A stretch of 64,000 nt of DNA. Origin: Salpingoeca rosetta (Eukaryota; Protista; Choanoflagellata). The stretch spans positions 1,350,132 through 1,414,131 of the forward strand of contig JAWQFM010000010.1 of the NCBI GenBank assembly GCA_033442325.1, given 5' to 3'. Every line of letters starts with the position of its first letter. Within the stretch, counting starts at the first letter, position 1. A model generated the notes under the pieces. The model ran no database searches. It saw only the letters and a program-made list of their open reading frames with translations, and was not told the origin of the DNA. Of this stretch, positions 1 to 64,000 are shown in pieces. The translations under genes and the position numbers were made by a program.

Positions 1-12305: not shown

Positions 12306-14988
12306 TGGTGGTGCTGCTGTAGGGGGTGACAGCACGAAGCGCAAGAAGACCAACCTGTGTCTGCCGTACAGTGCAACGGCTCGGTACAGGCAGGGGTCTC
12401 GCGACCACCTCGTGCGCATGTGTGTCAAGATCAGGGGCATCCACAGCGACGCTGATCAGAGCAGCACACCCAACAGCGACAGAAACGAGCGTGCTGCTGG
12501 TGATGGTGACAACGATGAAGGTGCTGGTGGTGAGGAGAAGAGTCGTGACGGCACGAGCGTGGTTGGCTTGCCTGAGGACGGCGTGCTTGTGCTTGAGGCG
12601 CGGCTTGGGCGCGTGCAGACGGCGTACCAGGCCGCTGACAAGCGCATTGTCGTACCGCTGCACAGAGACATGACGCACACAGAGCTGCTGGAGCTGGCAC
12701 AGCTGTGGTACGTGCACGGCGAGGAGTACTGCAACGACCACGTCACCGTGCAGGTGGTGCTTGCCTCGGGCGTGGTGTATGCTGAGGGCGGTGTTGATGT
12801 GATGACGCCGTGCTTTGGCGTCGCAGAGGCGCAGCAGCGGTACATTGGGCCCCCGCTGGCAAAGGGCACGTACACGTGGACAAACGCCGAGCACATGCTG
12901 CAGTGCACGCGGTTCAGCGAGGAGTATGCGGGGCCTGACCCCCTCATGTTCTGGCCGCGCAAGTACCGCAAGCTGGTGGGCGACATGGTGAGTCCTGCCA
13001 CCGCCAAGTATGCCTTTGGCTACACGCCCGCGCTCACAGCAGCCAACGGGGCGGGCGAACAGCAGCAACGGCAACAGCCGCGGTACAAGGTTGGCCTGGT
13101 GGTGGTGGCAACAGGCTGGTACTACGCCTTTCTGGACGACTTTGTTGCCAGTGCTGAGGAGTTTTTCATGCCGGGCCACGAAGTGCACTACTTTGTGTTC
13201 ACGGACAACCGCCCCTTTGCTGCTGGCCCTGCTGACCGCATGCACATTCTCCGGCAGCCCGTGTACGGGTGGCCCTTTGACAGCATGTTCCGCTACGAGA
13301 GCATCCTGCGTCAGCGGCACCACTTTCGCAACATGGACTACATCTTCATGCTTGACTCGGACATTGTCTTCTCAAACTTTGTTCGCGAGGAGATTCTCGG
13401 GGAGATGGTGGGCGTGACGCAGGCGTTTGCATTTGGCCTGGCGCGCAGCGAGTACCCTCTGGAGAGCAACCCCGCGAGCGTCGCCTATGTGCCACAGAGG
13501 TCCACGCCGTGCTACTACGCCGGCGGCATCTTTGGCGGCACGGTCGAGGGGGCCGTTCGCTTCCTCCAGCACACGGCGTGGCTCATGGAGTGGGACATTA
13601 TGCAACAGGTCAGCGCGGGCCACGACGATGAATCATACCTCAACCGCATCTTCGCGTGGAACCCGCCGGACGTTGTGTTGCCCGCAAGCTACATCTACCC
13701 TGAGCCGCCTTGCGATCGCGCGTGGCAAGCCGGCGGCAGGCGATATGACGGCACGTATCCGCCGCGCATTTTGAATGTGGGGTGTAGGAAGGTGCTGGGC
13801 CTGCAGCCGGGGATGGGCCGTAAGACGCGCACAGAGGACGCAGGCACGCCGAAGGACTTTATGCTGCGGGAGGCACGCGCCCACGCCGCGGACATGACGC
13901 CAGGCACCGCCAACGAGCAACAGCAGCAAGAACAGCAGCAGAAACAGCAGCATGGTGGTGAAGGGGCAGAGGATGCATTGCTGTCCACGCCGCTGTGGAT
14001 GGTATCGTGCATCGACTCCTTGCCGGATGATCTCGACGACGGTGCGCATGATGACATGTGGGCGGACAGCATTGCCGCCGCACCACGGCGCCTGGCCAAC
14101 CACACCAGGCACGCCGGCGTTGTTTATGGCATGAGCAACGCGCTCCTGCAGCGGTTCTGGGCGGCGCGGGCCTCGCAGTTGCACCCGCCCACGCTGCACG
14201 TGGTTGCCGTGTCCCGCTGTGATGCGCAGGCGGTGGCGGCGTTGCTGCAGCTTGTGCAGGCGGATGTGGTGCTGGTCACTGACCCGGGCCTGACGCCAGG
14301 GTGGCAGGTGAACTTTGGCGTGTGGCGACGCATGCTGCAAGACAACAGTCGGCTGTGGAAGGCAGCGGGGCAGTCTGCAGGCGGTGATGGTGCTGGCGAT
14401 GACGTGACGGCGCCGTTGAGGATCGCTGCTGCGTGCCCCTTCCCCAGCAGCAAGTACCGGCAGATGAACCTGGGCACGCGTGCTGTGGGCAATCTGCTGT
14501 GCGGGTGGGACACGCAGGCTGCATCACACCCGAGCGATGGCCAGCGGGAGCGGGTGCTCGCCACAGACTTCCGCACGTACGTGTGTCGGGCGAAACCGCT
14601 GCATGATGTTGAAGACCACCAGGCGTTTATGGCACTCAAAGCGCCGCTGCTGTCTGCCATGAACAAAATCGGCGCACCTGTGGTGATGGAAGCAGATGCG
14701 CGCAGCAACCTTGGACTGCCCACACGCAGCGGCATTGACACACAACCACGCAGCCGTGGCGGCGGCGCTGCTGGGCGCGGTGGGGACGTGACGGGGAGCT
14801 TTGCACGGCGCACGATGGCAGCCCTGCGCTCCCTGATGCAATCGGAGGGCGGTGCCGCTGTGGAAGTTGCATCATGTTTCACAGACATGCAGCCGTTTAT
14901 TGCCGCGCCGGTTGTTGCGCGCACGTCTGCGAAGATGTGTTGCAGAACACGCTTCCTCGGTATGTGTTTGTCGTATCGAGAGTGCTAG
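9709..14988 (+). CDS. Intronless ~1759-aa type II membrane multi-domain glycosyltransferase: TM anchor, degenerate methyltransferase-like segment, GT32 (A4GALT/A4GNT-like), GT6 (ABO/alpha-1,3-Gal(NAc)T-like), unknown C-terminal region
   Basis: Uninterrupted ORF (first in-frame ATGs at 9709 and 9742). Basic tail plus TIVVIVLCITLLAAL. GT32 motifs NIFFVW..AVESA, SDFLRYVVLYKYGGLFSDTD, ANGVLRF, IGPHLVT. GT6 motifs KVGLVVVATGWY..FVASAEEFFMPGHEVHYFVFTD, DYIFMLDSD, YYAGGIFGG, HDDESYLN. Confidence 0.92.
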
Positions 14989-15072
14989 CCGGGCTGCTTT
15001 GCTCCTTTGCTTGCTCACATGTCGTGCAGCTTGTTCTGTGCTGTTCTTTATGTTAGCTCGATTTCAGCTTGT

Positions 15073-15175
<103 letters not shown>

Positions 15176-15480
15176 GGCACTATTCACTTGCTTTGTCCAC
15201 GCAAGAAGTGAGCCGCAGACGTGAACAACACCAACTTTAGGGAATGGAGGTTGTCCATGTGCAATGTATTGACGGGGTGAACAAGAGGAAGTGGGTACGG
15301 GCTGGTGTAGAAATGTTGTGGATGGGGTGTAAATGACTGGAGGGGGGGGGGGGCTGGTTGCGCCACGAACGAAAGCACTTTGAACAGAGACAATCGATGC
15401 ACATTCGGGCGCATGTCGTCGATCATGATACACCAAAAGAAGGAAGGAAGCAAGGAAGGAAGGGAGGGAGGGACGCTGAT

Positions 15481-15947
15481 TCACTTCTTCTTCTTCTTCT
15501 CTGTGGGTTTGGTTGCGCAGATGCGCGGGTGCGTGGGTGTGTGGGTGCGGGTGCATGTGAGAAAAGCAATAAAGGCACTGTGTGTATGCAAAGCAATGAA
15601 GCAACATGCGTGTGGGCAGCGGTTGTCCACATGAATGTGTACACGTGCATGTGTGCTTGCAACGAACGAACCAATCTGGCGCTTGATGAGCTGCTTGCGC
15701 TGGCTGCCCTTGCTGGCCCTGGAGAGGCGGCGGTAGTAGACAATACCGGCAACCAGCGCCGCCGCCACAAGCAGCGGCCACACCTGCTCCAGCAGCGCGT
15801 ATGCCATCCTGTCGCAGGATGGGGTGGGGGGTGGGGTGGGGTGATGGATGAGCACAAAGGATTGCAAAAACCAAAGCAGGCGGTTGGTGTAAGGACACAA
15901 TGAACGCATAAAACAGTGTTGGCAATGAAGCGGTGTTGGCAAACCAA

Positions 15948-15998
<51 letters not shown>

Positions 15999-16548
15999 AC
16001 ACACACACACACACTCTCTCTCTCTCTCTCTCTGATGCAATGCAATGTCACACGCACCGCTGAGCGTCACGCCACCACGTTGGCGTCTCATAAGCGATGA
16101 GGGCAATGTCGTAGTTCAACTGCAGCAAGCAAGCAAGGAGGGACGCAAGCAAGGAGGCGTGAGTGATTCAGGCTCAGGGCACCAAGTATGCGATGAGGAA
16201 GGCAGGTGGGACTCGAGCAGTCGCTTACGTGTGCGCCATCCGGAACGGGCTTGTTCTTGATGCGAAGGCTGGGGTCATCAAAACCAAGCTCGGGCGGAAT
16301 GATGGCCTGCACGCGAACACCGGGGCAGCGGCCCAGCAGTGCCTTCTCCACACCTGGAAGCCAGCCGGCGAGTGGGTGCGCGCGTGTGTGAGTGAGTGCG
16401 CGTGTATGTGGTGAGTGAGTGAGAGAGTGAGAGAGTGTGTGTGTTTGTACTGGGAGGGTCAAACACACTCGCGTGAGCTACCTGCATGCAATTGCAAGCA
16501 AGGAATCGCACACAGACACACACAGACATGCACAGACAGACAGACACA

Positions 16549-16631
<83 letters not shown>

Positions 16632-16912
16632 CAACCTCGAAGGGCTTGGCCTTGACCGACCCTGAAGACGTGGCCGCGGCCGTTGCCATTCTCATCGGGG
16701 CCTGCGTAGTCGATCATGTTGCCCTTGAACATGCCTGCGTACATGATGTGAGCAGCGTCGCCCTCACGCAGCTGCGCAGTTTGAACAGGCGCATGTCGAA
16801 ACGCACAGTGAGACGGCGAAGCAGCGAAGAAGGTAGAAGGAGAAGGAAAAGAAGAAGTAGGAGAAGTCGAGGAAAGAATAAGCAAATGAGAAGCCACGAC
16901 TGCGACACACAC

Positions 16913-16989
<77 letters not shown>

Positions 16990-17274
16990 GCTACGGACCG
17001 GGGTGGTGCACGCCTCGCCGCTCTCCAGGACCTTGACCAGAAGGCCAGAGCCATCCACCTCCTCAAACTCGGCCAAGGCTTCTTCCTCCGTCATTGTTGG
17101 AGCACCTTCTTCACTCTCCGTGTTGGTGGCAGGAGGGGGTGTTGCCGTTGCATCGGGGCTGCCTGCCTTTCCCTCGTCCACTTGCGCCACAACCAGCGGG
17201 CCGGTCGGGGTGAGACCACCACACACCACCAACACCACCGCAGCCAGCAGACACCACTGAACTCCACCACGCAT
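15481..17274 (-). CDS. ER membrane FKBP-type peptidyl-prolyl isomerase, FKBP11-like (signal peptide, FKBP domain, TM, poly-Lys tail)
   Basis: MRGGVQWCLLAAVVLVVCG signal; GLLVKVLESGEAC, GDAAHIMYAG, FRVGQGQALRG/VEKALLGRCPG..IIPPELGF..VPDGA; TM WPLLVAAALVAGIVYY; C-terminal ...EKKKKK* di-lysine-type tail. The 3' exon boundaries are approximate. Confidence 0.8.
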
Positions 17275-17374
17275 CTTCGTCTTTCTTTTTTGTTTTGCCT
17301 TTTTCTTCACTATAAATGTGCATGCAATCACATCGAACAAAAGAAAAGTTGAGGTGGCGGTGCTTGATGTGGTT

Positions 17375-17469
<95 letters not shown>

Positions 17470-17470
<1 letters not shown>

Positions 17471-17597
17471 TACGACGCCTTTTGATCAATGAGGAAGGAA
17501 ATCCTGCCTGCTTTTGTGCGCATTTGAATGCGATGCAGGTCGCGCCACTCCATGTGCAACGCTAACACCTGTGTGATGAGTTGTGCGCGCGCGCGTG

Positions 17598-17649
<52 letters not shown>

Positions 17650-19802
17650 GAGCCACGATGGGCGTGCAGGTGCATAACAACGAGATGACAGGGCAAGGAG
17701 AGGCGAATGAAGCAACGCAGAGCCACTCAAAACCCACTCACAGAGCCACTCACGTCGCGCTGTGTAATGTTGTTCAGCTTGTCAGAAGAGAAGTCGCCCT
17801 CCTTCACCTTCTTGCACGAGGCGCCCAACACTCCAAACAAGGTATTGGTCAACTGCACCAACCAAACACGTGCAGCAATTGATCACGACGTGTAAAAACA
17901 CAGCTTGGGCCCAGGCCAGTGATGATTGTCAATTGAAGCAGCACAGGACACAAGAAACGCAACGCACTGAAAACACCGCACAGCGCATGCGACGCGTACA
18001 CAATCACTACAGGCACACATACCTGCCACACGCGCCAGTGCTTCTCCACGAGAGAGAAGGTGATGAGGTATTTGCACGTGGGGTCGAAGGCTGTGGCCGA
18101 GATGGGCGCTGAATGCGCTTGCACAACCTGGCCATGCACATTCGCAGCACGTGGCACATTCAAAGCCGTGTCATGAGCGATGTAAAATTAAACACGCGCA
18201 CATGCACGCATGCACGCGACACGCACCTTCCACACTGTTGCAGTCTTGAGGTCGAAGATGGTGAGCTTGCCATCCTGAGCGCCCACAGCGAGGCCTGCAC
18301 CGCAGTGTGTTGTGCGTTGGTGGTACCCAAGGTGGAAGGGAGTGAACGCAACCAAGCGTACGGGAATGAGTATCATCAGCGTGTGAAGTGATACGGTGCG
18401 AACAAGCACGCACAGAGCATGCATGGGGATGAGGGTGGGGCTGGTGCACTCCTCCCCGCTCGCCACAATCGCTGACGCACGTGCTGTGGCGGACGACGTT
18501 GACGGCACGCGCGCAATCATGGGATATGTGCGGCAGATGTCAGACAGCACACGCTTGGCGAGCTGTTCGCACAACACACAGTGGTTGATTGATTGTGAGG
18601 GATACAGATCCAAGTGCCACACACGTATCACAGCCCTGGCGTAGTTATTACAATACAGCCAAAGCACCAAACTCTCACGCACTCTTTGCCCGTCCTTTCG
18701 ACATCACCTCACACACGCACACACGCACGCAAACACACACACACACACACACGCACACTCGCACGCACACGCACGCACACACACGCACACGCAAACACAC
18801 ACGCACACCCATACAGACAGACAAACACCACATCACCACCTTTGCGCATTTGGTGCGGGCGGTCTTGTTTGGATCAAGCGTGCGCATGACAGTGTCCACG
18901 ATTGTCTCGAGCTGATCCAGCAGCGACGACGGGTGACGCAGCACCAACTTCCGCAGCAACTGTGCAGCCAGGGCGCGGTCGGTCAAGCAAGGTCGCGTAG
19001 TGTGCACGTGGATGGAGGTGCATTTGGGAGGGTGCAAGTGTGCATGCGCGAGAGTGTGCATGTGAGGAAGGAAAGGAAGAGCAATGAGTGTGAAACACAT
19101 GCATGTGTGCCCTACAGCGCTACTCTCTCGTCGTCGTCATCATCATCGTACCGCGAGCATGCCCTCGGAGTAGTTGGCGTCGTCCCGCTCCACAAAGAAC
19201 GTGAGCGCATGGATAAACGCGCGAGGGGACTTGGTGACGACAACACTCAGTGCATGCAGGCACGCTGCGCTCAGCGTGGTGTCGTGCCCGCTGGCCAGAC
19301 GAATGATGGTGACTAGCATGGACTGCAAGCGCTTGCCATGCGACACGTGCATCGTCTGACACCCAGCTGTCACCGCCGTGATCGCCAGCACGCGGACGCT
19401 AGTGCCTGCAGCGAGCAGGATGAACAACGGGCGAGTAAAGCGGACATTGTGTGTGTGTGTGTGCGCGCGTGTGCGTGCGTGTGTGCGCGTGTGTGCGTGT
19501 ATGGGTACGGATGTTTGTATCAGCTACAGCGGCAACGCAAGCACATGCACGCGAAGACATTTGCACGTCCATCCCCCCTCCCTCAACCGTCCGCACTTTC
19601 CAACGCCAGCACCCAGGGCAACTCACTGATGGTTGGCGCCATGATGATGCGCTCCAGCAGCGCCACCAGCTGCTCGGTGTTCTTGAATGTCGCCAGGTCA
19701 AGATCCATCAGAATCGTCTCCAGAATCAGCGTTTCAACCTGCCACAATGGTGATCATTGTGGATGGCGAATGAGAACACGGGTCAGCACATGAACTCATG
19801 TA

Positions 19803-19835
<33 letters not shown>

Positions 19836-20788
19836 ACTTGTTGTGTACACATGTCATCCAACGGAGTGTAGCTTGTAACAATCACAGTCGCCACCACCAC
19901 CACCACCTCGATCGTACGTCTGCAGTTGAGATGTGGTCCAGGGTCTGCGGGGTGTCCGCCTCCAGCTGGTGCAGCAGTCCGCGGCGGTCTGTGTCGCTCA
20001 GCTGAACACATGCGCAGCAAAAACCAACACAAGACACAAGCAAGCAGACAAGTAAGCGGTTTGCGTGAACGATCATTGGAGTGAGCGGGTGGATGATCGT
20101 TTCGTTGTTGTTGGTACTCATGGACACACCGCACACGCACACACACACACGTACGCGGGAGACGCCGCTGCGAATGAGAGCACGCGCTCCCTCGGCAAAC
20201 TCCTCGCAGCGATGCTGTGGAAGCACGCGTGAAACAGTCACATGTGTGAGCATGTGTGTGTATGTGTGAGTACGCGTGCACTTGGTTATGAGTTGGTGAA
20301 GGCACCATGATGCACAAAAGCGCAGCAAGAGAAAGAGAAGTACACAGCACCTGAGCGGAAAAAAAAACACCACCGTCATCGGCAGCATCAACAACAACAA
20401 CAAAGCACGCCCCCTCCCTTTTCTCCTGCATGCCGCACCTGCCAGAACCGTGCTAGCAAGCGGATGTCACTCGGCGCCGTGTGCGCAACATCGCGATGAA
20501 GATCATCGAGGAAGTGCGGCACAATGCTCAGCCACAGCGCCTGGTTCTCCCCCTGGCACTCAATCTCCTGCACGTGTCAAGTAAATGATTGAGTGCGCGT
20601 GTTTGTATGTATGTGTGTGCGTGCGTGGGTGTGCGTGGGTGTGCGTGGTGTGCATGTGTGCGTGTGTGTGCGTGTGTGTGCGTGTGTGCGCGTGTGTATG
20701 TGTGTATTCGTGCGTGCGTGCGTGCGTGCGTGTGAGCAGTTATCACATTCCAGATGGGCATGTTGAGCAAGCACGCTTCCCTCGCACG

Positions 20789-20882
<94 letters not shown>

Positions 20883-21838
20883 AACAAGCAAACATATCCT
20901 CCCCCTCCCTTCCCCCTCTCCCGCTCTGTGAGTGAACACAGCGGCGCACCGAGACGGCGTTGAGGAGAACGTAGACGGCAAAGCTGTGCATGGTGACAAA
21001 GTACGGCGTGAGCTGCCACCGCCGCTCCTTGGGCTGGTTCGGCAGCAGGAACGTCGGTTTGGCGTGAGACCCAGAGACACCGCACGCCACGTGCTTGCAT
21101 GGACCAACGAGGTGCACTTTGCTCAGATCAAACGTCGAGTCCTCCCAGCGCAGCAGCAGCGAGAGCACAAAGTCGAGAATGGCGAGCTCTGTGCGTGCAT
21201 TCAGGCCCTCGTCCTCCGCATCCTCCACAAACGACGTCTGGCGCTGGCGCCGCGGCTTTGGTGTTGACGACGACTGCGGAGACGACGTGAGTGACCCCGC
21301 GGGCGATCCGTGCTGCTGCTGCTGCTGCTGCTGGTGGTGGTGGTGGTGGTGGTGGTGGTGTGGTGCTGGCGCTGACAGGAGCCGTGAGGGCGTGGTTGTG
21401 TGCGACATGCGCCGTCCCACCGGCTGTCTGCGCCGGTGTTGTGACGATGTGGACGCACCGCCCAGCGCCGCCCGCGTCGCGCTCTTGTGATGATGGCGAC
21501 GACCATCACCACCGCTGCCGCTGTTGTGGTGCTCCTCCTCCTCCTCCTCATGGTCCTCGTCGTGTTCCGGGTCGTCAAAGTCTGTTGTTGGGCGGATGCT
21601 GGTGTTGCGATGCACGGGGCCACCAAACACGTCCTCCCCGTCCTCGCCACCACCGGCAACGGCGCTTGTGTTGGCGCTCACGCCATCATCGTCATTGTCA
21701 TCATCACCATCTTCGTCGTTGTCGTGCATTGTGTGCTTGCGTGTCAGGCGGTGCGGGCTCAGGTGCGACGGTGACAGCGGTGTTCGAGCCGGCAGCCTGT
21801 CATCCCGCCGCTCCACAGCCGCATCCAACAAACTCCTA

Positions 21839-21933
<95 letters not shown>

Positions 21934-22362
21934 GTGTGTGTGTGTGTGTGCGTGTGTGTGTGTGTGGTGAGGGGGTTGAGTGTACCATTGAAAGAACGTG
22001 GTGTGACACTGAAAGTTGATCGTTGCAAGGAGCCCGGAACTCATCAACGACAGCAGCGCGTAACGGACTGCATCACCGCTAAACCCTACACGCAGTCAGC
22101 ACATGCCCATGTCAATGGATGAAACCATGTCATGACCGTACAGGTAGAATGTGTCGTTGAGCTTGTGCAGGCGTGAGACGGTCTCCTCCAGGTTGACTTG
22201 AATAAACAGCACCTGCGTGGCAGCGAGGTGACAAAGTGAAGTGAAGCAAAGTGACACGAGTGCGAATGAGTTGGAGGCAGCCATTGCTGTAGTGATTCGC
22301 ATCCACAGACGCACAAACACTATCAAATACACACACTCTCACAAACGCACGCTTACAAACGC

Positions 22363-22393
<31 letters not shown>

Positions 22394-22769
22394 TTCAATC
22401 ATGACACATCCAACATATGTGCGTGTGTGCGTGCGTCAGTGTGCCTCACCACGTTGCCGGCGCTGTCGAGTCGACCCGTGACGACAGAGACGCCGCCGCT
22501 AACAGCTGCGGGCGCCTTTGCGTCCAACGGCACAGCAGATGCGGTGATGTTCTTTGCAATCTGCCCAGAGGCCGTGCCCTCGAGATGGCCCGTCTCCAGC
22601 TGCCAGATGTACGCCGCGCCGTTTGTGCACGACACTACCATGCTCTCCTCCGGTGGCAGCCAGTAGATGGACTGGTGACCCAAAGTTCGCAGCGGCAGCG
22701 GTAGGGGCGTGAGCGTCAGTTACGTTGTGGTCTGTTCTGTTGTTGTGTTGAGTGAACAGAAATTCAAGC

Positions 22770-22831
<62 letters not shown>

Positions 22832-24902
22832 CTTAAACAACAACAACAACTTAAACAACAACAACAACGACAACAACAACAACTTAAACGACAACTTAAA
22901 CAACAACAACAACGACGACGACAACAGAACGCCATTTGCATCGTGTTCAGTTCACCCAACGCACCTGCACGGGAAATGCGTGGCCGGCGAAGCGCAGAAC
23001 ACACGTCATGTGCAGGAGGTTGTAGATGGCGATGGAGTGGTCTGTGGCGGCGGTGAAGATGCACTGGCGCCACACGGGGCTCAGGTCCATGTGCAGATGC
23101 CCAACCCGCGTCACCTGCAGGGCGAGGGAAAGCGCGTGTGTGCATGTGTGTATGTGTGTATGTGTGTGTATGTGTGTGTATGTGTGTGTATGTGTGTGTA
23201 TGTGTGAACGTATGCAACGGGTTATCCCAAAAAACTATCACACGAGGAGACACAAGAGCACATATGTGACAGCCGCGCGCTCCATTGCCCGCCCGACCTC
23301 GCCGCACTGCTGGTTGAACGTGTGGATGCGCTTCATGGTGCGCCGGTCCCATATGTGCAGATCAAAGTCCGCTCCAGACGACACTGATTCGTGAGGGGGG
23401 AGGTGATGTGAAGTGTGTGTGTGTGTGAGCTGGGGCACGTGTTTGAGGTGGGGCACGTGGGCATGCAGTGCATTGACAAACACTCTCGAGCATGCACAAT
23501 ACACGTGTGGTGATGCGAATGAATGAACAAGAACAGATCCAGACGCAGGCAGTGCAATCAAAACAGCATCACCGCACGCATCAACAACAACACGAACAGC
23601 GCACCGAAGATATTGGAGAGGGACCCGCGGCAGTGGAACAAACAGCGCACACGGCCCTGGTGGGCGTGCAGGCGCAAGGCTGGGGCGTCGTTGAACAGCG
23701 ACGCGTACTTGGACGGACGGTCAAACAGACTGATGAGGCACAACGCAGCATGATCGCGGACACACGGGTGAGTGAGGGGGGGGCTGAACTGAGAAGGGAA
23801 CAATCGAACGAAAGACGGATGTGGCTCGATCCTGAAGAACGGTGCGCGCACACCCGCAGTCAATCACACATGCCGACAATTGCACACACCCACACATACA
23901 TACACGCACACACTGACAATTGCATACACATAAATGCACACACACACGCACACGCACACACACACACACACACCTCCAGAGCAGATGCGCCGTGTCGCAC
24001 ACAACCAAATCGCCCGACATCAGCCCAAACACATGCACGGAGTTCAGACTGCTCTGCTCATTCTGCAAAGGTCAATTGGGACACACAAATGGTTTTGTGC
24101 GTGCGTGAGTGAGTGGGTGGGTGGGTGACTGGGTGAGTGAGTGGGTGGGTGAGTGAGTGAGGGGAGTGAGTGAGTGAGGGGAGTGAGTGTGTGTGTGTGT
24201 CATGGGTTGTTTTGACACTGCAGCTGAGTCGCCCGCTTTTCTTTCCCTATGACAGCGAACACGGCGAAAAGAATGCGCGTGCCTTGAGCGTGAGCAGTGT
24301 GGCAATCTTGTCGTCTGCATCGAGAAACGGCAGCTGGTCCAGTTGTTTCTGGCAATCACACAACCATATCACACACACACACAACCAAATCACACACACA
24401 CACACACACGACGGGATATGAGGGCCTGATGGTGCACATGTGTTCAAGATGACGGTCTGTCTCGCACACACGCCCGCAAAACCTACTCACGCACAAACAC
24501 ATACGCACGCACGCACGCACACACGTACCTGGGTCCATGCGTTTGCGAACGATGCATGCAGTTTCGCCTTGAGATTTGGGCCGACTTTCGTCACGCCATG
24601 GACATGACCGCCTGCTGTTGATGCATGCGCGTGAGGGCGTGCATATTGGGGCAGTGTTAAAGCCAGGCAGTACAAGGTGAAGGACGCGAGCATTCGCGCC
24701 CGCACGCTGCGGTGTAAGTGAAAAGGCAACAACCAATTTGCACAGGGCAACAACACCAGCAACAAGAACAGCACCACCATCACCACCAACACCATCACCA
24801 CCAACACCATCACCACCGACCTGACGCGGCCGTGATCAGCGGAATGTCAGAGTCAGATCGAATGCGATTCGCAGAAAAGCACACAGGACCCTCCTGCTCA
24901 CA

Positions 24903-24996
<94 letters not shown>

Positions 24997-25483
24997 AGTC
25001 ATTGACGTGTAACCATAACAGCGGGGAGCATCACTCCGCCACCCCCTCCCCAATGCGACTGCTTTTAGCTTTTGTCTTCACCTCAATATTTTGCAGCTGC
25101 AGCGTTGACGTCAGTGCCAGCGCCACGGGCTCAATGTTTGGCCTCTGGTCCTGTTGGTGCAACAGCGACGGTGGAGAAGAAGTGACACCGAATGAGACGT
25201 GCTCAACCGCTCCGATGTGACGCTCGGTGGCAGCAAGATGGTGAAATGCACGACGCGCATGTGTGCAAGGTGGCATTAACGCCTCAATCACACACAGAAC
25301 ACACGCACTCATGCATTCACACGCACACACGCAAAACACACGCACTCATGCATTCACACACAGACCTGGTGGTTCTCCGGTGGGCAGACCTTGCATGGCT
25401 CGTTGGGATTTTTGCCGTCCACAAATTGCGCAACATCAAAGCACTTGATCTCACCGGCCTGACGCGTACACATGTGCATGAGT

Positions 25484-25540
<57 letters not shown>

Positions 25541-25665
25541 GTGTGAGGAAAACGGGGGAGGTGCGAGCTTGCGTGCGTGTATGCATGTGGGTGTGCGCAT
25601 ACGTGACTGCCGCACAGACGGCAGGCAGTCGTGTGCCTCCGTTTTCACTCGCAAGCACGTCCTCG

Positions 25666-25706
<41 letters not shown>

Positions 25707-27375
25707 AACGTGCACAACGGTTGCCACGATGTCGTACATGGGAGAAAGCGAGAAGCGATGACGTGTCCACAAATGACGCAAATGCGCAGCCCGTTGGTGA
25801 CGAAAAATCAAAAGGGAACACCCCAACACACGCCAGCGTCTTTACATGCAGCAGCTGTGTGATTGTGCGTGCGTGCGTGTGTGTGTGCGTGTTGGCATCG
25901 TTGCCAGTGTGAGTGTATTCATGTCAAATGCGCGCAAGTGCAAGAAGAATGCATGTATGTGCATGTGGTGTGAGCGACGTGTGTTCGCCAACAGGAATTA
26001 TGGTGTGCAATATGAGCCAGTACCATTAACCGCCAGCAATCCACCTCTCGATTCCGCTCCCACAACACAATACACAACACAACACGCACACACACACACA
26101 ACACAACAGACACACACGCAACACACAACACACACGCAACACACACACACAAGCGCGTGACTACACACCTCGCAGCTTGCTCTGCCGGCCACAGCGATGA
26201 TGTGCTGGCAGCGCGGGGCCCAGGCCACGCCGCACACTTTCGGAAATTGCGAGCGGACGGAGTGGAGTGGAAGGCCTTTGGTGTCGGTCGTCATCTGCTG
26301 CCAGTTGAGCGGGAAGATGCTGACGTGCGCCGACGCGCTCGCAGCAACAAGCCCCGTGCTTTCCTCCCCTGTACAATTGGCCAGGTAAGAGAGCGCGTGA
26401 GTGAGTGTGTGTGAGCGCGTGTGTGCATGCACACAATCAACTGACTGTGACTGACATGTCCATGACCCTGTCATAATCATTTCCACACATGCCGTGTGTG
26501 TACACAAGATTGGAGTGACAACGACCCCCCCCCCTCCTGCAGCATCCCTGCTCTTGCTGCCACCACCATCACACACCTGACGGTGTCTTGTATGTCAGAG
26601 TGTCAAGCGACACGTGCCAATCAGCGGAAATGTATCCACGAAGAAGGTGGTGCGTCTGACAAAGGCAGACATAGAGGGATTGTGTGTGTGTGTGTGCGTG
26701 TGTGTGTGAACGTGTGTGTGTGTGTGTGTGTGTGCTTGCAGGCATGAATACGTGATTGTGTGCAGGTACTTGTACATGAGTGCATGCACGTGCAAGTGCG
26801 CATTGTTGCAGGGTCACAGCGTTGCCAGGCATCGCTGCACAGACGTCACGTGCTCGCACCTTCATGGTTGTCAGATGCACAATGACAATGTCTGCAAAGT
26901 CGCCCGCAATGGCAGCAAAATGGTCGTGACCAAACACCTGTGCGCGAAACAACAACAGCAGCAGCAGCAGGCGTGAGGCACACCAGCCCAAACATGTGGT
27001 GTGGAGCGCATCTCCATGCCAAGGAGCAATCTCGCATGTGGGTCGCTAAGCAGACACGCGCGTGCAGGGCTACGTGGGCGAACCTCCCAGGGCTCAGGCG
27101 GGGGGGGGGGGGGAAGGCAGGAAGGCTGTACCTCGATGGAGCGGATGCGGCCCGGCACGACGTGTTTGTGGAAGTGGACAAGGCGCCCGTCGCAGGGATC
27201 CATGATGGCAATTGCGCTGCAACGACGACGCAGCAGCAACAGCGTAGCAAAGGGGGAAAACATGGGGTGCAGAAGAGCTGGTCGTCAGACAGGTGAAACA
27301 AGAGATATCAATAGCAAGATACACTGAAGAATACAAGCATGCACATCGAACACACACACACACGCGCGCGCGCAT

Positions 27376-27458
<83 letters not shown>

Positions 27459-28250
27459 TGCACGCACCCGTCTGCAAACCCGCAAAGGACAGCGGTGTCC
27501 CGTGCTCTGCTGGGAAGATCCTTGTGGTAGTCGCGCCAGCACTCTGTGATGCACGTGACCTCTGCATTGCTGACGAGAGACAGGGTCACCGGCGTGATCT
27601 GACAAAATGCCCCAAACCACGTGACACACGACGAAAGTTGTCGGTGAAAGCATACATACATGAGACACTGTGAGATCGAAAGTGCACGCAACATCAAGCG
27701 AGGTCTGACAGAATGCAAAGGGCGGTTGCAGTCAGTGTGCGTGCTGGATGGCTGACGCCATGGATGATGGGTGTGCTTGCATTGTGCGCGACATGGCTGC
27801 GCACTGTACCTTGTCTTCCTTCAGAGACCAGAAGCACACCTACAACAATGGAATGGGGGCAAGAGGGAAGAGGGGTGTACTTGAAGTGAGCAAACACATG
27901 CAGCGATAGTGCAGTGATAGAAGCACACAGCCCAACAGGCTGCATGTGTCAAATCGCATGGCATCATCCAGCCAGAACAGCAACAAGTGTCATTCCTCAG
28001 CAGTTGCAATGCCACTCAGGACACAGTAAGCACACACGCACACACTTATCCACACACGCATATATGCAATCACACATAAACACACACACACACACACACA
28101 AAAAAAGAAAATAAAAGAGTTGCGCACTTGGCCTGTCCTTGTGCCTGTGACCACGTGTTGTCTGTCTCGTGTGGCAAACGTTGCAGACACGGCATGCTGC
28201 GCGTCGTCCGTGCACACCGCGAGCGGGATGCGCACACCAGTCGACCCCAT
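17470..28250 (-). CDS. WDR7: WD repeat protein 7 / rabconnectin-3 beta orthologue (many exons)
   Basis: MGSTGVRIPLAVC..HAVSA..VVTGTRTGQV, LHAHQGRVRCLF, SSGADFDLHIWD, YWLPPEESMVVSCTNGAAYIWQLETGHLE, LSLLLRW, LLARFWQ, VMRTLDPN, AVGAQDGKLTIFDLKT and QAHSAPISATAFDP..LITFS occur in the same order as WDR7 segments. Confidence 0.88.
22768..22926. repeat. Interrupted (CAA)n microsatellite in a WDR7 intron
   Basis: caa run with periodic cttaaa and cga interruptions. It produces spurious poly-Q/poly-N/poly-L/poly-C ORFs. Confidence 0.85.
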
Positions 28251-28311
28251 GATGATGTCCACAAGCTGGAGCACTGCTCGCTTCCTCTTCCTCTATCCTC
28301 GATCTTTCCTT

Positions 28312-28359
28312 CTGAATTCAGTTTACACGACTGAATTCAGTTTACACGACTGAATTCAG
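28312..28359. repeat. 19-bp tandem repeat containing three copies of the 10-bp palindrome CTGAATTCAG, in the 132-bp WDR7/glutaminase divergent spacer
   Basis: ctgaattcag tttacacga ctgaattcag tttacacga ctgaattcag, read directly. Confidence 0.9.
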
Positions 28360-28382
28360 GCGTACATGGATCGCTGACGACA

Positions 28383-32418
<4,036 letters not shown>

Positions 32419-32668
32419 CCACGCATAGTCAACCGTTGAGTGCGAGTGGGCACTTGCCCCTCCCCCACCCCTTGCTACATGACAACCTCTTTCGTAAGCT
32501 CACTGACGGGCAGCAAGCAATTGAACAGCATTCATTGGTCAAGGAAGCAAGAAGTGAGTGAGAAGGGTCAAGGTGTGACGAGTGAAGAAGAACCACCACA
32601 ACACCACGCATCACCCATCCGTCACACATCACACCACAACAACACAACACACAACACGACAACACACC

Positions 32669-33619
32669 ATGTCTGACAGGGTCGTTGACCCGTCTGCGTG
32701 GGAGGATGCATTGAGACCAGAGGATGTGGCGGCCGTGGCTGCGCTACAAGAGGCAGCCCCACCGCCCCCTTCTGTGTTGTCGCCGTTGTCATCATCGTCG
32801 GCAGCGACAGGCCCTCACGCGCACACCAACAAGATGGGCCACAAGCGCCGCAGTCGCGGTGCGCGCACGAAGCAGAATGACCTTGTGGGCACGCAGTCTG
32901 AGCGGGCGTCGCGGGCGCTGCGCAACGCCGTCAGCAAGGCCGACTATGAGGCCATGCTTGGAGCTGTAGACGACGGTGCGGACGTCAACTTTGCAGATGA
33001 GAAGGGCCGCACGGCATTGCACTTTGCAGCCGCCGCTGGACGCGACACCTTCGTGCAGTTCCTCATCTCCCAAGGAGCAGACCCCAACAAGCAGGACTCA
33101 AATGGTGTGTCTGTGTGTCTCTGTGTGTGTCTGTGTCTGTGTCTGTGTGCCTGTGTGTGTCTGTCTGTGTGTCTGTGTCTGTGTCTGTGTGTGTGTGTGT
33201 GTGTGTCTGTGTCTGTGTCTGGTCTGTGCCTCTGTGTCTGTCTGTCTGTCTGTCTGTCTGTGTGTGTGTCTGTGTCTGTGTGTGTCTGTGTGTGTCTGTC
33301 TGTCTGCCTGTCTCGATATCTTGTTGTGCACTTGTCACAACTCATCGCTGTTCATCGGTTCACACCCGCTCTCCTCCGGCTTGACCATAGGCAACACCGC
33401 ACTGCACTTGGCGGCGTGCACGAACAACATCAAGGTCATCACTGCACTCGTGGACGGTGGCTGCGACATCAACATGCGCGATGGTACTGCTGCGTGTGGC
33501 GTGTTGCGTGCGCGAATGTGTGCGTGTGTGTGTCTGTCTGTCTGTCTGTGTATGAGCCTGTATGAGGACGAAGAGGGCATGTCACTGCGCTATTGGCTGC
33601 GTCGAGTGCGTGCTGCAAC

Positions 33620-33670
<51 letters not shown>

Positions 33671-34062
33671 ACACACATCGATCTCACTCGCTCGCTCGCA
33701 CACAGGCAAGGGGCGAACACCGATTCACTTTGCGCAGTCGCATCTGCAGTTGCTGCGGCGTTACTCAAGCGACCCGGAGGCGTATCGGGGCAAAGTGCTC
33801 GACGTACGTATGACAGCAGTGGGTACACACGAGTCAGTACGCACACGCGAGCCTCATCATACACCCTTGAGGTTCGTGGTGGCTCTCCTGTTGTCATTGT
33901 TAGGACACTCATGTTGCTGTCATCCACCCCTGTGCCGTGCTGTGTTGTGTGCCATCCATATCAGGTGGTGAACCTCTTGCTGGCATACTCCCGACGACAC
34001 AACCGCGAAGCCGTCGAAGGCTTGAACGACGTGAGTTGCGCAAGTGGTGGCCTTGTCTGTCT

Positions 34063-34101
<39 letters not shown>

Positions 34102-34368
34102 TGTCTGTCTGTCTGTGTATCGGTCTATGTCTGTGTCTTAGTGTGGCGGCATACGCGCACGTACATGCACACACGCACACACGCACACACACACACACAC
34201 ACGAGTGCACATTGTACCAGCATCCACCCCCGCGTGTCTCACCATCATGACATCTCCTCTGTGCCCTCGTTGCAACAGCTGGTATCCCGCATCTCCACGC
34301 ATTCGCTGGATGAGCTTGAAGACGTCCTCGGCGAGTTTGTCAACATGTCCCTCGCATCCCTCGAGTAG
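32669..34368 (+). CDS. ANKRD54: Ankyrin repeat protein, ANKRD54-like (multi-exon)
   Basis: [70 protein letters not shown], ending [16 protein letters not shown]. Closely resembles animal ANKRD54 as I recall it. Confidence 0.8.
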
Positions 34369-34552
34369 ACACACACACGCACACGCACACGCACACACGC
34401 ACACGCACACGCACGCACGCACGCGTAAACATTTGTCCACAACAGGCTCGTTATTGCACATATGCGCTTGCTCGTTATGAATAAGGCTGGTCTATTGAAT
34501 TGTATGACGAGACCTGCCTGTGTACACACACACACACACAGACACACACACA

Positions 34553-34617
<65 letters not shown>

Positions 34618-34821
34618 GAAGTGTAGCTGGAATAGATGACTCCAAAGCGTATGCGTGAAAGACGACACAACCTGGCATCATTCAAGCAATGCACACATAT
34701 ACGCACACACAGAGGCATGCACACACATACACACACACACAGGCACGCTCTCTCTTCCCCTCCCCTCTGCAGCCCTCCTGCTATCGCTATCTGTTTCTCA
34801 AGTCAATGATGTCATGTCACG

Positions 34822-43417
<8,596 letters not shown>

Positions 43418-43587
43418 CGTCGGAGTGTGTGAGAAGAAGAAGAATGACGCAAATTCAAGACCAAGCAAGGACAACAACGAAGATGGTGCGTTGCTTGCTT
43501 GTTTGCTTGCTTTGCTTTGCTTGCTGTGTTTGGCTTGCACTGCATGTTGTGCATGCTGGATGCTCACTGACGTTCGCTCGCTTTGGG

Positions 43588-44024
43588 ATGCAGGGGTGGA
43601 ACACGTTGGTGGTGGTGCTGATGTTATGCATCGTCGCCGTGGTGGTAGCACCTCTCGGCTTGGAGCTCATGCTCACCATCGCCGAAAGGTGTGTTTGGTC
43701 GTGCGCGCGCGCGCGCGTGTGTGTCTGTGTGTGTGTCTGTGTGTGTGTCTGTGTGTGTGTCTGTGTGTGTGTCTGTGTGTGTGTCTGTGTGTGTGTGTGT
43801 GTCTGTGTGTGTGTGTCTGTGTGTGTGTGTCTGTGTGTGTGTCTGTGTGTGAGGGAGAGAGGTACTCACGGTTGCTGTTCGGTCGATTACTTGCTTTCTG
43901 ATCATGTGTGCGCTCAGGTTTGGCTTTCCTGGTGTGCGACGGAGCCGTGCCATGTTCAGAGTGGCAGCAGCCCTTGATCGGTGAGAGAGTGTGTCTGTCT
44001 GTGTCTGTGTGTGTACGTGTGTGT

Positions 44025-44069
<45 letters not shown>

Positions 44070-44481
44070 TGTGTCTGTGTCTGTGTGTGCGTTTGCGTTT
44101 GCGTTTGCGTTTGCCTGTGCCTTTCTTTGCCAGTGACATCCACTGCCACTGACCCACTGACCCTCTGACACTCTGACCCTCTGATGCTCTGACACCCTGA
44201 CCCCCCCCCCACCTTCTTTGCTTAGCGGGAGTGTGATGGCCGAGTACGGGGTGGCTGTGGCAACACTGGCCATGATCCTGGTGCCCATCTACTTGCACTT
44301 TTGGGAGTACGCGCCGTTCTGGGAGTCCACGCACCGGCACCAGCACGACACGTTCCACTTTGTAGTGTATCACCTGCTGCCGTCTGTTTGGATCAACTCC
44401 AACCTCCTCTACCACTTTTACCTCGCCTGCACTATCAAGCCCGATTCTCCGCGCCCAACCAACAGAGGACGGTGTGTTTCT

Positions 44482-44520
<39 letters not shown>

Positions 44521-45726
44521 TGCGTCTGTGTGTGTGTGTGTGTCTGCGTCTGTATATGCGTTTGTGTCTTCCTGTCTGTGTCTCTTTGTGTCTCTCGCTG
44601 CCTCTCCGTCCGCCGACGTTTATATTTCCCTGTTGCCCATTCTCTCACGTGATACTTCAACCACACACACACACACCCATGCGTATGAACGCACCCTCGC
44701 CATGGGTGCTCACAGGCGATGCAAGGTGTGCAAAGGCCCAAAACCGCTTCGAAGTCACCACTGCTCGACGTGTAACCGCTGCGTGGAGAAGATGGACCAC
44801 CACTGCCCATTCACAGCCAACTGTGTTGGCAAAGGGAACCACAAGTACTTTTATCTCTTCGTGGTACGTGGCTTCCACATGGCTGTTTCCCCTGTTCATG
44901 TGGCTGTGCTTTGAGGGGCAGTCGGAGGGAGCTGCATGTGAGGTTCCACCCAAACGGAAGCGTAAACCCCCACTCACTCACACATTCACACACCCACATA
45001 CACACACCCACACACTCACTCACTCACTTACTCACTCACTTACTCACTCACTCACTCACACTCACACACTCACTCACTCACACACTCACACACTCACTCA
45101 CACATTCACACACCCACATACACACACACACACTCACTCACTCACTCACTCACTCACTCACTCACTCACTCACTCACTCACTCACTCACTCACTTACTCA
45201 CACACACACACGCACGCACACACACACACGCACGCACACACACACGCGCACACACACACACTCATGTTTTTCTCATGCACAGACGTACGGGTGGTTTGCG
45301 ACGGTGTACGCGCTCTGGCTCTCCATCCACCCGTACTTGGAGTGCGTGGAGATGGCAGATGTTACCGCCGACAAGGACGCGGGGCTGGGCGAAGAGGTGG
45401 AGGAAGAGGCCCCAAACATGTTTGAGCACTGCGAAGGATGGGACAGCCTGAAGGTTCGCCTGTTCTTTGCCTCTGTCGCCGCGGCTGCACTGCTCACGGC
45501 GTTCTGGCTCTTTGTCACGTACCTCGTCTACACGGACACGACGACGATTGAGTTTCTCAGCTTCTCCGAGCGCAAGCGGCAACGCGAGAGCATCACTGTC
45601 AACAAGGAGCCACACTTGCTCAACAACCTGCAGGACGTGCTTGGGCCCTGGCGCTTTTGGTGGAGGTGGCTTGTTCCCGTCCCGCTCTTGCACCACAGCA
45701 TACCGCAGTGGCACGAAGACAAGTAG
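43588..45726 (+). CDS. DHHC-type zinc finger protein S-palmitoyltransferase (multi-exon)
   Basis: [51 protein letters not shown] motif, several TM segments, [15 protein letters not shown]. Confidence 0.93.
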
Positions 45727-46583
45727 ACAAACAGAGACGCGACAACACGGCAACACGGCAATGCGACAACACGAAACACAGCACACTACACCTTGTCACG
45801 GGTGCCCGTGAAGGTGCTGTTGTTTGTTATCAGCACGTTGACACGATGAAGGCACGCCCGTGGGAAGTTGGTGATGGGGAGGGGGGGCTCTAAAGCTGCA
45901 TCTCAACATCAAAAGCAAACCTGAGCCACCACACACACACACACGCACGCACACGCAGACACACACACTCGAACGTTTGAAACACGTGTTTGGTTTGAAC
46001 CCACCCAATGTGTTTGTGTTCTGTGTGTCGAGTTTGACTTCAAGACTTCAGCTGTGAGAGTCAGCCAGCCCATTGCTTCGTTGCACGTGCACGCGATCAA
46101 GCGCACGCGCAACTGCTGCCGCTGCTTCGCAAGCATCAATCAACCCGTCAACTGAGCGACCATGATCGTGATCATGCGTAGGTGTCATCACACTACACAA
46201 AGCCTGCCAGCGGTTGGTAACCGTTTTCCTCCTCCCAACACAAACACGCTGCAACCACTGCGCGAGTGCACGGCGCGTGCATGCAGTGTGGCAGCGCCAC
46301 AACAAGCGCAGAAGCGCAGAAGGAAGTGAGGCAGTTATCACGACTGCCAGCCGCGGTGATCGTCTGCTTCACACAACCACACAGCCACACAGCCACACAG
46401 CCACACAGCCACAAGGCCCTCCACAGCTTCTTCAGCTTGTGCAGACAGCTCGACTCTCACTCACTTTTTGTCCAGTCATCAAAGACGCTCGCGCATCATC
46501 AGTTTCTTCTTCATCACCACCCCTCTCCCTCCATTCCGCCCGCCACCTCTCGTCTCAGCGTTCACCCCTGAGTCGCCAGGAAG

Positions 46584-51301
<4,718 letters not shown>

Positions 51302-51727
51302 TGACCATGTTTGAATCAATGTGTCAATGTGGTAGTGTTACTGTTGTGAAGTATGTGACACGATACCTGCTGTTTTGCTGCTTCCTCCATCTCTTACTTG
51401 AATGCTGTGCCTTAGTGTGAATAATGCTTCTGGTCCTGAGCTTTGCTTCTGCCGTCTCTGCTCTCTCATGGTTTGTGTTCTTCGTGCTTTCGTGGGTCCT
51501 TGAGGGGTTGCACTGCTACTGCATTGTGTGCCGCTGCACTGTGTGTGGTCCTACTCTATGGATGACAAAGATTTCGATTGCGAAAGAAGGTCAGCAAGCA
51601 AGCAAGTCGCGAAGCGAGTCGGGTGCGAGGAAGCATGCGACATGAAGACATGAACTTTGGATGCCCAGCAGTAACAACATTCATGGGACACAACAAAATC
51701 GCTCCCACACAAACAAAGCAAGAGAGG

Positions 51728-51909
51728 ATGTCGTGGTGGGTTGCTGGTGCGCGTGTGGGCAGCGGGAAGCTGCCGGTTCTGGCGTTGAGGAGAGGAGGGG
51801 TCAGGCTTGGTGTTGTCGCTGGTGCGGCTGCCACGGCATCAACAAGGGCGATCCGTGCCTTTACCTCGTTTCCATCCGACACACCAGGTGTGTGTGTGTG
51901 TTGTGTGTG

Positions 51910-51965
<56 letters not shown>

Positions 51966-52575
51966 GGTGTGAGTGCGAGATAGGGATTCTGAGTTTCCCC
52001 CCGCACAATGGAATTACATGAACTACTTTTTTTTTTTTATTTTTTTAAAGATGGTAAACATTGTCAAAAAAATGACAAAANNNNNNNNNNNNNNNNNNNN
52101 NNNNNNNNNNNNNNNNNNNNNNNNNNNNNNNNNNNNNNNNNNNNNNNNNNNNNNNNNNNNNNNNNNNNNNNNNNNNNNNNNNNNNNNNNNNNNNNNNNNN
52201 NNNNNNNNNNNNNNNNNNNNNNNNNNNNNNNNNNNNNNNNNNNNNNNNNNNNNNNNNNNNNNNNNNNNNNNNNNNNNNNNNNNNNNNNNNNNNNNNNNNN
52301 NNNNNNNNNNNNNNNNNNNNNNNNNNNNNNNNNNNNNNNNNNNNNNNNNNNNNNNNNNNNNNNNNNNNNNNNNNNNNNNNNNNNNNNNNNNNNNNNNNNN
52401 NNNNNNNNNNNNNNNNNNNNNNNNNNNNNNNNNNNNNNNNNNNNNNNNNNNNNNNNNNNNNNNNNNNNNNNNNNNNNGTGTGTGTGTGTGTGTGTGTTGT
52501 GCCGTGTGTGTGAGTGAGTGTGTGTGTGTTGTGCGTGTGTGTGTGTTGTGTGTGTGTGAGTGTGTGTGTGTGTGA

Positions 52576-52613
<38 letters not shown>

Positions 52614-55005
52614 GTGTGCGTGTCTACTCGCTGTGTTGCCTTTGCTTGTGTATGGATTCAAGCCAGAGCACTTTGTGTGGCGCTACCACACGCTCACGCA
52701 CACACACTCGCGCGTGCACATATTTGCACGCACCTTTGTAGTTGACGCGCTTGTGGCACGTGTGCAGGAGGAACTGGCGGCAATCTACCCTCGCGCGCAG
52801 CAGGTACACGATGGAGCACAGGCAAGCTACATTCCGGAGCTGGAGAAGGTCAACCCGGAGCTGTTTGCCATCGCCCTGTGCGGGCCCAACGGCCACTTCT
52901 GGAGCATCGGCGACGCCACCATCCCGTTTACCCTGCAGTCGTGCGTCAAGCCAATCCTGTACAACGTGGCACTTGACCTTGCAGGAGAGCGCGTGCACGA
53001 CCACATTGGGCATGAGCCGAGCGGCAAGCGCTTCAACGCATTCGAGCTCGATGAGAACCACAAGCCACACAACCCCATGATCAACTCCGGTGCCATCATG
53101 GCCTCTGCCCTCATCCGATCCCAATTTACACAGAAGGTCAGGCAGCGGCTGTGTGTGTTGTGTGTGTGTGTGATATTGTGGTGTGTGTTGTGTGTGCTGG
53201 TGTGTGCGTGTGTGTGTGATATTGTGTATGTGTGCGTGCGTGTGATATTGTGTGTGTGCTGGTGTGTATGTGTATGTGATACCGTGCGTGTGTGTGTGTG
53301 TGTTGCGTCGTGTGTTTGTGTGTGCTGGTGTGATTAAGCGTGTGCCTGCGTACGTGTGTGCTCTTGCGAGTTCTCGAGGTGACTGACCCAGAACGCATCC
53401 ACGATGCTTTGACTCACATCACGTGTATCCCCGCCCCCCCCCCCAACACACACATGGCATCGCCAGGCGGAGCCCTACAATGCACTGCAGGCGTTCACGG
53501 AGCGGGCCATCGGCAAGATGTCACCGGTCAACTTCAACAACAGCGTGTATCTGTCCGAGCTTGGCCACGCCGCGCGCAACTACGCGCTGACCTACTTCAT
53601 GCAGGAGCACAGCGAGCTTCTCAAGCACACGAGCGTGGAGGAGGTGCTGCACCTCTACTTCCAGGCGTGCTCCATGTCCACAGACGTCAGGGGCCTGGCT
53701 GTTCTCGCGGCTACGTATGCGATGGGCGGCATGTGTCCCATCACCAACGAGCGCGTCATGGATCCGCACCACGCGCAAGCCGCCCTCTCGCTCATGTACA
53801 ACTGCGGCATGTACGACTACAGCGGGCGGTTTGCGTTTGAGGTTGGCATTCCCGCCAAGAGCGGCGTGTCTGGCGCCCTCTTCCTCAGCGTCCCGGGCAA
53901 GCTTGGCATCGCCATCTACAGCCCGCGCGTGGATGCCCTTGGCAACACTGTCCGCGGTCTCTATGTTGCTGCGCAGCTCGTCAGGGCCATCCCGGAGCTG
54001 CATGTGTTCAGCACCACGCGCCTCACGCACGAGATGGTTTGTTTGTGCGTGTGTTTGTGTGTGATTGTGTGATGCGTGCTGGTGTGTGCTGGTATGTGTG
54101 TGTGTGCTGGTATGTGCATGTGTGTGTGTGCGTGTGTACTGGTATGTGTGTGTGTGTCTGTGTCTGTGTGTCTGTGTCTGTGTGTCTGTGTGTCTGTATG
54201 TGTGTGTGTGTGTGCTCGTTGTCTGTGCATCAATATGTATTTTCTTGAATGAGAAGCTCACACCTGTGCTGTTGTGTGCGGTTTCGTGCACCCTCTTCAA
54301 CCACCACCAACCACCAACCACCAACCACCACCACTGCCAATAGGATGTGCCAAAAGCGGGGGACACGGAGCACCTTCACCTCATGCTGATGCAGTTTGTT
54401 GCGCACGGCGATGCCGCGAAAGTGCACGAGCTCGTCTCCAACACCAGCGTGAATGTCAACGGCACCAACCCCGACGGCCGCACCGCCCTTCTCGAGGCAT
54501 TGGCGGCAGGTGTGTGTGTGTGTGTGTGTCTGTGTGTCTGTGTGTGTGTGTGTCTGTGTCTGTGTGTCTGTGTGTGCGTGTGTGCGTGTGTGCATGCGTG
54601 CGTGCATCTGTGTGCCTGTCTGCTGGACTCCAAACCTGACTGGTTTGTGCGCTTACCACTGGCCCTGCACCACTCACGCTATCCCCCCCCCCCCTTTCGC
54701 GTGCGTGCATCCAATCCATTTGCATGCTAGGGAGGGGAGACATAGCCTCGTATCTGCTGGCGCACGGCGCAGACCCAGCGGTGACGGACCACTTTGGCAA
54801 CACGCCCATGTCGGAGGCGGAGCGCCACAACCTGCAGCACATCCTGGACCCGACAGGCACCAACTTCAATAACGACAACTACAACAACGACGACAGCACC
54901 ACCACCACCACCAGCAGCAGCAGCGTGGATGAGGTGGACAGCACCAATGGCGGTGATGTCAGTGGTGACGGTGATGGTGACGGCGAAGAAACTGCGAAAT
55001 GGTAG
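51728..55005 (+). CDS. GLS: Glutaminase B with putative mitochondrial presequence and C-terminal ankyrin repeats
   Basis: Exon 51728-51887 ([39 protein letters not shown], phase 1) joins in frame to the exon at 52742. [66 protein letters not shown]. Further exons could hide in gap 52081-52477. Confidence 0.92.
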
Positions 55006-55141
55006 CACTTCTTCTTTCGTCTTGGCGTGTGCTGTTTTTGTTGTTGGCTACATTGCTCGTTCGTTTGCGCGTTTGAAGGCATGTAAAAGACCTCGGCAGA
55101 AAGGCAGCGACAGTAAGGCATGGTTATTTAGGCCACACACT

Positions 55142-55176
<35 letters not shown>

Positions 55177-55247
55177 TCACTCACACACACACACTCACAC
55201 ACACACTCACACACACACTCACACACACACTCACACACACACACACA

Positions 55248-55306
<59 letters not shown>

Positions 55307-55764
55307 CGCCTCCACCACTGCCGCGCAAAATTTGAATTGACAAACAATTGCGATGGCGGATATGGGAGTTGTGCAACTGACACACACAGCGTTCCAAGAG
55401 GCACCAGGTACTTTGTGTGCACTGGATGCTGGTCCTCCTGCCTTCTGACGTGTTCCATCGCCTTCTGCGCGACGGCAGTTGCGACGACTGCTGCAGGTAT
55501 TGTGCAAGTGGCACCTCACCAGCATGTCCCCACGACGAACACGAACACGCCCCACACGCCCCACGAACACGCACGAACAACAAGGCAAGCAAGTGATGGC
55601 GCCAGCGGGGAACACGGCGGCGTGCCGACCGTGATCACTTTTCATTTGGACAGGGTTCCATACAAAGCGACAGCAGGGAGAAGACAACAAGGACAAGAAG
55701 CGTCAACACAACACAACACAACACAACACTCCACAACACTCCACAACACAGCTGCACCTGAAGG

Positions 55765-57411
55765 ATGGAGGAACAGCAAGTCACCGCCATCGGCGGCACC
55801 GTCTGGTGCCTTGACACAACGGGAGTGGATATCGTTCCAACGCAACACCACCAACAACAGCAGCACCACCACCAACACCATCAGCGGGCTCAGCGTGGCC
55901 AACAGCCACGAAACGAGCTGCACCACCAGCAACAGCTCACCGCCATGGCACTTTGCATTGCGCAGCCCGAAGATGACGTCCTCATGCACAGCAAAACGGC
56001 AGCGTCGCTTTCGCCCTTCAGCCAGTTCTGTGCGACAGTCCTCAACCGGCAACGTGAGCAGGTCATCTGCTTTACCGAGACAGAGAAGGAGCAGCGCGGA
56101 CGGCGGCAACAGGGCGCCCTCGACGTGCTTCCCGACACGGTCCTGCGTGCTCTCAGCGACTCAAACAAGCGCGTGGTTGCGCACGCAGACCTGTTTCCAC
56201 ACTTGCAGCAGCACGACGTCACCGCATCCCCTTCAGCCCTGCAGCGTGCAACGCCAACCACCGCCCTGAACCGCCTAATCTATCGCGACGCCAACACACC
56301 AGACGTTCCACCGGTGCGCGTGTGTGTTTGTGTTGCGTGTTTGTCTGTGTGCGTGTTTGTCTGTGTTTGTCTGTGTGTTTGTGTGTGTTTGTGTGCGTAC
56401 ATACGTGTGCAAGGTTCAAGAGCAACATGAAACTGCAAGTCTCGTTGCGATTGTCATTCCTAACTGCTGCTGTAGTCGCGTATATGACGTTAACCAGACG
56501 CATTAACTTCTACCTTTCCCTGTCGTCATACAGGTGCTGCAAGACAGCGGTCTGAAAGTAAAGACACCGCATGGCCTGAGCACGACCAGTGCAGAGGATG
56601 TGCTTGCGCTGTACAACCGAGTGCAAGCAGAGAACACGGACAGCGATGTGCTGATTGAGCTCATCGTGCGGGACGTGGCTGGGATGGCCACCAGCACGCT
56701 CGTGCCCCGCCCAGATGCCCTCAGGTGTGTATTGTGTATGTGCGTGTGTGTTTGTATCGTATATGTATGTGTATGTGCATGTGTGTGTGTATGTGCCTAT
56801 GTGCATGGCTGTGCCTGTACGCGCCTGAATGCGCTTGTTGAGATGATACGTACTCGCACACTATTGCGTGTTTGTGTCTGCGTTTGTCTCTGTGTGCGCG
56901 TGCTCGTCTCGTACCTTCCAACGCCTTCACCTGCTCCATCCAAGTTGCGTCAGTGCTGACACGTGTGCACTGTTTGTCTTGGACACAGCACAACCCTGGA
57001 ACAGCAGACGATGGCGCCACGACGCGTTGTTGACACGTGGACCGTGCGGGCCATGCCCAAGCACACGTTTGTGGATTCAACGACAATCTTCATCCCCTTT
57101 GCACATCAGGAGCTGCTGTCTGCGTACCAACTGCACATCTCGAGCGAGCGCGGCTGTTCGCTTCGCTTCTGTCCGCCGCCACCAGCGCTATCGTCTGCAG
57201 TGAATGAGCTGCTCACTGTCAGCAAGCGCCTGATGCAAGAAAGCCCCATCTGCGAGTACGCGTTTGGAGGATTCACGTTTGTGCTCAACAGCACCAGCAC
57301 ATATCTCATCGACGTCACCCTCGTCAGTATCCCGTGTGTGTGTATCTGTGTGTGCGTGTGTGTGTGCGTGTGTGCGTGCGTGTGTGCGTGCGTGTGTGCG
57401 TGCGTGTGTGC

Positions 57412-57497
<86 letters not shown>

Positions 57498-59831
57498 GCA
57501 TTTCTGCTGTGCAGAAAGCACTTGCGCGTGCTTGACCGCTTGCCTGCCTGCTTATGAACTTTGCAAGTGCGTACGTGGTACTGGCGCCCCTTTCCTCCGA
57601 GTGACCACTGTTCGTGTTTCAACCTGCAGGGGCTGTCCCACGCAATTGCCGCCGTCCTGTTCAACCGGCGCCACGGAAACGCGTCGCATATTGGCGTCTG
57701 GCCCTGCCCTGTTGCGCGTTTTCCGGACATTTGGACCTTCTGGGCAACGTTGCATGACAGGGATTGCGCTTACCACCCATCCGACTCTGCATCGTCATCA
57801 GGTGCAGTTTTGTGTCCGTGCGTGCGTAGTTAGTGACCATGTCTGCTTGTGTGTGCGTGTGCTTGTGTGTGTGTGTGCATGCATGTTGAGCACAGAACTT
57901 GCTCGAGCGCCCACACGCGCGCACACATACACGCACGCACACTCCTTCTCACACACTGCGGTGTTGTGGTGTTTGCAGGGCTGTTTCCCCTTCACTTTAC
58001 CAGCGAGGGCGACGGATCGTGCACGCTCGTTGCGTTGTCGTCTGCGCCAGAACGCCTGGAGGAGCTGTGGAGCGTATCTCACGGCGTGTCGGCGCTCTGC
58101 ATACCGCGCGCGCACATCAAGGATGCGCCATCCGCTGGCCTGCACCCGTCCCTCAGACGTATCTGGGTTGGCAGGTGTGTGGTGTGTATGTGTGTGTGTG
58201 TTAGAGACAGGGCTGTAGAACGAGAAGAGAACGATCAATGAACGTGGACATAGATGCGTGTTCATGCCATTGTTGTGCCAACTCGAAGGACATCTGTGCT
58301 CGTCGTGAAGCCTTTCCTGATACGCACACGCGCTCATGCAAGCTCACGCACATGTGCTTGCGTGCCTGTTCCTTGTATCGCGTGTCCAGTGCACGACCGG
58401 AATACCGATTGGAAACACAGCGGTACCGCCTGCCCAACCGGTGCCTGGCGTTGATGCGTGCAGGCACGGACGTCATCGTGTTGCCGGGCAACCACGCCCC
58501 GACGCGCGAGTACTGGGAGTTTGTGCGCGATGTGAAGGGGTTGAGCGAGGAGCAGGCCATCTTCACCAGCAACGAGCACTTTGTGCTCGACAACGACATG
58601 TTGGGCGCGCCATTGGCACAGCTCGCTCACATCGTAGAAGCAAACCCAGACGTAGGCTCCCCATGTGTGTGTGTGTGTGTGTGCGTGTAGTGTTAGTCTT
58701 GGGATCATGACCTATTGTTGGTTGCATTTACCACACACACACACATGCGTGCTCACCGACACACACACACACACACACACACACTCATACACACACGCGC
58801 ACACACACACACACATACTCATACACACACGCGCGCGCACACACACTCGCGCACATCATTGGCTCACCTCGCACACGCGTGCTGTAACCTGCCACAGGAT
58901 ACGTTTTGCCTCCTTCCCTATTGCGTGACGCCAGGGTTTGAGGAGTGGGCAGGCCACCTGCTCCGTAACCACAGCAACGTCGTGGTGTGCGGCGACGCGA
59001 GCGCGTGGGTGGATGTGTATGGGCACAAGGGCATCCTGCACCGCCACGTGGCGCGCCCGCACGAGGCGTCTGTGATTGAGCGGGCCACACCCCACGTCAG
59101 GGTTGCACGGGGATTCACGTGCGACACGGTGGACGACCTGCTGCTCGCATATGATCTCCTCGGCGATGATAAGGCGGTGATCAAGCCTGTGTTTGGAGCG
59201 GCGGGCGAAGGCATCGTGTTCGTGTCGAGTGCAGCGGAGCTGACGGCGTACACGTTCCCGATGGGGCAAGTCAGCCTGGAGGAGTTTCTTCCCCTAGACA
59301 AGGCGGACGATGACATGGAGATTGCGCCCGCCATTCACTACATGGCGGTCAGTGCAGCCGTGTTTGTTTGTATGTGGATGTGTGCATGTGTGTAACGTGT
59401 GTTTGTATGTGTGCATGTGTGTAACGTGTGTGTTTGTATGTGTGCATGTGTGTGTAACGTGTGTATTTGTGCTGGTGTGTGTTTGTGATAGTGCGTGTAT
59501 GAGCGCTGCACATGCTATTGCTGTTGCCTTGCTTCGATATTGCCTTTCCTCCTCATCACCGACACATTCACTCACACATGCGAGCTCTGTTCACTGATTG
59601 CAGAAAGAGGTGATTGGCACGTGCCTTGTTGATCAGCTCATGCAGTCGACGGCGTACTGTGGGTGGAGAGCCTCTGTCACCGCACCTGCATTCCAGCAGA
59701 TATGCATGGATGCCACACAGGCCATTCTTGGCGCCACCTCTCCCACAGGGCCGGGTGGCTTTGATTTTCTCTCCGTTGGCGGTAACCCCGTTCTCACAGA
59801 TGTGAACACAGGTGCGTGTGCACCATGTGCG

Positions 59832-59886
<55 letters not shown>

Positions 59887-60399
59887 TGTGTGTGTGTCTG
59901 TGTGTGTGTCAGTGTGTCAGTGTGTGTGTGTGTGTTAGTGTGTGTGTGTGCGTATGCGTGTGTGTCACCTCAGCACCTCTCTCTGTCTGCGTTCATTGCA
60001 GCGTTGTTTTGTTTGCTTTCAGGGTGCTATGTCGTGCAGTGCCGCCTCCCACCCTCACTCCCACACGTTTGCGTCTGCGTGCATTCAGGCCGCTTCAACG
60101 GCGCCCATTTCCCTAAACTCTTTCTGGAGGCCAATAGCCCAGGCCGGAGGTTTTACTCCTTCAAGTTCAAGCCGGGCCAGGACTTGTGCATCCGTGATGT
60201 GTGGACCGCGTTTGAGGCGCAAGGCATCCAGTTTGTGCCTGGCGAGAGCGATGTGGGCGTGTTTCCCATTGTGTACCTGCGCGGACTTGCCGCCCTCTTC
60301 ATTGCCATTGCGGAGACGGACGAGGAAGCACACGCCCTTCATCTTCGCGCCGTGGCGTGCCTGACGCAGCTGCAAGATGCTTCTGGCGCTCCTGCTTGA
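55765..60399 (+). CDS. Internally duplicated pre-ATP-grasp/ATP-grasp protein (degenerate N-terminal copy, intact-looking C-terminal copy), about 9 exons
   Basis: C-terminal copy has RVARGFTC, AVIKPVFGAAGEGIVFV, LEEF, GPGGFDFL..LTDVNTG/RFNG, i.e. ATP-grasp ligase motifs. N-terminal exons align segment by segment to the same module. Confidence 0.8.
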
Positions 60400-60426
60400 C
60401 ATTGTGTGTGTGTGTGTTGTGTGTGT

Positions 60427-60481
<55 letters not shown>

Positions 60482-60779
60482 TCTGTGTGTCTGTGTGTCT
60501 GTGTGTGTGATTGCGGATTGAAGAGAGAACTGCAGTTGATTGTGGGCGGGTGTAATGACCGCGGGCGACACGCAGAACGAGGTTTGAACTGCGCACGACC
60601 GCGGTCTGCGCACCCATCGAATCGCAAAAAGAAAAAAAAACGGGGGGAAGAAGGATAATCACCAGAGCAAGCAATGAAGGAGAGAAGGAGAGGCGACAAA
60701 GCAAGCAAGCAAGCAAGCAGACAACGAATGGCCAGGCACGCGAATCGCACGGCCAGCAAGAGAGCAAGAGGACGACGGC

Positions 60780-60975
60780 ATGGAACACGCATCATTGTTA
60801 TCATATCCAGCGCACGAACAGATGAGCGGAGAGACAATGAAGAGGGCGAAGGCGAGGGCAAGAGCAAGGCGGACGCCAGCACGCGGGAGACATCCGTTCC
60901 GGCGCAGTTCCACGAGTTTGTTGGTTGGAGCGTCCAGAGTCATGGAACGGTGCGAGTCGCAGTCCGTTCAACCAG
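60780..60975 (+). CDS. Possible first exon of an unidentified gene running into the gap (start and frame uncertain; ATG at 60674 is an alternative)
   Basis: GC-rich open frames ending at CAG|GTGCGT followed by a GT-rich tract, like other 5' splice sites in this window. No recognisable motif. Confidence 0.35.
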
Positions 60976-61524
60976 GTGCGTCGTGTATGTGTGCGTGTGC
61001 ATGTGTGTNNNNNNNNNNNNNNNNNNNNNNNNNNNNNNNNNNNNNNNNNNNNNNNNNNNNNNNNNNNNNNNNNNNNNNNNNNNNNNNNNNNNNNNNNNNN
61101 NNNNNNNNNNNNNNNNNNNNNNNNNNNNNNNNNNNNNNNNNNNNNNNNNNNNNNNNNNNNNNNNNNNNNNNNNNNNNNNNNNNNNNNNNNNNNNNNNNNN
61201 NNNNNNNNNNNNNNNNNNNNNNNNNNNNNNNNNNNNNNNNNNNNNNNNNNNNNNNNNNNNNNNNNNNNNNNNNNNNNNNNNNNNNNNNNNNNNNNNNNNN
61301 NNNNNNNNNNNNNNNNNNNNNNNNNNNNNNNNNNNNNNNNNNNNNNNNNNNNNNNNNNNNNNNNNNNNNNNNNNNNNNNNNNNNNNNNNNNNNNNNNNNN
61401 NNNNNNNNNNNNNNNNNNNNNNNNNNNNNNNNNNNNNNNNNNNNNNNNNNNNNNNNNNNNNNNNNNNNNNNNNNNNNNNNNNNNNNNNNNNNNNNNNNNN
61501 NNNNNNNNNNNNNNNNNNNNNNNN

Positions 61525-61728
61525 ACATGCGCACACACGCATATCTCGCACCCTCTTTTCACATACATGGGCACACACACAACCACCCATATTCCGCACC
61601 CTTTCTCACATACATGCGCACACACACAACCACCCATATCCGCACCCTCTTCTCACATACATGCGCACACACACAACCACGCACATCCGCACCCTCTTCT
61701 CACATACATGCGCACACACACACAACCA
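61525..61728. repeat. 47-bp minisatellite (about 4+ copies) in a Fanzor intron
   Basis: Unit acatacatgcgcacacacacaaccacccatatccgcaccctcttctc starts at 61561, 61608, 61655 and 61702, with a partial degenerate copy at the gap edge. Confidence 0.85.
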
Positions 61729-61747
61729 TGCACATTCATGCACATAC

Positions 61748-64000
61748 CTCGTTTGCTCGTCAATGCGGTTTGGCCAGGCACAGCAGAGGGAATACTTTGT
61801 CGTCCTGAACTCCTCCACAATTTTTGTGTCGACCCGGCAGCCGATGGCGCGGCGTAGCTCCAGGATGGGAGCCTTTGTCCCTCCGCCGCGACCCTTATGG
61901 ACGCTGGGAGCAGGAGGCAAGAGAGGCAAGAGGCGAGTTCAGTTGGGCTTTTGTCGGTGTGGCGTGACCGTTGGATGTGGGCAAGGGTGCATTGTTGTGC
62001 GTGTGTATGTGTGTGCGTGTGTGTGTGTGTGTGCTTACCAGTCTCCGAAGAACACCCGACAGTCGCGTCCAAAGCGTGTCGCAAGCTCGCCGGCGACTCT
62101 GCTTCGGAAGCGACAGTGCTTCAGCTTCTCATGAAGCCTCCACTTCAACTCTCGCCTGCTCACACCTTCCCTCAAACACTCCCTCGCAGACGCAACCACA
62201 TCGTCCACGCTCCCTGGCTCCGCACCCCCGCCCTGCTCTTCCCNNNNNNNNNNNNNNNNNNNNNNNNNNNNNNNNNNNNNNNNNNNNNNNNNNNNNNNNN
62301 NNNNNNNNNNNNNNNNNNNNNNNNNNNNNNNNNNNNNNNNNNNCGCTCTTCCTCTCCCTTGTCCCTGCCTTCCTGCCCCTCTCCCTTGTCCCTGCCTCCC
62401 TGCTCCTCCTGCTGCTGTCGTCTCAGCTGCTCCTCCTTCTCAATCCGTGCCTTCTCTTTCCTGCGCCTGCTCCTCTCCCTCTTCGTCCGCTTGCCCCGCT
62501 CCCTCTTCTTCCTGCGTGACCCCGTCTCCCCCTTCCCCATCGCCCCTCCCTGCTCCCCACCCTCGTCGCTACCCCCTGACCTTGCTGGCACTGTCGCCGT
62601 TGGCTTGTGGTGTCGCCGTCCCCGCCCCGTATAAAGCTGGTTCACTATTCGCTTCTGCGACACCATCATTTTTTTGCCGTCTTGGATCCGAACGCAGGCA
62701 AGCGGGATGCGGGTGCCTGGGTCGACCCCAACCACGGGTGTGATGGGGCTGGTGTCGCAGACGGTGTCGCGGCGCGCGCTGGGCTCCACCAGGAGGTATG
62801 CTGTGTAGCCGTCCGTCCTGATGGACGTGACGCGACGCTTCCGGAACTGCCTGGCCACGTCTGCTCCGAGGAAATCGAGGAGGGACAGAGCTTGCCTTGG
62901 CGGTGGTCGCACTGCGGCAGGCTGTCGGCACTGGCGCTGGGAGTGGCCGAGGCGGCCACACTTGAAGCAGGTCAGGTCCCGTAGTAGTCCTGCGTCTAGT
63001 TGTATGAAAGGGTGCTTGTTTGTGAATGTGGGGAATATCTTGAGCGAGGTCAAGTCGGTGTCGGGCGGTGCAAGGGTCCTCGCAAGATGCTGCGCGGCGC
63101 CGATGTAGAGGGCCAGCTCGGCCGTGTGCTCACATGCGAAGCGCGCGCCTTCGTCATGGTGCTCCGCCACCTTCTTTAGTTGCCGTTGAGCAGCTCTCGC
63201 CTTGTTCTTGAGATCCCGTTGGAGGAGCGGGGTGAACTCCTTGGACGCCAGGTTCAGCAGCTTGTATGCCTAAGTGGTGAGGATGAGCACATGCATGCGC
63301 GCGTGTGAGTTGGTTGTGTGTGCGTGTGTATGAGTTGGTTGTGTGTGTCGCGTTGGTCGAGCGGGGACACACACCGCGATGCATGATGTAGCAACAGCAG
63401 GCATGGGAGTAGGGTCATCAAGCAGACAAGGCAAACACGCAAGCATGCGCACAGACATACCATGGTGGCCGTCATCCATTTCGGTGGGTCCGGTATCCCC
63501 ACGCCGTGCTGTCGGAGGATTGACAGCATCGGATGCTGGCTATGTTTTTTGTGGTTGCGCAGTGTGGTGAAGAGGTTGCTTAGCTTGTCTGCTGTCAGCT
63601 GTGGCGCCAAGTGCTGGAAGCAGTAGGCAGGTCTTGGGGATTTGCCTGTGGCTGCTGCTGTGACTGTTGTTGCAGTGGCGGGCGGTGTTGTTGCTGCGGC
63701 TGCTGTTGCTGTGGCTGCTGTTGTTGCTGCTGCACCTTTTGCCCTCTTGCACGGGTTGTCAGACGGCGACGCCGCTCGGGACTTCTTGTGGTCCTTCTTC
63801 TTCTTCTTCTTCTTGAGGTCCTCGACGCCTTCGGCACGCTCCTGGGCCTCGCGGAAGGCGACCTTGCGCTCCACAATTTCCTTTCTTGTGGTCTGGGCGA
63901 GGTCCGCCAGAGTGGAGAGGATTTCCCGGTGGTGTTGTTCCGCAGTGCGCAGAATGTGCAGGTAGAGTGCCGTGGTTGCAGTGCACTTCATCTGCCCAGC
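61748..64000 (-). CDS. Fanzor1 / TnpB-like RuvC RNA-guided nuclease, intron-containing, partial at both ends
   Basis: Spliced exons >=63991-63461, 63269-62039 (with a 100-N gap) and 61903-61748 encode FPTFTNKHPFIQLD, SIRTDGY, VVGVDPG (RuvC-I D at 62721-62723), RELKWRLHEK..ELATRFGRDCRVFFGD, KAPILELRRAI and IVEEFRTTKYSLCC (RuvC-II E at 61810-61812, then the start of the Zn ribbon). Confidence 0.85.

What the first reader, a model, noticed from the sequence alone, without database searches (positions are those of the whole stretch)
61748..64000. Spliced Fanzor1 (eukaryotic TnpB-like RNA-guided endonuclease) hidden across exons and gaps
Seen: no single ORF shows it, but joining minus-strand exons at canonical junctions (ATG|GTATGT at 63461, TTAG| at 63269, TG|GTAAGC at 62039, CCAG| at 61903, AG|GTATGT at 61748) gives one protein. 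Its motifs in order are P..FIQLD, SIRTDGY, VVGVDPG, a helix ending FGRDCRVFFGD, a G-rich linker with P..LRR, and IVEEFRTTK..CC. The frame across the 100-N gap is assumed. Known: this order (TDG in the WED region, RuvC-I D, RuvC-II E followed by a Cys ribbon) is characteristic of Fanzor1/TnpB OMEGA nucleases. Inference: the first two catalytic residues are intact, there are at least three host-style introns and no stops in the visible exons, so this may be an active or domesticated RNA-guided system in a close relative of animals.
Basis: partly seen in the sequence, partly recalled or inferred. Interest (0 to 1): 0.92.

Follow-up and report, generated by a model that had tools for sequence, protein, structure and literature searches.

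The report
Known choanoflagellate Fanzor gene copy

Summary
The window is Salpingoeca rosetta, not human. Its minus strand at 61748-63529 carries exons 1-3 of a Fanzor (TnpB-like RuvC nuclease) gene, annotated as PTSG_04012.

Complete paralogues (98% identical) show what the gaps hide. The 100-N gap stands for 14 nt and stays in frame. The 516-N gap hides exon 4, which carries the second Cys pair and the RuvC-III Arg-Asp.

The family is element SAl-2 of Bao & Jurka 2013. Their right terminus lies at window 60556. I found at least four genomic copies that share this end.

Across the copies, 14 variable codons are synonymous and 7 are not, which indicates purifying selection.

The published label is Fanzor2.
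- Gly sits at the canonical RuvC-II site, 33 residues before the alternative Glu.
- Outside the zinc ribbon, profiles match only solved Fanzor1 structures.
- There is no HTH or IS607 recombinase.

Unremarked so far are a CCHC zinc knuckle in the N-terminal half and a shared block of more than 13 kb upstream. Activity, guide RNA and the integrity of this copy are untested.

The parts
60556..60570 (-). Right terminus of the SAl-2 element (last 15 nt, TGTCGCCCGCGGTCA). Similarity among all four genomic copies stops at 60556.
   Evidence: The last line of the published SAl-2 DNA occurs once in the window and once in each locus. Locus-to-locus similarity ends exactly here.
60557..60606 (-). Stem-loop of about 19 bp that ends 1 nt before the terminus. 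It is a candidate end-recognition or guide-RNA scaffold element.
   Evidence: RNA fold of the last 250 nt gives z = -2.78, with 1 of 200 shuffles as stable. It is conserved in four copies. One copy has a G-to-A change in the stem without compensation.
60556..61008 (-). Visible part of the roughly 1.5-kb non-coding 3' region between the stop codon and the right terminus. This is the expected home of the guide (omega/f) RNA.
   Evidence: It differs by 0.2-1.7% between copies, as little as the exons do. There is no Rfam match.
61009..61524 (.). Assembly gap. It hides the end of intron 3, exon 4 (second Cys pair, RuvC-III Arg-Asp, stop) and about 1 kb of the 3' region.
   Evidence: In L004 the corresponding stretch is 1107 nt, and exon 4 starts 42 nt after the point where the window's letters stop. 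Exon 4 is present in L001 and L004.
61525..61747 (-). Visible part of intron 3 (donor GTATGT), almost entirely a 47-nt minisatellite (61536-61722).
   Evidence: TRF finds 4 copies here and 9 copies of a 53-nt unit in L001.
61748..61903 (-). Exon 3. It carries the linker after the RuvC-II strand, the alternative catalytic Glu in IVEEF (Glu codon 61810-61812), the Thr-Thr motif and the first Cys pair (SLCC) of the zinc ribbon.
   Evidence: Translation. Identical in L001 and L004. Glu, Thr, Lys and Cys are invariant in the family alignment.
61904..62038 (-). Intron 2 (GTAAGC...CCAG, 135 nt).
62039..63269 (-). Exon 2. In order: helical N-terminal part, WED-like strands (FIQLD, SIRTDGY), CCHC knuckle, RuvC-I (VVGVDPG), basic/acidic low-complexity insert, helices, and the RuvC-II strand with Gly (FFGD).
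62244..62343 (.). 100-N placeholder gap inside exon 2. It stands for 14 nt in the complete paralogues, in frame.
   Evidence: It adjoins a 27-nt coding repeat at 62351-62408.
62928..62969 (-). CCHC zinc knuckle (CFKCGRLGHSQRQC) between the two WED-like motifs.
   Evidence: Pfam zf-CCHC scores 23.9 bits against a cut-off of 20.8. The best PDB sequence matches are retroviral nucleocapsid knuckles. It is absent at this place in the remote relatives.
62721..62723 (-). RuvC-I catalytic Asp codon (Asp206 of PTSG_12014).
   Evidence: It aligns with the DPG motif of relatives and of Guillardia Fanzor1.
62044..62046 (-). Gly codon at the position of the canonical RuvC-II Glu (FFGD). This is the 'rearranged' active site typical of Fanzors.
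   Evidence: Invariant Gly in alignments A1 and A2. It aligns with GNW/GDW of PpFz1 and SpuFz1. Literature basis: PMC10530073.
63270..63460 (-). Intron 1 (GTATGT...TTAG, 191 nt). It is the most divergent segment between copies.
   Evidence: 1.6-7.9% between copies.
63461..63529 (-). Exon 1 as in PTSG_12014 and SAl-2 (MLSILRQHGVGIPDPPKWMTATM).
   Evidence: Identical in four copies. The published SAl-2 DNA begins at window 63584.
63530..64000 (-). Upstream open frame used by the PTSG_04012 model (ATG at 63991). It is Lys-rich and NLS-like. Whether it belongs to the Fanzor protein is uncertain.
   Evidence: It is open in three copies. L001 has six 1-bp indels here. Models of L004 and L005 splice further exons onto it. 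The window ends at a 7.9-kb gap.

Best explanation
Window 60556 to at least 63584 (minus strand) is one copy of the Salpingoeca rosetta Fanzor element SAl-2. It holds a four-exon gene for a compact (about 485 aa) TnpB-like RuvC endonuclease, followed by a 1.5-kb non-coding tail that ends in a sharp, hairpin-bearing right terminus.

Shown here:
- Identity with the published family.
- The exon structure.
- An intact RuvC-I Asp.
- Gly at the old RuvC-II site, with the alternative Glu 33 residues on.
- The Thr-Thr and zinc-ribbon start.
- In two complete paralogues, the second Cys pair and the RuvC-III Arg-Asp.
- At least four copies with one common end and unrelated flanks.
- An excess of synonymous over non-synonymous differences between copies.

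Inferred from characterised Fanzors and TnpB (PMC10432273, PMC10530073):
- The protein binds an RNA transcribed from the 3' tail across the right end.
- It uses the flank-derived part as a guide.
- It cuts matching DNA next to a short motif, which helps the element persist or spread.

The window's copy cannot be shown to be whole, because exon 4 lies in an assembly gap. By architecture the protein is closer to Fanzor1 than to Fanzor2, despite the published Fanzor2 label.
For: Organism and family:
- 98-100% identity to S. rosetta PTSG_12014 and PTSG_04012.
- the SAl-2 protein, its DNA start and its end match.
- four loci (GL832961, GL832963 which is the window, GL832970, GL832955) end at the same terminus and are unrelated beyond it.
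- two complete 485-aa ORFs with GT..AG introns.

Superfamily membership:
- Pfam PF07282 at 25.7 bits (cut-off 26.3).
- the only remote kin in 1.8 billion representatives carry PF07282 (up to 42.7 bits).
- family profiles hit mimivirus Fanzor2 (8e-9), Parasitella Fz1 (1.6e-5), ISDra2 TnpB (2e-5) and Spizellomyces Fz1 (3.5e-4).

Fanzor1-like architecture:
- the profile without the zinc ribbon hits only PpFz1 (2.6e-4) and SpuFz1 (0.024).
- the N-terminal profile's top hit is Guillardia Fz1 (E 0.22, with the TDG and DPG motifs aligned).

Selection: one search gives 14 synonymous against 7 non-synonymous variable codons (binomial p about 1e-4).
Against: - P0001 alone finds no solved Fanzor or TnpB by phmmer, and its Pfam score is just under the cut-off.
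- The AlphaFold models were poor (pLDDT 48 and 52), and Foldseek gave nothing significant.
- The first Cys pair is S-x-C-C rather than C-x-x-C, though some relatives share this.
- No transposase lies within 10 kb in three loci, and the left end was never reached. Three copies share more than 13 kb upstream, so part of the copy number could reflect segmental duplication.
- No RNA family matches.
- Non-coding parts are as conserved as exons, so the copies are young.
- No transcript, guide-RNA or cleavage data exist.
Confidence: 0.9

Rival explanations
1. The family is a Fanzor2 (IS607-TnpB-like), as starred in Bao & Jurka 2013, and not a Fanzor1.
For: - Published label.
- Saito et al. report choanoflagellate Fanzors under Fz2.
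- Small size (485 aa) and a short TnpB-like zinc ribbon.
- The best single PDB score is to mimivirus Fanzor2 (38.5 bits).
Against: - That best score covers only the 49-residue zinc-ribbon/RuvC-III stretch, which all TnpB and Cas12 proteins share.
- SAl-2 was not in the published alignment behind the tree.
- Gly, not Pro, sits at the old RuvC-II site, with a 33-residue spacing. SpuFz1 has 36, and the Fanzor2 SAl-1 has 52 by my count from the published sequence.
- Profiles outside the ribbon hit only Fz1 structures.
- There is no HTH_OrfB_IS605 or OrfB_IS605 Pfam match.
- No serine recombinase is in any of the four loci.
Confidence: 0.3
2. The gene is a domesticated host gene rather than part of a mobile element.
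For: - Low copy number, host-style introns and purifying selection.
- No transposase next to it.
- Three copies sit in the same upstream gene context.
Against: - Four copies on four scaffolds stop at the same nucleotide with unrelated downstream flanks.
- A terminal hairpin is present.
- No close orthologue exists elsewhere. Only three remote fragments reached E below 1e-3 in 1.8 billion representatives.
- Copies differ by only 1-2%, so the spread is recent.
Confidence: 0.1
3. This particular copy is dead, with a frameshift or loss hidden in one of its two gaps, even though the family is intact.
For: - Exon 4 and 14 or more nt of exon 2 are unread.
- Both gaps abut unstable tandem repeats.
- The annotated model PTSG_04012 is clearly wrong: it skips the gap and reads into intron 2 to a stop.
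Against: - The visible 421 codons have no stop. They differ from the complete L004 copy at one residue (Met/Ile).
- The coding repeat unit is 27 nt, so copy-number change keeps the frame.
Confidence: 0.15
4. The real gene is larger. An XPG/FEN1-like nuclease gene just upstream is spliced onto the Fanzor, giving a two-nuclease fusion protein.
For: - In L004 the annotated 948-aa model runs from the XPG-like part through three linking exons into the Fanzor.
- I checked one canonical GT..AG junction among these linking exons.
- The model of L005 uses the last two linking exons as well.
- An XPG_N domain opens the upstream gene in L001.
Against: - In L001 six 1-bp indels break the link and the genes are modelled apart.
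- One linking exon shows mostly non-synonymous change.
- The remote relatives are stand-alone.
- Gene predictors often fuse neighbours.
- In the window this region is outside the letters, in a 7.9-kb gap.
Confidence: 0.12
5. It is not a Fanzor at all. It would be a CCHC (Gag-like) nucleic-acid-binding protein with chance RuvC-like motifs.
For: The only above-threshold Pfam hit in the window's own exons is zf-CCHC. The only direct PDB sequence hits are nucleocapsid knuckles.
Against: - The knuckle is 14 residues out of 485.
- There are no capsid, protease or RT domains.
- The ordered Asp ... Gly ... Glu-x-x-Thr-Thr ... Cys4 ... Arg-Asp pattern meets the published family motif.
- Profile hits to solved Fanzor, TnpB and Cas12 reach 8e-9.
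Confidence: 0.02

Closest known systems
Fanzor element SAl-2 of Salpingoeca sp. ATCC 50818 (Bao & Jurka 2013, Mob DNA 4:12, PMC3627910)
   Same: It is the same family. The published protein is the PTSG_12014 sequence (98% identical to the window's exons). The published DNA starts at window 63584 and ends at window 60556. It has four exons and only the right terminus defined.
   Different: - The paper lists 3 copies. I find at least 4 loci.
- The paper stars it as Fanzor2 without including it in the tree alignment.
- The CCHC knuckle, the terminal hairpin and the shared block of more than 13 kb upstream are not mentioned there.
Fanzor1 nucleases with solved structures (Spizellomyces punctatus 8GKH, Parasitella parasitica 9CF0, Guillardia theta 9CER)
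   Same: - Gly at the old RuvC-II site inside an FG-x-D...G-[ND]-[WC] strand.
- A short (33-36 residue) linker to the Glu-x-Arg-Thr-[ST]-Lys motif.
- A helical segment before it.
- A TDG strand and a DPG RuvC-I motif.
- Introns.
- These are the only PDB hits outside the zinc ribbon.
   Different: - It is much smaller (485 aa against roughly 640-900).
- The zinc ribbon lacks the long Fanzor1 insertion.
- A CCHC knuckle sits where relatives have another roughly 50-residue segment.
- Similarity is weak (E 1e-4 to 0.2), and no tree was built.
Fanzor2 / IS607-type TnpB (mimivirus L79, 9B0L; SAl-1 in the same genome)
   Same: Compact size, a short C4 ribbon followed by Arg-Asp, and a rearranged Glu. 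It gives the best-scoring PDB match over the ribbon (8e-9).
   Different: - No HTH or OrfB_IS605 N-terminal match.
- No serine recombinase nearby.
- Gly rather than Pro at the old RuvC-II site.
- A linker of 33 rather than about 45-52 residues.
- No similarity outside the ribbon.
Bacterial TnpB (ISDra2, 8H1J/8EXA) and Cas12f/Cas12m
   Same: The RuvC plus zinc-ribbon (TNB) core, found by profile at E 2e-5 to 1e-3. By inference, the guide RNA would be encoded at the element's right end.
   Different: The canonical RuvC-II Glu is replaced, the gene is eukaryotic with introns, and the non-coding tail between stop codon and right end is long (1.5 kb).

Membership tests
TnpB/Fanzor superfamily | RuvC-I Asp, followed 125-275 residues later by [TS][TS] (Bao & Jurka motif) | tested here: met
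   Asp206 (window 62721-62723) and Thr439-Thr440 are separated by 232 residues in the paralogue numbering. Both are visible in the window.
TnpB/Fanzor superfamily | C4 zinc ribbon followed within 5-50 residues by Arg-Asp (RuvC-III) | tested here: inconclusive
   The window shows only the first Cys pair (SLCC). The second pair (CTHC) and Arg-Asp lie in gap 61009-61524. They are present in the complete paralogues L001 and L004, which are 98-99% identical.
TnpB/Fanzor superfamily | Match to Pfam PF07282 (Cas12f1-like TNB / OrfB_Zn_ribbon) | tested here: inconclusive
   The paralogue scores 25.7 bits against a cut-off of 26.3 (E 1.3e-5). The window's pieces alone give no match. Remote relatives pass with 42.7 and 28.1 bits.
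TnpB/Fanzor superfamily | Profile similarity to experimentally solved members | tested here: met
   Family profile against PDB: mimivirus Fanzor2 8e-9, PpFz1 1.6e-5, ISDra2 TnpB 2e-5, Cas12m 2.6e-5, SpuFz1 3.5e-4.
TnpB/Fanzor superfamily | RuvC (RNase-H-like) fold | tested here: inconclusive
   The AlphaFold2 models are too poor (pLDDT 48 and 52). The Foldseek top ranks are Cas12m, Cas12f and TnpB, but at E of 0.2 or more.
TnpB/Fanzor superfamily | Guide (omega/f) RNA from the 3' end, and RNA-guided DNA cleavage | not testable with these tools
   There is only a conserved 3' tail and a terminal hairpin, and no Rfam match.
Fanzor (rearranged active site) | Canonical RuvC-II Glu replaced by Gly or Pro, with an alternative conserved Glu downstream (PMC10530073) | tested here: met
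   Gly403 in FFGD and Glu436 in IVEEF are both invariant in the family alignment.
Fanzor1 | Conserved Gly and Glu about 36 residues apart (G500/E536 of SPu-1; Bao & Jurka) | tested here: met
   The spacing is 33 residues here and 34-39 in relatives.
Fanzor1 | Similarity to Fanzor1 outside the shared zinc ribbon | tested here: met
   The pre-ribbon profile hits only PpFz1 (2.6e-4) and SpuFz1 (0.024) among 177,635 PDB sequences. The N-terminal profile's top hit is GtFz1, but at E 0.22.
Fanzor1 | Placement inside the Fanzor1 clade in a phylogeny | not tested
   No labelled Fz1 or Fz2 sequence sets could be obtained. Protein searches were exhausted.
Fanzor1 | Carried by a eukaryotic transposon (Mariner, Helitron, Sola and others) with defined ends | tested here: inconclusive
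   The right end is sharp in four copies, but the left end was not reached. A DDE_3 + CCHC transposase fragment lies about 9 kb upstream in L004 only, across a gap.
Fanzor2 | TnpB-like N-terminus (HTH_OrfB_IS605 / OrfB_IS605) | tested here: not met
   No such Pfam match even at E up to 10.
Fanzor2 | Association with an IS607-type serine recombinase (TnpA) | tested here: not met
   No resolvase-type gene or domain is listed within 10 kb in any of the four loci. Gaps leave some room.
Retroviral/retrotransposon Gag nucleocapsid | CCHC knuckle together with capsid and Pol-type domains | tested here: not met
   Only a single knuckle is present, with no other Gag or Pol domain in the protein.

The most novel reading that the evidence does not exclude
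SAl-2 and its few metagenomic relatives may be a distinct, unusually compact (about 485-500 aa) offshoot of Fanzor1. It has been mislabelled Fanzor2. In Salpingoeca it has a CCHC zinc knuckle in place of part of the recognition lobe. It is kept under purifying selection and may still be active. It rides at the 3' end of a repeat unit of more than 13 kb that also carries an XPG/FEN1-like nuclease gene, which may even be spliced to it.
Probability: 0.25. Interest if true: 0.55.

Novelty: already known. Interest (0 to 1): 0.22.

Why it matters
Fanzors are the eukaryotic RNA-guided nucleases, and choanoflagellates are the closest living relatives of animals. Even so, the presence of Fanzors in S. 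rosetta has been on record since 2013 and was restated in 2023.

What this check adds is housekeeping value:
- The public gene model PTSG_04012 is wrong. It jumps the gap and reads into an intron.
- The family has at least four copies.
- It shows purifying selection.
- Its Fanzor2 label is doubtful.

If the compact CCHC-bearing protein proved active, it would be a small, intron-bearing Fanzor1-like enzyme from a tractable model organism. That would be useful, but incremental.

Tried and rejected
Searches that led nowhere:
- Pfam and NCBIfam on the window's exon pieces gave only zf-CCHC.
- phmmer of exon 2 and of the full paralogue against PDB gave only nucleocapsid knuckles.
- An exhaustive phmmer of the C-terminal 141 residues against 1.8 billion representatives gave only three remote fragments.
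- A profile search with the full-length alignment was swamped by low-complexity words. A second profile gave eight more fragments.
- A scan of viral contigs found no confirmed relative.
- Rfam found nothing in 60000-64000.
- A four-sequence pre-ribbon profile had no significant PDB hit. The ten-sequence version did.
- An N-terminal profile that included the knuckle hit only knuckles.

Structure: two AlphaFold2 runs (4 and 10 sequences) gave unusable models, so the Foldseek result is not evidence.

Repeats: a search for inverted repeats as terminal repeats found only CA/TG microsatellite noise.

Selection: I first took the exon-versus-intron contrast between two copies as selection. I discount it now. 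With four copies, intron 1 is an outlier and the non-coding tail is as conserved as the exons. The synonymous/non-synonymous count stands instead.

Haplotype or assembly duplication as the source of the copies is rejected, because the right flanks are unrelated.

Literature: no paper mentions PTSG_12014 or PTSG_04012, or a zinc knuckle in a Fanzor. The supplements of the 2023 papers that are held as text do not list Salpingoeca.
Full report
**What is in the sequence**

- Exon 1 ends at 63461 before GTATGT.
- Exon 2 runs 63269-62039.
- Exon 3 runs 61903-61748 before GTATGT.

None of the exon frames has a stop. On the window's own pieces, Pfam and NCBIfam recognise only a CCHC zinc knuckle in exon 2 (23.9 bits, cut-off 20.8). 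A direct sequence search of PDB finds only retroviral nucleocapsid knuckles. The window holds no second copy.

**Organism and annotation**

A protein search with exon 2 returned two Salpingoeca rosetta proteins. The window is therefore choanoflagellate DNA, not human.
- PTSG_04012 (P0002, 100% identical) is this locus's own gene model. It is faulty: it jumps over the 100-N gap as if it were an intron, then reads past the exon 2 donor into intron 2 and stops at TGG-TAA.
- PTSG_12014 (P0001, 98% identical) is a complete paralogue on another scaffold.

**What the gaps hide**

I fetched both loci (L001 is the paralogue, L002 is the window locus) and later two more copies (L004, L005).
- *The 100-N gap.* The window's letters stop with CG and resume with GG. 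L001 and L004 both have 14 nt in between, encoding Arg-Glu-Gln-Arg-Glu-Arg, so the frame is continuous. A 27-nt coding tandem repeat abuts the gap. That probably caused the gap, and whole repeat units would not change the frame.
- *The 516-N gap.* The window's letters stop 42 nt before the point where exon 4 begins in L004. The gap stands for about 1.1 kb. Exon 4 encodes the second Cys pair (CTHC), the RuvC-III Arg-Asp and the stop. Intron 3 is a 47-53-nt minisatellite.

The third catalytic residue is therefore present in the family but cannot be seen in this copy.

**It is already published**

A full-text search found Bao & Jurka 2013 (PMC3627910). That paper lists two Fanzor families in Salpingoeca sp. 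ATCC 50818.
- The protein given there for SAl-2 is the PTSG_12014 sequence.
- Its DNA starts at window 63584.
- Its last 15 nt (TGTCGCCCGCGGTCA) lie at window 60556-60570.
- The table gives 3 copies, only the right terminus defined, four exons, and a star meaning Fanzor2.
- SAl-2 is absent from the alignment behind their tree.

The 2023 papers that showed Fanzors to be RNA-guided nucleases also mention choanoflagellate Fanzors.

**Is it really a TnpB/Fanzor?**
- The paralogue matches Pfam PF07282 at 25.7 bits, just under the 26.3 cut-off.
- An exhaustive HMMER search of the C-terminal 141 residues against 1.8 billion representatives found only three remote relatives. All are metagenomic fragments and all have PF07282 hits; two of the three pass the cut-off.
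- A profile search added eight more fragments, including a 496-aa one with the same layout.
- Profiles of this small family hit solved structures: mimivirus Fanzor2 8e-9, Parasitella Fanzor1 1.6e-5, ISDra2 TnpB 2e-5, Cas12m and Spizellomyces Fanzor1 3.5e-4.
- The ordered pattern meets the published defining motif. It runs Asp206, Gly403, Glu436, Thr439-Thr440, Cys pairs, Arg470-Asp471.
- The Gly plus downstream Glu is the 'rearranged' Fanzor active site. Jiang et al. showed that Glu to be essential in ApmFz2.

Structure prediction failed for lack of depth (pLDDT 48 and 52), so Foldseek says nothing.

**Fanzor1 or Fanzor2?**

The best single PDB score is to a Fanzor2. It covers only the 49-residue zinc ribbon that every TnpB and Cas12 shares. 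Several tests point the other way:
- Alignments to the three solved Fanzor1 proteins run through the helical segment and the FG-x-D...G-[ND]-[WC] strand.
- A ten-sequence profile with the ribbon removed hit only two PDB sequences below E 0.1, Parasitella Fz1 (2.6e-4) and Spizellomyces Fz1 (0.024).
- The top hit of an N-terminal profile was Guillardia Fz1, with the TDG strand and DPG motif aligned, but at E 0.22.
- The Gly-to-Glu spacing is 33 residues. It is 34-39 in relatives, 36 in SPu-1, and 52 in the Fanzor2 SAl-1 by my count from the published sequence.
- There is no HTH or OrfB_IS605 match.
- No serine recombinase lies in any locus.

No labelled tree could be built here.

**Copies, ends and selection**

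Cluster look-up revealed two longer S. rosetta gene models that contain the same protein, so there are at least four loci. All four end at the same nucleotide, with unrelated sequence beyond it. A stem-loop of about 19 bp ends 1 nt before that terminus. This is what a mobile-element end looks like, and it argues against domestication.

L001 and L004 encode complete 485-aa proteins. L004 differs from the window's visible residues at one position.

Across the copies, 14 variable codons are synonymous and 7 are non-synonymous (binomial p about 1e-4). That indicates selection on the protein.

I withdrew an earlier exon-versus-intron argument. The 1.5-kb non-coding tail is as conserved as the exons, and only intron 1 stands out.

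**Surroundings**

Three loci share more than 13 kb upstream of the Fanzor. This block holds a UTP20-like gene on the other strand and an XPG/FEN1-like gene on the same strand. In the window locus most of this lies in a 7.9-kb gap that starts right after position 64000.

The left end of the repeated unit was not reached.

In L004 the annotated model splices the XPG-like gene to the Fanzor through three small exons. In L001 six 1-bp indels break that frame. Only transcripts can say whether the fusion is real.

**Mechanism, as far as supported**

- *Shown:* a selected, intron-bearing RuvC/zinc-ribbon gene sits at the right end of a multi-copy unit with a defined hairpin terminus.
- *Inferred from characterised Fanzors and TnpB:* an RNA from the 3' tail that reads across the terminus supplies scaffold and guide. 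The protein cuts matching DNA next to a short motif. This aids retention or spread of the element.
- *A guess:* the CCHC knuckle lies between the two WED-like motifs, where relatives have a different segment. No Fanzor paper mentions such a knuckle. It may add RNA or single-strand binding.

**Verdict**

It is wrong on the gene being hidden or new, and undecided on activity. The family is already known.

Noticed in passing
window 62922-62972 (minus strand): A retroviral-type CCHC zinc knuckle sits inside the Fanzor, between the FIQLD and SIRTDGY motifs. Its ligands are kept in all copies. Two copies have Cys instead of the aromatic Phe after the first Cys. The remote relatives lack it, and no Fanzor paper in the library mentions one.
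   Followed up: partly
L001:457-9530, L002:1-2103, L004:2646-11780 (outside the window, beyond position 64000): Three of the four Fanzor copies share more than 13 kb of upstream sequence (91-98% identical). It holds a UTP20-like gene on the opposite strand and an XPG/FEN1-like gene on the same strand. The left end of this repeated block was not reached.
   Followed up: partly
L004:10001-14925 (model P0030) and L001:9285-9541: The annotated model in L004 splices the XPG-like gene through three small exons into the Fanzor reading frame. I checked one of these junctions and it is a canonical GT..AG. In L001 six 1-bp indels (L001 9627-9804, equivalent to window about 63730-63905) break that frame. 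This is either a real two-nuclease fusion or a predictor artefact.
   Followed up: partly
L005:10001-13681: In the fourth copy a copia-type (rve, RVT_2) retrotransposon Pol lies just upstream of the Fanzor unit, separated by a gap. The public model fuses the two into a 1523-aa protein.
   Followed up: no
L004:3-1127: An ORF with a DDE_3 transposase domain (E 2.5e-10) and its own CCHC knuckle lies about 9 kb upstream of the Fanzor in L004, across a 1.2-kb gap. It is not seen at the matching place in L001.
   Followed up: partly
window 62039-63991 (gene model PTSG_04012): The public gene model of this locus is artefactual. It treats the 100-N gap and part of exon 2 as an intron, and it ends at TGG-TAA by reading past the exon 2 donor site.
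   Followed up: yes
window 61536-61722 and 62351-62408: Both assembly gaps in the finding abut tandem repeats. One is a 47-nt minisatellite filling intron 3 (4 copies here, 9 in L001). The other is a 27-nt in-frame coding repeat (GRDKGEGQE-like).
   Followed up: yes
window 62344-62576 (minus strand): A long Arg/Lys/Glu-rich low-complexity insert follows the RuvC-I strands and includes an NLS-like run (SRRKKRERGKRTKRERSRRRKEK). Relatives have a basic run at the same place.
   Followed up: no
window 60403-60509: A (TG)54 microsatellite begins 47 nt beyond the element's right end. The window as a whole is rich in CA/TG repeats and has seven N gaps.
   Followed up: no
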